This document shows, piece by piece, positions 1-64,000 of a stretch of 64,000 nt of DNA. This stretch comes from Clostridia bacterium (GTDB taxonomy: Bacteria; Bacillota; Clostridia; Oscillospirales; CAG-272). Under the pieces are notes generated by a model. It was not told the DNA's origin. It saw nothing but the letters and a program-made list of their open reading frames with translations, and did not search any database. Every line of letters begins with the position of its first letter. Position 1 is the first letter of the stretch. The stretch spans positions 1,335-65,334 of the forward strand of contig JAFQEC010000038.1 of the NCBI GenBank assembly GCA_017415805.1, written 5' to 3'. The position numbers and the translations under genes are program-made.

Positions 1-1118
1 TGCTCATTCAAATTGGGGGACTTGGCGTGATCACGGTCCTCTCGGGCTTGATGATGGCTTTGCACCGCAAAATGGGGCTGGGAGACCGCTTGCTGTTGCA
101 GGATGCCTTCAACCTCAATACGCTCTCGGGCCTTACCGAATTTCTCCGAAAGGTGATTTGCGGCACGCTGGTGATCGAGGGGATCGGGGCGCTTCTTTAT
201 ATGATGGTGTTCGTGCCCGAATACGGTGTGCGGGGCATCTGGATATCGGTCTTCACCGCGGTCTCGGCGTTTTGCAATGCGGGCATTGATATTCTTGCCG
301 AAAACAGTCTTTGCGATTATGTGTTCCACCCACTGATCAATGCCGTGACCTGCCTCTTGATCGTGCTCGGCGGCATCGGCTACATTGTGTGGTGGGACGT
401 GGTGCGCGTGCTGCGCGAGAGGCCCAAAAGGCCCTTTCGCCACCTTACGCTGCATAGCAAGATCGCAATTCTCGCTACGCTGGTGCTGATTTTTGCGGGC
501 GCGCTTGCCATTTTTGTGTTGGAGTACAACAATCCGCTTACCATGCAGGAGTATACGCTGCCGCAGCGCATCGGTGCTTCACTCTTTCAATCGGTCACCA
601 CGCGAACGGCGGGCTTTGCCACCCTCCCCCAGCAGGATCTCACGAACGGCACGGCGCTGGTCTCGATGCTTCTGATGTTCATCGGCGGCTCGCCCGTGGG
701 TACCGCGGGCGGCATCAAGACCGTCACGGTGGTGGTCCTGATCGCCTCGGCGATCGCCACGGTGAAGGGCAGGGACGAGGTCACGCTGCTGCATCGCAAT
801 CTGTCCAAGCAGGCCTTGCGCAAGGCAACAGCCGTAACGGTGCTCTCGTTCGGCATTGCATTTCTTTGTGCGCTTTTGCTCTCGGTCGTGACCGACGCGG
901 GGCTGTTGGATGTTCTGTATGAGAGCGTCAGCGCCGTGGCGACCGTGGGCCTCACGCGTGGGCTCACGCCCCTTCTGAACACGGCGGGCAAGCTGACCGT
1001 CATCGCGACGATGTATCTTGGCCGCGTGGGGCCGATCTCACTTGCCATTGCTCTGAACACCAAAAAAGAGAGTGGAAACAGCATCAAAAATCCCACTGAG
1101 GAGATCAGCGTGGGATGA
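1..1118 (+). CDS. ktrB: TrkH/KtrB-family K+ uptake membrane subunit (5' end lies off-window)
   Basis: The frame is open from base 3. It translates as LIQIGGLGVITVLSG..., with a GGLG pore-loop-like motif and many hydrophobic segments. The track ORF at 27 starts at an internal GTG. Confidence 0.85.
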   Translation, partial: LIQIGGLGVITVLSGLMMALHRKMGLGDRLLLQDAFNLNTLSGLTEFLRKVICGTLVIEGIGALLYMMVFVPEYGVRGIWISVFTAVSAFCNAGIDILAENSLCDYVFHPLINAVTCLLIVLGGIGYIVWWDVVRVLRERPKRPFRHLTLHSKIAILATLVLIFAGALAIFVLEYNNPLTMQEYTLPQRIGASLFQSVTTRTAGFATLPQQDLTNGTALVSMLLMFIGGSPVGTAGGIKTVTVVVLIASAIATVKGRDEVTLLHRNLSKQALRKATAVTVLSFGIAFLCALLLSVVTDAGLLDVLYESVSAVATVGLTRGLTPLLNTAGKLTVIATMYLGRVGPISLAIALNTKKESGNSIKNPTEEISVG

Positions 1119-1134
1119 GAGAGGAGAATCTTGT

Positions 1135-1785
1135 ATGAGTATTCGTAAAAATTATGCCGTGTTTGGCCTTGGCCGATACGGAACGGCGGTGGCCACCGAG
1201 CTTGTGCACAGCGGAGCCGAGGTGCTTGCCGTGGATATAAGGGAGTCCGTGGTCAATGCCGCGGCGACCGAGCTGCCCGTTTGCAAATGCGCCGACGTGA
1301 CCGACCGCGAGGTCATCCGCCAGCTCGGGATCGCCAATATGGATGTGGTGGTCATTGCGATGGCAAGCAATTTGGAGGCCGGCGTGCTGGCAACCATGCT
1401 GTGCAAGGAGATCGGCGTCAAGACCGTGGTCGTCAAGTGCGCCAACGAAATGCACCGCAAGATCCTCGGCCGCGTGGGCGCGGATCGGGTGGTATTTCCC
1501 GAGAGCGAATCGGGCGCGCGCCTGGCCAAGAATCTGCTTTCCTCGGGCTTTGTGGACATCATTGATCTGTCGGGCGACGTTTCAATGATCGAGCTTGAGG
1601 TGCGGCCCGAATGGCAGGGCAAGACCTTGCAGGAGCTGGATCTGCGGCGCAAGCTCTCGATCAACGTGGTGGCGATCCGCGAGGGTGATGCCGTCCGTAT
1701 CGACATCGACCCCACGCGCCCTCTCACAGCGCAGATGCAGCTGATCGTGATCGCGCATACGGCAAAGCTCGGCAAGTGGAAATAA
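1135..1785 (+). CDS. ktrA: KtrA/TrkA-family K+ uptake regulatory subunit (RCK N and C domains)
   Basis: Begins MSIRKNYAVFGLGRYGTAVATELVHSGAEVLAVD, a Rossmann GxGxxG motif. ATG at 1135 follows RBS gagaggaga. The upstream in-frame M at 1072 overlaps ktrB. Confidence 0.9.
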   Translation: MSIRKNYAVFGLGRYGTAVATELVHSGAEVLAVDIRESVVNAAATELPVCKCADVTDREVIRQLGIANMDVVVIAMASNLEAGVLATMLCKEIGVKTVVVKCANEMHRKILGRVGADRVVFPESESGARLAKNLLSSGFVDIIDLSGDVSMIELEVRPEWQGKTLQELDLRRKLSINVVAIREGDAVRIDIDPTRPLTAQMQLIVIAHTAKLGKWK

Positions 1786-1798
1786 AAAGGAATAGGAG

Positions 1799-1829
1799 GT
1801 GGCGGCGAGAATTTCGCCGCCGCTTTTTC
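1799..1829 (+). terminator. Intrinsic terminator after ktrA
   Basis: Hairpin GGCGGCGA-gaatt-TCGCCGCC followed by GCTTTTT. Confidence 0.75.
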
Positions 1830-1858
1830 GCGAACCCTTATATTTCACGCGCATCGGC

Positions 1859-1887
1859 TTGACAAGCATATAAAAAAGTGCTATAAT
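1859..1887 (+). promoter_or_regulatory. Consensus sigma-A promoter for the CNNM-CNNM-regulator operon
   Basis: TTGACA (1859-1864), 17-nt spacer, TATAAT (1882-1887). Confidence 0.7.
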
Positions 1888-1933
1888 CATCATACTTATA
1901 TTTATTAAATAGGCAAGGAGTTGATTTTTCCTC

Positions 1934-3271
1934 ATGGGAGATGGCAGTAGTATACCTTTATGGCTCGCGTTTATCGCATGTGTTATATTAGGTGCATATT
2001 TTGCCGCAACCGAAAGCTCGTTTTCGGCAGTCAACAAGATCAAGGTCAAGACCCTCGCGGATGACGGAGACCGTCGCGCAAAGGGCGTTTTGTACATCCT
2101 CAACCACTTTGAAAAGGCGCTGACCACGCTGCTGGTGGGCAACAACATCACGAAGATCGCGGGCGCATCAGTCTTTACCATTATTGCGACTCAGTTCTTC
2201 AAAAACGCGGGAAAGAGTGACGATTTCATCAATTCGTTCGCCTTCTCGATCGGGTGCAGTGCGGTGAGCACGGCGATCATCTTCCTCTTTAGCGAGATGA
2301 TCCCCAAGAGCTTTGCCAACGACCGCAGTCAGAGCGTTTCGGCCTTTTTCCAGGGCTCGTTGCGCCTGCTGATGCGCGTGCTTACACCCGTTTCGGCTGT
2401 GTTCGGCCTGGTCTCCAACGGTGCCTCGCGCCTGTTCGGCGGCAAGGAGGAGCCCTCGATCACCGAGGATGAGCTCTTAGAGATCCTGGATACCGTTGAG
2501 GAGGAGGGCGTCGTGGACGAGGAGCAGGGCGACATGCTCAAATCCGCGCTGGAGTTTGGCGATACCACGGTGGGCGACATCATGACGATGGCGCGTGATA
2601 TGGAGGCACTGAACGTGGCCTCGACCACCGAGCAGATCCTGGCGGTCATCCGCGCCACCAATTATTCGCGTATTCCCGTCTATGCGGGAACGCCCGACCG
2701 CATCATCGGCACGCTTCGCACCCGCAAATATCTGGCAGAGCACAGGCGCAACCCGAGCGTGAAGCTGCGCACGCTGCTCTCCAAGCCGCATTTTGTGCAT
2801 GAGGATGCCAAGATCGACGACCTGCTGAATGAAATGCGTCAGCACAAGAACCATATGGCCCTTGTGCGCGATGAGGATAAAAGGATACTCGGCCTTGTTA
2901 CCATTGAGGATATCCTGGAGGAGCTGGTGGGCGAGATCTTTGACGAGGAAGACGTCGTGGATCAGAACTTCCAGGCCCTTGGCGGAAACAAATACCGCGT
3001 CAATACGCATATGCTCATGGGCAACCTGTACGAGCGTATCGGCCTTTCGGCCGCACCCCGTGCCGTTGCCGCCAAGCCCCTGCTTTCCCTGATGCTGGAG
3101 ACGGTCGGCCGCCTGCCTGCCGAGGAGGAAAGCTTCCTTTACGACTGCCTGGAGATCACGGTCGAGACCGTGGAGGACGGGCGTCCCACCTTCGTGCTGG
3201 TGCACAGCCTTGATGACGAGGAGCTGGCCGCACGTCTGGCCGCGGATGCGGCAGGGGAGGTGGAAGGATGA
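1934..3271 (+). CDS. CNNM/CorC/HlyC-family transporter (DUF21 membrane domain, CBS pair, CorC_HlyC C-terminal domain)
   Basis: 445 aa. Hydrophobic N-terminal domain, then ITEDELLEILDTVEEEGVVDEEQGDMLKSALEFGDTTVGDIMT typical of the DUF21-CBS linker, then a C-terminal CorC-like domain. Confidence 0.85.
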   Translation: MGDGSSIPLWLAFIACVILGAYFAATESSFSAVNKIKVKTLADDGDRRAKGVLYILNHFEKALTTLLVGNNITKIAGASVFTIIATQFFKNAGKSDDFINSFAFSIGCSAVSTAIIFLFSEMIPKSFANDRSQSVSAFFQGSLRLLMRVLTPVSAVFGLVSNGASRLFGGKEEPSITEDELLEILDTVEEEGVVDEEQGDMLKSALEFGDTTVGDIMTMARDMEALNVASTTEQILAVIRATNYSRIPVYAGTPDRIIGTLRTRKYLAEHRRNPSVKLRTLLSKPHFVHEDAKIDDLLNEMRQHKNHMALVRDEDKRILGLVTIEDILEELVGEIFDEEDVVDQNFQALGGNKYRVNTHMLMGNLYERIGLSAAPRAVAAKPLLSLMLETVGRLPAEEESFLYDCLEITVETVEDGRPTFVLVHSLDDEELAARLAADAAGEVEG

Positions 3272-4548
3272 CCTGGGCTTATATCGTAATTGCCGTGATG
3301 GTATGCCTGTCGGCGTACTTCTCGGCCTCTGAGATCGCCTTCAACACCTCGAACAAGATGCGTCTGCGCCGTGCCGCTGAGAACGGCTCAAAGACCGCGG
3401 CGCTCGCGTATGCGATCTCCGAAAAATTCACCACCGCACTCTCGACCATTCTCATTGGCAACAACCTTGCCAACATCGCGGTCTCGACCTGCACCACGCT
3501 GATCGTGCTGCAGCTCTTTCCCGAGAACGTGGGTGTCGCATCCACGCTTGCAACGATTCTTGTCACTGTGGTGATCCTGATCTGCGGTGAGATCGTGCCC
3601 AAGGTGCTGGCCAAGCAGCACGCCGATACGGTGGTGCGCTGGGTCGCGATCCCGACGCGCATCCTGACCGTTATTTTGAGCCCGCTGGTGGGCATCGTGA
3701 TGGCGCTGCTCTTTGTGCTGCGCAAGCTCTGGGGCAAGGATCGCTCCGAGGGTGACCCCACCGTCACCGAGGAGGAGCTGGTGTCGATCATCGACACCGT
3801 CGAGGAGGAGGGCGTCATTGACGAGGATCAGGGCGAGCTGCTGCAATCCACACTGGAGTTCCCCGATACCACGATCGAGGAGATCATGACCCCCCGTATC
3901 GATATGACCGCGATCGACATCGACGACGAGGAGGAGAAGCTCCTTGCCACCCTCTCGGACGCCGCGCAATTCTCGCGCTTGCCCGTATATGAGGACAGCA
4001 TTGACAACATCATCGGTGTGCTTTCGCTCACGCGCTACTACAAAGCAACGCTGGATGAGGAAAAGCCCGACATCCGTTCGCTGATGCTGAGACCCTGCAA
4101 GCTCCATAAGACCATGAAGCTCCCTGCCGCGCTCGCACATCTGCGCGAGCAGAAGGTGCATCTGGCCATCGTGATTGACGAGTTCGGCGGCACGCTGGGC
4201 GTTGTGACCATGGAGGATATTCTCGAGGAGCTGGTGGGTGACATCTGGGATGACACCGACGTGATCGTGAACGAGTGTGTCGCCACGGGCGAGAACACCT
4301 ATGAGGTCACGGGCGACATGAATATTGAGGATTGCTTTGAGGAGATCGGCTTCCACGCCCCCGAGGATTTTACCTGTGAGTATATCACGATGGGCGGCTG
4401 GGCGATCGAGATGCTCGAGGCAGATCCCCATGTGGGTGACAGCTTCAGCTACCAAAATCTCTTTATCATCGTTGCGGGAATGGACGAGGAGCGTGTCACC
4501 ACGCTGACCGTGCACATCGAGCCGCAGCCCGAGGAAGAGAAAGAATAA
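3268..4548 (+). CDS. Second CNNM/CorC/HlyC-family transporter (tandem paralog)
   Basis: 426 aa. ATGA overlap with the upstream gene. Same architecture, with VTEEELVSIIDTVEEEGVIDEDQGELLQSTLEFPDTTIEEIMTPR. Confidence 0.85.
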   Translation: MTWAYIVIAVMVCLSAYFSASEIAFNTSNKMRLRRAAENGSKTAALAYAISEKFTTALSTILIGNNLANIAVSTCTTLIVLQLFPENVGVASTLATILVTVVILICGEIVPKVLAKQHADTVVRWVAIPTRILTVILSPLVGIVMALLFVLRKLWGKDRSEGDPTVTEEELVSIIDTVEEEGVIDEDQGELLQSTLEFPDTTIEEIMTPRIDMTAIDIDDEEEKLLATLSDAAQFSRLPVYEDSIDNIIGVLSLTRYYKATLDEEKPDIRSLMLRPCKLHKTMKLPAALAHLREQKVHLAIVIDEFGGTLGVVTMEDILEELVGDIWDDTDVIVNECVATGENTYEVTGDMNIEDCFEEIGFHAPEDFTCEYITMGGWAIEMLEADPHVGDSFSYQNLFIIVAGMDEERVTTLTVHIEPQPEEEKE

Positions 4549-4572
4549 CGCCTAAGGGAAGGGGGAGAACCG

Positions 4573-4947
4573 ATGACCGTTCATGAATCGGGAGAAAATT
4601 ATCTCGAGCAGATCCTGATGCTTTCAGGGCAAAAGGAAAAGGTGCGTGCCGTGGATATTTGCGCGGCGCTGGGGTTCTCGCGCCCGACCGTCAGCGTGAT
4701 GCTGCGTGAGCTGCGCGCAGGAGGATTTGTGACCGTGCACGAGCACGGCGGTATCGTGCTCACCCCTGCGGGAGAGGAGATCGCGCGCCGCATGTACGAG
4801 CGGCACTGCCTGATCGCCGACGTTCTGATGGCGCTGGGCGTATCGCGCGAGACGGCGCTTGCCGATGCGTGCAAGATCGAGCACGACCTGAGCGAGGAGA
4901 CCTTCGATTGCATCAAGCGCTACCGCGAGAGCTTGCAGCAAAAGTAA
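4573..4947 (+). CDS. DtxR/MntR-family metal-dependent transcriptional regulator (short form, no SH3-like domain)
   Basis: 124 aa. ENYLEQILML...VRAVDICAALGFSRPTVSVMLRELRAGGF winged-HTH region, then a metal-site/dimerisation helix region (ERHCLIADVL...KIEHDLSEE). RBS gggggaga. Confidence 0.8.
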   Translation: MTVHESGENYLEQILMLSGQKEKVRAVDICAALGFSRPTVSVMLRELRAGGFVTVHEHGGIVLTPAGEEIARRMYERHCLIADVLMALGVSRETALADACKIEHDLSEETFDCIKRYRESLQQK

Positions 4948-4990
4948 CACCGCGGAATTTCCCTCTTTGGAAGATGAGGAATATCAACAA

Positions 4991-5027
4991 AACGGGCGAA
5001 TACGGTTACCGTATTCGCCCGTTTGCT
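4991..5027 (+). terminator. Hairpin terminator after the regulator gene
   Basis: Perfect 15-bp stem AACGGGCGAATACGG-tta-CCGTATTCGCCCGTT followed by TGCT. The U-tract is weak. Confidence 0.6.
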
Positions 5028-5211
5028 ATGGCGGAGAGAGTGGGACGGCTACGCCTATTCGTTCCCGACGCCCTTGGCGTCGGTGCAAGATGCCTTGTAG
5101 GGATTGGCGTCCTCGACAGTCCGTGAAACAAACACGCCTCATTCGTAATGTGTGCCGCATCTTGCCGCTTGCGCCCATACGCTCGCGGTTCTCATCCCCC
5201 ATCTCTCCGCC
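5028..5211 (-). other. About 183-nt structured element whose two ends copy the 5' and 3' ends of the adjacent tRNA-Ser; its interior contains REP-like hairpins
   Basis: On the minus strand it reads GGCGGAGAGATG...GTCCCACTCTCTCCGCCA. Nineteen nt (TATGGCGGAGAGAGTGGGA, plus strand) are identical at 5027-5045 and 5247-5265. CGGAGAGATG matches the tRNA 5' end. Internal stems include GCAAGATGC/GCATCTTGC and CCGACGCC/GGCGTCGG. Confidence 0.5.
5096..5125 (+). repeat. GTAG-headed REP-like palindromic unit
   Basis: tGTAGGGATTGgcgtcctcgaCAGTCCgtg matches the unit at 8959-8988 at 25 of 30 positions. The differences in the stem keep base pairing (C:G to T:A, C:G to T:G). Confidence 0.6.
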
Positions 5212-5216
5212 GTAAC

Positions 5217-5243
5217 GAAAAAGGGCACCCATTCGGGTGCCCT
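5217..5243 (-). terminator. Terminator of tRNA-Ser
   Basis: Minus strand has GGGCACCC-gaat-GGGTGCCC followed by TTTTT. Confidence 0.75.
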
Positions 5244-5248
5244 CGTTA

Positions 5249-5337
5249 TGGCGGAGAGAGTGGGATTCGAACCCACGGTCCCTTGCGGGATCACTGGTTT
5301 TCAAGACCAGCTCCTTAAACCACTCGGACATCTCTCC
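5249..5337 (-). tRNA. tRNA-Ser (anticodon UGA), CCA encoded
   Basis: Reverse complement is GGAGAGATGTCCGAGTGGTTTAAGGAGCTGGTCTTGAAAACCAG...GTGGGTTCGAATCCCACTCTCTCCGCCA. Anticodon loop is CTTGAAA. It has a long variable arm and a canonical T-loop. Confidence 0.95.
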
Positions 5338-5373
5338 GTATTGCGGATCTTGTGACGTGCATTCACAAGGTGT

Positions 5374-5402
5374 ATTGTATCAAATTCGGGTGTGCTTGTC
5401 AA
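5374..5402 (-). promoter_or_regulatory. Promoter of tRNA-Ser
   Basis: Minus strand TTGACA (5402-5397), 17-nt spacer, TACAAT (5379-5374). Confidence 0.65.
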
Positions 5403-5460
5403 GGTATATTGCGCTGATTTTCATTTATAAAAATAATACGCAAAAAATTGCAAATCCCTC

Positions 5461-5489
5461 TTGCTTTTTTTGCGCAACTGTGGTACAAT
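5461..5489 (+). promoter_or_regulatory. Promoter of secG
   Basis: TTGCTT, 17-nt spacer, TACAAT with an upstream TG (tgTGgTACAAT). Confidence 0.5.
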
Positions 5490-5554
5490 GGTAAGGCTAA
5501 TGTATATTCCGCGCTCGCGCGGCGCGTGATTCTTTGATTTTGGAGGGTAAAGCA

Positions 5555-5812
5555 ATGCAAGCAATTGAATGGGTTATGGGCATCGCTCTGATCGTTATGG
5601 CGGTGTTTTTGGTGGTCGTGGTTCTGATGCAGTCGGGCAAGGACAAGCGTCTCTCGGGCACGATCGCAGGCGGTGCGGACACGTATTTTGGCAAGGGCAA
5701 GGGCCGTTCGCGTGACAAGCTTCTTGCACGCCTTACCACGGTCATGGCCATCGCTTTTGCGGCCTTGGCTGTTGCCACCTACATCGTAATTGCAAAGAAG
5801 TATGTCGGCTGA
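5555..5812 (+). CDS. secG: Preprotein translocase subunit SecG
   Basis: MQAIEWVMGIALIVMAVFLVVVVLMQSGKDKRLSGTIAGGADTYFG... is a two-TM SecG pattern with the LMQ-GK-GL-G signature. ATG at 5555 follows GGAGGG. Confidence 0.85.
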   Translation: MQAIEWVMGIALIVMAVFLVVVVLMQSGKDKRLSGTIAGGADTYFGKGKGRSRDKLLARLTTVMAIAFAALAVATYIVIAKKYVG

Positions 5813-5825
5813 TCATACGCCGAGC

Positions 5826-5861
5826 AAGGGCGCGCCCATCGGGCGCGCCCTTATTTTAATT
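5826..5861 (+). terminator. Terminator after secG
   Basis: AAGGGCGCGCCC-atc-GGGCGCGCCCTT followed by ATTTTAATT. Confidence 0.8.
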
Positions 5862-5978
5862 ATAGCCATTGGGAGCACCGCCAAAAATCAGCCGCTTACT
5901 GGATGCGGTCGCGATCGCGACGAAAAACCGACAAATTGTGAACGCTTTTTTTGTGCATTATTTTCCGTCGATAAGCCC

Positions 5979-6007
5979 TTTACAAATCGGCTATATTGTG
6001 GTATACT
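5979..6007 (+). promoter_or_regulatory. Promoter of nrdDG
   Basis: TTTACA, 17-nt spacer, TATACT with an extended TG. Confidence 0.55.
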
Positions 6008-6034
6008 ATATCCGCACGCCACAAGATATTGTGG
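5986..6034 (+). promoter_or_regulatory. Putative tandem NrdR boxes overlapping the nrdD promoter
   Basis: CCACAAGATATTGTGG (6019-6034) fits the remembered NrdR consensus acaCwAtATaTwGtgt at about 13 of 16 positions. A weaker box at 5986-6001 shares ATATTGTGG, 33 bp upstream. Confidence 0.45.
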
Positions 6035-6091
6035 CAAGATTTGGGTTTTAACCGAAAATGTCGTGTAAATGTGTGTGAATGGAGGAAGAGA

Positions 6092-8275
6092 ATGAAGATC
6101 ATTAAGAGAAACGGCTCCGAGGTGACGTTTGACCGCGAGAAGATCTGCCGCGCGATTGAGAAGGCAAACGAGAGCGGCGATGGGCGCCCCGAGCTGACGC
6201 AGCGCCAGATCGATTACATTTCTTTTGTTATCGAGGACTATTGCAACGAGATCGGCCGTGCGCTGTCGGTGGAGGAGATCCAGGAGCTGGTCGAGACGCT
6301 CATCATACAGCAAAACGCGCCCGAGACGGCAAAGCGCTATATCCGCTATCGCTTTACGCGCAATCTGGCGCGCAGAGCCAACACCACCGACGAGAATATC
6401 CTGTCGCTGATCGAGTGCAACAACGAGGAGGTCAAGCAGGAGAACTCCAACAAAAACCCCACGGTGAACAGCGTCCAGCGTGACTATATGGCGGGCGAGG
6501 TCTCCAAGGATCTGACGCGCCGCGTGCTGTTGCCCGAGGACATCGTCAAGGCGCACGAGGACGGCATCATCCATTTCCACGATGCCGATTATTTCGCACA
6601 GCACATGCACAACTGCGATCTGGTCAATCTCGAGGACATGCTGCAAAACGGCACGGTCATCAGCGGTACGCTGATCGAGAAGCCCCACAGCTTCTCCACC
6701 GCGTGCAACATCGCCACGCAGATCATCGCGCAGGTCGCCTCGAACCAGTACGGCGGCCAGAGCATTTCGCTGACGCACCTCGCGCCCTTCGTGCAGATCT
6801 CGCGCGAGAAGATCGCCCGTCAGGTGCGCGCCGAGATGGAGCGCGTCGGGGTCGATCCCGGCGAGGAGAAGATGGCCGAGATCGTGGAGGAGCGCCTTTT
6901 GGAGGAGATCCGCCGCGGCGTGCAGACCATTCAGTATCAGGTCGTCACGCTGCTCACCACCAACGGACAGGCCCCCTTCGTGACGGTGTTCATGTATCTT
7001 GGCGAGGCGAAGGACCCGCAGCTCAAGCACGACCTTGCACTCATCATCCGTGAGGTGCTGGAGCAGCGCTGCCGCGGCGTGAAGAACGAGGCGGGCGTGT
7101 ATGTGACCCCCGCATTCCCCAAGCTCATCTACGTGCTGGAGGAGGACAACATTCACGAGGACTCCCCCTATTGGGATCTGACCTGCCTTGCCGCCAAGTG
7201 CACGGCAAAGCGCATGGTGCCCGACTATATCTCCGAGAAGATGATGCTCAAATTGAAGGTGGACAGCAACGGCGACGGCCAGTGCTACACCTGCATGGGC
7301 TGCCGCAGCTTCCTCACCCCTTACGTGGATGAGAACGGCAAGCCCAAGTACTACGGCCGCTTCAACCAGGGTGTGGTCACCATCAATCTGGTGGACGTGG
7401 CCTGCACCGCTTGCCAGGACGGCCGCGACCGCGAGCGCTTCTGGCAGGTGCTGGACGAGCGTCTGGAGCTCTGCCACCGCGCACTCAAGTGCCGCCACGA
7501 GCGCCTGGAGGGGACCCTGTCGGATGCCGCGCCCATTCTGTGGCAGTACGGTGCACTTGCGCGCCTTGGCAAGGGCGAGCCCATCACCAAGCTCTTGCAC
7601 GGCGGTTATTCTACCATTTCGCTGGGTTACGCGGGCCTTTGGGAGTGCGTCTATGCCGTGCTTGGCAAGAAGCTGACCGACCCCGAGGGCGAGGCCTTTG
7701 GTCTTGAGATCATGCAGCGCCTCAACGATGCCTGCAAGGGCTGGAAGGAGGCCGAGAACATCCACTACTCGCTCTACGGCACGCCCCTGGAGTCCACCAC
7801 CTACAAGTTCGCCAAGTGCTTGCAGAAGCGCTTTGGCAAGATCCCGGGTGTGACCGACAAGAGCTATATCACCAACTCCTATCACGTGCACGTGACCGAG
7901 CCCATCGATGCCTTTGACAAGCTCGCGTTTGAGGCCAAGTTCCAGGAGCTCTCGCCCGGCGGCGCGATCAGCTACGTGGAGGTGCCCAACATGCAGGACA
8001 ACCTCGACGCTGTGCTGGAGGTCATGAAGTTCATCTACGATAACATCATGTATGCCGAGCTCAACACCAAGAGCGACTACTGCCAGGTTTGCGGCTTTGA
8101 CGGCGAGATCCAGGTCGTGGAGGAGGACGGCAAGCTTGTTTGGGAGTGCCCGAACTGCGGCAACCGCGACCAGAACAAGATGAACGTGGCGCGCCGTACC
8201 TGCGGCTACATCGGCTCGCAGTACTGGAATCAGGGACGCACGCAGGAGATCAAGGAGCGCGTCCTGCACCTGTGA
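6092..8275 (+). CDS. nrdD: Anaerobic ribonucleoside-triphosphate reductase (class III RNR)
   Basis: MKIIKRNGSEVTFDREKI is an ATP-cone N-terminus. The C-terminal Zn-ribbon CQVCG...CPNCG and glycyl-radical region RRTCGYIG are present. ATG at 6092 follows GGAGGAAG. Confidence 0.95.
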   Translation: MKIIKRNGSEVTFDREKICRAIEKANESGDGRPELTQRQIDYISFVIEDYCNEIGRALSVEEIQELVETLIIQQNAPETAKRYIRYRFTRNLARRANTTDENILSLIECNNEEVKQENSNKNPTVNSVQRDYMAGEVSKDLTRRVLLPEDIVKAHEDGIIHFHDADYFAQHMHNCDLVNLEDMLQNGTVISGTLIEKPHSFSTACNIATQIIAQVASNQYGGQSISLTHLAPFVQISREKIARQVRAEMERVGVDPGEEKMAEIVEERLLEEIRRGVQTIQYQVVTLLTTNGQAPFVTVFMYLGEAKDPQLKHDLALIIREVLEQRCRGVKNEAGVYVTPAFPKLIYVLEEDNIHEDSPYWDLTCLAAKCTAKRMVPDYISEKMMLKLKVDSNGDGQCYTCMGCRSFLTPYVDENGKPKYYGRFNQGVVTINLVDVACTACQDGRDRERFWQVLDERLELCHRALKCRHERLEGTLSDAAPILWQYGALARLGKGEPITKLLHGGYSTISLGYAGLWECVYAVLGKKLTDPEGEAFGLEIMQRLNDACKGWKEAENIHYSLYGTPLESTTYKFAKCLQKRFGKIPGVTDKSYITNSYHVHVTEPIDAFDKLAFEAKFQELSPGGAISYVEVPNMQDNLDAVLEVMKFIYDNIMYAELNTKSDYCQVCGFDGEIQVVEEDGKLVWECPNCGNRDQNKMNVARRTCGYIGSQYWNQGRTQEIKERVLHL

Positions 8276-8276
8276 T

Positions 8277-8795
8277 ATGAATTACGCCACCATCAAAAAG
8301 CGCGATATTGCCGACGGCCCCGGTGTGCGGGTGTCACTCTTCGTTTCGGGGTGCACCCACCGCTGCCCGGGGTGCTTCAACGCCGTCACGTGGGATTTCG
8401 ACTACGGCGAGCCCTTTACGCCCGCGGTCGAGGATCTCATCCTCGAGTATCTCGCGCCCGATTACGTGAACGGCCTCACGCTCCTTGGCGGCGAGCCGTT
8501 TGAGCCGCAGAATCAGCGTGCGCTGCTGCCGTTTTTGCGCCGTGTGCGCGCCGCGTATCCCCAAAAGACGATCTGGTGCTACAGCGGCTACACGTTGGAG
8601 CAGCTCACGGGCGAGAGCCGCGCGCGGTGCGAGACCACCGACGAGATGCTTTCGCTCCTCGACGTGCTTGTGGACGGTCGCTTCGTGCAAGAGAAAAAGA
8701 ATATCCGATTGCGCTTTCGCGGATCGGAAAACCAGCGCCTGATTGACCTCAACCAAACGCGTGCCACGGGAAAGATCGTCCTGTGGGATGCGTGA
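8277..8795 (+). CDS. nrdG: Anaerobic RNR activating radical-SAM protein
   Basis: DGPGVRVSLFVSGCTHRCPGCFN contains the CxxxCxxC cluster. The gene sits immediately after nrdD. Confidence 0.95.
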   Translation: MNYATIKKRDIADGPGVRVSLFVSGCTHRCPGCFNAVTWDFDYGEPFTPAVEDLILEYLAPDYVNGLTLLGGEPFEPQNQRALLPFLRRVRAAYPQKTIWCYSGYTLEQLTGESRARCETTDEMLSLLDVLVDGRFVQEKKNIRLRFRGSENQRLIDLNQTRATGKIVLWDA

Positions 8796-8807
8796 AAAAA
8801 GCAAAAA

Positions 8808-8840
8808 GCCCGCCCCTGCCGCATCGCGGCTGGGGCGGGC
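8808..8840 (+). terminator. GC-rich hairpin after nrdG (terminator-like, no clear U-tract)
   Basis: GCCCGCCCC-15 nt-GGGGCGGGC. The related hairpin CCCCTGCCGC...GCGGCAGGGG follows the first LRR gene at 11312-11334. Confidence 0.4.
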
Positions 8841-8880
8841 TCGTCGTTCGCTCCCTCGCACGATTTTTGTATTTATCCAT

Positions 8881-8988
8881 TGTAGGGGCGAGCATTGCTC
8901 GTCCGTTGTTGTTGCGGGCAAACACGGTTTGCCCCTGTGATGAGAGCACGAACCAGCCCGTAGGGACCGGCGTCCGCGACGGTCCGTG
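8881..8988. repeat. Cluster of three REP/BIME-like palindromic units in alternating orientation
   Basis: Units are tGTAGGGGCGAGCattGCTCGTCCg (8881-8905), GCGGGCAAACacgGTTTGCCCCTGT (8914-8938, inverted) and cGTAGGGACCGgcgtccgcgaCGGTCCgtg (8959-8988). Confidence 0.65.
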
Positions 8989-9014
8989 ATTCGACACGAA
9001 ATTTTTGCACGGGA

Positions 9015-9043
9015 TTTACAAACGCGTGCGTTTGTGGTAGAAT
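9015..9043 (+). promoter_or_regulatory. Promoter of LRR lipoprotein gene 1
   Basis: TTTACA, 17-nt spacer, TAGAAT with an extended TG. Nearly the same architecture occurs at 11576-11604. Confidence 0.55.
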
Positions 9044-9108
9044 GGGGCTGTAATACGACAAATATTTCCTATAGAGATATACACCTTTCTGTTTGAGGAG
9101 GAAATCGC

Positions 9109-11301
9109 ATGAAAAAAGCTTTAGCGGTAATCGTACTCGTGCTCGCGTGCCTTGTACTGCTTTGCGCGTGTAGCGAAGACGAAACGCCAAATGGCGAGTC
9201 CCCAACCCATACGCTCACGCACCACGCGGCAGTCGAGGCAAGTTGTACTACGCAGGGCAATATTGAGTATTGGGAATGCACCGAGTGCGGCAAGTATTTC
9301 TCGGATGCCAGTGCAACGAATGAGATTGCAGACAAAACAACAATTCTAATTGCAGCAATTGGACATCAACTTGACAGTAACGACCTTTGTAATACTTGCG
9401 GCTATCAAAAGGGTACCGAGGGGTTGGTTTATACGGAGTATGATACCTATGCTGCTGTTACGGGCATCGGCACGGCAAGCGGCGACGTGAAGATCGCAAG
9501 CGAGTACAACGGAAAGCCAGTCACAAGCATTGGATCTCGTGCGTTCGAGGACTGCACCGAGCTGACGAGCATCACGATCCCGTCGAGTGTCACGAACATT
9601 GGTTATAATGCGTTTGAGGACTGTACGGGTTTGACGGGTGTATACATCACCGATCTTGCGGCTTGGTGCAAGATCCTATTTGTCAGTTATAGTGAAAACC
9701 CGCTTACTTATGCAGAAAACTTGTATTTGAACGGAAATCTTGTAACCGCACTGGAAATTTCAATCGGCGTCACCAGCATCAGTTCTTATGCATTCTACAA
9801 TTGCAAGGGCTTGACGAGTATCAAGATCCCGTCAAGCGTGACGAGCATCGGCTCTTGGGCATTCCTCAATTGCACGGGAGTCATTCGATACAACGGTGTT
9901 TCTTACGCAGATAAGTGGGCGATCGATTGCGACCCAGACATGACCAGCGTGTCGTTGCGCTCGGGTACGGTCGGCATTGGCGATTGTGCCTTCTCCGGCT
10001 GCGACGATCTTGCGAGCATCGCGATCCTGTCAAGCGTCAAAAATATCGGCGAGGGTGCGTTCTCCGGTTGCGACAGCCTCACAAGCGTCACAATATGGTC
10101 GGGTGTGGCCAGCATCGGCTCTTCTGCGTTTTCCGGCTGCACGGGGCTTGCGAGTATCACGATTCCGGCGAGCGTCAGAAGCATTGGCAATAGGGCGTTC
10201 TATGGTTGCACGGAGCTTGCGAGCATCAAGATATGGTCGGGTGCCAAAAGCATCGGCGATCAGGCGTTCTACGGTTGCACCAAACTTGCTAGCATCACGA
10301 TCCCGTCGAGCGTGACCAATATCGGCGAGGAGGTGTTCTACGGTTGCACGGGGCTTGCGAGCATCACGATCCCGCCCTCGGTCACCGACATCGGTGCTTA
10401 TGCGTTCCAGAACTGCACCGCCCTGACCGACGTTTACATCACCGATCTTGCATCCTGGTGCAAGATTTCGTTTGGTAGTTCTCTTGCAAATCCGCTTTCT
10501 TATGCAAAGAATTTGTATGTGAACGGAAATCTTGTAACCGCACTGGAAATTCCGTCCGGCGTCACGAGCATCGGCAATTATGCGTTCTACAACTGTACGT
10601 GGCTTGCGAGCATCACGATCCCGCCCTCGGTGACGAGTATCGGCTCTGAGGCGTTCTTCGGTTGCACGGGGCTTGCGAGTGTAACGTTTGGCGACAGCAG
10701 TCAACTCAAGAGCATCGGCGATTCTGCATTCCGTGGCTGCACGGGGCTTGCGAGCGTGACGTTTGGCGAGAACAGTCAGCTGACGAGCATCGGCGCCTAT
10801 GCATTCTTCGGCTGCAAGGGGCTTACGAGCATCACGATCCCGCCCTCGGTGACGAGCATCGGCTCTGAGGCGTTCTCGGGTTGCACGGAGCTTGCGGGTG
10901 TATATATCACCGATCTTGCGGCCTGGTGTAACATTTCGTTTGGTAGTTATTATGCAAATCCGCTTTATTGTGCAAAGAATCTGTATCTGAACGGAAATCT
11001 TGTAACCGCATTGGAAATTCCGGATGGCGTCACGAGCATCGGCAATTATGCGTTCTACAACTGCACGAGCTTCACGAGCATCACGATCCCGTCCTCGGTG
11101 ACGAGCATCGGCTATGGGGCGTTCCGGAGCTGCACGGGCCTTACGAGCGTGACGTTCCAAAACGCCGAGGGCTGGTGGGTATCGAACGCACCCGCGGCCA
11201 CCTCGGGCGCGGGCGTTTCGGCCACAGGCCTTGCCAACGCCACCACGGCGGCAACCTATTTGAAATCTACCTATTGCTACTATTACTGGAAACGCGGCTA
11301 A
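9109..11301 (+). CDS. BspA-type leucine-rich-repeat (LRR_5-like) surface lipoprotein
   Basis: Lipobox in MKKALAVIVLVLACLVLLCAC. One Cys/His module (THHAAVEASCTTQGNIEYWECTECGKYFSD). More than 20 units of about 23 aa of the type IPSSVTSIGxxAFxGCTGLASITIP. Confidence 0.85.
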   Translation: MKKALAVIVLVLACLVLLCACSEDETPNGESPTHTLTHHAAVEASCTTQGNIEYWECTECGKYFSDASATNEIADKTTILIAAIGHQLDSNDLCNTCGYQKGTEGLVYTEYDTYAAVTGIGTASGDVKIASEYNGKPVTSIGSRAFEDCTELTSITIPSSVTNIGYNAFEDCTGLTGVYITDLAAWCKILFVSYSENPLTYAENLYLNGNLVTALEISIGVTSISSYAFYNCKGLTSIKIPSSVTSIGSWAFLNCTGVIRYNGVSYADKWAIDCDPDMTSVSLRSGTVGIGDCAFSGCDDLASIAILSSVKNIGEGAFSGCDSLTSVTIWSGVASIGSSAFSGCTGLASITIPASVRSIGNRAFYGCTELASIKIWSGAKSIGDQAFYGCTKLASITIPSSVTNIGEEVFYGCTGLASITIPPSVTDIGAYAFQNCTALTDVYITDLASWCKISFGSSLANPLSYAKNLYVNGNLVTALEIPSGVTSIGNYAFYNCTWLASITIPPSVTSIGSEAFFGCTGLASVTFGDSSQLKSIGDSAFRGCTGLASVTFGENSQLTSIGAYAFFGCKGLTSITIPPSVTSIGSEAFSGCTELAGVYITDLAAWCNISFGSYYANPLYCAKNLYLNGNLVTALEIPDGVTSIGNYAFYNCTSFTSITIPSSVTSIGYGAFRSCTGLTSVTFQNAEGWWVSNAPAATSGAGVSATGLANATTAATYLKSTYCYYYWKRG

Positions 11302-11309
11302 ACGCACAA
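11239..11309 (+). repeat. 71-nt segment shared with 13639-13709 (70/71), covering the last 20 codons, the stop codon and 8 nt beyond it
   Basis: Direct comparison of the two gene ends shows a single C/T difference, at 11280 versus 13680. Confidence 0.9.
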
Positions 11310-11311
11310 CG

Positions 11312-11334
11312 CCCCTGCCGCAATGCGGCAGGGG
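11312..11334 (+). terminator. Hairpin after LRR gene 1 (terminator-like, weak U-tract)
   Basis: CCCCTGCCGC-aat-GCGGCAGGGG. Confidence 0.4.
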
Positions 11335-11349
11335 GGTCTTGCCTTCTCT

Positions 11350-11513
11350 CGTAGGGGAGGGGCTTGCTCCTCCCGTTCGTGTATCGCGAATTGCGGACAG
11401 TCCGGAGGCCTGTCCCTACGGGCATGCGCGTAGCCGCGATGTCCGCACAAATTCCGTAGGGGCCTTCTGCGAACGCCCGCTATCGTCACGGGCGAACACA
11501 GTTCGCTCCTACA
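11350..11513. repeat. Cluster of four REP/BIME-like GTAG-headed units in alternating orientation
   Basis: Units are cGTAGGGGAGGggcttgCTCCTCCCgt (11350-11386), GCGGACAGtccggaggcCTGTCCCTACgg (11393-11422, inverted), cGTAGGGGCC...GCCCG (11455-11479) and CGGGCGAACacaGTTCGCTCCTACA (11489-11513, inverted). Confidence 0.65.
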
Positions 11514-11534
11514 AAAAATTACAAACAACCGCAT

Positions 11535-11565
11535 AAAAAAGCGCTCGCATAGCGAGCGCTTTTTT
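11535..11565 (+). terminator. Strong intrinsic terminator ending the first LRR transcription unit
   Basis: AAAAAAGCGCTCGC-ata-GCGAGCGCTTTTTT. Confidence 0.85.
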
Positions 11566-11575
11566 CGCACCCCCC

Positions 11576-11604
11576 TTTACAAATCCTTCCTTTTGTGATA
11601 GAAT
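11576..11604 (+). promoter_or_regulatory. Promoter of LRR lipoprotein gene 2
   Basis: TTTACA, 17-nt spacer, TAGAAT with an extended TG (gTGaTAGAAT). Confidence 0.55.
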
Positions 11605-11608
11605 GAAT

Positions 11609-11775
11609 TTGCCACACAATTACATAGTTTCCGCGATAGGTGTGCATTTTTACTATTGGTAAAAATGCATGCTCTTTTCTGCATACCTGTCGTGGAAGTA
11701 GAAGGAAGTAATTGTGTGGCAATGATTACGGAGCCATGCGTTTTTCGGTGCGTGGCTTCGGCCACGCACTTTTTT
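11609..11775 (+). promoter_or_regulatory. Structured 5' leader: 15-bp perfect inverted repeat around an 84-nt core, then an antiterminator/terminator pair just before the RBS
   Basis: TTGCCACACAATTAC (11609-11623) pairs with GTAATTGTGTGGCAA (11708-11722). Inner 11-bp hairpin at 11643-11669. Terminator GTGCGTGGC-ttcg-GCCACGCAC-TTTTTT (11748-11775). GCCATGCG (11733-11740) can pair with the 5' arm of the terminator instead. Confidence 0.6.
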
Positions 11776-11793
11776 ATTTTGGGAGGAAAGAAC

Positions 11794-13701
11794 ATGAAGA
11801 AATTACTTACCGTTCTATTGCTTTTGCTTTTGTGTCTTGCACTGCTTTGCGCGTGCGATGAGGGAGAAACCCCGCCCTCCATACAACCGCCGAGCAACGA
11901 GGGTGCATCGGGGCACACCCACGCGCTCACGCATCACGCGGCGCTCGAGGCCACGTGCACCGAGGGCAATATTGAGTATTGGGCGTGCACGGGCTGTGAC
12001 AAATACTTCTCCGACGCCGACGCGACAAGCGAGATTACCGATAAATCCTCGGTGGTAGTCCCGGCTTCGCACGAGATCACGCACCACGCGGCGCTCGAGG
12101 CCACGTGTACCGAGGGCAATATTGAATATTGGGCGTGCACTGCGTGCGGCAAATATTTCTCGGATGCGAACGCTACTGCCGAGATCACCGACAAGACTTC
12201 GGTTGTGGTTGCCGCTTCGCATAGTGCGATCTGGCACTATTCGGACACACAGCATTGGCAGGAATACACGTGTGCGTGCGGATTGGAAAATTCAACGCCT
12301 ACAGCGCATCAATTAGATGGAAAAGGGCTTTGTGGTAGTTGCCAATATCAGGCCGGCACGGCGGGTTTGATCTACACAGAACATGATACCTACGCCGTCG
12401 TTACGGGCATCGGCACGGCAAGCGGCAACGTGAAGATTGCAAGCCTGTACAACGGAAAGCCTGTCACCGCCATCGGCTATGAGGCGTTCCAGAACTGCAC
12501 GGACCTTACGAGCATCACGATTCCGTCGAGCGTCACGAGCATCGGTGATTTTGCGTTCGACAGCTGCACGGGGCTCACAAGCATCACGATCCCGTCGAGC
12601 GTCACGAGCATCGGTGCGGGTGTGTTTTACCGTTGCACGGGACTTGCAAGCATCACGATTCCGTCGAGCGTCAAGAGCATCGGTCGTTCTGCGTTCTCCT
12701 GGTGCACGGGCCTCACGAGCATCACGATCCCGTCGAGTGTGACGAGTATCGGCCAACATGCCTTCTCCGTCTGCGCGGGGCTTACGAGTATCACGTTTGA
12801 AGCAGGCAGTCAATTGCAGAGCATCGGCTTTTCTGCGTTCTACAACTGCACGGGGCTTACGAGCATCACGATCCCGTCGAGCGTCACGAGCATCGGTGAT
12901 TTTGCGTTCGACTGCTGCACGGGGCTCACAAGCATCACGATCCCGTCGAGCGTCACGAGCATCGGTGAAAGTGTGTTCTACAGCTGCACGGGGCTTACGA
13001 GCATCACGATCCCGTCGAGCGTGACGAGCATTGGCCAAAGTGCGTTCTATGGATGCACGGGGCTTACGAGCATCACGATCCCGTCGAGCGTGACCAGCAT
13101 CGGCGGTGATGCGTTCTATGGCTGCTACAAGCTGGTTGAGATCTACAACCTTGCCTCGCTGAATATCATCAAGGGCTCATGGAATAACGGACACGTCGGT
13201 TATTATGCCCTCGACGTATATACGTCTACCGAAGGAGCAAGCAAACTCTTTGCCGATGCAAACGGTTACGTCTTCTACGTGAATGGCGAAACCTGCTATT
13301 TGCTGGGCTATTTGGGAAGCGACACCGCGCTGGTTCTGCCAAATGATTACAACGGAAAAGCGTATGATATTTATAAATATGCGTTCTACAACTGTAAGAA
13401 CCTTACGAGCGTCACGATCCCGTCGAGCGTGACCAACATCGGCTATTCTGCATTTTATGGCTGCACGGGGCTTGCGAGCATCACAATTCCGTCCAGTGTC
13501 ACGAGTATCGGCTATACTGCGTTTTATGGCTGCACAGGGCTTACGAGTGTGACCTTCGAGAACACCGAGGGCTGGTGGGTGTCGACCTCATCCACCGCTA
13601 CCTCGGGCACGGGCATTTGGGCTGGAGCCCTTGCAAATGCCACCACGGCGGCAACCTATTTGAAATCTACCTATTGCTATTATTACTGGAAACGCGGCTA
13701 A
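11794..13701 (+). CDS. BspA-type leucine-rich-repeat surface lipoprotein (paralog of 9109-11301)
   Basis: ATG at 11794 follows GGGAGG. Lipobox in MKKLLTVLLLLLLCLALLCAC. Two full Cys/His modules plus a third divergent one, then LRR_5-like units. The last 20 residues are identical to those of gene 1. Confidence 0.85.
   Translation: MKKLLTVLLLLLLCLALLCACDEGETPPSIQPPSNEGASGHTHALTHHAALEATCTEGNIEYWACTGCDKYFSDADATSEITDKSSVVVPASHEITHHAALEATCTEGNIEYWACTACGKYFSDANATAEITDKTSVVVAASHSAIWHYSDTQHWQEYTCACGLENSTPTAHQLDGKGLCGSCQYQAGTAGLIYTEHDTYAVVTGIGTASGNVKIASLYNGKPVTAIGYEAFQNCTDLTSITIPSSVTSIGDFAFDSCTGLTSITIPSSVTSIGAGVFYRCTGLASITIPSSVKSIGRSAFSWCTGLTSITIPSSVTSIGQHAFSVCAGLTSITFEAGSQLQSIGFSAFYNCTGLTSITIPSSVTSIGDFAFDCCTGLTSITIPSSVTSIGESVFYSCTGLTSITIPSSVTSIGQSAFYGCTGLTSITIPSSVTSIGGDAFYGCYKLVEIYNLASLNIIKGSWNNGHVGYYALDVYTSTEGASKLFADANGYVFYVNGETCYLLGYLGSDTALVLPNDYNGKAYDIYKYAFYNCKNLTSVTIPSSVTNIGYSAFYGCTGLASITIPSSVTSIGYTAFYGCTGLTSVTFENTEGWWVSTSSTATSGTGIWAGALANATTAATYLKSTYCYYYWKRG
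12505..12616 (+). repeat. Intragenic 112-nt segment duplicated at 12856-12967 (110/112 identical, in-frame offset of 351 nt)
   Basis: Read directly from the sequence. Covers about 1.6 LRR units. Confidence 0.9.
12856..12967 (+). repeat. Second copy of the 112-nt intragenic duplication
   Basis: See 12505-12616. Confidence 0.9.
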
Positions 13702-13744
13702 ACGCACAAACCCGCAGGGGCGTTGTGTGAGCGCCCGTTACATC

Positions 13745-13780
13745 AAAAAACCGCTACCTCGTTTCGAGGTAGCGGTTTTT
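13745..13780. terminator. Bidirectional terminator between LRR gene 2 and nadE
   Basis: AAAAAACCGCTACCTCG-ttt-CGAGGTAGCGGTTTTT. Confidence 0.85.
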
Positions 13781-13783
13781 GAT

Positions 13784-15718
13784 TTAATTGATCTTCAGCT
13801 CGTCGATCTCGCGCAGCCATTCGGCAGCAGAGCCGTCGGAGGGCATTTGCCAATCGCCGCGGGGCGACAGGCCCACCGAGCCGATCTTCACGCCGTCGGG
13901 CAGGCAATTGCGCTTGAATTGCTGTCCAAAGAAGCGCTGCCAGAACACGCGCAGCCACTTTTGAATGGTGGCGCCGTCGAACATCCCGTCAAAGGCACGG
14001 CGCGCCAGCGCAAAGATCTTGGCGGGGCGGTACTGATAGCGCACGGCCCAGTACAGAAAGAAGTCGTGCAGGGCGTAGGGGCCCACGATGTCCTCGGTCT
14101 TTTGCGCGATCTTGCCCACCGCATCGGGGGGCAGCAGCTCGGGGCTGATGGGCGTATCCAGCACGCGCAGCAGCACCTCGGTCGCCTCGGGCAACAGGTT
14201 TTGTTCGGCAAGCCCTGCGATCACCCAGCGCACCAGCGTCTTGGGCACGCCGCCGTTCACGCCGTACATGCTCATATGGTCGCCGTTGTAGGTGCACCAG
14301 CCGAGTGCGAGCTCCGAGAGATCGCCCGTGCCGAGCACGAGGGCGTTCTCCTTGTTTGCCACGTCCATGAGCACCTGCGTGCGCTCGCGCGCCTGCGCGT
14401 TCTCATAGGTGACCGAGTAATCGTCGGGGCTCTGACCGATGTCGCGGAAGTGCTGGAGCACCGCGTCCTTGATCGGGATCGTGCGTGCCGTGACGCCAAG
14501 TCGTTCCATCAGCGCAAGCGAGTTTTGCAGCGTTTCGTCACTTGTGCCAAAGCAGGGCATGGTAATGGCGATGATATTGGTGCGCGGGAGCTGCAAGCAC
14601 TCCATTGCGCGCACCGCAACCAAGAGGGCGAGCGTGGAATCCAAACCGCCCGAAATGCCCACCACAAGCTTGCCGCCCGTGATCGACAGGCGGCGTGCCA
14701 GCGCCTCGGCTTGCATGGTAAAGATCTCGTTGCAACGCGCGATGCGTGCATTTTTCTCGCTTGGAATAAAGGGCAGGTGCGAGAGCTTCAGGTGTGCGCC
14801 GTCGGCATCGGCCATGGCAAAGGGGAGATCCACCGTTTCGGGATCCAGTAGACCGCCAAGCTCGGCGGAACACTCGCCAAAGGTGCGGTTGTGGCGGCGG
14901 TCGTAGCGAATACGTCCCAGATCCAGATCGGTTACCAGCAGATAATCGCGGTCGATCTGCTTTTGGTTTTCGCACACAAGCTCGCCATTCAGCGCGGCCA
15001 TCGAGTGGCCTGAGAAGATCAGATCTGCGGTGGACTCATCCGCGCCCGAGCTGACGTAGAGGTAGGCCGAGAGCGTACGTGCCGACTGCCCCACCACGGT
15101 ATCGCGGCGGTAAGCACGCTTGCCCACCGATTCGTTACCTGCCGAAAGGTTGACCAGTACCTCTGCGCCGTTCAACGCCAGCAGGGTGCTGGGGGGCAGG
15201 GGAGCGAGCAGATCCTCGCAGATCTCCACGCCCACGCGCGTGCCGTCGGCCGCGCGGAAGATGAACTCTGCATCCACGGGGAAGGTGAAGCACCCAAGCG
15301 TGAGAAGTGTGGGAGCGAGGCTTGCCGCAGGGTTGAAGTGGCGGCGCTCGCTGTATTCGCCGTAATCGGGCAAAAAGGTCTTGGGTACGGCGCCCACGAT
15401 GCGCCCACCCGTGATGGCAACGGCACAGTTGTAAAGCTGCCCGTTCACAAGAAGCGGTGCGCCCACCAGGGCAAGGATCCCGTCGGGGGTGGTTGCCGCA
15501 ATCTGGCAAAGCGCTTCCTCACAGCGCTCGATCAAAAGCTCCGCGGCGAACAGGTCGCCGCAGGTGTAGCCCGTGAGCGCCAGCTCGGGGAACACGACCA
15601 GCGTTGCCCCTGCCGCGTGCGCCTCGGTGATGCGGCGCTCGATCTCGGCGGAGTTGTATGCAACGTCTGCAAGCTTCAGCGCAGGTACGCAGAGCGCCGC
15701 GCGCAGAATATCCTTCAT
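13784..15718 (-). CDS. nadE: Glutamine-dependent NAD+ synthetase (N-terminal CN-hydrolase domain plus NAD synthetase domain)
   Basis: FPELALTGYTCGDLF is the nitrilase-type domain and GISGGLDSTLALLV is the PP-loop. ATG at 15718 follows GAGAGGAG. The upstream in-frame M at 15736 lacks an RBS. Confidence 0.9.
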   Translation of the reverse strand: MKDILRAALCVPALKLADVAYNSAEIERRITEAHAAGATLVVFPELALTGYTCGDLFAAELLIERCEEALCQIAATTPDGILALVGAPLLVNGQLYNCAVAITGGRIVGAVPKTFLPDYGEYSERRHFNPAASLAPTLLTLGCFTFPVDAEFIFRAADGTRVGVEICEDLLAPLPPSTLLALNGAEVLVNLSAGNESVGKRAYRRDTVVGQSARTLSAYLYVSSGADESTADLIFSGHSMAALNGELVCENQKQIDRDYLLVTDLDLGRIRYDRRHNRTFGECSAELGGLLDPETVDLPFAMADADGAHLKLSHLPFIPSEKNARIARCNEIFTMQAEALARRLSITGGKLVVGISGGLDSTLALLVAVRAMECLQLPRTNIIAITMPCFGTSDETLQNSLALMERLGVTARTIPIKDAVLQHFRDIGQSPDDYSVTYENAQARERTQVLMDVANKENALVLGTGDLSELALGWCTYNGDHMSMYGVNGGVPKTLVRWVIAGLAEQNLLPEATEVLLRVLDTPISPELLPPDAVGKIAQKTEDIVGPYALHDFFLYWAVRYQYRPAKIFALARRAFDGMFDGATIQKWLRVFWQRFFGQQFKRNCLPDGVKIGSVGLSPRGDWQMPSDGSAAEWLREIDELKIN

Positions 15719-15916
15719 AAGAGTCACTCCTCTCAAGGTGGCTTGCCACCTTTTACCATTGCTTTTATTGTATCACAATTCTTTACAAAATGCAAGCGCA
15801 CGGCAAAAAAGCGCTTTCTTCGCCTCGAAAAAGCCGAAAATGGAAAGAAAACTGTTCTAAAACAAAAAACAAAGAAAACAAACAATTAAAATTTAGAAAA
15901 TTAAAACTGAAAACTG

Positions 15917-15948
15917 GAAAAGCGTCCCGCCAAGCGCGAGACGCTTTT
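15917..15948 (-). terminator. Terminator of the sugar ABC / transcarbamylase-like operon
   Basis: AAAAGCGTC-13 nt-GACGCTTTT immediately after the stop codon at 15951. Confidence 0.7.
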
Positions 15949-15950
15949 CG

Positions 15951-16934
15951 TTATTCCAGACGTCCGAGCGCATACAGAAGCGAGGCACGTGCGCATTCAC
16001 TCGCCCAGTCGCTTGGCAAGCGATGGCGCAGCAGAAAAACCAACAGTGCGCGCGCGGCCGCCAAACGGTTTTCGCTTTGTGCGGCTACTAGAAAATGCGG
16101 CAGATCCCGTTCGCTTCTTCGGTACTGCGCGGGATGGTGGTGCAGGATCTGTGCGTTGGGCGCGAGCTCCTGTAAGCGCTCGGGTGTGGGGCAGTAGCTG
16201 GGTGCCGCGATCGACATGCCACTCTCGCGGCTCTCGTCCGTACCGCAGCCGAGATAGAGAAAATCGGCGTTTGTGAGTGCATCCTCTTCGCTCTCGGTCA
16301 GGGTGAGACAACCGCCGCTTGCCTTGGCGTTCATCCTTCCCATGTTGAGCAGCTGCTCGGAGAGGATCTGCCCCTCGCTTGCAAGGTGCACGAAGTGTGC
16401 GCCCAGCTTGGTGGTCATCATCATGGCCGAAGCACAGATTGGCGTAGCGCCCCCCACGAATACGATCTTACATTCCTCGAGCTGCTTACCGTCGGGCAGA
16501 TGCTCGAGCATCGTGATCGCATCGCCGAGCTCGGCGATCGGATGGCTGTAATCCGAGCGCGCGTTGAGAACGGGAATATCGGCAAAGCGTGCCAGCGTAG
16601 CGATATCGGCGTGTGCCTCGGCGCGCACGGCCAGCAGATCTACACTGTGCGTGAGCGTATGCCCCAGCATCTCGGCGTCCTCGGTGGCAGGGGGCTGGAG
16701 CACCATCGCACGGCCGCCCAGCTGCTCCATGGCACATGTGAGCACAGCCAGCGTGTGTGCCGCCGCATCGTGCGTGAGAATCCCGAGTGTTTTGTGTGCA
16801 AGCAGCGAGGGGTACAGCCCCTGCACAATGCAGCACTTGAGCGCGCGTGCCAGTGCGATCAGAGCAAGCAGCTCGTTTTTTTCAAAGGCCTCGTTTGTAA
16901 TATAATCCTGGTGCTTCATGTCTGTCTCCTTCAT
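15951..16934 (-). CDS. Aspartate/ornithine carbamoyltransferase-fold protein with degenerate catalytic motifs
   Basis: By eye it aligns along its length with E. coli OTCase. SDYSHPIAELGDAITMLEHL matches NEFHPTQLLADLLTMQEHL. STRTR is replaced by HDAAAHT, HPxQ by HPIA and HCLP by HHHP. ATGA overlap with the permease gene. Confidence 0.7.
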   Translation of the reverse strand: MKETDMKHQDYITNEAFEKNELLALIALARALKCCIVQGLYPSLLAHKTLGILTHDAAAHTLAVLTCAMEQLGGRAMVLQPPATEDAEMLGHTLTHSVDLLAVRAEAHADIATLARFADIPVLNARSDYSHPIAELGDAITMLEHLPDGKQLEECKIVFVGGATPICASAMMMTTKLGAHFVHLASEGQILSEQLLNMGRMNAKASGGCLTLTESEEDALTNADFLYLGCGTDESRESGMSIAAPSYCPTPERLQELAPNAQILHHHPAQYRRSERDLPHFLVAAQSENRLAAARALLVFLLRHRLPSDWASECARASLLYALGRLE

Positions 16935-17986
16935 CGCCGCACGAGATACTTGCGCATGTCAATGGCGCAGGCAATGAGAATGATCAGACCCTTGATGATA
17001 TACTGCATATTGGCGTCGATGCCAAGGAACGTGAGGCCCACAAAGATCAGTCGCAGTAGCACCACCCCAAGGATCACGCCACTGATCTTTCCCGTGCCGC
17101 CCACGAACGACACGCCACCGATCACGCAGGCCGCGATGGCATCCAGCTCATAGTTCAGACCCGTAGAGGCCGAGTTCGAGCCGATGCGCGCCGCCTCAAT
17201 GAAGCCCGTCACGCCGTAGAGCACGCCCGCGAGCACAAAGACCAGAATGATACAGCGCTTGACGTTGACGCCCGATACGTTGGCCGCCTCGGAGTTTGAG
17301 CCAATGGCAAACATATTTTTGCCGAACGCGGTCTTATTCCAGACCACCCACATGATAGCGGTGATGACCAGCACGTACCACACGTAGTTGGGAATTGGCG
17401 TAGAGCCGAGGGAAATGACGCTGCCCTTGATGAAATTGGTGTACGAGGGGTCCAGGCCCGAAATGGACTGACCGTTGTTGTTTCCTGTCATCAAAAGCAG
17501 CAGCAGCGCGCCGTATACGATGAGCTGCGTGGAGAGCGTAACAATGAAGGGGTGCAGGTGAAAGGTTGCGGTGCAGTAGCCGTTGATGAACCCCACAAGC
17601 GCACCGATGGCGATGACAAGAAGAAATACCACGGGAATGGGTAGCGTTTGGAGATTTGGGAACATCTTGCCCGCATAGCCCGTCATCTGCAAAAGAGCCG
17701 CCGAAACGCAGGCAACCAGCCCCACGATGCGGCCTGCCGAGAGGTCAGTGCCCGTGAGGATGATCGCGCCCGCGATGCCAAGCGCAATCGGAAGATTGGC
17801 GGCCGAGAGCGAAATGATATTGATGATCGAGGGCCCCGATAAAAAGCGGGGATTCATGCATTGGATCAGCACGATCGCTGCCACAAGGAAGATATACAGC
17901 GAGTTGTTGATGAGCAGCTCGCGCAGGTAGATGCGACGCTCATTCGGGGGCATCTGCTTGAATTTTTGAACGATTTTGAGTTTCAT
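16931..17986 (-). CDS. Sugar ABC transporter permease (RbsC/MglC type, CUT2)
   Basis: About 10 TM segments, including GTDLSAGRIVGL and IGGVSFVGGTGKISG. ATG at 17986 follows AGAGG. Confidence 0.85.
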   Translation of the reverse strand: MKLKIVQKFKQMPPNERRIYLRELLINNSLYIFLVAAIVLIQCMNPRFLSGPSIINIISLSAANLPIALGIAGAIILTGTDLSAGRIVGLVACVSAALLQMTGYAGKMFPNLQTLPIPVVFLLVIAIGALVGFINGYCTATFHLHPFIVTLSTQLIVYGALLLLLMTGNNNGQSISGLDPSYTNFIKGSVISLGSTPIPNYVWYVLVITAIMWVVWNKTAFGKNMFAIGSNSEAANVSGVNVKRCIILVFVLAGVLYGVTGFIEAARIGSNSASTGLNYELDAIAACVIGGVSFVGGTGKISGVILGVVLLRLIFVGLTFLGIDANMQYIIKGLIILIACAIDMRKYLVRR

Positions 17987-17996
17987 AGCACTACCT

Positions 17997-19526
17997 CTAC
18001 ACATTTTTTGCGGCAAGCGTCATGATCTGCTCCTGCGTGGTGCTTGCGGCATCGACCTCGCCCGTGATCTCGCCGCCCGACATCACATAGATGCGGTGGC
18101 ACACGCCGATGAGCTCGGGCAGCTCGCCCGATACCATCAGGATCGACTTGCCTGCCGCGGCCAGCTCCTCCATGAGCGCATAGATCTCGTACTTTGCGCC
18201 CACGTCAATGCCGCGCGTCGGCTCGTCCAAGAGCAGGATATCGGGCGTGGTCAAAAGCCAGCGCGCAAGGATCACCTTTTGCTGATTACCCCCCGAAAGG
18301 GTGCGGATCTGCGTGGATTTCGAGGCGGTCTTGACCGAAAGGCGCTTGACCATATCGTCGGTGTCGGCGGCGCGACGGCGATCCGAGAGAAACAGCCCCG
18401 CGCGCAGATATTTGCGCAGAGCCGAGATGGTGGTGTTCTCGGTGATGTTGAGAATGCCGAAGATGCCCGTGGAGCGACGCTCCTCGGTGAGGAACGCAAA
18501 GCCGTTTCGGATGGCCTCGCGCGGACTTCGGTTGCGGATCTCCTTACCGTTGAGGTATAACGCACCCCCCGATCGCACCGAAATGCCGAAAATGTTTTCC
18601 AAAAGCTCACTGCGCCCCGCGCCCGCCAGGCCCGCCAGGCCCACGATCTCGCCGCGGCGCACCTTGATCGAAACATCCTTCACCTTGGCGAAGCGCGAGC
18701 TGATGCCGCGCGTTTCAAAGATCACCTCGCCCGGCCTTGAAGCCTTTGGCGGAAAACGGTGCGAGAGCTCGCGCCCGACCATGAGGCGAATGATCCTTTC
18801 CATGCTCATCTCGGCCGCGGACGCGGTGGCAACGTGTGCGCCGTCACGCATGACCGTGATCTCGTCGGATATCTGCAAAATTTCTTCCATCTTGTGCGAG
18901 ATATAGATGATGCCGCAGCCGCGCGCGCGCAGGGTGCGGATGATGCGAAACAGATGCCCGACCTCTTCTTCTGTGAGTGACGAGGTCGGCTCGTCGAGCA
19001 CGATGATCTTGGCATCATACGAGACAGCCTTGGCGATCTCGGCCATCTGGCGCTCGGCCACGGGCATCTCGCTCATTTTGCGCTTTGGGTCAATGGAAAG
19101 CCCCAGATCCTCAAAGACGGTGCGCGTTTTTTGCTCCATTTCGCGCTCCGAGGTGAAGATGCCGAGTCGCTTGGGATAGCGCCCGAGCCAAATATTATCC
19201 ATTACATTTCGCCCCAGCGCCTGGTTGAGCTCTTGATGCACCATTGCAACGCCGCGGTCCAGCGCCTCGCGCGGATTGCGGAACACGATGGGCTGCCCCT
19301 CCAGCAAGATCTCGCCCTCGTCCTTTTCGTAAATGCCGAACAGGCACTTCATCAGTGTGGATTTTCCCGCACCGTTCTCACCCATGAGCGCGTGCACCGT
19401 GCCTGCGCGCACCTGAAGCGAAACGCGATCCAGCGCGCGAACCCCCGGGAATTCCTTTACGATACCGCGCATCTCAAGCAGGATAGAGCCCTCGTTTTTC
19501 GTACCGTTAGCCGAGATATTTTCCAT
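17997..19526 (-). CDS. Sugar ABC transporter ATP-binding protein with duplicated ABC domains (MglA/RbsA type)
   Basis: First Walker A is GENGAGKST, the signature is LSGGNQQK, and a second degenerate nucleotide-binding domain follows. The start is taken at MENISANG (19526). It is uncertain; the alternative is M at 19472. Confidence 0.85.
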   Translation of the reverse strand: MENISANGTKNEGSILLEMRGIVKEFPGVRALDRVSLQVRAGTVHALMGENGAGKSTLMKCLFGIYEKDEGEILLEGQPIVFRNPREALDRGVAMVHQELNQALGRNVMDNIWLGRYPKRLGIFTSEREMEQKTRTVFEDLGLSIDPKRKMSEMPVAERQMAEIAKAVSYDAKIIVLDEPTSSLTEEEVGHLFRIIRTLRARGCGIIYISHKMEEILQISDEITVMRDGAHVATASAAEMSMERIIRLMVGRELSHRFPPKASRPGEVIFETRGISSRFAKVKDVSIKVRRGEIVGLAGLAGAGRSELLENIFGISVRSGGALYLNGKEIRNRSPREAIRNGFAFLTEERRSTGIFGILNITENTTISALRKYLRAGLFLSDRRRAADTDDMVKRLSVKTASKSTQIRTLSGGNQQKVILARWLLTTPDILLLDEPTRGIDVGAKYEIYALMEELAAAGKSILMVSGELPELIGVCHRIYVMSGGEITGEVDAASTTQEQIMTLAAKNV

Positions 19527-20574
19527 ATGCGATACGGATCTTTCTGACGCTCTCGTCCACGGTAAAGCCCTCGGTGCCATCCATCAGGCCACGGTCCTCG
19601 GCAATCGCGTTGGTGGCAAGATGTGCCAATGCCACGGCCATGCCTGCGGCATCCTGCTGTACCGTTCCCGCCATTTTTTTGTCGCGGATGAGAGACTTCG
19701 CCGCGTCGCTGGCATCCACGCCGAATACGGGGATCGCGGGGGAGCTACCACCCGTGTTAAAGCCTGCCGAATTGAGTGCCGAGATCGCGCCCTCGGCCAT
19801 GCTGTCGTTGTTGCAGATCACCAGCTCCACCATGTTGTTGCCCGCGGCGTTGTAGGAGGTGAGTACCGTAGTCATATATTCGTTGGCGGCCGCGGCCGAC
19901 CACTGTCCGTTGCGGTCTACAAGATAGCCATTGGTGTTGGCGCGGTCGTAGAAGACCAGGGCGGGCTTATTCGCCCTCTCCAAAAGCTCGTTTGCCCCCT
20001 CTACGCTGTATTGCGTGCGGTAAATAGCCTCGTTGTTGCCCTCCTCACCCTTGAAGAGAATATAAGAGATCTTGCCGTCACCGTTGCGGTCGGTCTCGGC
20101 ATAATGCTCCAGCAGATATTCACCGATCATTTCGCCCTGCAAAAGTCCCGCTTCCTCGGCACGTGTGCCGACATATGCGCAGTTTTCGTAGCTGCCGATC
20201 ACGGTATCACTGACCTCGCGGTTAAAGAAGATGAGGGGAATGCCCGCATCACGCGCCAGCCCCACGATCTCGTTGGCCGCATCGTCCGAGCCTGTGTTGA
20301 CGATGTTGACAAGCAGTGCGCGTGCGCCCTGCGTGATAGCGGTACGCACCTGCTCGGTCTGCGTGGTCTGGTTACCGTTGCCGTCGTAGTCGTGATAGGT
20401 GAGCCCCGCCTCGGCGAGCTTGGCATCCAGCGCGGTACGCACCGAGGAGATATAGGTGTCGCTGTACGTGTAATAAAAGACGTGGACGTCGTCTCCCTTT
20501 CCACCGCCGCACGCGGTGAGCAAGGGGAGAAAAAGACACAGCGCCAAAAGCGCCGAAAGAATGCGTTTTTTCAT
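19507..20574 (-). CDS. Periplasmic-binding-protein type I sugar-binding lipoprotein (MglB/RbsB-like)
   Basis: MKKRILSALLALCLFLPLLTACGGG carries a lipobox. The body is Peripla_BP-like, with FFNRE and CNNDSMAEGA. Confidence 0.85.
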   Translation of the reverse strand: MKKRILSALLALCLFLPLLTACGGGKGDDVHVFYYTYSDTYISSVRTALDAKLAEAGLTYHDYDGNGNQTTQTEQVRTAITQGARALLVNIVNTGSDDAANEIVGLARDAGIPLIFFNREVSDTVIGSYENCAYVGTRAEEAGLLQGEMIGEYLLEHYAETDRNGDGKISYILFKGEEGNNEAIYRTQYSVEGANELLERANKPALVFYDRANTNGYLVDRNGQWSAAAANEYMTTVLTSYNAAGNNMVELVICNNDSMAEGAISALNSAGFNTGGSSPAIPVFGVDASDAAKSLIRDKKMAGTVQQDAAGMAVALAHLATNAIAEDRGLMDGTEGFTVDESVRKIRIAYGKYLG

Positions 20575-20713
20575 ACCATGACCTGCCTTTTTTTGTTTTT
20601 TGTGCGGCAAAATGCGCACGGTTTCGGATTTATTATGTCACCGCGCGGCGTGGTTTATGTTGCCGCTGCTTTTGTTTTTTGGGAAAGGCACGCAAAAATT
20701 CTGGCAGAACAAC

Positions 20714-20750
20714 AAAAAAGGCGGCAAACGTGTAGCGTTTGCCACCTTTT
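20714..20750 (-). terminator. Terminator-like hairpin downstream (minus strand) of the tRNA-Cys-adjacent element
   Basis: Minus strand has GGTGGCAAACG-ctaca-CGTTTGCCGCC followed by TTTTTTGTTGTT. Confidence 0.6.
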
Positions 20751-20873
20751 CGCGGATGCTGCTTCGTTTGAAGCCATCTTGTCTTTGCCGTTATCGGCAG
20801 GCAGGGCTGAAAAACGGCGTGTTAGCCACCCGACGCCGCTTGCGCGGCTATTCGTTCCCGAATCCGGGTGGCG

Positions 20874-20919
20874 AAAAAAAGATAGCCCCCTGCCCAATTG
20901 GCAGGGGGCTATCTTTTTT
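20874..20919 (-). terminator. Terminator of tRNA-Cys (symmetric)
   Basis: AGATAGCCCCCTGCC-caatt-GGCAGGGGGCTATCT flanked by A7 and T7. Confidence 0.85.
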
Positions 20920-20993
20920 TGGAGGCGCCACCCGGATTCGGACCGGGGATAAGGGTTTTGCAGACCCGTGCCTTACCACTTGGCCATGGCGCC
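20920..20993 (-). tRNA. tRNA-Cys (anticodon GCA), CCA encoded
   Basis: Reverse complement is GGCGCCATGGCCAAGTGGTAAGGCACGGGTCTGCAAAACCCTTATCCCCGGTCCGAATCCGGGTGGCGCCTCCA. Anticodon loop is CTGCAAA. Confidence 0.9.
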
Positions 20994-21003
20994 GTACTGT
21001 AAT

Positions 21004-21032
21004 ATTATAGCAAGCAAGAGCGGTTTTGTCAA
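21004..21032 (-). promoter_or_regulatory. Consensus promoter of tRNA-Cys
   Basis: Minus strand TTGACA, 17-nt spacer, TATAAT. The 19 nt around the -35 (21025-21043) are identical to 21631-21649 upstream of tRNA-Val. Confidence 0.7.
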
Positions 21033-21088
21033 CACTTTTTTCGGGAATTTGAAAAAAAGTTTTGGCAGGTCAAGGTGTTCGTGTATTA

Positions 21089-21117
21089 CGGGGCTCGCTT
21101 TTTTCGAGCTACGCCCG
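21089..21117 (-). repeat. GTAG-headed REP-like unit
   Basis: Minus strand reads CGGGCGTAGCTCGaaaaaaGCGAGCCCCG. Further perfect palindromes lie nearby: GGTTGCCGCG...CGCGGCAACC and GCCGCGAATT...ATTCGCGGC. Confidence 0.45.
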
Positions 21118-21298
21118 AAAAACGGTTGCCGCGGCATTACGCGGCAACCTCCCTGCGGAGCAAGACTTATGTTCAAAAAGATTACGGGTGCTCGTCATTT
21201 TCAGCCGCAGGCGGCTGAAAAGCTAAGTTTTTCTGCGAAAAACTTCCCCCGCCGCGAATTGAAAATTCGCGGCATTTCTCGCACCCGTGATCCGCCCC

Positions 21299-21337
21299 AA
21301 AAAGCAAAAAGGGCGCCCGAGGGCGTCCTTTGCTTTT
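21299..21337 (-). terminator. Terminator of the tRNA-Val/Asp/Gly operon
   Basis: Imperfect long hairpin (AAAGCAAAGGACGCCC / GGGCGCCCTTTTTGCTTT) with a T-run on the minus strand. Confidence 0.55.
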
Positions 21338-21413
21338 TGGAGCGGATTACGGGGCTCGAACCCGCCACCTCGACCTTGGCAAGGTCGCGCTCTACCAAAT
21401 GAGCTAAATCCGC
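21338..21413 (-). tRNA. tRNA-Gly (anticodon GCC)
   Basis: Reverse complement is GCGGATTTAGCTCATTTGGTAGAGCGCGACCTTGCCAAGGTCGAGGTGGCGGGTTCGAGCCCCGTAATCCGCTCCA. Confidence 0.95.
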
Positions 21414-21434
21414 GAGGTGGTGCTGTGCCGTGAA

Positions 21435-21511
21435 TGGCGACCCGGATGGGACTCGAACCCACGACCTCTAGCGTGACAGGCTAGCGTTCTAACCAACTGA
21501 ACTACCGGGCC
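21435..21511 (-). tRNA. tRNA-Asp (anticodon GUC)
   Basis: Reverse complement is GGCCCGGTAGTTCAGTTGGTTAGAACGCTAGCCTGTCACGCTAGAGGTCGTGGGTTCGAGTCCCATCCGGGTCGCCA. Confidence 0.95.
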
Positions 21512-21514
21512 GTA

Positions 21515-21590
21515 TGGTGGGAACAACAGGGCTCGAACCTGTGACCCTCTGCTTGTAAGGCAGATGCTCTCCCAACTGAGCTATGCTCCC
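21515..21590 (-). tRNA. tRNA-Val (anticodon UAC)
   Basis: Reverse complement is GGGAGCATAGCTCAGTTGGGAGAGCATCTGCCTTACAAGCAGAGGGTCACAGGTTCGAGCCCTGTTGTTCCCACCA. Confidence 0.95.
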
Positions 21591-21609
21591 ATTTTCAGGC
21601 GCGGGTCTT

Positions 21610-21638
21610 ATTATAACACGCAAAGAGTGATTTGTCAA
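21610..21638 (-). promoter_or_regulatory. Consensus promoter of the tRNA-Val/Asp/Gly operon
   Basis: Minus strand TTGACA, 17-nt spacer, TATAAT, with an A/T-rich UP-like tract upstream. Confidence 0.7.
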
Positions 21639-21708
21639 CACTTTTTTCGCTTTTTTTGAAAAAAGTTTCGGGGCGCGATTTTTGCGAAAAAATGCCCCCC
21701 AAAAAAGG

Positions 21709-21737
21709 TTGACTTTTTAGGGCGAATACAGTATGAT
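21709..21737 (+). promoter_or_regulatory. Promoter of the large repeat-protein gene
   Basis: TTGACT, 17-nt spacer, TATGAT. Confidence 0.55.
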
Positions 21738-21798
21738 ATTAAATTAGGAAGATATGTTTTTTGCATCGATTCGATTCGACAGGAAAGGAGATTCGGAA

Positions 21799-24700
21799 AT
21801 GGAGCAAAACAATAACGAAGAAAGAAAAGATCTCCCCGAGGAGAGTACCGCTTTGTTTGAAGATCCCGTGCCGCAGCAGGCGCAAACAGAGGACAGGGCC
21901 ACGGTGCCCGAGCAGCCCGCTGCTGCGGCTGCTGACGAGAAGGCGCAGGAGTCGGAGCCCTCTCCCACAGCCGAGGAGCCGCCGCATGAGCAACCGGCAC
22001 CCGAAAAGGCCGAGGAGCATGCACCCGCGGCCGAACCGACGGTTGAGGATTCGAGTGAAACGCCCGATCCCGCGGCAGAGAAAGAGGCGCAGAAGGCCGC
22101 CAAGGAAGCCGAGAAGGCCGAAAAGGAACGCCAAAAGGCCGAGGCCAAGGCCGCCAAGAAGGAAAAAAAGGAAGAAAAGAAGGCCGAGCGTGCGCCTGCC
22201 GAACAGACGGCCGATGGCATGACCGCCGCGGCGACAGCGGCTGCGCCCGCGCAGCCCAATGCGCAAAAGCGGCATTTCCGTCGCGTGCGCACCAAGCCCC
22301 GTTCGTACTGGATCCGTCGCGGCCGCCGTCGCTATCTGCGCCGCACCACGGGGCGCGTGTTCCGCTTCTCCGTGGCGATGCTGCTTGGCATTGCGATCGC
22401 CTTCGGTTCGCTTGCCGCAGGTGTATTTTTTGCGCTGGGCGGTCTGACCATTGACACGCTGCAGCGCTTTGGCATGGCGCAGGATATGGATCAGTATCTG
22501 ACCGAGTCGGGCGAGATCGACCTGACGGCCACCTCGATACTGGAGCTGGTGAACGATCTCAACGCCGTGCGCGGCAACTTGAGTGCGCACACCCTGCGCT
22601 CGCTGATCAGCCGCTACGGCATTGCCTTCCCCGAGCACGTGCTCAAGGTGCTGCCGACCGATCTGTTTGATATTCCGCTGGATCAGCTTCTCTCGGAGAA
22701 TGCGGCAAATACCGTGACCGAGCATCTGACCATGGGCTATATTTTGCAGTTCCTGCCACAGTCGCTGCTGCATCCGCAGGCAGTCGCGGTGCTCTCGCCC
22801 CGTCCGCTCGCACTGCTCACCAACGGTGATTTCGGCGCATTGCTGGAGGGCGTACAGCTCGGGCACGTGACAGGCGTGACCTACGACGAGCAGGGAAACG
22901 TGCAGTATCTCGATCCCGATTGCCCCACCATGCAGGAGGCGATGGCAAGCCTGGACCTTGGCAAGATGGTGAACGCCGTGACCAAGAACGGCGACATGCT
23001 GGCGGTTATTGCGACCGATCTCGCCGAGACCGATCTTGGCTCCGTGGTCTCGGGTATGATCAGCGGCGCTTTTGTGGAGCAAATGTTTGAGGGACGCTTG
23101 GTCAAGGACGTGATCCTGCTCAACGAGGAGACAGGACGCTATGAGATCAGCTTCCCTGCGCTCACCGACGGGTTGGTTCTTGGTGACGCGATGGATTATA
23201 TCCGCGTGGACGGTGTGTGGTATTTGAGCTACACCGACAATGGAGACCCCGCCGATGACGTGGAGGTCAGCGCCATGCAGAAGTTGCTGGCCGATATTCC
23301 GCTCACGGATCTGGTTAACGGAAGCCTCTCCATTGAACAGGAGTTTGACGGACTGTATGTCGGCGATCTGCAAAACGGCTACGTGCGCGGCGATGCCATC
23401 ACCGAGGTGCCCGACGGCGGGAACGATCCCGTAACGGTGGGCTATCAGTGGAGCAAGGACGGCGTGCCTGTGAGCAAGCTGCAAAATTCACTGGCCAATA
23501 TTGCGGTCAGCACCCTGCTTACGGGCGGTCTTGATATGAACGCTGTGTTCGACGGCCTGTATCTGGGTGATGCAATGGGCCATGCGCGCGGTGATGCGAT
23601 CATCGAAACGCCCGAGGGTGGGCAACCTATGATCGTGGGCTATGAGTGGATCAAGGATAACGGCACGCCTGAGGGCGAGCCGCTGGACGACGCTATGCGT
23701 GAATTCGCAAATATCCCGCTTCCCGATGTGCTTGAGGGCCGTATAAACGTGGAAGAAACCATGCAAAAAATGACGCTGGCCGAGGCCATGGGATATAAAA
23801 AGGTGGACGGCGTATGGTATTCGACCTATTCCGACGATGGCGATGCAACCAATGATGTGAAGCTGACGGGTATTCTTGCTGTGCTGGCCGAGAAGCCGCT
23901 GGGCGAGATCAACTCGGGCACGATCGACGATATTCAGCTCGGTACGGCGCTGGGCTACGAGCTGCGCGATACCGATGCGGACGGAGTCACCGATACGTGG
24001 TACGGCAAGGACGGAAATCCCGTTACGGGAATGATGATTCAGATGTCCGATCTGAAGATCGGTGAGCTCTCGGACCCCGACAAGGTGACCGCAAAGGTCA
24101 ACGAGGTCAAGATCTCGGACGTGTTGGATTACAAGTACGATACCGTAGATAAGCGCTGGGAGCATCCCGATGGGCGTCCTGCCTCGGGTGTGATCGCGCA
24201 CATGCTGGATATCGACGTCACGGTCGGCGGTATGGAGGGCGCGATCGACGATATGCAGCTCGGCTATGCACTGGGCCTGCACCAAAAGGACGGCGAATGG
24301 CTGGATGAAAACGAGCAGCCCCCTACGGGTGTGTTTGCGGGCCTGGCTGACATTCATTTGAGAGGCGCGCGTGATGAGATCCGTAAGCTGCAGATCGGTC
24401 AGCTGATGGGCTACACGGGCAAGGATACCGACGAGGACGGCTTGTTCGATGCTTGGTATTATGACAAGAATGATTCCACAAATGACCCCGTTACGGGTCT
24501 TACCAAGAGTTTTGCGGGGCTGCTGGTGACCGAGCTTGGCAATGAAAGCAGGATCGCAGCCGCGATGCAGGATGTAAAGCTGGGTGAGAGCCTTGGCTTC
24601 AAGCGGGTGGACGGCACGTGGTACAAGACCAAGCTTGATGCAAGCAACAATACCGTTGCCGACCTTGACAGTCCCGTTACGGGTCTACTGGGTGCGCTGG

Positions 24701-25167
24701 CCGATACCGAGATCGGTAACATTGAAGGCGAGATCCGGAACACGGCGATCGGCGAGATGCTGGACTATACGCTGGTGGACGGTACGTGGTACGAGACGTA
24801 TACCGATAACAACGATCCCGAGGACGACAAGCCCGCCAAGGGTATCCTTGCGGTGCTGGCAGACTCGAAGCTTTCCAATCTGTCGCAGAATCTGACGGAC
24901 CTGAAGGTCAATGACGTATGGCCTGAAAATGAGCGTACGGGCATTCTCAAGCTCCTCAGGGGAGACGAGAAGATCACCGAGCTCAATGCCGCGGTCACGG
25001 CGGTGTTTGCGGATGCAACGATTGGCGATTTCCTCAACGTCGGCGTGATTTCGATCTCGCAGGATCAGCAGGATGCGTTGGACGCAAACCCGATCTTCAG
25101 TGGATGGCGCACAATGAAATTTGCGGATTTCTTTGCCGCCCTGATCGTCGCGGCCACGGGCAAATAA
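21799..25167 (+). CDS. Large membrane-anchored protein: acidic/Lys-Ala-Pro-rich low-complexity N-terminus, one TM segment, about 11 degenerate repeats of 55-70 aa
   Basis: ATG at 21799 follows AAGGAG. TM segment is FRFSVAMLLGIAIAFGSLAAGVFFALGGL. Repeats are of the type LGDAMDYIRVDGVWYLSYTDNGD...LLADIPLTDL. Two repeats carry DxDxDG (DTDADG, DTDEDG). Confidence 0.8.
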   Translation: MEQNNNEERKDLPEESTALFEDPVPQQAQTEDRATVPEQPAAAAADEKAQESEPSPTAEEPPHEQPAPEKAEEHAPAAEPTVEDSSETPDPAAEKEAQKAAKEAEKAEKERQKAEAKAAKKEKKEEKKAERAPAEQTADGMTAAATAAAPAQPNAQKRHFRRVRTKPRSYWIRRGRRRYLRRTTGRVFRFSVAMLLGIAIAFGSLAAGVFFALGGLTIDTLQRFGMAQDMDQYLTESGEIDLTATSILELVNDLNAVRGNLSAHTLRSLISRYGIAFPEHVLKVLPTDLFDIPLDQLLSENAANTVTEHLTMGYILQFLPQSLLHPQAVAVLSPRPLALLTNGDFGALLEGVQLGHVTGVTYDEQGNVQYLDPDCPTMQEAMASLDLGKMVNAVTKNGDMLAVIATDLAETDLGSVVSGMISGAFVEQMFEGRLVKDVILLNEETGRYEISFPALTDGLVLGDAMDYIRVDGVWYLSYTDNGDPADDVEVSAMQKLLADIPLTDLVNGSLSIEQEFDGLYVGDLQNGYVRGDAITEVPDGGNDPVTVGYQWSKDGVPVSKLQNSLANIAVSTLLTGGLDMNAVFDGLYLGDAMGHARGDAIIETPEGGQPMIVGYEWIKDNGTPEGEPLDDAMREFANIPLPDVLEGRINVEETMQKMTLAEAMGYKKVDGVWYSTYSDDGDATNDVKLTGILAVLAEKPLGEINSGTIDDIQLGTALGYELRDTDADGVTDTWYGKDGNPVTGMMIQMSDLKIGELSDPDKVTAKVNEVKISDVLDYKYDTVDKRWEHPDGRPASGVIAHMLDIDVTVGGMEGAIDDMQLGYALGLHQKDGEWLDENEQPPTGVFAGLADIHLRGARDEIRKLQIGQLMGYTGKDTDEDGLFDAWYYDKNDSTNDPVTGLTKSFAGLLVTELGNESRIAAAMQDVKLGESLGFKRVDGTWYKTKLDASNNTVADLDSPVTGLLGALADTEIGNIEGEIRNTAIGEMLDYTLVDGTWYETYTDNNDPEDDKPAKGILAVLADSKLSNLSQNLTDLKVNDVWPENERTGILKLLRGDEKITELNAAVTAVFADATIGDFLNVGVISISQDQQDALDANPIFSGWRTMKFADFFAALIVAATGK

Positions 25168-25214
25168 ACGGTGGACTTCAATAAATGTTAAATTATAAAA
25201 CAAAGGAGAATACC

Positions 25215-26174
25215 ATGAATCCTGTTCTTGAAGAGCTTTCTAAAATCGGCATCGTTCCGGTCATCAAGATCGACGATGCAAAGGATGCCGTCCCGCTTGC
25301 CAAGGCGTTGCTGGACGGGGGACTGCCCTGCGCGGAGGTCACCTTCCGCACGGCGGCTGCAAAGGACGCCATCGCTGCTATGGCAAAGGCCTACCCCGAA
25401 ATGCTGGTGGGCGCAGGTACGGTGCTGACCACCGCACAGGTCGATGACGCAGTTGCCGCAGGTGCGCGCTTTATTGTCAGCCCCGGCCTTAATCCCGACG
25501 TGGTGCGCTATTGCGTGGAGCGCGATATTCCGATCGTGCCCGGCATCAACAATCCCACGGGCGTCGAGCAGGCGCTCTCGCTGGGTCTTACGACCGTCAA
25601 GTTCTTTCCTGCCGAGCCCTCGGGCGGCGTCAAGATGATCAAGGCGATGGCTGCTCCTTATACAAGCGTGACCTTTATGCCCACGGGCGGCGTCGGCCCC
25701 GACAACCTCAAGGATTACCTGTCCTTCCCCAAGATCATTGCCTGCGGCGGTAGCTGGATGGTGCCCCCCGCAATGGTAACGGCAGGGGATTTTGACGGCA
25801 TTACGCGTCTGGTGCGCGAGGCCGTGGATGTCATGCTGGATTTCAAGCTGGTGCATGTGGGCATCAATTGCCCCGACAAGGATGCGGCCGACGCGGGCGC
25901 CGCGCGCATGAAGGAGATCTTTTCGTTTGAGACCGATGTGCGCAGCGTCTCGTCCTTTGCGGGCACGGGCTTTGAATTTATGAATGCCAAGGGCAAGGGA
26001 ACGATGGGGCACATCGCCATTCACACAAGCTCGGTGGAGCGTGCGATCTATCATCTCACGCGCCGCGGCGTCCGGATCGACGGCGAAAGCATCCGTTTGG
26101 ATAAGAACGGAAAGCCGACCTTCGCATATATTGCCGAGGAGATCGGCGGCTTCGCTTACCATCTCGTACAGTGA
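25215..26174 (+). CDS. eda: KDPG/KHG aldolase (Eda) fused to a C-terminal VOC/glyoxalase-like domain
   Basis: Eda-type TIM-barrel region includes GIVPVIKIDD...LPCAEVTFRT...GAGTVL...FIVSPG...VKFFPAE...FMPTGGV. An extra region of about 110 aa (LVHVGINCPD...GHIAIHTSSVERAIYHL) follows. ATG at 25215 follows AAAGGAGAA. Confidence 0.85.
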   Translation: MNPVLEELSKIGIVPVIKIDDAKDAVPLAKALLDGGLPCAEVTFRTAAAKDAIAAMAKAYPEMLVGAGTVLTTAQVDDAVAAGARFIVSPGLNPDVVRYCVERDIPIVPGINNPTGVEQALSLGLTTVKFFPAEPSGGVKMIKAMAAPYTSVTFMPTGGVGPDNLKDYLSFPKIIACGGSWMVPPAMVTAGDFDGITRLVREAVDVMLDFKLVHVGINCPDKDAADAGAARMKEIFSFETDVRSVSSFAGTGFEFMNAKGKGTMGHIAIHTSSVERAIYHLTRRGVRIDGESIRLDKNGKPTFAYIAEEIGGFAYHLVQ

Positions 26175-26181
26175 CAGACAC

Positions 26182-26226
26182 AAAGCCCCAAACGGTGCAT
26201 TTCTCGCACCGTTTGGGGCTTTTTTT
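26182..26226 (+). terminator. Strong terminator after eda
   Basis: AAAGCCCCAAACGGTGC-7 nt-GCACCGTTTGGGGCTTT followed by TTTT. Confidence 0.9.
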
Positions 26227-26683
26227 GTTGTGTGTGGGCAGCGAATGTGCAAAAAACAGCAGGGCGTGCTGCTTTTTGGCTCTTGCTGTCCTTTTTTGCG
26301 AATCAGGGCTTTACTGCTTGGCGGCAAGGGAAGCGCGGCGCGATGCGCGCATTTTCGACGGGAAACGGATGAAAAAGCGCGCGGCTTCGCCGCAAACGGC
26401 ACGCCTTTTACAGGCTGCGGCACAATTCCTTTTCAAGCAGCAAAGGACGGCTTGCTTCGACAAAAGAGGAGAAGCGTGTCGAACGGTGCTGGACGGCACG
26501 AGGGAGCGCAGATCGGCACAAAAGCGCGTGAAATACGCGCAAAATGTGAAGATTGTGTAAAAAGTGCCTGTTCCTGCGGTGTGTGGAGAGTGTAGAAATT
26601 TTGCCCCGAAAACTGTGCACAATGCCCAAGAGGTCGAGAGAGAAGAGGAAGGCTCGCCTTTCTCGATGCTTTTGTCAAGATGC

Positions 26684-26698
26684 GTAAATATAATTTAC
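26684..26698. promoter_or_regulatory. 15-bp perfect palindrome GTAAATATAATTTAC (candidate operator)
   Basis: Read directly. A twin palindrome lies 104 bp downstream. Confidence 0.35.
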
Positions 26699-26787
26699 TC
26701 TTTCCGAAACCCCAAAAACCGTTTGGCAAAAAGTAACGAAAATCGCGAAGTGTGGCGCGGGCGGCCCCGTTTTTTTTGTGGCAGAAG

Positions 26788-26802
26788 GTAAATTAAATTT
26801 AC
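26788..26802. promoter_or_regulatory. 15-bp perfect palindrome GTAAATTAAATTTAC (candidate operator)
   Basis: Read directly. Both copies are followed by TC. Confidence 0.35.
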
Positions 26803-26941
26803 TCGTTTGACCGATACACGGATCGCGTGCCAAAAATGTGCTGATTTTTTTGGAAAAATACGGAAATCTGTCCCGTGTCATTTTGCCGTCCGATACGTGT
26901 GCGCACATGCAAGCGCGCATTATGCGCGAGAAATTTTTGCC

Positions 26942-26971
26942 TTGACTTTTGCCCCTGTGGCGTGCTACAAT
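26942..26971 (+). promoter_or_regulatory. Promoter of the large carbohydrate-uptake locus
   Basis: TTGACT, 18-nt spacer, TACAAT. The palindrome CGCGCATtATGCGCG (26914-26928) lies just upstream. A leader of about 205 nt follows. Confidence 0.5.
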
Positions 26972-27176
26972 AATGCCATCTGCAGGGGGTTTTGCACACA
27001 GGCAAGACCTCTGCCACACACCGACACCTGTGATACGATGCAACGGAGGGGAAAGCCCGCCGTTCTTTCGTTTCCACGGGCGCGTGCGTGTGTACGCCGC
27101 GCAAGGCAGCTTGCCGACAGATACCACGGATTGCGAAGAGGATCCGACTTCGCGATCGGAAACAGAGGAGGAGAAC

Positions 27177-30100
27177 ATGAAGAAGACGAAATTCACACGG
27201 CTTTTGGCACTCGTCCTGATGCTGACGACCCTGTTCGGTGGCGCGTTGACCGTTAACGCCGCCATTGACGACGGTGCGGGCTCGGTTACCACCAAGACCC
27301 TGTCAGAGATCAGAGAGCAGCTGAACGCGGTCAGCTACGAGACGTACAAGGAAAAGTACGCCGACATCCAGCGCGCGACCGCGAGCATTCTCATCAATGC
27401 GACCGAGGACTATACCTTTAAGAAGGGAACCTCGGGTGCAGAGGATGCCAAGATCGTGACACACGAGGGTGTGGCGGGCCTTTGGACCCCCGGCACGGGT
27501 ACGGTGACCTGGACGACCGATCAGGTCAAAAAGGCGGCCAAGTACAGCATCGTGATCGAGTACTGGCCCGACGATGCAAAATCCGCTGCGATCGAGCGTG
27601 TGCTGATGATCAACGGCGAAGCACCCTTTGCCGAGGCGCGTTATCTGACGCTGCCCAAGATCTGGAAGAACACCTATACTGCTGCCAAGGTGACCGATCC
27701 CGAGGGAGAGATCTCGGTGCAGCAGCTGTATGAGCAGGCGATCGCCGCGGGCTTTGATGCCGAGACGACCCGCCAGGTCACCGAAAACGGTGAGACCTAT
27801 CTGCACGTGGAGATCCCCACGGTCTGGACGCAAAAGCAAGCTGATTTCGTTCATACATACAGCATCCGCTTCCTGACCACCGATATTGATAACAACGAGC
27901 TGCGTCCCACGATGGTGCAGGCACCCGAATGGCGCTCCTACGAGCTGCGCGATGCCGACGGCTTCTATGCGGAGACCTTTGAGTTTGTGCTGGAGCCCGA
28001 TGCCGACGGCAAGGTGAGCATTTCGCTGGAGGCTGTAAACGAGCCCATGACCATCAAGCAGATCTGGCTGGTTCCTCACGAGGATCTGATCAGCTATGAC
28101 GACTATCTTGCCAAGTACGGCGAGATGGGCTCGGGCACGGACAAGATCATCATTCAGGCCGAGTATGCGGGCGCAAGCTCCACGCAGACGGTCTACCCCA
28201 TTGAGGACCGCACCGACGCGGCCACCGTTCCCGCAGACACCAACCGCACCATGCTCAACACCATCGGCGGTGAGAAGTGGGCAACCGCAGGTCAGTGGAT
28301 CAGCTACCGCTTTACGGTCGGCTCCAGCGGCATGTATAACATTGCTGCACGCTATCGGCAGAACGTGCTGGACGGTATGTACGTCTGCCGCGCCGTTTAC
28401 ATTAAGAGTAACGGTGCTGCCGTAGGATCGCTTGGCTATTACGACGGTGGCATTCCCTTTAGGGAAGCATCGCAGATCCGCTTCAATTACGATTCGCGCT
28501 GGCAGTCGACGCGCTTTAACGACGGCAGCGGTGTGGATTACAAGTTCTATTTCGAAAAGGGCGTCGAGTACGAGATCCGCATTGAGGTGGCACTTGGCTC
28601 GATGGGCGATATCGTGCGCCGCGTGGAGACCGCGCTGGATGCCATCAACGACGATTACCTTGCCATCATGAAGTTGACCGGTGCATCGCCCGATGAATAC
28701 CGTGATTACGGTTTCTCGCGCATCATGCCCGACACGCTGATCGACATGGTCATCCAATCCCGCGAGCTGTACGCCATCGCGGCAGAGCTGGAGCGCATCA
28801 CGGGAGAGAAGAGCTCGAACGTGGCGACGCTGGAGCGTATCGCGTGGCTCTTGGAGCGTATGGGCACGGATGAGGGCGAGATCGCAAAGTACCTCGAGCA
28901 GCTCAAGTCCTACATCGGCTCGCTCGGTACCTGGCTTGGCGACGCCAAGACCCAGCCTGTGCAGCTCGACTATCTTGTGGTTCAGCCCCTCGGTGCAGAG
29001 CTTCCCAAGGCAAAGGCAGGGTTCTTCGCCTCCTTCCTGCATGAGATCAAGAGCTTTATCATGTCCTTCTTCCGCAACTACGACCGTATGGGCGCAACTG
29101 CAGAGGATTCCGAAAATTCGGATGCGATCGACGTCTGGATCGCAACGGGTCGTGACCAGGCACAGGTTCTGCGCAACCTGATCAACAATGACTTTACCCC
29201 CGAGTACGGTGTTCCCGTCAACCTTAAGCTGGTCGCGGCGGGCACGCTGCTCCCCTCGGTGCTCTCGGGCATGGGCCCTGACGTGTACATCGGTCTGGAC
29301 GAGGACAGCGTCATCAACTACGCGATTCGAGGAGCACTGGAATCGATCGAGCATCATGAGGGCTTTGCCGACAACTTCCTATATTATAAGGTAGACGAAA
29401 ACTTCAACACAGTGCACGATGCCAACGGCGATCCCATCGTCAATCCGAACTCCTGCTTTAACAATGCTGCGATGCTGGTGCTTGGCATTGAGGATGCATC
29501 GGGTGACTTCCACTACTACGGTCTGCCCGAGGCGCAGAGCTTTAGCATGATGTTCGTGCGTGACGATGTGCTGGCGGACCTTGGCATTGAGATCCCCAAG
29601 ACATGGGATGACATTCTGGCCGCCGTGCCGGTTTTGCAGGCGAACAACATGCAGATCGGTATGCACACCGACTACAAGCTCTTCCTTTACCAGATGGGTG
29701 GCGAGCTCTTTGCCGATAACGGCATGCGCATCAATCTGGATTCCAATATCGGCCTTGAGTCCTTTGAGACGATGTGTAGCTTCTTTACCATGTATTCCTT
29801 CCCCAAGAGCTACGATTTTGCAAACCGCTTCCGTACGGGTGAGATGCCCATCGGCTTTGCAAGCTACACGGCTACTTATAACCAGCTGACGGTCTTTGCG
29901 ACCGAGATCAAGGGCTTGTGGGAGTTCGTTCCCATGCCCGGCATTGATACCGGTAAGGTAGATGCCGACGGCAACGCCATCATCAACAACGTGGCGGTTT
30001 CCACGGTCACGGCGATCGTAATGCTGCACGGCTGCGATCAGACGGACGGCGCATGGAAATTCATGACCTGGCACGTCGGTGCTGACTGCCAGTCCAAGTA

Positions 30101-30650
30101 CGCCAACGAGATGGTTGCCATCATCGGCCCCTCTGCAAAGCACTCCACCGCAAACTACTACGCGCTGGCAGAGATGCCCTGGACGTCTGCCGAGCGTGAG
30201 CAGATCCTGTACCAGTTCCGCAACCTTGCTTCGATCCCGAACTATCCCGGCAGCTATATCATTGCCCGCTACACCAACTTCGCCTTCCTTGCCGCGTATG
30301 AGGACAATGCAGATCCCGTTACCGAGCTGCAAAGCTACATTACGACCATCAACAAGGAGATCACGCGTAAGCGTGCGGAGTTCGGTCTGGAAACCCTGGA
30401 GCTGGGTCAGACGCTGACCGAGAAGCGACTTTTGCAGGTAGAGCAAGCCTTTGAAGAGGACACCGATAAGATGTCCAATGACAAGCTTTCCGCCGCCGCT
30501 GCCGCAATCGATATGATGAAGGCAGGCATTAAGGAGGAGGATCATATGGCACTGGAGAGCGCCGCCAAGGCCTTCCGCGGCTTGGATGCAGGTGCATTCG
30601 CGCGCACCATCAAGGCACTCGAGAATGCGATCCTCGTTCTCAAGCGATAA
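27177..30650 (+). CDS. Giant extracellular solute-binding protein (SBP family 1 domain in the C-terminal half, two CBM-like modules in the N-terminal half)
   Basis: ATG at 27177 follows AGAGGAGGAG. Signal peptide without a lipobox (ALTVNA|A). CBM-like strings are VTWTTDQVKKAAKYSIVIEYW and GQWISYRFTVGSSGMYNIAARYRQ. SBP-like region includes DVWIATGRDQAQVLRNLINNDFTPEYGVPVNLKLV...KTWDDILAAVPVLQ. Confidence 0.75.
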   Translation: MKKTKFTRLLALVLMLTTLFGGALTVNAAIDDGAGSVTTKTLSEIREQLNAVSYETYKEKYADIQRATASILINATEDYTFKKGTSGAEDAKIVTHEGVAGLWTPGTGTVTWTTDQVKKAAKYSIVIEYWPDDAKSAAIERVLMINGEAPFAEARYLTLPKIWKNTYTAAKVTDPEGEISVQQLYEQAIAAGFDAETTRQVTENGETYLHVEIPTVWTQKQADFVHTYSIRFLTTDIDNNELRPTMVQAPEWRSYELRDADGFYAETFEFVLEPDADGKVSISLEAVNEPMTIKQIWLVPHEDLISYDDYLAKYGEMGSGTDKIIIQAEYAGASSTQTVYPIEDRTDAATVPADTNRTMLNTIGGEKWATAGQWISYRFTVGSSGMYNIAARYRQNVLDGMYVCRAVYIKSNGAAVGSLGYYDGGIPFREASQIRFNYDSRWQSTRFNDGSGVDYKFYFEKGVEYEIRIEVALGSMGDIVRRVETALDAINDDYLAIMKLTGASPDEYRDYGFSRIMPDTLIDMVIQSRELYAIAAELERITGEKSSNVATLERIAWLLERMGTDEGEIAKYLEQLKSYIGSLGTWLGDAKTQPVQLDYLVVQPLGAELPKAKAGFFASFLHEIKSFIMSFFRNYDRMGATAEDSENSDAIDVWIATGRDQAQVLRNLINNDFTPEYGVPVNLKLVAAGTLLPSVLSGMGPDVYIGLDEDSVINYAIRGALESIEHHEGFADNFLYYKVDENFNTVHDANGDPIVNPNSCFNNAAMLVLGIEDASGDFHYYGLPEAQSFSMMFVRDDVLADLGIEIPKTWDDILAAVPVLQANNMQIGMHTDYKLFLYQMGGELFADNGMRINLDSNIGLESFETMCSFFTMYSFPKSYDFANRFRTGEMPIGFASYTATYNQLTVFATEIKGLWEFVPMPGIDTGKVDADGNAIINNVAVSTVTAIVMLHGCDQTDGAWKFMTWHVGADCQSKYANEMVAIIGPSAKHSTANYYALAEMPWTSAEREQILYQFRNLASIPNYPGSYIIARYTNFAFLAAYEDNADPVTELQSYITTINKEITRKRAEFGLETLELGQTLTEKRLLQVEQAFEEDTDKMSNDKLSAAAAAIDMMKAGIKEEDHMALESAAKAFRGLDAGAFARTIKALENAILVLKR

Positions 30651-30699
30651 TTGCAATTCGGTTACATTATTATAAATTAGCGCTATAAGGAGAAAACAC

Positions 30700-31635
30700 A
30701 TGTCAAAGAAAAAAGCGGTGGTGCGTCAGGATATGACGCGCTGGCAGTGGACATGGAAAGAGATGAAGCGCAACAAGGTCGCCTACATGATGGTGGCACC
30801 TTATATGCTGATCTTCACGCTCTTTACGGTCGTGCCCGTGCTTCTGTCCGTTGTCATCAGTTTTACGGATTTTAACCTGCTCCAGATGCCGAATTTCGTC
30901 TTCATGGACAATTATATCCGTTTGTTCCTTGACGACGATATCTTCCTGATCGCCGTTAAGAATACCATGATCTTCGCCGTCATCGTAGGGCCTCTTTCCT
31001 ACCTGATGTCGCTGATGGTGGCTTGGTTTATCAATGAGCTTCCCCCGAAGATCCGTGCACTGGTCACGCTGATCTTCTACGCTCCCTCGATCTCGGGTCA
31101 GGTCTACCTCATTTGGGGTACTCTGTTCTCGGGTGACTCCTACGGTTGGGTCAACGGTATACTGCTCGATCTCGGCTTGATCACAACCGAGATCCAGTGG
31201 TTCCAGGATGCCGATTACGTGATGCCGCTGTGTATCATCGTTGCACTCTGGACCTCGCTTGGCACCTCGTTCCTGTCCTTTATCGCAGGTCTGCAGGGCA
31301 TCGATCGCTCGATGTTCGAGGCAGGCGCGGTGGACGGTGTGCGCAACCGCTGGCAGGAGCTTTGGTACATCACGCTCCCCTCGATGAAGCCTCAGCTGAT
31401 GTTCGGTGCGATCATGGCCATTACCTCCTCGTTCGGCTTTGGCGGCGTCGTTACGGCGCTGTGCGGCTTCCCGTCAGTGGACTACGCGGCACATACCATT
31501 ATGCACCATCTGGATGACTACGGCGGTGCACGCTATGAGGTGGGCTACTCCTCTTCGATCGCAGTGATCCTGTTTGCGATCATGATCGGCGCGAATATGC
31601 TGGTCAAAAAAGTACTTTCGAAGGTGGGGCAGTGA
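30700..31635 (+). CDS. Carbohydrate ABC transporter permease (CUT1, MalF/LplB-like)
   Basis: EAA loop is FEAGAVDGVRNRWQELWYITLPSMKP. Six TM segments. Confidence 0.9.
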   Translation: MSKKKAVVRQDMTRWQWTWKEMKRNKVAYMMVAPYMLIFTLFTVVPVLLSVVISFTDFNLLQMPNFVFMDNYIRLFLDDDIFLIAVKNTMIFAVIVGPLSYLMSLMVAWFINELPPKIRALVTLIFYAPSISGQVYLIWGTLFSGDSYGWVNGILLDLGLITTEIQWFQDADYVMPLCIIVALWTSLGTSFLSFIAGLQGIDRSMFEAGAVDGVRNRWQELWYITLPSMKPQLMFGAIMAITSSFGFGGVVTALCGFPSVDYAAHTIMHHLDDYGGARYEVGYSSSIAVILFAIMIGANMLVKKVLSKVGQ

Positions 31636-31636
31636 T

Positions 31637-32512
31637 ATGGCAAAGAAATTACGTACCAGAAAACACAAAGTCGTATTGAACCGCTCCGCAGGCGGCGACG
31701 CGGGCATTACGTTTATCCTCGTGCTGCTGGGCGCTTTCATGTTCCTGCCCATGCTGTACGTGATCATGCAGTCGCTCAAGCCCTTGGATGAGCTGTGGAT
31801 GTTCCCCCCGCGCTTCTACGTGCGCAACCCTACCCTCACGAACTTCCGCGATCTGTTCATGCTCATGAACACCTCGTGGGTGCCGTTCTCGCGTTACATC
31901 TTCAACACGCTCTTTACCTCGATCGCAGGCACCTTCGGTAACCTGTTCTTCTCCTCGCTTGCGGCATACGCAATGGCGAAGATCAAGTTCCCGGGCGGCA
32001 AAGCGATGTTTAAGACCGTTCGTACCTCGCTGATGTTCCACTCCACGGTCACGGCGATCACCTCCTTCATCATTATGAGTGCCCTTGGCTGGATGGACTC
32101 CTATCTTGCCATCATCGTTCCCGCGTGGGCAACGTCGCTGGGCCTGTACCTGATGAAGCAGTTTATGGAAACCAACGTTTCGGACGCGGTGCTCGAATCC
32201 GCCCGTCTGGACGGTGCCAGCGAGCTGCGCACCTTCTGGGTGATCGCAATGCCGATGGTCAAGCCCGCATGGCTGACGCTGATCATCTACTCGTTCCAGG
32301 GACTCTGGAACCAGGGCTCCTCGATCTACATCCATTCCGAGCAGCTCAAATCCTTCAACTATGCCATCGGCCAGATCCTGGCAGGCGGTATCAAGCGTGC
32401 GGGTGCATCCGCCGCATCCATGGTGATCATGATGATGGTCCCGATCCTGGTCTTCGTGATCTCGCAGTCCAACATCATCGAGACCATGGGATCCTCGGGT
32501 ATGAAAGACTAA
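31637..32512 (+). CDS. Carbohydrate ABC transporter permease (CUT1, MalG/LplC-like)
   Basis: EAA loop is LESARLDGASELRTFWVIAMPMVKP. Confidence 0.9.
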   Translation: MAKKLRTRKHKVVLNRSAGGDAGITFILVLLGAFMFLPMLYVIMQSLKPLDELWMFPPRFYVRNPTLTNFRDLFMLMNTSWVPFSRYIFNTLFTSIAGTFGNLFFSSLAAYAMAKIKFPGGKAMFKTVRTSLMFHSTVTAITSFIIMSALGWMDSYLAIIVPAWATSLGLYLMKQFMETNVSDAVLESARLDGASELRTFWVIAMPMVKPAWLTLIIYSFQGLWNQGSSIYIHSEQLKSFNYAIGQILAGGIKRAGASAASMVIMMMVPILVFVISQSNIIETMGSSGMKD

Positions 32513-32534
32513 TCGGAAAGGAGGAAAAATTACA

Positions 32535-34733
32535 GTGAAAAAGCTAATATCCGTATTGTGTCTGTTGTTTGTCTTCCTGACGGTGGTCTCCATCCCGGTG
32601 GGTGCCGCGCGTGCATACCAGACCTACACGTATTCGATCGACGGTCAGCCCCTCTACTCGCCCGATGCCTATACGGCAGTCAAGAGCATTGACTTTGCGG
32701 GAATGGGACTTTCCGCTTCCTCGATCGCAGGGCTGAACACGGCAAACGACATCGTGACCGACCAGGATGAGAACGTCTACATCGTGGACTCGGAGAACGA
32801 CCGCATCGTTGTCTTGGACCGCTACTACAAATTCAAGTTTGAGCTCAAGAATTTTGAGAACAAAGAGGGCGTTCCCGATAAATTCCACAATCCGCAGGGT
32901 ATGTATGTCACTGCGGATCGCGTGGAGGAGGGCGTCAAGATCCCCGGCTTGATCTACGTATGTGATACCGACGCGAGCCGTATCCTGACCTTTAAGCTGG
33001 ACGGGACCTTCCACTCGACCATCCCCAAGCCCGAATCCGAGTTGTTCGGTGACGATTCGGTCTATACTCCCACCGCGATCGCGGTGGATGCCTACGACCG
33101 CTTGTTCGTGGTTTCCTCAAACACCAACGAGGGTGTCATCGTGATGACACAGAAGGGTGAGTTTACCGGCTTTATCGGTGCACAGCAGACCTATTCCTCG
33201 CTGTGGGATCAGATCTGGCGTCGCTTCCAGACCGATGAGCAGCGCGCCAAGCAGGTCGATATCGTCTCCTATCCTTACAACAATATCGCCATCAATGAGC
33301 GCGGATTTGTCTACGTTACGATCTATCATGAGGATCTGGCGAGCAAGATGTCCAGTGCCATCACCTCGAAGTCGAAGGCAGGCACCTATGCCCCCTGTAA
33401 GCTGCTCAATCCCGCGGGTGATGAGATCATGCGCCGCAACGGCTTCTGGCCCCCCGCAGGTGAGATCGACTTCAAGTCTGTGACCTCTAATACAGATCAG
33501 GCTCAAGCAAATGCGGGTGGCGTCTCGCGTATCATTGACGTGGCGACCGGTCCCGAGCAGACCTGGACGATCGTGGACTCCAAGCGCAATAAGCTCTACA
33601 CCTACGATTATGACGGCAATTTGCTCTTTGCCTTTGGTGACTCGGGCAATCAGCTCGGCAACCTGACGGGCATCAAGTCCATCGTTTACCAGGGTGATGC
33701 TTTGCTGGTGCTGGACGGCTCGAACAATGCACAGCGTCTCACGGTCTTCCGCCGCACCGAGTACGGCGACGTTTTGATCCAGGCCTTGCGCCATCAAAAC
33801 GACCGTCAGTACGATCTTGCGATCGAGGACTGGAAGGAGATCCTGATGCGCAACTCGAACTACGATGCCGCGTATATCGGCATCGGATCGGCGCTGTTCC
33901 GCAGCGGCGATTACGAGGAGGCGCTGGAGTATTACAAGGCTGCATACGATACCGAGAACTACTCGGAGGCATACAAGGAGCTGCGTAAGAACTGGATGTC
34001 GCGCTTCTTCCTGCTCATTCCGCTTGTGATCGTCGTGGTGTGCGTGCTGGTCGGGAAATTCCTGAAATACGCCGCCAAGATCAATAAGAAGGTTTCGGTC
34101 TCGGGCAAGAAGCCGACCTTCAAGGAGGAGCTGCTCTTCGTCTTCCATGTGATGTTCCACCCGTTTGACGGCTTCTGGGATCTCAAGCATGAGAAGCGAG
34201 GGTCGCTGCGTGCGGCGTTCGTGTTCATCGGTATCACGATCGTGTCGCTCTTCTACCGCAGTGTGGGTACAGGCTACGTGATGAACCCGCAAGGCGAGTA
34301 TTCGACCATCTTCATGCAGGCTATGGTCGTATTTGTTCCTGTGCTTCTTTTTGCCGTTGCAAACTGGTGTCTCACGACCCTGTTTGACGGCGAGGGTAAT
34401 TTCAAAAACATTTTCATTGCCATTGGCTATTCCTTGCTTCCCATCGCGCTGACGATGGTCCCCGTCACGATCTTCTCGAATATCGTGGTTTCGACCGAGA
34501 CCGACATCCTTTCGCTGATCATGACGCTGGGCTTTATCTGGGCCGCATTCCTGATCTTCTTCGGCATGATGGTCACGCACGGGTACAGCATGGGCAAGAA
34601 TCTCGGTATTACACTGGGTACGATCGCAGGCATGGCCTTTATCATGTTCCTCGCCGTGCTCTTTACCTCGCTTGTGATGGATATGGTCTCCTTCGTGACC
34701 AATATCGTATCCGAGGTCAGCTTCCGCGTATAA
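32535..34733 (+). CDS. Membrane protein: signal peptide, NHL-type beta-propeller repeats, TPR segment, C-terminal Yip1-like polytopic domain
   Basis: GTG start follows AAAGGAGG. NHL-like blades include DENVYIVDSENDRIVVLD, GLIYVCDTDASRILTF and DRLFVVSSNTNEGVIVM. TPR-like segment is GDYEEALEYYKAAYD. Five C-terminal TM segments. Confidence 0.7.
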   Translation: MKKLISVLCLLFVFLTVVSIPVGAARAYQTYTYSIDGQPLYSPDAYTAVKSIDFAGMGLSASSIAGLNTANDIVTDQDENVYIVDSENDRIVVLDRYYKFKFELKNFENKEGVPDKFHNPQGMYVTADRVEEGVKIPGLIYVCDTDASRILTFKLDGTFHSTIPKPESELFGDDSVYTPTAIAVDAYDRLFVVSSNTNEGVIVMTQKGEFTGFIGAQQTYSSLWDQIWRRFQTDEQRAKQVDIVSYPYNNIAINERGFVYVTIYHEDLASKMSSAITSKSKAGTYAPCKLLNPAGDEIMRRNGFWPPAGEIDFKSVTSNTDQAQANAGGVSRIIDVATGPEQTWTIVDSKRNKLYTYDYDGNLLFAFGDSGNQLGNLTGIKSIVYQGDALLVLDGSNNAQRLTVFRRTEYGDVLIQALRHQNDRQYDLAIEDWKEILMRNSNYDAAYIGIGSALFRSGDYEEALEYYKAAYDTENYSEAYKELRKNWMSRFFLLIPLVIVVVCVLVGKFLKYAAKINKKVSVSGKKPTFKEELLFVFHVMFHPFDGFWDLKHEKRGSLRAAFVFIGITIVSLFYRSVGTGYVMNPQGEYSTIFMQAMVVFVPVLLFAVANWCLTTLFDGEGNFKNIFIAIGYSLLPIALTMVPVTIFSNIVVSTETDILSLIMTLGFIWAAFLIFFGMMVTHGYSMGKNLGITLGTIAGMAFIMFLAVLFTSLVMDMVSFVTNIVSEVSFRV

Positions 34734-34753
34734 GCACAGAAAGGAGAGAAAAT

Positions 34754-37700
34754 ATGAAAAAGAAATTTATGTCGCGTTTTCTTTGCGCGCTCTTATCTGT
34801 GCTGATGCTGGTGAGCATCGTGCCCGCGATCGCAGTTTCGGCAGAGACTGCGGCCGCCGAGGACGAGGAAGAGCTCGATTACACCAAGATCCCGTATGAG
34901 AGTGCCGAGGCGCGCTTGGCTGCGATGACATGCTGCTACAACAGTGAGCGCTATGCACTTTACTGCGATGAGATGCTCGGTGTCGTGGGATATCTGGACA
35001 AAAAGACGGGTGAGACGCTGTTTACCAATCCTTGGAACATGATGGCCGAGGAAAATACGGATGCAAGCGTGCGCAATGAGCTGATGTCACAGATCATTAT
35101 GACCTATATCCGCAACGACGCCAAGGACGTGGAGGTCCTGCTGAACAGCTATGCAGACGCCGCGATCAAGGGCCAGATCATTACCAAGCCCATCAAAAGC
35201 GGTATTCGCGTAGAATACGCGATCGGTGAGCGCTCGGCCCGTATTCTGGTGCCGATGATCATCGAGCGTGAGGCCTTCATCGAGAAGGTCGCCAATCCGC
35301 TCATCGAGGCACTTGGATACGCTAAGGCGTACCGCGAGGTGCTGGCCTACTTCAACCCCGTGGAATACACCACGGCAAAGGGTGATCTGCAGCAGCAGAT
35401 CGTCAACAACTATCCCGTAACCGCAGAGAAGGGCATCAACCTTTACGTATTCAATCACCGCGACAAGCAGGTTGCCACGATGCGTAAGATCGAAGCCTAT
35501 ATTCTGCAGTATTGTCCCAATTACTCCTTTGAGGAGATGGACAACGACTACGCATATGTCAATTATTCCGAGGCGTCCACCTCTCCTGCCGTTTTCAAGA
35601 TGGCACTGGAGTACACGGTTTCCGAGGATGGCAGCCTGCTTGTCACGCTGCCCGCAAACGGCCTTCGCTACGATGAGGAGGTCTACCGTATTGTGGATCT
35701 TCAGATCCTGCCCTATATGGGTGCAAAGCTCAAGAGCAACGAGGGCAAGACCGGTGAGGAGGGCTACTCCTTCATTCCCGACGGCTCGGGAACGACCTAC
35801 AAGCTCTCGACCTCGGATCTGTTTTCGGCCCGTGTGTACGGTGACGATTTCGCACTGATGAACGGTATCGAGGGCCTGCACAGCGAGACCATTCGCGTTC
35901 CGGTCTTCGGCCAGGTCGATGCGGTGTATGACAAGGAGACCGATACCACCACGCGTAGCGGTTATCTTGCGATCATCGAGGACGGTGCTTCGCTTGCCTC
36001 GATCTACCCCAACCATCAATCCTATCAGGACTACACCTCGGTTTATGCGACCTTTATCACTCGCCAGAGCGATAAGACCGATTCGAACTGGGATGTGTAT
36101 GCAGGCCGTCGCTATACGGAGGACTACGCCATTCGCTACATTCTTCTCACCGACGATCCGAAGACCGAGGAAGAGGCGGAGCGCATCGGCAGCTACTATG
36201 AGTGCACCTGGATGGGTATGGCGTGTGCATACCGCGATTACCTTGCCCGTACCAACAAGGGCTTCCAGCGTCTGACGGAAGAGGACATCAATCCCGCGCA
36301 GATCCCGCTTTACATTGAGACCTTCGGTTGCATGGATACTGTCGAGAAGGTGCTTTCCATGCCCGTTACCGTTTCGGTGGCACTCACCACCTTCGATCAG
36401 GTTGGTGAGATGTATGACTTCCTCTCGGGCGGCGAGAACGGTATCGTGAATGTCAATTTCAAGCTGAAGGGCTTTGCAAACGGCGGCCTTTACTCCGACG
36501 TGCCGTATAAGCTCAAGTGGGAGAGTGCAGTCGGCGGAAAGTCCGATTTCAAGGATCTCATTGAGAAGGCCGTGGAGCAGGGCTTTGGCGTGTATCCCGA
36601 CTTTGACTTCGTTTACACCACGCAGGCAGACGGCGGGAATGCCGTGAACATGAAGAAGAACGCTGCGCGCACCGTGGATAACCGCTATACCTCAAAGCGC
36701 GTATATTTCGCAACAAAGCAGGATCTGGTCAGCTACTATCAGATGGTTCTTGCACCGGCAACCTACAGCAAATTCTATGAAAAGCTCGAAAAGCGCTACG
36801 CGAAGTACGAGGGCGCTACCGGTATTTCGCTGTCCACCTTCGGCAATGCGCTGAACGCGGACTATGACGAGGAGAAGACGTCGCTTCGCGAGGAAACCAT
36901 GGATTATGTGACCGAAGCGCTCGCATATTTCAAGGATCGCAACTACGACATTATGCTGGAGGGCGGCAACGCTTACACATGGAACTATGCCGACCATATT
37001 CTGAACGCACCGCTTGATTCGAGCCGTTACAACAAGGAGCTCGCAGCTGTTCCGTTCGTTGGTGTGGTTCTGCACGGATATGTCGAGTTCGCAGGCTCCG
37101 CACTCAATATGGAGGGCGACATCGGCTATGCGATGCTCAAGGCCATGGAGAATGGCGCGTCGATCTATTTTGTTCTTTCGTATGCCAATACCGAGCTGCT
37201 CAAGGAGGATGTGCTTCTCTCGCAGAACTATTCGGTTCGTTACGATATTTGGCAGAATCGCTTGGTTGAGATCTATCACGAGCTCAACGACGTGCTCTTT
37301 GACGTGCAGACCAAGCTGATCATCGGCTATGAGCGTCTTGCGGGTACGCGTGTTCCCGATGCAGATGAGCTTCTCTCGGATATTTTGCAGGATGCGCAGG
37401 ATAAGGCCGATGCCATCGAGGATCTGATCGTGCAGAACAAGGGCGACCGTCAGCAGGCCATCCAAAATGCACAAAAGAATGTTGCGGATGCAAAGCAGAC
37501 CATCGTTTCCGCAAAAGCCCCCTTCAAATATGACGTGGATGCGATTGATCCCCGCGGCTCCCATACGGCTGCAAACGATTTTATCAATGCATGGGATGCC
37601 TACAAAAACGCTTCGGATGAGGAGAAGGATGCAAAGCTTGCAGCCCTGCGCTCCGCATTCAGCAGCAAGATCGTGCAAACCTATGCAAGTGCAGGCTCTT

Positions 37701-38431
37701 ATCTGACCCGTGTTGGCAATGCGTTGGTCTCGGCCAAGCAGGGCTACGATCATCTGCGTGCGGCTGCTGCACAGGGCTATTACAAGGATACCCTGCTCAC
37801 AAAAGCAGCTACGCAGCTGGAAGAAGCCATTGATGAATATCTCGATTTCTATAACATGTACCATGCAGGTAAGTTTGTAGGACTTGAGTGGACGTACGAG
37901 ACGCTTTATACGCTCACCGCACAGCAGAAGGCGGACTTTGTTGCACAGGACCTTTCGGGTCTGACCGCAGAGGAGGTTCTTGCGCAGTTCCACGGGCTTC
38001 TGCCCGCTGTCACGCCTGTGTCGGTTTCGCAGCAGGATGCCATCGACTTTGTGCGCGGCGAGCTTGCGGACAGCTCTGCATACGCTGTGCTGAGCATGGA
38101 TGCCATCTGGGAGGCTTATAAGCTTGCTCTTGAGGCGGACGGTCTGTACGATCCCGACGACTCCGCAAGCTCGGCTGTGGATATCGATGCAATGTATGCG
38201 GCGACCCAAACGCCCGTCACTCCCCCGTCGGAGAACGAGGGTGACGACGATACGGACGAGGGCTACAACAAGTACATGATCGATAACAGCATCGTCCGCG
38301 TCACCTACGGCGAGGGCAAGACCGCATTCAAGACCTTGATCCTCAATTTCAACGATTATACTGTCCGTACCGTCTATAACGGTGTGACCTACACCATTGA
38401 GGCCTACGGATACGTTGAGATCTATCACTGA
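34754..38431 (+). CDS. 1225-aa secreted protein of unknown function (from memory resembles the DUF5696-type proteins that accompany such ABC loci; possibly glycosidase-like)
   Basis: Signal peptide is MKKKFMSRFLCALLSVLMLVSIVPAIAVSA|E. No catalytic motif was recognised by eye. The central region IETFGCMDTV...GFGVYPDFDFVY looks like a TIM barrel. Confidence 0.6.
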   Translation: MKKKFMSRFLCALLSVLMLVSIVPAIAVSAETAAAEDEEELDYTKIPYESAEARLAAMTCCYNSERYALYCDEMLGVVGYLDKKTGETLFTNPWNMMAEENTDASVRNELMSQIIMTYIRNDAKDVEVLLNSYADAAIKGQIITKPIKSGIRVEYAIGERSARILVPMIIEREAFIEKVANPLIEALGYAKAYREVLAYFNPVEYTTAKGDLQQQIVNNYPVTAEKGINLYVFNHRDKQVATMRKIEAYILQYCPNYSFEEMDNDYAYVNYSEASTSPAVFKMALEYTVSEDGSLLVTLPANGLRYDEEVYRIVDLQILPYMGAKLKSNEGKTGEEGYSFIPDGSGTTYKLSTSDLFSARVYGDDFALMNGIEGLHSETIRVPVFGQVDAVYDKETDTTTRSGYLAIIEDGASLASIYPNHQSYQDYTSVYATFITRQSDKTDSNWDVYAGRRYTEDYAIRYILLTDDPKTEEEAERIGSYYECTWMGMACAYRDYLARTNKGFQRLTEEDINPAQIPLYIETFGCMDTVEKVLSMPVTVSVALTTFDQVGEMYDFLSGGENGIVNVNFKLKGFANGGLYSDVPYKLKWESAVGGKSDFKDLIEKAVEQGFGVYPDFDFVYTTQADGGNAVNMKKNAARTVDNRYTSKRVYFATKQDLVSYYQMVLAPATYSKFYEKLEKRYAKYEGATGISLSTFGNALNADYDEEKTSLREETMDYVTEALAYFKDRNYDIMLEGGNAYTWNYADHILNAPLDSSRYNKELAAVPFVGVVLHGYVEFAGSALNMEGDIGYAMLKAMENGASIYFVLSYANTELLKEDVLLSQNYSVRYDIWQNRLVEIYHELNDVLFDVQTKLIIGYERLAGTRVPDADELLSDILQDAQDKADAIEDLIVQNKGDRQQAIQNAQKNVADAKQTIVSAKAPFKYDVDAIDPRGSHTAANDFINAWDAYKNASDEEKDAKLAALRSAFSSKIVQTYASAGSYLTRVGNALVSAKQGYDHLRAAAAQGYYKDTLLTKAATQLEEAIDEYLDFYNMYHAGKFVGLEWTYETLYTLTAQQKADFVAQDLSGLTAEEVLAQFHGLLPAVTPVSVSQQDAIDFVRGELADSSAYAVLSMDAIWEAYKLALEADGLYDPDDSASSAVDIDAMYAATQTPVTPPSENEGDDDTDEGYNKYMIDNSIVRVTYGEGKTAFKTLILNFNDYTVRTVYNGVTYTIEAYGYVEIYH

Positions 38432-38451
38432 GAAAGGGAGGTAGCTTCAAA

Positions 38452-39447
38452 ATGACAGAGCAAGTCAAATTGAATCCGCAGACTTCTGCGGCGGCGGGCA
38501 AGGCGCCCGTCAAAAAGAAGAAGATCGCCTCTCTGGATCGCCGTAAGGCGCGTGCAGGCTGGATCTTTGTGCTGCCGTTCGTGATCGGCTTTGTGCTGGT
38601 TTACATCCCGATCATCTATGAGGCACTTTCCTACAGCTTTTTCAACTATTCTTATCTCGAGAACGGTGCGGTTGTCAAGGAGTTTGTTGGCTTTACACAT
38701 TATTCCACGGCACTCTTTGCAGAGGCCGATTTCGTCCAGACCCTTTTAACGGGTCTGGGTGAAATGGCGTTTGACATTCCTGCAATTCTCATTTTCTCGC
38801 TCTTTATTGCCGTGATCCTCAATCAGAAGATGGCGGGGCGTGCGGTTTTCCGTGCGATCTTCTTCCTGCCCGTTGTGGTTTCGACGGGTATGATGGAGTC
38901 GATCCTGTCGTCGTCCTACAGTGCAGGCAGCGAGGCAATGGAGTTGGGTGGCGCAGAAAGCGCAACCGAGAAGCTGGCATCCTCGCTCGCATTGGAGCAG
39001 CTGCTGATGTCGGTGTTCGAGAGCCTTGGATTTGGTGTGGGCCTGGTGGAATACATTGTACAGATGGTTGCGGAGATCGCGAGCATCGTCAATCGCTCGG
39101 GTGTTCAGATCCTGATCTTCCTTGCGTCGTTGCAGTCGATCTCGCCTGCCATTTACGAATCCTGTCAGATCGACGGTGCGACCTCGTGGGAGACCTTCTG
39201 GAAGATCACCTTCCCGATGGTGACGCCCATGATCCTCGTGAACGGCGTGTATACGATCATTGACTCCTTTACCACGGATTCCAACTCGGTCATGCGCGTG
39301 ATCGGCGAGACCTACGGTAGCAGCACGAAGGGTGCTCCTCACGTGAGCGCCGCGATGGGTTGGATGTACTTCCTCGTGGTGATGCTGATCGTTGGACTGA
39401 TCGCAGCAATCATGTCTGCGTTCGTCTTCTATCAGCGAAGAGATTGA
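38452..39447 (+). CDS. Carbohydrate ABC transporter permease (second pair, MalF-like)
   Basis: EAA loop is YESCQIDGATSWETFWKITFPMVTP. Confidence 0.85.
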   Translation: MTEQVKLNPQTSAAAGKAPVKKKKIASLDRRKARAGWIFVLPFVIGFVLVYIPIIYEALSYSFFNYSYLENGAVVKEFVGFTHYSTALFAEADFVQTLLTGLGEMAFDIPAILIFSLFIAVILNQKMAGRAVFRAIFFLPVVVSTGMMESILSSSYSAGSEAMELGGAESATEKLASSLALEQLLMSVFESLGFGVGLVEYIVQMVAEIASIVNRSGVQILIFLASLQSISPAIYESCQIDGATSWETFWKITFPMVTPMILVNGVYTIIDSFTTDSNSVMRVIGETYGSSTKGAPHVSAAMGWMYFLVVMLIVGLIAAIMSAFVFYQRRD

Positions 39448-39464
39448 GGAAGGAGGGAATAACT

Positions 39465-40577
39465 ATGACTGAAAACAAAGAATTCAAGCCTCAGATCAAG
39501 CGCGAGACCAAGAACAAGATCCGCGTGGAGTTTGAGCGCACGGATCTCAAGGAGCGCCTGAAGACGAAATATCTTTCGGCCTACTTTGCAAAGCGTGTCA
39601 TTTGGTACATTTTTCGCCTTCTTCTTTTGATCGGCATCGCTTTTGTGGTGATCCAGCCGTTTATTACGATGATCACCAAGTCCTTTATGGCACCCCAGGA
39701 TTTCAGAGATACAACCGTCGTAAACATACCGCGTAACCTTTCGGCCGGTATTTACAAGGCGATCTTTGTGGATCTGCACTATATCAAGGTGTTTTTTACC
39801 ACGATGGGAACCTCACTTGCCTGCGCACTTTTGCAGACTGCATCCTGCTGTCTTGTGGGATACGGTCTTGCCAAGTTCAAGTTCCGCGGCGCAAAGGCGG
39901 TATTCTTCTGCGTGGTGTTGACGCTGATCATCCCGCACGGCTCGCTGCAGGCGGCGATCTTCCAGCGCTTCTCTCGCTTTGATATTCTGGGCATCTTCAA
40001 GTTCCTCTCGGGTACTACGGTGACGGGTATCGGATGGCTGGACAATATCCTTTCCAAGATCCATGTTCTGAACATGCCCATGGGTATTCAGACCACGAAC
40101 TCCATTGCACCCTTGCTGATCCTGTCGGTAACGGGTCTGGCTTTCAAGAACGGTCTGTATATCTTCATGCTGCGTCAGTTCTTCCGCGGTGTGCCCGATG
40201 AGCTGGAGGAATCCGCTTATCTGGACGGTGCAGGAACCTTCCGCACCTTCGTGCAGGTCATTCTTCCCATCTCGATCCCGATGATGGTTACGGTGTTCCT
40301 GCTGGCCTTCTGCTGGCAGTGGACGGATGACTTCTATGTGCCGCTGTTCTTCGTCAAGGATCCGCAGGCGAGCAACCTGATGAACTATCTTGCAAGCGAT
40401 CTGCCTCCCGCCTCGCTGGCGTTGGATTATACGCAGACCACGGGCAAGAGCCCGGAGTTTATGAAGGCCATGGAATATGGCTGTGGCATGATGGCGTGCT
40501 TGCCGCTGATCATCCTGTTCCTGTTCTGCCAGAAGCAGCTGGTTCAGGGTATCGAGCGTTCGGGTATCGTCGGCTGA
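39465..40577 (+). CDS. Carbohydrate ABC transporter permease (second pair, MalG-like, extended N-terminus)
   Basis: ATG at 39465 follows GGAAGGAGGG. EAA loop is EESAYLDGAGTFRTFVQVILPISIP. Confidence 0.85.
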   Translation: MTENKEFKPQIKRETKNKIRVEFERTDLKERLKTKYLSAYFAKRVIWYIFRLLLLIGIAFVVIQPFITMITKSFMAPQDFRDTTVVNIPRNLSAGIYKAIFVDLHYIKVFFTTMGTSLACALLQTASCCLVGYGLAKFKFRGAKAVFFCVVLTLIIPHGSLQAAIFQRFSRFDILGIFKFLSGTTVTGIGWLDNILSKIHVLNMPMGIQTTNSIAPLLILSVTGLAFKNGLYIFMLRQFFRGVPDELEESAYLDGAGTFRTFVQVILPISIPMMVTVFLLAFCWQWTDDFYVPLFFVKDPQASNLMNYLASDLPPASLALDYTQTTGKSPEFMKAMEYGCGMMACLPLIILFLFCQKQLVQGIERSGIVG

Positions 40578-40595
40578 TTACAGCTTTACCAAAAC

Positions 40596-40628
40596 AAAAA
40601 AGCATCTGCCGTTGGCAGATGCTTTTTT
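40596..40628. terminator. Bidirectional terminator between the ABC locus and glpK
   Basis: AAAAAAGCATCTGCC-gtt-GGCAGATGCTTTTTT. Confidence 0.9.
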
Positions 40629-40636
40629 GTTGCTTG

Positions 40637-42130
40637 TTACTCCGTGACCCAGTGGCGTGCGCGCTCCACAGCGCGATGCCAGTCGGCCAGCCGCTTTTTA
40701 CGCACGGCGTGTCCGACGGAGGGTGAGAAGGTGCGTTCGGTGCGCGTGAGCGCGCGGATTTCATCGAGGTCGCGGTAAAGACCGATGGCAAGCCCTGCCA
40801 GATTTGCCGCGCCCAGAGCCGTGGTTTCAATGCAGGCGGGACGTTGCACGGGGATGCCCAACAGGTCACTTTGCATGGAGAGCAGCAGATCGTTGGCCGA
40901 AGCGCCGCCGTCTACGCGCAGTGCGGGGATGCTGGCTTGGGCATCCTCACGCATGGCGGCAAGCACGTCTGCGGTCTGAAAGGCCATCGCCTCGAGTGTG
41001 GCGCGCACGAGATGCGCGCGGGTCGTGCCGCGCGAGATGCCGACGACCGTGCCACGCGCATACGGATCCCAGTAAGGGGCACCAAGCCCCGTCAGAGCAG
41101 GCACAAAATACACACCTGCCGTATCGGGAACACTCTTTGCAACGGCCTCACTTTCGGCCGACGAGGAAAGCAGCCCCAGCCCGTCGCGCAGCCACTGAAT
41201 CGCCGCACCGCAAACGAAGACCGAGCCCTCCAGCACGTATGTAACCTTGTCACCGATCTGCCAGCCGATCGTGGTGAGCAGACCGTTTTGCGAGGTGATC
41301 GCACGCTCGCCCGTGTTCATCAGCAAAAAACCGCCCGTGCCGTATGTATTTTTGACCGATCCCGCTTCAAAGCAGCACTGACCGAAAAGTGCCGCCTGCT
41401 GATCGCCTGCCACGCCTGTGATGGGGATCGGCGCGCCAAGAAGTGCGGCATCGGTCGTGCCGAAAAGCCCTGCCGAGGGCTTGACCTCGGGGAGCATACA
41501 GGCAGGGATGTCAAAGAGCTCCAGCAGCTCGGTATCCCACGCGAGGGTGTGAATGTTAAACAGCATCGTGCGCGCGGCGTTCGAGGGGTCGGTGGCGTGG
41601 ACACGGCCGCCCGTGAGACGCCAGATCAAATAGGTATCCACCGTGCCGAACAGCAGCTCACCGCGCACGGCGCGTGCGCGCGCTCCCTCTACATGGGACA
41701 GGATCCATTCCAGCTTGGTGGCCGAGAAATACGCGTCGATGGGCAGCCCTGTTTTGTCACGGATCGCTTGCGCATACCCTTGCGCACGCAGCTCGTCACA
41801 GCGCGCGGCCGTGCGACGGCATTGCCAAACGATGGCGGGGCAGATCGCCCGCCCTGTTTCCCTGTCCCATACAACGGTGGTCTCGCGCTGATTGGTGATG
41901 CCGATGCAGGCAATGTCGGTTGCCGAAAGGCCTGCTTTTGCAAGTGCCTCGCGTGCCGCGGTCAGCTGTGTGGAGAAGATCTCCTCGGCATCGTGCTCCA
42001 CCCAGCCCTCGTTGGGGAAGTGCTGTGTAAATTCATGTGCCGCGAGCGAGACGATGTTGCCCGTGCGGTCAAAGATGATACAGCGCGAGCTGGTGGTTCC
42101 TTGGTCCAGTGCCATGCGATACTGCTTCAT
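40637..42130 (-). CDS. glpK: Glycerol kinase
   Basis: [21 protein letters not shown]...[13 protein letters not shown]...[10 protein letters not shown] are FGGY-family signatures. Confidence 0.95.
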
Positions 42131-42131
42131 T

Positions 42132-42644
42132 TTAAGCCTCCTCTGTGCGCTCGGTGGGAGTTGTGAGCCGTCCGCTACGCTTTGCGCGCAAGCGGCGGAT
42201 GCGTAAGGTGGGGATAAGGGTCACGGCATAATTGATGCCGTCTACCGCGGTGTAGGCAAGAACACCGTAGCGCTCGCGGTAGTTCTCCACGGCGGTGCAG
42301 AAAAAGTCCTCAGGCACGCCGAACCACTCGGCAAATTCCCATGCGGCACGGCAGCCCGACAGATGTGCGCGCACCAGCCCCTCGGTGCTGATCAGTCGGT
42401 CAAAGGTGCGCTCGCGCACGCGGCGCTCCATGCGCCGATCCTGCAAAATATTGCCTGCCGAGTGGGCGGCGTGTGCGATCTCCTCACACAGGATGACGGT
42501 GCGCTCGGCCTCGGTCTCCACTTGCTCGCTGATGGCGATGGTATCGTCACAGCAAAGCCCGCGGATGCGCGGGGAGTCAAACGGATATTTTTCAATTACG
42601 GTAAGGCCCTTTTCCAGAGCCTCATCGAGCAGCTTTTCGTACAC
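42132..42644 (-). CDS. ImmA/IrrE-like protein with a variant metal motif (EEIAH where HExxH is expected)
   Basis: 170 aa. The context [33 protein letters not shown] parallels ImmA-family ...LAHELGHA.... Its stop is 1 nt from the glpK start, and the glpK RBS AGAGGAGG lies in its last codons. Confidence 0.55.
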
Positions 42645-42656
42645 GGGGTCACCTCC

Positions 42657-42965
42657 TCAATGCGCGCGCTTGGATTTGACAAAGCGCACGAAATCCGCGA
42701 TCTCGCGCAGCTCCTCCTCGGAAAACTCCTCACCCTCAAAGTGTGCGGCCAGCGTGTGCGGCTGATCCTCCCAGCCCGTGAGGTAAGCAGGGGTGACGCC
42801 AAGTGCGCGTGCCAGCCTTTCCAATGCTTCGGTGGGTACCTTGTCAGTGAGGCCCGTGGCGTAGCGGTGCACCGCCGATTTGGTCAGGCCCGTGGCGGCG
42901 GCAAGCTCGCCGTAGGAGAGATTTCTGTGCTCCATCAGAGTGCGAATACGGTCACAAACAGTCAT
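42657..42965 (-). CDS. XRE-family helix-turn-helix repressor
   Basis: MTVCDRIRTLMEHRNLSYGELAAATGLTKSAVHRYATG is an HTH_3-like region. Start chosen at M21 of the track ORF. Confidence 0.8.
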   Translation of the reverse strand: MTVCDRIRTLMEHRNLSYGELAAATGLTKSAVHRYATGLTDKVPTEALERLARALGVTPAYLTGWEDQPHTLAAHFEGEEFSEEELREIADFVRFVKSKRAH

Positions 42966-43058
42966 GATACGGTCTGCCTTTCTGCCCGCTTTTGCGGGCA
43001 TTCTTCTGATTTTATTGTAGCGCAAACATGCGCGTGCGTCAAGCGGCCGTCACGAAAT

Positions 43059-43147
43059 TGAGACGAATTTACAGTTTGTTCATATCTGAGTCCTTGACAA
43101 AGCGCAGGATGTGTTGTATGCTATAATCGTCCCGAAAATGAGACGAA
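43059..43147 (+). promoter_or_regulatory. Two direct copies of TGAGACGAA bracketing the rightward promoter (candidate repressor operators)
   Basis: Copies at 43059-43067 and 43139-43147. A partial inverted copy, CGTCTCA, lies at 43225-43231. Confidence 0.4.
43094..43122 (+). promoter_or_regulatory. Rightward promoter of the phage-derived gene block
   Basis: TTGACA, 17-nt spacer, TATGCT, overlapping a second TATAAT. Confidence 0.55.
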
Positions 43148-43256
43148 CTGGCGAAAAGCGGCGTGTAAAGCGCGCTTGCACGCAAGATTTGTCTCGAAAT
43201 CAAGACGGATGCTTGCACGACAAGCGTCTCAAAAACGAAACGAAAGGAGAAGGGAT

Positions 43257-43451
43257 ATGCCGATTGCAGGAATGTGTCCGTACTACCGTTATGAGAAAGC
43301 AGGGGTGACCTATTGCGAATGTGCCGATCTGCACTTTCCCGACAAGGAGTCGCGGCGCGACATCGTGTATGCTTACTGCGCCCACCCCACCGACTATTGC
43401 CGTTGCCCACTCAAGGGTGCGATGGACGGCTACTACGAAAGGAGTCTTTGA
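43257..43451 (+). CDS. Small Cys/His-rich protein (64 aa), possible zinc-binding
   Basis: MPIAGMCPYYRYEKAGVTYCECADLHFPDKESRRDIVYAYCAHPTDYCRCPLKG. ATG follows AAAGGAGAAGGG. Confidence 0.6.
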   Translation: MPIAGMCPYYRYEKAGVTYCECADLHFPDKESRRDIVYAYCAHPTDYCRCPLKGAMDGYYERSL

Positions 43452-43452
43452 A

Positions 43453-43788
43453 ATGAAGAAAAAAAGAAGCACGGATTCAGACGGTCGGCACGCATATATG
43501 CTGGCCTGGCGCGACCGTATGATCGAAAAGCAAAAACAGATCATACAGGGGCAGGGCGAGCAGCTTGCACTGCTGGAGTCGCTGCTCGCGCTTGCGCTGA
43601 CAAGGGCGGCACGGGCGGCGGATGCGGAAAACGGCGTGCGCGAGATCGCGATCCCGAAGGCAGAGCTTGCGGCAGAGCTTGGCCGCTGGGAGAGCGCGGT
43701 GCGTGACGGGGGTACATGCTATACCGTGACCTTTACGCGCCGTGCAAACGTCCCCGATGGCAAGGACGAAGCGCGCGGGGCGCAGTGA
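43453..43788 (+). CDS. Hypothetical protein (111 aa)
   Basis: ATG follows AAAGGAG. Tightly packed with neighbouring genes. No recognisable motif. Confidence 0.55.
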   Translation: MKKKRSTDSDGRHAYMLAWRDRMIEKQKQIIQGQGEQLALLESLLALALTRAARAADAENGVREIAIPKAELAAELGRWESAVRDGGTCYTVTFTRRANVPDGKDEARGAQ

Positions 43789-44032
43789 GAGCGCGTGCGC
43801 GGTACGCGAGGAGGGACGTCGGCTTTTGCAGGAGCGCGCGCCCGAGGCGGTGGCGTTTCTGGTGCGTATCATGAACGATGAGGAGCAGAAGACCGAGCTG
43901 CGCATGAAGGCGGCGGAGAGTATTCTGGACCGTGCCTGCGGAAAGGCTACGGCTGCCCTGCCGGAGGGCACGGTGGCGGCGGGAGTGGAGACGGTGCGCT
44001 TTGAGGGGGTGTTGGACGAGTGGAGTCAATGA
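43757..44032 (+). CDS. Small terminase-like protein (only the C-terminal part of Terminase_2-type TerS is recognisable)
   Basis: The position immediately upstream of TerL supports the call. IMNDEEQKTELRMKAAESILDRACGK resembles the conserved TerS C-terminal helix (from memory). The start is uncertain (43742 or 43757). Confidence 0.4.
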   Translation: MARTKRAGRSESACAVREEGRRLLQERAPEAVAFLVRIMNDEEQKTELRMKAAESILDRACGKATAALPEGTVAAGVETVRFEGVLDEWSQ

Positions 44033-45480
44033 AAGGCGCACCGATCTTTACCGCCCTTCGTGCCGAGATCCCCAATCCCCGTCAGCGTGCCTTTTTTGCC
44101 TCAACGGCGCGCCACACCGCGTACGGCGGGGCGCGTGGGGGCGGAAAATCCTGGGCGATGCGCCGCAAGCTGGTGCTGCTTGCCATGCGCTATCCGCGCT
44201 TGCGGCTGCTCTTACTGCGCCGCACGCTGCAGGAGCTGCGCGAGAATCATCTGCTGCCCTTGCAGGTCGAGCTCAACGGCTACGCGGAATACCGCAAGGA
44301 CGAACGTGCCTTCCGCTTTCCCAACGGCTCACGCCTGACGCTCGGGTATTGCGACAGCGACGGCGACGTGCTGCAATATCAGGGTGCGGAATACGACGTG
44401 ATCGGCTTTGAGGAGGCCACACATTTCAAAGAGGAATGGATCGTCTTTATCTGTACCGCGCTTCGCACCACCAAGACCGACTTCCGTCCGCGCGTCTACT
44501 ACACCTGCAACCCCGGCGGAGTGGGACACGCCTTTATCAAGCGGCTGTTCATCGACCGCCGCTACCGCGCGAGCGAGAACCCCGAGGATTACGCCTTTAT
44601 CCCCGCGGGCGTTTATGACAACGCGGTGCTCATGCGCGCCGATCCCGAATATGTGCGCCGCCTCGAGGCACTGCCCGAGCACAAGCGCCGCGCGCATCTG
44701 CACGGCGACTGGAACGTGTACGAGGGGCAGGTGTTCGAGGAGCTGCGCGACGATCCTTCGCACTATACCGATCGGCTCTTTACCCACGTGATCGAGCCCT
44801 TCGCACCCCCCGCGCACTGGGAGCGCTATCGCTCCTTTGACTTTGGCTATGCCAAGCCCTTTTCGGTGGGGTGGTGGGCAAAAGACGGGGACGGGCGGCT
44901 TTATCGCATTCTGGAGCTCTACGGCTGTGCACCCCGCGAGGCAAACGTGGGCGTGCGCTGGAGTCCCGAGGAGATCTTTCGCGAGATCCGCCGCGTGGAG
45001 GGGGAGCACCCATGGCTGGCGGGGCACCGTGTAAGCGGCGTGGCCGACCCCGCCATCTGGGATGCCTCACGCGGTGAGTCGATCGCCGAAACGGCCGAGC
45101 GATGCGGCGTTTATTTCGAGCGCGGGGACAACCGCCGCGTGGCGGGCTGGATGCAGCTGCACAACCGTCTGGCTTTTGACCAAAACGGCGTGCCGATGCT
45201 CTATGTTTTTCGCAACTGCCGCGAATTCTTGCGTACCGTGCCCATCCTGCAATACAGCGCCCAGCACCCCGAGGACGTGGACTCGGATATGGAGGATCAC
45301 ATTGCCGACGAGACGCGCTATCTTTGCATGCACGTGCCCATGCGCCCCGAGCGCACAGCGGGAGTGCGTACCGTTGCGCTGGAGAATCCGTTGGATCTAC
45401 CCATTTACCGCCATCAATATCAAACGCGGCGCGAGGAACGCACCGCAAGGAGGAGAAACGATGAAAAAAAAGAAAATTGA
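44020..45480 (+). CDS. Phage terminase large subunit
   Basis: Walker A is YGGARGGGKSWA. Walker B-like is YDVIGFEEATHF. C-terminal nuclease-like region includes DFGYAKPFS...DHIADETRY. Confidence 0.85.
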   Translation: MESMKGAPIFTALRAEIPNPRQRAFFASTARHTAYGGARGGGKSWAMRRKLVLLAMRYPRLRLLLLRRTLQELRENHLLPLQVELNGYAEYRKDERAFRFPNGSRLTLGYCDSDGDVLQYQGAEYDVIGFEEATHFKEEWIVFICTALRTTKTDFRPRVYYTCNPGGVGHAFIKRLFIDRRYRASENPEDYAFIPAGVYDNAVLMRADPEYVRRLEALPEHKRRAHLHGDWNVYEGQVFEELRDDPSHYTDRLFTHVIEPFAPPAHWERYRSFDFGYAKPFSVGWWAKDGDGRLYRILELYGCAPREANVGVRWSPEEIFREIRRVEGEHPWLAGHRVSGVADPAIWDASRGESIAETAERCGVYFERGDNRRVAGWMQLHNRLAFDQNGVPMLYVFRNCREFLRTVPILQYSAQHPEDVDSDMEDHIADETRYLCMHVPMRPERTAGVRTVALENPLDLPIYRHQYQTRREERTARRRNDEKKEN

Positions 45481-47182
45481 CATTCCACAGATCCGTGCCG
45501 CGATGGAGGAGCTGCGTGCCTGGAGCCATGCACGCGCCGATCTGACCGCACGGCTCGCGCAGGAGGAGGAATTCTATCGCCTTCGTATCGCGCCCCGTGC
45601 GCATTGTAACACCGAGGGCGAGGATTTTGCACCGCGCTCGGCCTGGCTGCTCAACACCATTTTGCAAAAGCACGCCGACATGATGGAGAGCATCCCCTCG
45701 GCCACGTGTCTGGCGCGCGAGCAGGGGGACGAGGCGGATGCCGCGGCGCTCTCCCGCATTTTACCCGTGATCCTGGAGCGCAGCCGCTTCGAGGAGCATT
45801 ATTCCGATAACATGTGGTACAAACTCAAGCACGGCGTTTGTGCATGGGGTGTGTTCTGGAACACCGAGCTGGAAAACGGCCTTGGTGACGTGGATGTACG
45901 TCGCGTGGAGCTGCAAAATCTCTACTGGCAGCCCGACGTGCGCGATCTGGAGGACTCGCGCGCGCTTTATATGGTGGAGCGCATGGATCGCCAGACGCTG
46001 TGCGCGGCCTATCCGAATTACAATGCAGAGTCTGCTGAGGGCGAGTTGTTGCAGGGTGAGGAGAGCGATCCCGACCGCGTGAGCGTGGTGGACTGGTACT
46101 ATAAGAAGCGTACGCCAGAGGGCAGAACGGTGCTGCATTACTGCAAGTTTACGGGTGACACTGTGCTCTTCGCCTCGGAGAACGATCCGCGCTACCGGGA
46201 CGGCTGGTACGCGCACGGCTCGTATCCCTTTGTGCTCGACGTTCTCTATCCCATCGAGGGCACGTGCACGGGCTTTGGCATTGTGGCCATGGCGCGCGAT
46301 CCCCAGATCTATATCGACCGCATGGATCGCAATCTGTTGGAATACATGGACTGGGCCACGCGCGTGCGCTATTTTTGCAAGAGAAACGTGGGCATCAATA
46401 CCGACGAATTCGGGGATCTCACGCGCCGCATCGTAGAGGTCGAGGGCGACATCGACGAGGAGCGTCTGCGCCCCATTACCGCACCCGCGCTGGATGACGT
46501 GTGGCTGTCGCTCAAGACCTTGAAGGTGGACGAGCTCAAGGAGACCACCGCCAACCGCGACGTTCTGCAGGGGCTTACGAGTGGCGGCGTGACCGCCGCC
46601 GCGGCGATTGCCGCACTGCAGGAGGCGGGCAGCAAGGTCATGCGCGATATGGTCAGCGCATCCTACCGCGCATTTGTGCGCGTGGTGCGGCTGGTTGTTG
46701 AGTGCGTGCGTCAGTTTTACAGTGAGGCGCGCAGCTTCCGTATCTTAGGAGCAGACGGCGCGTACCGCTTTGTCTCGTGGTCAAACGAGGGCATCCGCGA
46801 GCGCGTGGGTGAAATTTTGCCCGACGGCACGGCACTCTGCCGCCGTCCGATCTTTGATATCGACGTGCGCGCCGAGAAAAAGAGTGCGACCTCGCGCCTT
46901 TCACACAACGAGACCATGCTTGAGCTCTACCGTCTCGGTGTCTTTGACCCCGCAAACGCGTCTGCCGCCAAGATCCTGCTGGACGGTATGGATTTTGATG
47001 GGATCGGTCGCGTGCGGGAGCAGGTCGCAGCCCTTGTTGCAAGCGATCAGCCGTCCGCGGCTCGCACGGCTGAGGGGGAGAGCCGGGTCCCGCCCTTGTA
47101 CGATCAGGAGGCCCTGCTCGCCAAGAACGCGGCTGATCTGGCGCGCTTGCGCACCGAGGCCACCGCAGAGCAGGGCTTGTAA
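45461..47182 (+). CDS. Phage portal protein
   Basis: 573 aa directly after TerL with a 20-nt overlap. ATG follows AAGGAGGAG. Typical size and acidic C-terminus. Confidence 0.75.
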   Translation: MKKKKIDIPQIRAAMEELRAWSHARADLTARLAQEEEFYRLRIAPRAHCNTEGEDFAPRSAWLLNTILQKHADMMESIPSATCLAREQGDEADAAALSRILPVILERSRFEEHYSDNMWYKLKHGVCAWGVFWNTELENGLGDVDVRRVELQNLYWQPDVRDLEDSRALYMVERMDRQTLCAAYPNYNAESAEGELLQGEESDPDRVSVVDWYYKKRTPEGRTVLHYCKFTGDTVLFASENDPRYRDGWYAHGSYPFVLDVLYPIEGTCTGFGIVAMARDPQIYIDRMDRNLLEYMDWATRVRYFCKRNVGINTDEFGDLTRRIVEVEGDIDEERLRPITAPALDDVWLSLKTLKVDELKETTANRDVLQGLTSGGVTAAAAIAALQEAGSKVMRDMVSASYRAFVRVVRLVVECVRQFYSEARSFRILGADGAYRFVSWSNEGIRERVGEILPDGTALCRRPIFDIDVRAEKKSATSRLSHNETMLELYRLGVFDPANASAAKILLDGMDFDGIGRVREQVAALVASDQPSAARTAEGESRVPPLYDQEALLAKNAADLARLRTEATAEQGL

Positions 47183-47511
47183 TGATCCGTGTCTTTGCCG
47201 ATCGCTGCGGCGGTCGTTACCGCTTGCTTGTTGAGGGGCATGCCGAGCACCATGCACAGGCCGACTGCGTCTGTGCCGCGGTCTCGGCACTGGTGCAGAG
47301 CCTGGTGCGCTTTGCCGCTACGTCGCCCGATTGCCGCCATGTGCGCTACTCGGTCGAGCGAGGGAGAGTGTTTCTCTCCTGCCGCGCAGGCCTTGGGAGC
47401 AGCTTTGACATGGTGCTGGGAGGGCTTGCGGAGATTTCCCGTGCCTATCCCGACTGCCTGCGCATATCCGTTAACGACAAGCAACAGAGAGTATGCTACA
47501 ATCACACATGA
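47182..47511 (+). CDS. Prp-like cysteine protease (DUF464 family, phage-encoded)
   Basis: VEGHAEHHAQADCVCAAVSALVQSL matches the GHA...D.VCAAVS His/Cys signature of ribosomal-processing protease Prp. Confidence 0.7.
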   Translation: MIRVFADRCGGRYRLLVEGHAEHHAQADCVCAAVSALVQSLVRFAATSPDCRHVRYSVERGRVFLSCRAGLGSSFDMVLGGLAEISRAYPDCLRISVNDKQQRVCYNHT

Positions 47512-47591
47512 TGCACATACACGAAAATCGGCACACATATTAAGGGGTTTTGCGTGACGCTGCATCGGACGCCACGAAAGAGTGAGGGAAT

Positions 47592-48263
47592 ATGAAGCAA
47601 TTTGCTTGGCGCGGGCTGGGGCTGTTCGGCTCCGAGCTCGGGGGTGGAGATGAGGTCTTGTCTGCCGTCACCCCGCAGACGAAGGAAACGGGCGAGATCT
47701 TGGAAGCAAGCGCTCCCGACGCCGGGGAGACGACCGCAAGGAAAACGCGGGAGCAGGAGTTCCGTGCGCGTATGGAGGGGGAATACAAGGACCTCTTCAC
47801 CGCCTATTTTCAGGAGACCTTCAACCGCCGTTTTCGGGAACAAAGAAGCAGGATCGAGGAGCTGGAGCGTGCACACGCCGTCGTCGAGGCGGCGGCCGAG
47901 CGTTACGGCACGCAGGATGTGGCCGAGCTGCTGACCATCATACGGGCGGAAAAGAATACGGCGTCGACAGAGATGGAGACAGCTTCGACATCCGCAACAA
48001 TGCCGCAGGACGGTGCACAAAGCACGTCCTTGGATGCAGAATTTGAGCAGCGGCTGCGTGCGGCGGTGCGCGAGGCGGAGGCACGTGTGCGTGCCGAGAC
48101 CGTGCGGGAGGTGCTGGACAGTATTCGTGCGCGGGGCTTGCGCCCCACTGAAGGCGCACTCTCCAAGCGATCGGGTCACGCACTCGGTGCCGCGCGACTC
48201 TCGCGTGCACAGCGCGCCGAAATGGCGCGCCGTGCGGCACGCGGGGAGCATATAGAGTTCTGA
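47592..48263 (+). CDS. Phage scaffolding-like protein
   Basis: Lies between portal/Prp and the capsid gene. Charged, helical, Glu/Arg-rich (EQEFRARMEGEYKDLFTAYFQETFNRRFREQRSRIEELE). Confidence 0.6.
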   Translation: MKQFAWRGLGLFGSELGGGDEVLSAVTPQTKETGEILEASAPDAGETTARKTREQEFRARMEGEYKDLFTAYFQETFNRRFREQRSRIEELERAHAVVEAAAERYGTQDVAELLTIIRAEKNTASTEMETASTSATMPQDGAQSTSLDAEFEQRLRAAVREAEARVRAETVREVLDSIRARGLRPTEGALSKRSGHALGAARLSRAQRAEMARRAARGEHIEF

Positions 48264-48299
48264 CCCTGCCTTTGTTCCAACCAAAAGAAAGGAAGGAAC

Positions 48300-49691
48300 A
48301 TGAAGAATTTTAAGATGGACCTGCACTGCTTCGGTGCAGGGGAGAATCTGCACACCACCACGGGTGTGACCGACACGGAAAGCGGTCTTTCGCTGCCCTA
48401 TGGCAAGAGCGACGGGCTTTCCGCCGAGATGCGGACCTATTACGCCGACTATCTCATTGACAATGCCGAGCCCAATCTGATCCACGATCAGTTCGGCCAG
48501 AAGCACCGTATCCCCAAGAACGGTGGCAAAACCATTCAGTTTCGCAAGTACGATCCGCTGCCCAAGCTGACCGCTGCGCTCTCGGAGGGCGTGACCCCCA
48601 CAGGTCAGTCGCTCAATATGGGTGTGGTCGAGGCCACCGTGCATCAGTATGGCGGCTACGTCGAGCTCTCGGACCTGCTGCTGCTCACCGCCATTGACAA
48701 CAACCTCGTGATGGCGACCAAGCTCCTCGGCTCTCAGGCGGGCCGCACGCTGGATACCATCACCCGCGAGGTGCTTTGCGGCGGCACGAACGTGCAGTAC
48801 GGCGCGGATGCCGTGGCGGCACGCTACCTGCTGGTGGGCGGTGCTTCGGGCGAAAATCACTATCTGAGCGTGGATTGCATCCGTCGTGCGGTGCGCTTTT
48901 TGAAGAACCAGAACGCCGAAAAGATCAACGGCGCGTATGCCTGCATCATCCACCCCGACTGCGCCTATGACCTGATGAGCGACGTGAACTGGAAGTATCC
49001 CCACCAGTACCGCGACACCAAGGCGCTTTACGAGGGCGAGATCGGCATGATCGAGGGCGTACGCTTTGTAGAATCGACCGAGGCAAAGGTGTTCCATGCG
49101 CCCGATCTGGCCGAGAATGCGCGCACCATGCAGTGCCTGGCGAACGCCTATACCACGCTCGACACTCCCGGCACCGTGACCGAGGGCTGCGGCACGGGCT
49201 CGCTGTACCGCCTCAAGATCGGCGGCGCGAGTGAGGGCTACCGCGCCACGCAAAAGCTCGTTGGCCGTGCGATTTTGTACTACGACGCATCCGAGAGCTC
49301 GTGGCAGTACGCCGTGATCACGGGTGCGCTCTACAGTGCAAGCGGCGACAACTACGTGTACCTTGACCGCGAGCTGCGTGCGGGTGCAACGGGTGCCACC
49401 GCGCTGACCACCGCCACTGAGGATATGCTGTATCCCGGCGAGGCAGGTCTTGGCGGCCGTGACGTCTACGCGACGCTGGTGCTGGGCGATAACGCCTACG
49501 GCACCACCGAGCTGGAGGGCGGCGGCCTGGAGCACATCGTCAAGCAGCTGGGGTCTGCGGGTACGGCAGATCCTCTCAACCAGCGTGCGACCGTTGGCTG
49601 GAAGGCCACGAAGGCGGCGGCACGTCTGGTGGAGGCCTTTATGGTGCGCATTGAGACTGCCTCGACCTTTGAGGCAGGCGAGACCGCCTAA
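48300..49691 (+). CDS. Phage major capsid protein (pattern reminiscent of the N4-gp56 capsid family)
   Basis: 463 aa. YYADYLIDNAEPNLIHDQFGQKHRIPKNGGKTIQFRKYDPLP resembles the family motif as I remember it. The position after the scaffold gene supports the call. Confidence 0.75.
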   Translation: MKNFKMDLHCFGAGENLHTTTGVTDTESGLSLPYGKSDGLSAEMRTYYADYLIDNAEPNLIHDQFGQKHRIPKNGGKTIQFRKYDPLPKLTAALSEGVTPTGQSLNMGVVEATVHQYGGYVELSDLLLLTAIDNNLVMATKLLGSQAGRTLDTITREVLCGGTNVQYGADAVAARYLLVGGASGENHYLSVDCIRRAVRFLKNQNAEKINGAYACIIHPDCAYDLMSDVNWKYPHQYRDTKALYEGEIGMIEGVRFVESTEAKVFHAPDLAENARTMQCLANAYTTLDTPGTVTEGCGTGSLYRLKIGGASEGYRATQKLVGRAILYYDASESSWQYAVITGALYSASGDNYVYLDRELRAGATGATALTTATEDMLYPGEAGLGGRDVYATLVLGDNAYGTTELEGGGLEHIVKQLGSAGTADPLNQRATVGWKATKAAARLVEAFMVRIETASTFEAGETA

Positions 49692-49744
49692 AATTCATAC
49701 CGTCCGTGGGGGTGCTTCCACGGAAGAAAGAGAGGAGAAACCCT

Positions 49745-50146
49745 ATGGAAGAGAATGAAAAAAAGGCACTCCTGACACTCAAGAAGGAGCTGCAGGAGCT
49801 GCGTGCGGAATACGACCGACAGATGGCGCGCTTTACCGCGCCTGAGGCGGCCGCACCGCGTGAGGAGAACGATGAGGGCCTGCGCACCTTCCTGCGTGCA
49901 CAGGAGGACTGGCTCAACGAATACGTGGAGATCCGTCTGTTCAAGGACAACGAGAAGTACAAGGATGACGTCTACGTGGCCATCAACGGCAAGAACTGCG
50001 TGATCCGCCGCGGTGTCTGGACGCGCATTCGCCGCAAGTTTGCGCTGCTGCTCGATCAGTCCGAGATCCAGGATCTGCGCACGGCAGAGCTGATGGAGCG
50101 CGAGGCAGGTCGCTTTGCGGGCGAGAGCCGCCGCCGCGGCGTGTGA
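49745..50146 (+). CDS. Hypothetical phage head-associated protein (133 aa)
   Basis: ATG follows GAGAGGAGAA. Coiled-coil N-terminus. The position suggests a decoration or head-completion role. Confidence 0.55.
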   Translation: MEENEKKALLTLKKELQELRAEYDRQMARFTAPEAAAPREENDEGLRTFLRAQEDWLNEYVEIRLFKDNEKYKDDVYVAINGKNCVIRRGVWTRIRRKFALLLDQSEIQDLRTAELMEREAGRFAGESRRRGV

Positions 50147-50153
50147 GGTACGT

Positions 50154-50486
50154 ATGACCGCCAAAGAGCTTTTGGGAATGGTGGCAGGGCTACGCCCACA
50201 CGATTACCCCGATGACGTGCTTTTGCACTGGGTCGACGAGCTGGAGGGGCGCATCGCGCTGGAGATCCACGGGGCGGCAAAGCCGCCCCGCCCTGTGCAG
50301 ACGCGCATGGGACTCCCCCTTTCGGCCCCCGCGCCCTACGACCGCCTTTATTGGGCCTATCTGCTTGCGATGCTGGACCTGATGGAGGGCGCGCAGGAGG
50401 CCTATGCCGCCTCGCACGCGCTGTTCCGTGAGGCCTATGATGCCTATGCGCGCTACGTGGTGCGTACGGGAGGAGGGGGAGTGTGA
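50154..50486 (+). CDS. Hypothetical phage protein (110 aa), head-tail connector-sized
   Basis: MTAKELLGMVAGLRPHDYPDDVLLHWVDELEGRIALEI. Synteny only. Confidence 0.5.
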   Translation: MTAKELLGMVAGLRPHDYPDDVLLHWVDELEGRIALEIHGAAKPPRPVQTRMGLPLSAPAPYDRLYWAYLLAMLDLMEGAQEAYAASHALFREAYDAYARYVVRTGGGGV

Positions 50487-50608
50487 GGCGCAGGCCGTTT
50501 TCCGCCCCGTTCAAGGGGATACGGTCGCTTCTTGCCCCTGTCGCACCTCAAATCGCCCGTGCATCCTCGTCCTGTGGGGAGCTCCTCGCGTGAGAGAGGA
50601 GATAAGAT

Positions 50609-50965
50609 ATGAATTTTTTGACCTGGATCACCGAAAACTGGGAGCTGGTCTGTATTTTGCTCGGTGTGCTGGTGAACGCCGCGGCGCTGGTCTATAACAT
50701 CTACAAGCTGTGTCGCTCGGGCAAACTGCGCGCCAGCCAGAATTGGCTGGAGCTGCTTGAGGCGGCGCGCCGCTTTGAGGTGGAGGCCGAGGGCTTTGCG
50801 GAGTATTCATCGGCCGAAAAGCTGCACTATGTGCTCTCGCGCTTGCGCAATTATGCCGCCGAGCTTGGCTGTGCGTACGACGAGGAGCGCTTGATCGAGC
50901 AGATCAACAACGACATCGCCTTTACCAAGGCGGTGAACGCCGACAAAAGCGAGCGGCTGGAATAA
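50609..50965 (+). CDS. Holin-like protein (LL-H family-like: one N-terminal TM segment plus a helical tail)
   Basis: WELVCILLGVLVNAAALVYNIY is the TM segment. The tail ...AEKLHYVLSRLRNYAAELGCAYDEERLIEQINNDI resembles LL-H holins (from memory). Confidence 0.5.
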   Translation: MNFLTWITENWELVCILLGVLVNAAALVYNIYKLCRSGKLRASQNWLELLEAARRFEVEAEGFAEYSSAEKLHYVLSRLRNYAAELGCAYDEERLIEQINNDIAFTKAVNADKSERLE

Positions 50966-51067
50966 GCCGCCGCACCCGAAGTGCCACGCGGAAGCGGATG
51001 CCGTCAGTGAAACGGCCGACCTTTTGCTGGCGCTGGTAAAGCTATTGAAAGGAGTGGGAGAACTGCT

Positions 51068-51517
51068 TTGAATTACCAAGAGAAGGTGAGCACCCGTGCC
51101 GATGTGCGGGCGCTCTATGAGCGCGTGATCGCAAATCCTGCCATTGCGTGCTATCGCGGCTATACCGAGACCAAGTCCTACGGCTGGGACGTGGCCGTCG
51201 ATGACGTGATCAAGCGCGAGGGCGAGCACTGGTTTGAAAACCCGTCCTACGATGCCGATTACGTGCCTGAGGGCACGCCCACACATGAATCGGCCGAGCT
51301 GCTGGACGAGCAGCTGGAGGAGCGCGACCGTCGCATTCGCGACCTGGATGCCGAGCGCGGTGAGCTGTGCGCTCTGATCGATGCGCTCAATGAACAGATC
51401 GCCGAGCGTGAGCATAAGGCGGAAGCGCTGGAGCACGAGCGAGACGATGCACGTGCTGCGCTTTCCTCGTTGCGCGAGGCCTTCGGCGTGATCCGCCGTT
51501 GGCTGTCGGCGGAATAA
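51068..51517 (+). CDS. Hypothetical coiled-coil protein (TTG start)
   Basis: RBS AAAGGAG is upstream of the TTG. The C-terminal half is heptad-like (LDEQLEERDRRIRDLDAERGELCALIDALNEQIAEREHKAEALEHERD). Confidence 0.5.
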   Translation: MNYQEKVSTRADVRALYERVIANPAIACYRGYTETKSYGWDVAVDDVIKREGEHWFENPSYDADYVPEGTPTHESAELLDEQLEERDRRIRDLDAERGELCALIDALNEQIAEREHKAEALEHERDDARAALSSLREAFGVIRRWLSAE

Positions 51518-51522
51518 ATCCT

Positions 51523-51550
51523 GCGGGCGACAACTGTCGCCCGCTTTTTT
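51523..51550 (+). terminator. Intrinsic terminator inside the island
   Basis: GCGGGCGACA-ac-TGTCGCCCGC followed by TTTTTT. Confidence 0.8.
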
Positions 51551-51594
51551 GAAAGGAGCAAAACAATGAATACAAGAAAAGAAGGGGGAACGGT

Positions 51595-53247
51595 ATGAGA
51601 CTACCCGAGGCCGCACCTGCCCTGCGGCGAGCCGAAACGACCATAGAGCGATTTGGTGGGCTGGTGCCGCAAGCCATGGCGGGACCTGCGGACATCGTAT
51701 CCATGCAGGGCCTCTCGCCCCATGCACATCCCGCGCTTGCTCCCGCCGCGCCGTTGCGTGTGCTGGAGGGATTTCCGGGAGAAACCGTGGCACTTTATGT
51801 GAGTGACGAGGGCTTGCTCGCGATCCAGCGCGTGAATGATGTGTACCGCTTTTGTCTCTGGCGTGAGGGCGATGCGGAGCTGCAGGAGGTCTTTGCTTAC
51901 AGATCGGGCCGGGGTTCTGTCCGTTCCATGCGCGGCGCGTGGTTTGGTGATTGGCTGTATATGATCGAGCAAAACACATTTATCGATATTCCGAACAACG
52001 TGAGCTACCCGATCCACGCGCTTTGCGTGAAGTGCAAGGCGCTTTTGGACTATGAGCCCGAGCCCGGCAGTACATATCCGCAGCCCGGTATTGGTATTCG
52101 CTATCCGTACGGTATGCCGCGCTATTGCGTGGGTGAGTATCTGAAGTGCAGCTACACAAGAGGAGGAAAGCCCTTTGAGAGTGTCGTTCGCATCGACCGT
52201 ATTGAGGGTGATTCGATCTATGCCGATATGAGCGCCATGGAGCCCGTAAACGAGATCGATGATGAGGAGTTCACAGTAGACGGCACGATGCCCGAGGGGC
52301 TTGTGGCGATCTTTCGCTCGGGCGACCGTCTCTGGGGCTTTACCGAGAATCGCATCTATGCCACGGCGCGTAACGCGCCCAGCTGCTGGCTGCCCTACCC
52401 CCATTTTGCCCCCATCGACAACGCGTTTTCGGTGGGTGCGCCCAACGTCGGCCGACTGCTCGCAGGCATTGATTTTCGCGGTGAGCCGATTTTCTTCGGC
52501 TCGGAGGGCATCATCCGCATCGCGGGAGAGTCGCCCGAGGATTGGCGTGCCGAGTCGATCACGGGGCGGGGCTTGGAGCAGGGAAGCATCTTCTCGCCCG
52601 CCACGGTGGGCGACACACTTTTTTACCTCTCGCCCGAGGGCGTTTGTGCCTATCGGAGCGGCACGCCCAAGCTCATCAGCGGATTTTCACCCGAGCCCCT
52701 CATGGAAGGGATCGGGGGGAGCGACGGGCGTTGCTATATCCTGCAGGCGCGGGACGCAAGCGGCGCGCTGCACCGTTTTCGCTACGATCCCGAGAGCGAG
52801 GGGATCTATTGCGAGGAACCCGTTTCACACGTGCAATTCTTGCGCGTGGGGTCGTCGTGCTTCGGCATTCGTGACAACATGCCCGTTGTGCTCGGCGGAG
52901 TGGATCTCTCGACTCCGTTGCTGGATGCAATGCGCGAGAGTGGCATCTTTTCCTTTGTAGCGGAGCCAACCCCGTCTGCGGCGGAGTTTGGGCCGTGCGA
53001 GCTGGATCCCGGCGTTTGCACGCCCACAGAGCTTATCGTGCGCGCCTCGGTGGCAAGAGGGGCACGGCTCGCCGTCGGCATCCGCTACGGCGAGGGGGAG
53101 GATGCACCCGTCGAATGGCGCGCACTGCAAGGGCCGCTGCCCGCCACCACACACCGCTTTGCGCTGCGCCGCCGCTCGGCCGATTCCTACGCACTGCTTT
53201 TGAAGGGAGAGGGGGATTGGCGTGTGTTCGCGCTGGAGGCGCACTGA
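51595..53247 (+). CDS. 550-aa hypothetical protein, possibly beta-propeller-like; last gene of the island
   Basis: ATG follows GAAGGGGGA. Recurrent strand-like motifs include LWGFTENRIYAT, IFFGSEGIIRIAG, LFYLSPEGVCAYRSG and CYILQARDASG. No family recognised. Confidence 0.6.
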   Translation: MRLPEAAPALRRAETTIERFGGLVPQAMAGPADIVSMQGLSPHAHPALAPAAPLRVLEGFPGETVALYVSDEGLLAIQRVNDVYRFCLWREGDAELQEVFAYRSGRGSVRSMRGAWFGDWLYMIEQNTFIDIPNNVSYPIHALCVKCKALLDYEPEPGSTYPQPGIGIRYPYGMPRYCVGEYLKCSYTRGGKPFESVVRIDRIEGDSIYADMSAMEPVNEIDDEEFTVDGTMPEGLVAIFRSGDRLWGFTENRIYATARNAPSCWLPYPHFAPIDNAFSVGAPNVGRLLAGIDFRGEPIFFGSEGIIRIAGESPEDWRAESITGRGLEQGSIFSPATVGDTLFYLSPEGVCAYRSGTPKLISGFSPEPLMEGIGGSDGRCYILQARDASGALHRFRYDPESEGIYCEEPVSHVQFLRVGSSCFGIRDNMPVVLGGVDLSTPLLDAMRESGIFSFVAEPTPSAAEFGPCELDPGVCTPTELIVRASVARGARLAVGIRYGEGEDAPVEWRALQGPLPATTHRFALRRRSADSYALLLKGEGDWRVFALEAH

Positions 53248-53290
53248 CGCAGGTCGCCGATAAAAAAGAGAACAAATTTTGTCAAAGGTC

Positions 53291-53320
53291 TTGACGCGCC
53301 GCGCACGAGAGTGCTATAAT
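53291..53320 (+). promoter_or_regulatory. Promoter of serC-serA
   Basis: TTGACG, 18-nt spacer, TATAAT. Confidence 0.55.
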
Positions 53321-53406
53321 TAGATTTAATCTTTATAAAGTGCTCACGCGCGCGATGCGCGGCGGCATAATCAGCGGCATAGCCGCGTGTTTGCGGAGGT
53401 AACAGT

Positions 53407-54498
53407 ATGAACAGAGTGTACAATTTTTCGGCAGGCCCTTCGATGCTTCCGATGCCCGTGCTTGAGAGAGCTGCAGCAGAGATGATCTGCTACGGTGAAT
53501 CGGGCATGTCGGTCATGGAGATGTCGCACCGTTCTCCCGACTACGAGGCGATCATCAACGACGCAGAGAAGATGCTGCGTGAGCTGATGCAGATCCCCGA
53601 GAACTATAAGGTCCTGTTTTTGCAGGGCGGTGCTTCCACCCAGTTTGCGGCAGTTCCGCTCAATCTGATCGGTCGCACGGGCAAGGCCGACTATGTGGTC
53701 TCGGGTCAGTTTTCGGGCAAGGCCTTCAAGGAGGCGCAGAAGATGGGCTATGACGTGAAGTGCGTAGCTACCACCAAGGAGGACAACTTCGATCACATCC
53801 CCGCCCTCTCGCGCGAGATGTTCCGCGAGGACGCTTCCTATGTGCACATCTGCTACAACAACACCATCTACGGCACCAAGTATGCCGAGATTCCCGACAC
53901 GGGCGATATCCCGCTGGTGGCCGACATGTCGTCCTGCATCCTCTCCGAGCCTGTGGACGTCAGCCGCTTCGGTGTGATCTATGCAGGCGCGCAGAAAAAT
54001 ATGGCGCCCGCAGGCCTTACGCTGGTGATCGTGCGCGAGGATCTGCTGGAGTATGCCGATCCCGCAATGCCCACGATGCTGGAGTGGAAGACCATGGCCG
54101 AGAACAGCTCGATGTACAACACGCCCCCCTGCTATTGCATCTACGTGGCAAAGCTGGTCTATGAGTGGCTGCTTTCGATCGGCGGTCTTGCCGAGATGAA
54201 GGCCCGCAACGAGAAGAAGGCCGCATTGCTCTATGACTATCTCGACGCACAGAGCTACTACATCGCCCCCGTCAAGAAGGGCAGCCGTTCGATGATGAAT
54301 GTCACCTTCGTCACGGGCGATGCCGAGCTGGATAAGAAATTTGCCAAGGAGGCAGGCGCCGCGGGGATGAAGAACCTCAAGGGTCATCGCTCGGTGGGCG
54401 GTATGCGCGCCTCGATCTACAACGCAATGCCCTATGAGGGCGTTGAGGCACTGGTGGCCTTCATGAAGAAGTTTGCCGCCGAGAATCCCAAGGCTTGA
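53407..54498 (+). CDS. serC: Phosphoserine aminotransferase
   Basis: MNRVYNFSAGPSMLP...YAGAQKNMAPAGLT contains the PLP-lysine motif. Confidence 0.95.
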   Translation: MNRVYNFSAGPSMLPMPVLERAAAEMICYGESGMSVMEMSHRSPDYEAIINDAEKMLRELMQIPENYKVLFLQGGASTQFAAVPLNLIGRTGKADYVVSGQFSGKAFKEAQKMGYDVKCVATTKEDNFDHIPALSREMFREDASYVHICYNNTIYGTKYAEIPDTGDIPLVADMSSCILSEPVDVSRFGVIYAGAQKNMAPAGLTLVIVREDLLEYADPAMPTMLEWKTMAENSSMYNTPPCYCIYVAKLVYEWLLSIGGLAEMKARNEKKAALLYDYLDAQSYYIAPVKKGSRSMMNVTFVTGDAELDKKFAKEAGAAGMKNLKGHRSVGGMRASIYNAMPYEGVEALVAFMKKFAAENPKA

Positions 54499-54510
54499 AA
54501 GGACACTGAC

Positions 54511-55683
54511 ATGAAAAATATTCTGTTGCTCAATAAGATCGCAAAGGTCGGCACCGACCGCCTTGATCCCGCCGTTTACAGTTTCGGCACTGAGGTCGAG
54601 CGCCCCGAGGGGATTCTCGTTCGCTCGGCCAAGATGCACGAGATGACCTTTAACCCCGAGCTGCTTGCCATCGCGCGTGCAGGTGCGGGTGTCAACAACA
54701 TTCCCGTGGATCGCTGCGCCGAGGAGGGCATCGTGGTCTTCAATACGCCGGGTGCGAATGCCAACGGCGTGAAGGAGCTTGCCATCTGTGCACTGCTGCT
54801 GGCTGCCCGCCGTGTGGTGGACGGTGTGATCTGGTCGCGCGGTCTTGCAGGCACGGCAGACGTTGCCAAGCAGGTCGAGGCAGGCAAGTCGCAGTTCGGC
54901 GGCACTGAGCTTTGCGGTAAAACGCTGGGTGTCATCGGCCTTGGTGCCATCGGCGGTCTTGTGGCCAACGCCGCCGTTCATTTGGGCATGAAGGTCGTGG
55001 GCTGTGACCCCTACCTCTCGGTGGACGGCGCGTGGAATTTGGATCACCATATCACCCACGCCGCAACCTACGAGGAGGTGTTTGCAAAGGCTGATTATAT
55101 CACGCTTCACGTTCCTGCAACGCCTACGACCAAGAATATGATCAACGCAGAGTCCATTGCGCTGATGAAGAAAGGCGTCAAGATCATCAATCTTGCGCGT
55201 GCCGAGCTGGTCAACGCCGCGGATCTTGCCGCTGCGATGGAGGGCGGTAAGGTCTCGGCCTACGTGACCGACTTCCCGACTGAGGAGACCGTGGCGATTC
55301 CCGGTGTCATCACCATTCCCCATTTGGGCGCATCCACCGAGGAATCCGAGGACAATTGCGCCGTGATGGCCGCCGATGAGCTGCACGAGTATCTCTCCTG
55401 CGGCAATATCCGCAACAGCGTCAACTACCCTGCCGTTTCGCTTCCCGTGGACGGCAAGGCGAAGGCGCGCGTGTGCGTGCTGCACGCCAATGTTCCCGCT
55501 GTACTCACCCGCATCTCGGGCGTCTTTGGTGAGAAGGGGATCAACATCGAAAATATGGTCAACAAATCGCGTGGCGAAAGCGCCTATACGATGGTGGATA
55601 TCAACGCCGATGTGAGCGATGCGATCCTTGCCGAGATCGCCGCGATCGACGGCGTCCGTCGCGCGCGTGCGATTCGTTTCTAA
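54511..55683 (+). CDS. serA: D-3-phosphoglycerate dehydrogenase with a C-terminal ACT domain
   Basis: GVIGLGAIGGLVA is the NAD-binding motif. It has a 2-hydroxyacid dehydrogenase fold and follows serC. Confidence 0.9.
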   Translation: MKNILLLNKIAKVGTDRLDPAVYSFGTEVERPEGILVRSAKMHEMTFNPELLAIARAGAGVNNIPVDRCAEEGIVVFNTPGANANGVKELAICALLLAARRVVDGVIWSRGLAGTADVAKQVEAGKSQFGGTELCGKTLGVIGLGAIGGLVANAAVHLGMKVVGCDPYLSVDGAWNLDHHITHAATYEEVFAKADYITLHVPATPTTKNMINAESIALMKKGVKIINLARAELVNAADLAAAMEGGKVSAYVTDFPTEETVAIPGVITIPHLGASTEESEDNCAVMAADELHEYLSCGNIRNSVNYPAVSLPVDGKAKARVCVLHANVPAVLTRISGVFGEKGINIENMVNKSRGESAYTMVDINADVSDAILAEIAAIDGVRRARAIRF

Positions 55684-55802
55684 ATAGTTGTAAAAAACAG
55701 CGAAATTTGTTTAATATGCCCATTCCCGTTTCCCTATTCCCTGAATTTAGACAACTTCTACATGTGCCTTTTGTGAAATATTACAAAATGCAAAATTGGG
55801 GC

Positions 55803-55831
55803 TTGACGAATAATGGGTTTTGTGCTAAACT
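55803..55831 (+). promoter_or_regulatory. Promoter of the orphan small-peptide gene
   Basis: TTGACG, 17-nt spacer, TAAACT with an extended TG. Confidence 0.5.
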
Positions 55832-55898
55832 AACTATGGAACAAAGTTTCGCATCGTATTAGCCGTTTGATGCAGAACAGAGAGGGAGGATCTTTTCC

Positions 55899-56015
55899 GT
55901 GAAGAAAACCTATGAAACACCATGGTTCAATATCCTGAATTTTTCTCCTATCGATGATATCATGTCCACTTCTCCTGAAGGGTCAGACCCGTGGGAAGGC
56001 GACGAGGGTTGGTAA
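55899..56015 (+). CDS. Orphan 38-aa peptide MKKTYETPWFNILNFSPIDDIMSTSPEGSDPWEGDEGW
   Basis: GTG start lies 8 nt after GGGAGGA. The gene has its own promoter and two downstream terminators. It is below the ORF-track length cut-off. Confidence 0.5.
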   Translation: MKKTYETPWFNILNFSPIDDIMSTSPEGSDPWEGDEGW

Positions 56016-56051
56016 TCTGAGCAAGAGGAAATTTGTTCAAATGGAAAAGGC

Positions 56052-56112
56052 AAAGAGCGATGAAGTGCGTTCATCGCTCTTTTTGCGTGGGTCGGCTTGT
56101 GCCGACCCTTTT
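56052..56112 (+). terminator. Two tandem intrinsic terminators
   Basis: AAAGAGCGATGAA-gtgcg-TTCATCGCTCTTTTT, then GGGTCGGC-ttgt-GCCGACCC-TTTT. Confidence 0.8.
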
Positions 56113-56151
56113 GTAAAAGCCGTTCTGAACAGAAAAAATTTGCACGCCCCC

Positions 56152-56180
56152 TTGTCAAGCGTGCATGCACATGGTATAAT
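56152..56180 (+). promoter_or_regulatory. Promoter of prfB
   Basis: TTGTCA, 17-nt spacer, TATAAT with an extended TG. Confidence 0.6.
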
Positions 56181-56235
56181 TAGGATACGATAAAATAGAA
56201 ATGTAGGCTTGCCCCTCGGGGCACGGGAGGAACAC

Positions 56236-57345
56236 TTGATTATAGCACTGGAAAACGCAAAGCATGAATTGGTCGCCCTGCGCGACAAGCTCGCGGATCT
56301 TGGCAGCGCACTTCGTATTGAAGGGCTGCGCGGCCGCGTCGAGGAGCTCGAGCAAAAGACCGCAGATCCTTCCTTCTGGGGGGATCAGGAAAACTCCTCA
56401 AAGGTGCTGCAGGAGCTCAAGCAAAGCAAGGATACCATCAGTGAATACGAGGCGCTTTGTGCGCGTCTGGAGGATGCGATCGCCCTGGCGGAGATCGCCA
56501 TTGAGGCCGAGGACGAATCCTGCGTGGAGGAGGTCGAGACCGAGCTTGCCGAGATCGTGGCGGCTGAGGAGACCCAGCGCATGGAGGTGCTGCTGTGCGG
56601 CGAGTATGACCACAGCAACGCCATTGTCTCCTTCCACCCGGGTGCGGGCGGTACCGAGGCACAGGATTGGGCACAGATGCTCTACCGCATGATCACGCGC
56701 TGGGCCGAGCGCCACAACTTCAAATACAAGCTCGTCGACTGGCTGGACGGTGATATGGCGGGCATCAAGAGTGCCACCATCATGGTGGAGGGCAACAACG
56801 CCTACGGCTATCTCAAGAGCGAGAACGGCGTACACCGTTTGGTGCGCGTGTCTCCCTTTGATGCGGCGGGCCGTCGCCAGACGTCCTTTGCATCCATCGA
56901 GGTCATGCCCGAGTTTGCCGATGTGGATAAGGTCGAGATCCGCGACGAGGATATCGAGGTCACCGCGCACCGTTCCAGCGGCGCGGGCGGTCAGCACATC
57001 AACAAGACCGACTCCGCGATCCGCATCCTGCACAAGCCCACGGGCATTGTGGTGGGCTGTCAGACCGAGCGCAGCCAGCTCCAGAACAAGGAGACGGCCA
57101 TGAAGATGCTGAAGGCCAAGCTCATGGAGATCAAGCTGCGTGAGCGTCTGGACACCATTGAGGAGATCCAGGGCAACAAGGTCAATATCGAGTGGGGCTC
57201 GCAGATCCGTTCCTATGTCTTTATGCCCTATACGCTGGCAAAAGACACCCGAACGGGATTTGAAAACGGCAACATCAACGCCGTTATGGACGGTGAGATC
57301 GACGGCTTTATCAATGCTTATCTGAAAATGAACGCCAAGCAATAA
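56236..57345 (+). CDS. prfB: Peptide chain release factor 2 (uninterrupted frame, TTG start)
   Basis: SPF motif (VSPFD) and GGQ motif (SGAGGQHINK). TTG at 56236 lies 5 nt after GGGAGGA. No in-frame UGA recoding site. Confidence 0.9.
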   Translation: MIIALENAKHELVALRDKLADLGSALRIEGLRGRVEELEQKTADPSFWGDQENSSKVLQELKQSKDTISEYEALCARLEDAIALAEIAIEAEDESCVEEVETELAEIVAAEETQRMEVLLCGEYDHSNAIVSFHPGAGGTEAQDWAQMLYRMITRWAERHNFKYKLVDWLDGDMAGIKSATIMVEGNNAYGYLKSENGVHRLVRVSPFDAAGRRQTSFASIEVMPEFADVDKVEIRDEDIEVTAHRSSGAGGQHINKTDSAIRILHKPTGIVVGCQTERSQLQNKETAMKMLKAKLMEIKLRERLDTIEEIQGNKVNIEWGSQIRSYVFMPYTLAKDTRTGFENGNINAVMDGEIDGFINAYLKMNAKQ

Positions 57346-57359
57346 GAAAGGAGAACGTT

Positions 57360-57749
57360 ATGAAGCTTACGCGCAAAAATAAGGAGATCGTCGGCATCTC
57401 GATGCTGATCTCCGCCGTATCCCTGCTCTTTACATTTATCACCCTTGCCTGCCGCAAGCGCAGCGCGCTGACCGCCCTTGCCATGCTGATGGCAGCCGAG
57501 GGGGCAGCCGGTGCCGCACTGCTCGTGGAGGAGCCCGTTCGCCGCAAGAGGGCTGCCCGCCGCGCCGCCAAAGAGGCGGATGAGGCCGCGATCGACGAGG
57601 TCGAGGAGCTGTTCAGTGAGGATGAGGCCGACGAGGCCGACGCACGCATTCGCGGCGTGCTGAGCGACAAGGAGGAGGAGAGTGAGGGCCCCCGTTCCCT
57701 TCGCGAGATCCCCCGTGACGAGGATGCAACAGAGGCCGATTTCCAGTAA
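57360..57749 (+). CDS. Small membrane protein with an acidic C-terminal tail (hypothetical)
   Basis: Two hydrophobic segments, then RRKRAARRAAKEADEAAIDEVEELFSEDEADEAD. Confidence 0.6.
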   Translation: MKLTRKNKEIVGISMLISAVSLLFTFITLACRKRSALTALAMLMAAEGAAGAALLVEEPVRRKRAARRAAKEADEAAIDEVEELFSEDEADEADARIRGVLSDKEEESEGPRSLREIPRDEDATEADFQ

Positions 57750-57757
57750 ATGCTTTT

Positions 57758-57785
57758 TGCCGAGCGCAAGTGCGCTCGGCATTTT
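57758..57785 (+). terminator. Terminator after the prfB unit
   Basis: TGCCGAGCGC-aagt-GCGCTCGGCA followed by TTTT. Confidence 0.8.
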
Positions 57786-57788
57786 ATA

Positions 57789-57817
57789 TTGACAAAATGT
57801 GCTATTTGCGCTATAAT
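57789..57817 (+). promoter_or_regulatory. Consensus promoter of the transglutaminase-like gene
   Basis: TTGACA, 17-nt spacer, TATAAT. Confidence 0.7.
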
Positions 57818-57846
57818 AAAAAAAGATAACATTTGTTGGTGGAGGT

Positions 57847-59199
57847 GTGTATATGAAGCTGTTTTTGCGCAGTCTGTCATGCCTTTTGCTGATCGTGATG
57901 CTCTCCACCTTTTGTCTGTGGCGCAATCAGATCCTGCCCGACCTTTCGCAGCTGACAGCCTTCATGCAAAGCACCGCCGATCGCCTTGGCGAGCTGGCCT
58001 CGCTCGTGCAGGGCGGCGGAAACGGGGGCAATGCGCCCGTGGACGAGGGTGGCGATTTTCCCGAGTATGCACTTGCCGAGGAGCTGGACACCGCGTTGGA
58101 GAACCATATCGTGTCGCAAATGCTGGCACACAGCGCGCGCATTGATCTGTCGGGCTATAATCTCTCACAGGAGAAAACGCAAGCCGTGTTTTCGGCCATC
58201 CGTTATTCTCATCCCGAGCTCTTTTTCTGGGGAAATGCCGAGAATTATGTTGAGTCCTTGGACGGTGTGACCACCTCTTTTATCCCCGATTACCTCTATG
58301 ACGCCGCCACCACCGCCACGATGATGGCAAGCTATGAGGCCAACCTTGATGCGATCTGCGCAGGTGCACCCACCACGAGTGAGTTTGACAAGTGGCTCTA
58401 TGTGCACGACTATTTCGTGAAAAATTACACGTACGACTACACCTATACCGTCCGCGACGCCTACACACTCTTTACCGAGAATACGGGCGTTTGCCAGGCC
58501 TATATGCTTGGCGTGATCGCCGTGGCAGAGGAGCTGGGGCTGGAGACCGTGCCCGTCACCAGCAACGCGATGAAGCACGCGTGGAACCTCATCAAGCTGG
58601 ACGGCGCGTGGTATCACATGGACGTCACGTGGGACGATTCGGTGTCCTATGCCACCTACACCTCGTATCAGCATTTCCTTTGCAGCGATGCGCGCTTTTA
58701 TCATATGAGCGTTCCGCACCACGATTGGAACGCCACCGAGCAAGCGACCGACACCAAATACGACAGCGCGATCTGGCACGCGGCGCTCACGCCGATGGTC
58801 AAGTCGGGCGGTATCTATTACGTCGCGGTGACGGTGGACAACAGCGGCAACAGCCGCGTGATGGGCAAGGTCTATTCGGGCGGCGACCCCGCCGCAATGA
58901 CCGCGTGCTTTGACGTGAACGCCGTCTGGCCCGCCGATACCGTCGGCAGCTATTATACCGACTGCTTTGCAGGACTTGCGGTATATGGCGACTATATCAT
59001 TTATAACACCAACAACACGCTGCGCGCCTATCACACGGGAACGGGCGAGCATCGGCAGATCGCCATGTTCAGCATGCGAAGCGGCGAGAGCATCTACGGG
59101 ATCGTGTCGGTGAGCGCAAACAAGGTCACTTTTTTGGTGGCGAACCATCCTTACAACGATGAAACGCTCTCGTACGTGCCGTATAGTATTGCACTTTGA
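57847..59199 (+). CDS. Secreted or membrane-anchored transglutaminase-like (Cys-His-Asp) domain protein
   Basis: TGVCQAYMLGV...KHAWNLIKLDGAWYHMDVTWDD matches the transglutaminase core C...H...D pattern. N-terminal hydrophobic anchor. Confidence 0.8.
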   Translation: MYMKLFLRSLSCLLLIVMLSTFCLWRNQILPDLSQLTAFMQSTADRLGELASLVQGGGNGGNAPVDEGGDFPEYALAEELDTALENHIVSQMLAHSARIDLSGYNLSQEKTQAVFSAIRYSHPELFFWGNAENYVESLDGVTTSFIPDYLYDAATTATMMASYEANLDAICAGAPTTSEFDKWLYVHDYFVKNYTYDYTYTVRDAYTLFTENTGVCQAYMLGVIAVAEELGLETVPVTSNAMKHAWNLIKLDGAWYHMDVTWDDSVSYATYTSYQHFLCSDARFYHMSVPHHDWNATEQATDTKYDSAIWHAALTPMVKSGGIYYVAVTVDNSGNSRVMGKVYSGGDPAAMTACFDVNAVWPADTVGSYYTDCFAGLAVYGDYIIYNTNNTLRAYHTGTGEHRQIAMFSMRSGESIYGIVSVSANKVTFLVANHPYNDETLSYVPYSIAL

Positions 59200-59204
59200 A
59201 GTAA

Positions 59205-59236
59205 AAACAGGCCACCTCAACCGAGGTGGCCTGTTT
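59205..59236. terminator. Bidirectional terminator
   Basis: AAACAGGCCACCTC-aacc-GAGGTGGCCTGTTT. Confidence 0.8.
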
Positions 59237-59242
59237 GGATTT

Positions 59243-60001
59243 TTAAGTGCTGTCGCCGCAAAGCAGCTCGTAATTGCCGCTTTTCAGTGTGGCAAGCAGC
59301 TCGTCGTTTGAGGTGATGGGTGCGTCAGTCAGGATCCCGCTGCTTGCGTGCTCGCCGTTTGGAAATTCGGCGTCGCTGCGCGCGTGGAAGTCGGTTCCTG
59401 CAATCTTTTTCAGGCCAAAGGTATCGGCCCAGAGCGTGGCAAAGGCGTTGCGCGCGAGACCGCGCGGCGTAGCATTGTACACTTCAATTCCGTCTAAGAG
59501 AGAGGGATCGGTGATCAGCATGCCGTTGCGAAAGGGGTGCGCCTGATAGAGCATACAGCCCGCAGCGCGCACACGCGCGGAAAACTCCTTCATGGTGCAC
59601 GCGGTCACATCCGCCAGCGTGTATAAAAGCTCCTCGGTCAGACCGTACACCAGATAATCGGTGGCGGCGTGTGCATCAATGCGAAACTCCGCGCCGAGCA
59701 GAACGTGCAGACGATCACCCGCCGCCTGTTTCATGCGACGGTAGTCCTTGATAAAATAATCCGCCCTTGCATGTGGGTCGGGAGAGCCGCTGTAATGCTT
59801 GGGAGAAAAAATGGCAGAGCAAAAATGGTTGGTAAGCACCACAGTGGTATAGCCTGCCTCAATATAGTGCTGTGCCACCTCCTCGGGCGAGAGATGCGCG
59901 CAGGGGCTTACGGGTCTGGTGTGGCAGTGCAATTCGGTTTTGTAATGCAGGGGGATCACCTTCCTTCGCTTTATGATAGCACACAAATCCGCGATGTTCA
60001 A
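59243..60001 (-). CDS. PHP-domain metal-dependent phosphoesterase
   Basis: KTELHCHT near the N-terminus and HF/H motifs downstream. TTG start overlaps the AraC stop by 4 nt. The exact start is uncertain. Confidence 0.7.
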   Translation of the reverse strand: MNIADLCAIIKRRKVIPLHYKTELHCHTRPVSPCAHLSPEEVAQHYIEAGYTTVVLTNHFCSAIFSPKHYSGSPDPHARADYFIKDYRRMKQAAGDRLHVLLGAEFRIDAHAATDYLVYGLTEELLYTLADVTACTMKEFSARVRAAGCMLYQAHPFRNGMLITDPSLLDGIEVYNATPRGLARNAFATLWADTFGLKKIAGTDFHARSDAEFPNGEHASSGILTDAPITSNDELLATLKSGNYELLCGDST

Positions 60002-60858
60002 GTAAATTGTTCGATTTTTTTGTCCTTTTTTCGCTCGCGGCGCGGGCTCTCGCCAAATGCGCGGCGGTATTGGCGGTAAAAGGCCGAATAATCACCAAAG
60101 CCACAGGCCGCCGCTGAGAGAGCCGCGGATTTGCCCGCGTGGATCATGCGGCGTGCCGCGAGCAAGCGCTTGATGGTGACAAATTCCCAGACCGTAGAGC
60201 CCGTGGAGCGCAGGAACATGCGTCCGAGTGTGGACTTGCTGAAGAAAAATCTTTCCTCCAGCTCAGCGAGGCCCTTGATCTCGGTCAGGTGCTTGTTGAT
60301 ATAGTCGATGATCTCGGCAACCTTGGCCGATTCCTCGGTGGCGCGCGGTGCGTGCGCAATGGCGGTTTCCGCATGTGCCTGAAGCTCGGTGAGGATGGCA
60401 ATCAGGTTTGCACCCAAACGCATACGGAACTCGTTGTCATCGCGCGCGGGGCGGCAAATGCGGTTAAAGCAGCCTGCAATGAAGTCCTCCTCGCCGATGT
60501 TGGCGATCGAAAAGGCGTTTCCGCGCCCCGGGGGATGATCCAAAAACAGGGAGCGTAATGTCGCAAACAGCCCATCCTCGGGGACGATATCGTCGAGTGC
60601 AAAATGGATGGAGATGCGCTCGTAGGGGATGTCGGGGCTGATGTGGAGCTTGTGCGTCTCGCCGTCGCGCATCAAAAGGACAGAGCCTGTGGAGAGGGGA
60701 TAATCACGTCCCTCAACGGTGTAGTGCCCTTTGCCCGAAATAAAGTAGTAGATCTCACAGTGGCGGTGCGCATGAAGGGGGAAATTGCTCTCGTTGGGTT
60801 GAATATCCAGCGTGTGATGCACCAGATACTCGCCCATCTTGTGACGAAAAATATGCAT
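59998..60858 (-). CDS. AraC-family transcriptional regulator (N-terminal cupin, C-terminal HTH_18)
   Basis: HAHRHCEIYYFISGKGHYTVEG is cupin-like. The C-terminal TLGRMFLRSTGSTVWEFVTIKRLLAARRMI...CGFGDYSAFYRQYRRAFGESP is the AraC HTH. Confidence 0.9.
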   Translation of the reverse strand: MHIFRHKMGEYLVHHTLDIQPNESNFPLHAHRHCEIYYFISGKGHYTVEGRDYPLSTGSVLLMRDGETHKLHISPDIPYERISIHFALDDIVPEDGLFATLRSLFLDHPPGRGNAFSIANIGEEDFIAGCFNRICRPARDDNEFRMRLGANLIAILTELQAHAETAIAHAPRATEESAKVAEIIDYINKHLTEIKGLAELEERFFFSKSTLGRMFLRSTGSTVWEFVTIKRLLAARRMIHAGKSAALSAAACGFGDYSAFYRQYRRAFGESPRRERKKDKKIEQFT

Positions 60859-61043
60859 GTGAGGTCTCCTTTCGATGCTTCATCCTTATTAGTATACCAC
60901 GAATTGACGATTTTTGCAATGTAAAACAAAATATATGCAAAAATGTTTGCAAAACAAGAGTGTATAATGAAGGTGTGTACTATATAATAATGAATAAATA
61001 TATATCTACACAATATAAATTCACAAAAAGGTAGGGAATCAAC

Positions 61044-62096
61044 ATGAAAATGACATTCCGCTATTACGGCGCGAGTGACCCGGTCACGCTTGAGAAGATC
61101 TCGCAGATCCCGACCGTCTCCTCGATCGTATCCGCCGTATACGACGTTGCTCCCGGCGGCGTCTGGAGCCGTGAGAGCATTGCTGCCCTGAAGGCCGATG
61201 CCGAGGCACACGGGCTCTTGTTTGAGGTGGTGGAGAGTGTGCCCGTGCCCGAGGACATCAAGCTCGGCACCGCAAAGGCACCCGCCCTCATTGAAAATTA
61301 TTGCGAAAATGTGCGCCGTCTCGGCGAGGCAGGCGTCAAGTGCATCTGCTACAATTTCATGCCCGTTTTTGACTGGCTGCGCAGTGAGCTGCGTCGCCCC
61401 GAGAAGGACGGCTCCAACTCTCTGGCCTACGACGAGGAGACGGTGCTTGCCATGAATCCCGCAAACGGCGGTCTCTCGCTGCCCGGCTGGGACGAGAGCT
61501 ACACCTTGGAGGGCTTGCGCGAGCTACTGCGCCAGTACGAGAGCATGACCGAGGAGAAGCTCTGGGAGAACCTTAAGACCTTCCTTGAGGCCGTGATCCC
61601 CGTGGCGCACGAGGCAGGCGTGAACATGGCCATTCACCCCGACGATCCGCCCTGGGGCATCTTTGGCCTTCCCCGCATCATCACCTGTGAGAAGAATCTC
61701 GATCGTTTCCTTTCTCTCGTGGATAGGAAGGAGAACGGTCTCACCTTCTGCACGGGCTCGCTTGGCGCAGACCCGAATAACGATCTGGTACGCATGGCGG
61801 CAAAATATGCCGACCGCATCCATTTCGCCCATATCCGCAACGTTCGCCACACGGGTGAGCGCAAGTTCCACGAGGTGGCACATCCCACCGACTGCGGATC
61901 TCTGGACATTTACGGCATCATGCGCGCGCTCTACGACGCGGGCTTTGACAGCTATATCCGTCCCGATCACGGCCGTATGATCTGGGGTGAGGAGGGCAGA
62001 CCCGGCTACGGTCTTTACGATCGCGCACTGGGCGCAATGTACCTCTCGGGCCTCTGGGAGGCATTTGAAAAGGACGGCCCTCGCAAGGGTAAATAA
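61044..62096 (+). CDS. uxuA: Mannonate dehydratase
   Basis: MKMTFRYYGASDPVTLEKISQIP...CYNFMPVFDWLRS...IHFAHIRNV. Confidence 0.9.
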   Translation: MKMTFRYYGASDPVTLEKISQIPTVSSIVSAVYDVAPGGVWSRESIAALKADAEAHGLLFEVVESVPVPEDIKLGTAKAPALIENYCENVRRLGEAGVKCICYNFMPVFDWLRSELRRPEKDGSNSLAYDEETVLAMNPANGGLSLPGWDESYTLEGLRELLRQYESMTEEKLWENLKTFLEAVIPVAHEAGVNMAIHPDDPPWGIFGLPRIITCEKNLDRFLSLVDRKENGLTFCTGSLGADPNNDLVRMAAKYADRIHFAHIRNVRHTGERKFHEVAHPTDCGSLDIYGIMRALYDAGFDSYIRPDHGRMIWGEEGRPGYGLYDRALGAMYLSGLWEAFEKDGPRKGK

Positions 62097-62120
62097 CAGA
62101 GCGAAGAAAGGATAACAGAT

Positions 62121-62954
62121 ATGGCAAACGAAAAAAAGGTTTGTGTCATTACGGGTGCGGGCGGCGTGCTCTGCTCGACATTCGCAAAGGAAATGGCAAA
62201 GCAGGGTATGGCAGTGGCACTGCTGGACCTCAACGAGAGGGCCGCACAGGCCGTAGCGGACGAGATCGTGGCCGCAGGCGGTACGGCAAAGGCCTATGCC
62301 ACCAACGTGCTGGACAAGGCCGTGCTGGAGGATGTGCACGCCAAGGTGCTATCTGACCTTGGCCCTTGCACCATTCTGATCAACGGCGCGGGCGGCAACA
62401 GCCCCAAGGCCACCACCGTGCACGAGACCTACGAGCAGGGTGACGAGGCGCGCGACGATATCGCCACCTTCTTCAACCTGGACGCCAAGGGCTTCGGCTT
62501 TGTGTTTGATCTCAACATCATGGGCACGCTGTTGCCCACGCAGGTCTTTGCGCCCGACATGATCGGCCGCGCGGGCTGCTCGATCCTCAACGTATCCTCG
62601 ATGAACGCTTACCGCCCCTTAACCAAGATCCCCGCATACTCGGCGGCGAAGGCAGGCATCTCGAACCTCACGCAGTGGCTCGCCGTGCATTTCGCACCCG
62701 CAGGCATCCGCGTCAATGCGATCGCCCCCGGCTTCTTTGCCACGAACCAGAACCGCGCGCTTCTGTTCAACGAGGATGGCACCCCCACCCCCCGCACGCA
62801 CAAGATCCTGGCCGCCACGCCCATGAAGCGCTTTGGCGAGGCTGAGGAGCTGCTGGGCGCGCTGCGCTTCCTTACCGACAGTAAGGAGTCTGCCTTTGTG
62901 ACGGGCATCGTGCTTCCCGTGGACGGCGGATTTTCCGCATACTCGGGCGTATAA
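62121..62954 (+). CDS. SDR-family oxidoreductase (mannonate/fructuronate reductase-like by context)
   Basis: VITGAGGVLC is a TGxxxGxG-type motif. YSAAK is the catalytic motif. Adjacent to uxuA. Confidence 0.8.
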   Translation: MANEKKVCVITGAGGVLCSTFAKEMAKQGMAVALLDLNERAAQAVADEIVAAGGTAKAYATNVLDKAVLEDVHAKVLSDLGPCTILINGAGGNSPKATTVHETYEQGDEARDDIATFFNLDAKGFGFVFDLNIMGTLLPTQVFAPDMIGRAGCSILNVSSMNAYRPLTKIPAYSAAKAGISNLTQWLAVHFAPAGIRVNAIAPGFFATNQNRALLFNEDGTPTPRTHKILAATPMKRFGEAEELLGALRFLTDSKESAFVTGIVLPVDGGFSAYSGV

Positions 62955-62967
62955 GGGCGATCGCATC

Positions 62968-63807
62968 ATGGTAGATTGCCGTCTTTGTGCCTTTGCGGAC
63001 GAGGCAGACCCCGCGCTTTCGGGTCAGATCCGTGCGCTGCTGGATAACGGCATCACGCAGCTGGAAATGCGCGGCGTGAACGGCATCAACGTGGCCAAGC
63101 TCACCGCCGCCGAAGCACGCGATGCACGTCGTGAGTTGGATGCCGCCGGCATATCGGTCTGGTCGCTCGGTTCGCCTGCGGGCAAGACGGCGATCACCGA
63201 TCCCTTTGATTTTGAAGAGGAGCAGTTCAAGCGCCTGCTGGAGATCGCCGACATCACCGATGCCAAGTGTATTCGACTCTTCAGCTTCTACAACACCGAT
63301 GGCAGCCCCTCGTATCGTGACGAGGTGCTCGCGCGCCTCGCGCGCTTCGCGGAGCTTGCCAAGGGCAGCGGCGTGGTGCTCTGCCACGAGAACGAAAAGG
63401 GCATCTATGGCGACGTGGCATCGCGTTGCCTGGAGATCCACAGGGCTCTGCCCGAGATCCGCGGCGTGTTTGACCCTGCCAACCTCGTGCAGTGCGGCGA
63501 GGACACCGTGCAGGCTTGGGAGATGCTTGAGCCCTACATTTACTACGGTCATATCAAGGACGCGCGTTGCGACGGCTGTGTTGTCCCCCCGGGTGAGGGT
63601 GACGGACAGATTGCCACCTATTTGAAGGGCTTTTTCAAGGGTGAGCGCAGGGTCCTCACGTTAGAGCCCCATCTCGCGGAGTTTACAGGGTTGAGTGAGC
63701 TTGAGAGCGACGAAAAGACCGTCATCGAGCAATTCCGCTTTGCGGATAACCGTACCGCATTTGATTTTGCGACAATGTCACTGAAAAAAATTCTGGAGGC
63801 GCTGTAA
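62968..63807 (+). CDS. Sugar phosphate isomerase/epimerase (xylose isomerase-like TIM barrel)
   Basis: CHENEKGIYGD...LEPH pattern typical of AP_endonuc_2 / TIM-barrel proteins. Confidence 0.75.
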   Translation: MVDCRLCAFADEADPALSGQIRALLDNGITQLEMRGVNGINVAKLTAAEARDARRELDAAGISVWSLGSPAGKTAITDPFDFEEEQFKRLLEIADITDAKCIRLFSFYNTDGSPSYRDEVLARLARFAELAKGSGVVLCHENEKGIYGDVASRCLEIHRALPEIRGVFDPANLVQCGEDTVQAWEMLEPYIYYGHIKDARCDGCVVPPGEGDGQIATYLKGFFKGERRVLTLEPHLAEFTGLSELESDEKTVIEQFRFADNRTAFDFATMSLKKILEAL

Positions 63808-64000
63808 TGGGAACTGTCATTGGTGCACAGCTTTTCACCGTTCGTGAATACTGCAAGACTCCCGAGGATCTGGAAAAGACCCTTGAACGTGTTGCAAAAA
63901 TGGGCTACCGTGCCGTTCAGCTCTCGGGCGTTTGCGATTGTGATCCCGTCTGGCTGAAAGGGGTTCTGGATCGCCTTGGGCTGGTGGCTCCCGTGTCGCA
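63807..64000 (+). CDS. Second sugar phosphate isomerase/epimerase-like protein (3' end lies off-window)
   Basis: TAATG overlap with the previous gene. MGTVIGAQLFTVREYCKTPEDLEKTLERVAKMGYRAVQLSG. Confidence 0.7.
   Translation, partial: MGTVIGAQLFTVREYCKTPEDLEKTLERVAKMGYRAVQLSGVCDCDPVWLKGVLDRLGLVAPVS

Follow-up and report, generated by a model that had tools for sequence, protein, structure and literature searches.

A degenerate putrescine carbamoyltransferase gene behind a sugar importer operon, probable relic of a lost agmatine deiminase cassette in a gut Clostridium

The last gene of a sugar importer operon in a Clostridia bacterium (assembly GCA_017415805.1) raises the question of why an unbroken reading frame of the transcarbamylase family, stripped of the motifs that bind carbamoyl phosphate, should lie next to a transporter. 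An initial annotation of the window (the whole 64,000-nucleotide stretch of contig JAFQEC010000038.1 that was analysed) had seen in it a pseudoenzyme or a repurposed protein tied to sugar uptake. The importer genes upstream, which share the minus strand with all other features described here, are mglB (19507-20619), mglA (17997-19580) and mglC (16931-18016), given as longest open reading frames and together spanning 16931..20619 in the same transcription unit. According to Pfam and NCBIfam profiles they encode a CUT2 Mgl-like monosaccharide ABC importer, MglB, MglA and MglC being the best NCBIfam matches, all three below the equivalog cut-offs.

The longest open reading frame of the gene in question (15951-16934) is uninterrupted, encodes 327 aa (P0001) and reaches an ATG at 16934, which places an ATGA overlap with mglC literally in the sequence, as first described. 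ATG 16919, however, is the likelier start: it lies 6 nt downstream of a perfect Shine-Dalgarno AAGGAG (16926..16931) placed immediately behind the stop of mglC, and five of six congeners have this stop-AAGGAG-ATG layout at the junction between mglC and ptcA, the gene that occupies this position there (the sixth has a weaker ribosome-binding site). The probable coding sequence (15951..16919), delimited by the open reading frame, its Pfam and TIGR04384 matches, the AAGGAG and the N-termini of orthologues, thus has 322 aa (P0214), the form also used in public gene calls. Between its stop codon and nadE (glutamine-dependent NAD+ synthetase; 13784..15736, NF002730 at 785 bits, start probably ATG 15717) lies a 214 bp spacer that holds a predicted intrinsic terminator and a putative nadE promoter. 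The terminator (15917..15949) begins 2 nt past the stop codon and is made up of a 14-bp stem with a U-rich tail behind it; it folds at -24.8 kcal/mol (z = -5.85), better than any of 200 shuffled sequences. The promoter (15767..15795; TTGCAT, 17 nt, TG-n-TACAAT) is assigned a function from its consensus only, and a TTGCAT...TA(C/A/T)AAT element also stands upstream of nadE in congeners. Since nadE would have a promoter of its own, the degenerate gene is probably the last of the mgl transcript, in agreement with its initial placement at the end of an MglB/A/C-like operon.

Profile matches run from one end of the protein to the other and bear out the proposed whole-length homology to transcarbamylases: PF02729 covers residues 10-144 (59.2 bits, cut-off 29.9) and PF00185 residues 154-301 (57.7 bits, cut-off 29.4). 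The best curated NCBI family is TIGR04384, putrescine carbamoyltransferase (PTCase), at 239 bits, under the cut-off of 500, and the best PDB match is the putrescine transcarbamylase of Enterococcus faecalis (3txx/4a8h; E 2.5e-56, about 36-40% identity). Three motifs, SxRT, HPxQ and HxLP, characterise all known transcarbamylases and between them bind both the phosphate and the carbamoyl moiety of carbamoyl phosphate (PMC4581275); that review, in giving SxRT as common to all known members, agrees with the earlier statement that known subfamilies keep STRTR.

All three motifs are degenerate, as had been proposed, when the protein is aligned with the E. faecalis enzyme and with 13 to 39 homologues, SxRT, HPxQ and HxLP having become AAHT, HPIA and HHHP. 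The former carbamoyl-phosphate site (16743..16769) now reads H55-D56-A57-A58-A59-H60-T61-L62-A63, so that S52-T53-R54-T55-R56 of E. faecalis corresponds to A58-A59-H60-T61-L62; the motif was rightly said to be replaced, although the stretch quoted for it, HDAAAHT, was one or two residues out of register. H130-P-T-Q133 (HPTQ) has become H131-P132-I133-A134 (16533..16544), and H268-C-L-P (HCLP) has become H265-H266-H267-P268 (16131..16142). Further changes surround these sites: in the FVGDATQV segment D is replaced by G162 and Q by P165, the 80's loop is shortened by a 5-residue deletion, D227 and the putrescine-specific 230 loop are lost (TDVWYGLY is matched by L228-G229-C230 and a gap of 5 residues), and there is a net 4-residue deletion after HxLP. 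Only R104, H131, T61 and R290 are still present as homologous carbamoyl-phosphate ligands. The PTCase signature comprises STRT, HCLP, the 230 loop and a C-terminal helix (PMC3282769; Polo et al. 2012), and a change of YGLY alone makes catalysis with putrescine less efficient by some four orders of magnitude (PMC3282769). Because SxRT, HPxQ, HxLP and the 230 loop are all lost, the protein, as judged from these alignments, cannot be a conventional transcarbamylase, whether PTCase or OTCase.

What is left nevertheless resembles a PTCase (PtcA/AguB; TIGR04384; 3TXX, 4A8H, 4A8P) in its two-domain fold and in having no Lys before the SxRT site, while it differs by the loss of STRT, HPxQ and HCLP, the deleted 230 loop (YGLY) and the shortened 80's loop. 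The C-terminal extension peculiar to PTCases (~20 residues, helix 13) is present as a predicted helix at 308-326, but its signature Lxx(F/Y/L/M)(L/I/M) aligns to L-G-R-L-E, the last position being off. The position two residues upstream of STRT (Gln50 in PTCase) is D56 rather than Lys, which carries little weight with STRT itself lost.

Matches to the protein were found in 11 of 39 other species of the genus, all at 43-47% identity, and longer stretches around the match were taken from six of the 11. In all six the syntenic gene next to mglBAC is a true putrescine carbamoyltransferase gene. In the agmatine deiminase (AgDI) energy pathway the product of ptcA (aguB), EC 2.1.3.6, catalyses the second step. 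The order mglB, mglA, mglC, PTCase, a 463-aa APC antiporter, aguA, arcC, nadE was found in four of the six, namely those with enough downstream sequence; in the remaining two, the contig stops no more than about 1.3 kb from the PTCase gene or is unreadable past it. The two syntenic PTCases that were scored against TIGR04384 reached 552 and 568 bits (cut-off 500), and in the congeners scored with NCBIfam aguA reached 600 and arcC 356-360 bits. By its position the gene is shown to be the orthologue of ptcA (aguB), syntenic with the true ptcA genes of the genus, and its product is referred to below as the remnant.

The host genome (1.47 Mb, 97.7% complete) has a true argF beside argD and a true pyrB; neither agmatine deiminase (PF04371) nor carbamate kinase had a match in it, and tblastn over the whole genome, including the 214-bp spacer, gave no trace of aguD, aguA or arcC. 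The remnant thus stands in a genome without aguA, arcC and the antiporter, whereas the syntenic congener PTCases have all three adjacent, with nadE as the downstream border of what has been lost. In four congeners without a PTCase match mglC is followed directly by nadE. These four form a clade (support 1.0) in a tree of concatenated MglC and NadE, and the host genome groups with them, apart from the cassette-bearing species (support 0.93). The genus therefore presents three states, a full cassette, a lone degenerate ptcA (in the host genome only) and no cassette, a pattern that fits stepwise loss of the cassette.

An agmatine deiminase operon, aguBDAC, is known from E. faecalis and Streptococcus mutans (PMC3796520, PMC3282769), and the congeners, as well as other Oscillospiraceae-like contigs, have its four functions in identical order. 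Two differences set this locus apart: in the genus the cassette is fused to the end of mglBAC, neither a gap nor a terminator intervening, and the host genome keeps only the dead first gene. Outside the genus the same four-gene cassette, on the Oscillospiraceae-like contigs, has unrelated neighbours and no Mgl genes. Because the congener cassette occupies the same site and has no Mgl neighbours outside the genus, the adjacency to mglBAC is, on the evidence of gene order, inherited from the site of cassette insertion and not a functional pairing. The suggested tie to sugar uptake is thereby left unsupported, and the congeners without the cassette keep mglBAC directly next to nadE. A survey of whether homologues sharing the substitutions are always linked to CUT2 transporters had been proposed; no such homologue was found outside one species, and hence there is no family of transporter-linked pseudoenzymes.

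The remnant has diverged far more than its neighbours. Its identity to the six syntenic orthologues is 46-47%, compared with 75-94% among those orthologues themselves, while comparisons of the host with the same congener genomes gave identities of 82-88% for MglC, 74-84% for MglA, 72-76% for MglB and 65-68% for NadE. In a PTCase tree its terminal branch measures 1.18 as against 0.02-0.24 for the others, and it joins the clade of the genus with weak support (0.44). dN is about 0.55 between the remnant and an orthologue and 0.04-0.19 among orthologues, with dS saturated at 1-2 throughout. Ala, Leu and His have become more frequent and Lys, Val, Phe and Asp rarer, a shift in composition not seen in MglC.

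Its distribution is equally narrow. A single close relative (98-99% identity, another strain of the same species) was found among 5.8 billion clustered proteins and 1.84 billion representatives, the next matches being intact PTCases with up to 46% identity, and scans of metagenome contigs and genome contigs gave no further close relative. P0214 itself occurred in four samples, all 99.9-100% identical in DNA, which added no polymorphism. The strain copy (P0005, contig L001) ends after residue 215, and this was considered as proof of dispensability and rejected: the last 232 nt of L001 match host contig C34 at only 77%, while the rest of L001 is 98% identical to the host genome, and the junction is probably a chimeric metagenome assembly.

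Despite this acceleration, several properties of the remnant depart from what neutral decay would give. A congener ptcA was evolved by neutral simulation to the same amino-acid divergence (58% GC target, kappa 2, 2000 runs). Stop-free sequences arose in 19 of the 2000 runs (0.95%), the mean being 5.1 stops, and the remnant has none; all three of its deletions are in frame; both of these tests, however, are biased by ascertainment, because the open frame was the reason why the gene was noticed. Over 231 sites that do not vary among six congeners, the positions kept and the positions altered form clusters (runs test z = -2.95), with 85-90% retention in residues 131-185 and 20-35% in the old carbamoyl-phosphate region and in the region from the 230 loop to HxLP. 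Columns conserved at 90% or more among 39 homologues were kept at 36 of 49 positions, compared with 68 of 136 for columns conserved at 60-90% (Fisher p = 0.005). Replacements are milder than under neutrality (mean BLOSUM62 -0.37 vs -0.64), a value that 4% of simulations attained. Between the two strains only 8 sites vary over 654 nt, partitioned as 4.5 synonymous and 3.5 non-synonymous (pN/pS 0.24, p about 0.02-0.10), and their only amino-acid differences, H55Q, L62V and V64I, fall in or next to the old active site. The ribosome-binding site and start codon are intact.

Each of these signals is modest and all point in the same direction, so that free neutral decay appears to fit the remnant poorly; together they indicate that some selection has probably kept a translatable, foldable protein. 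Maintenance of the frame to avoid polarity on nadE was considered as a cause and rejected in view of the strong terminator after the gene and the conserved promoter of nadE itself. Purifying selection on a dead form across species was not found, the dead form being present in only two strains of one species and the sister clade being without the gene.

Structure models agree with retention of the fold. An AlphaFold2 model built on a 40-sequence alignment had a mean pLDDT of 84 and a TM of 0.84 to 4a8h, with low confidence (pLDDT below 50) only in the 230-loop region, residues 231-245; the remnant is thus compatible with a transcarbamylase fold in a model that leans on its alignment and is not proof of folding. 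The basic unit of transcarbamylases is a homotrimer, and a three-copy homotrimer model gave an interface score of 0.67 against 0.10 for the best control, with contact agreement of at least 82% and pLDDT of at least 77 across runs. Of the solved pairs 20 of 30 attained that mark, and of the single chains 1 of 23. Because transcarbamylase trimers are abundant among solved structures, the score may reflect memory of them, and the homotrimer model is taken to show only likeness.

How these results are to be reconciled depends on what the residual constraint protects. The reading that we prefer, at a probability of about 0.55, is that an agmatine deiminase operon was lost and left this gene behind as a relic, still expressed, catalytically dead, irrelevant to sugar uptake and slowly decaying under relaxed constraint. 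A tentative possibility, to which we give less credence, is that the PTCase scaffold has been kept as a pseudoenzyme with a species-specific non-catalytic role, possibly as a trimeric binding or regulatory protein, or as a binder of metal or anions via H55, H60, H131 and H265-H267. Descriptively the term pseudoenzyme, used from the outset for this protein, is fair; the sugar-uptake role attached to it is not supported. The absence of stops, the in-frame deletions, the clustered conservation, the keeping of conserved columns, the mild replacements, the pN/pS of 0.24 and the intact AAGGAG and terminator would all be expected of a retained protein. Within the best-kept block, 131-185, moreover, the changes (T to I133, Q to A134, D to G162, Q to P165) lie at former ligand contacts, and the residues beside them are unchanged. 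The old pocket and its surroundings have gained five histidines, H55, H60, H96, H266 and H267, in addition to H131 and H265; H55, H60, H266 and H267 occupy former pocket positions, where new histidines are enriched (Fisher p = 0.003, in a post hoc test), and by homology with the active sites in solved PTCase and OTCase structures they would lie close together in space. The homotrimer score of 0.67, against 0.10 for the best control, points the same way, with the reservation that it may only mirror solved trimers. Set against a retained role are the confinement to a single species whose sister clade deleted the gene entirely, the lack of any family of such proteins, a drift in Ala and Leu composition that looks mutation-driven, and the location of the sole strain-level changes (H55Q, L62V, V64I) in or next to the supposed new site. 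The more specific proposal that the dead scaffold was recruited as a non-catalytic trimer, with a histidine-lined former carbamoyl-phosphate pocket that binds a metal or small anion, we regard as unlikely.

Two further explanations fare worse. One makes the protein an accessory of the Mgl-like importer that binds a ligand or acts in regulation and is coupled in translation to the permease; it draws on the presumed co-transcription of the gene with mglBAC and on a start only 12 nt past the mglC stop, or overlapping it if ATG 16934 is used. The same tight junction, however, precedes intact, catalytic ptcA in congeners and is therefore a legacy of the AgDI cassette; congeners keep mglBAC without such a gene, the PTCase cassette outside the genus has no Mgl neighbour, and no Mgl-linked degenerate homologue was found elsewhere. 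Synteny appears already to have largely refuted this explanation, which we consider highly improbable. Equally remote is an enzyme with new chemistry, in which a remodelled active site would catalyse a reaction without carbamoyl phosphate: the maintained reading frame, the retained fold and the pocket residues R104, H131, D224, N289 and R290 would be in keeping with it, but with SxRT, HPxQ, HxLP and D227 lost and the 80's and 230 loops deleted both substrate sites have been dismantled, the pocket still varies between strains, and no conserved relatives share the new pocket.

Comparison with other inactive members of metabolic enzyme families is instructive here. An inactive dihydroorotase assembles with the aspartate transcarbamylase of Pseudomonas (cited in PMC4581275); like the remnant, partners of this type have an intact gene, a metabolic-enzyme fold and lost catalytic residues, but they are conserved in many species and have a demonstrated structural role, whereas the remnant is found in one species and has no known partner. 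Literature searches returned no description of a dead or pseudo transcarbamylase. Among metagenomic sequences, six PTCase-like proteins of 289-343 aa (P0066, P0075, P0079, P0087, P0071 and P0102) have two or all three motifs degenerate; P0071 is without the HxLP segment, and the gene for P0066 is flanked by those of a Crp-type regulator and a LonC-like protease. The six share only 24-35% identity with the remnant, have other substitutions and stand in other contexts; they are independent events and not one family with it.

The relic reading implies the following history. The ancestor of the genus would have carried ptcA, an agmatine/putrescine antiporter, aguA and arcC between mglC and nadE; in the host lineage the antiporter, aguA and arcC would then have been deleted, so that ptcA alone stayed. 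Left without a substrate supply or carbamate kinase, ptcA would have lost its enzymatic purpose and subsequently changed roughly ten times faster than its orthologues, its carbamoyl-phosphate and putrescine sites disappearing through point changes and three in-frame loop deletions. As the final gene of the mglBAC unit the gene would still be transcribed, with a strong ribosome-binding site of its own for translation, and its product probably folds into a transcarbamylase-like trimer that has neither a catalytic role nor a role in sugar uptake. Of these points the data show the orthology, the disappearance of the cassette and of the motifs, and the acceleration in rate; expression, folding and the lack of a function we infer. 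The residual constraint may reflect mainly the cost of a truncated or misfolded protein produced from a well-expressed operon.

The locus serves as an example for annotation, since automatic pipelines would call the remnant an ornithine or putrescine carbamoyltransferase, and such an annotation could imply agmatine fermentation, which the host cannot perform. Confined to one species, the remnant gives no support to a link with sugar transport. Its residual constraint makes a transcarbamylase-derived pseudoenzyme a real, if small, possibility: a recruited dead scaffold would, if true, be the first of its kind, and together with P0066, P0075, P0079 and P0087 would suggest repeated reuse of the fold after catalysis was lost. 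In the setting of gene loss in a small-genome gut Clostridium, where this dead gene has been unusually long-lived, the locus represents an operon caught part-way through its loss, and the three states found in the genus let the order and tempo of that loss be read.

In the target's congeners, the mglC stop codon is followed directly by a ribosome-binding site (AAGGAG in five of six), and 6-8 nt beyond that site comes the start of the agmatine deiminase cassette, as seen at loci L018:6940-12538, L020:4468-10044 and the other congener mgl/agmatine deiminase loci. No terminator or promoter was evident at the mglC-cassette junction of these congener loci. On the basis of this arrangement, the sugar ABC importer and the agmatine fermentation pathway appear to be co-transcribed in the genus. 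Farther along, a promoter-like element upstream of nadE (window 15767-15795, minus strand; TTGCAT, 17 nt, TG-n-TA(C/A/T)AAT) was conserved genus-wide across the window and the congener nadE upstream regions, and it was kept in congeners both with and without the agmatine cassette.

To the extent of their overlap (window 16279-19215 versus L001:1-2937), the target's strain and a second strain of the same species, represented by metagenome contig L001, showed a mosaic pattern of divergence: mglA differs at 2 positions over 1218 nt, mglC at 47 over 1086 nt (44 of these changes are synonymous) and the target at 8 over 654 nt. This pattern suggests inter-strain recombination or mixed-strain assembly. 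At its end (2938-3169), L001 passes into a gene for a DHH-type phosphoesterase, which matches contig C34 of the target's own genome at only 77%; at this junction, sequences of related species have probably been joined by chimeric assembly.

Six PTCase-like metagenome proteins of 289-343 aa (P0066, P0071, P0075, P0079, P0087 and P0102) lack two or all three of the SxRT, HPxQ and HxLP motifs, with substitutions and gene contexts unlike those of the target. P0066 (L032:7001-8017), for instance, is flanked by a Crp-type regulator on one side and a LonC-like protease on the other, with an N-type ATPase operon adjoining; P0079 is encoded at L033:14-979. Dead PTCase-like genes seem to have originated repeatedly.
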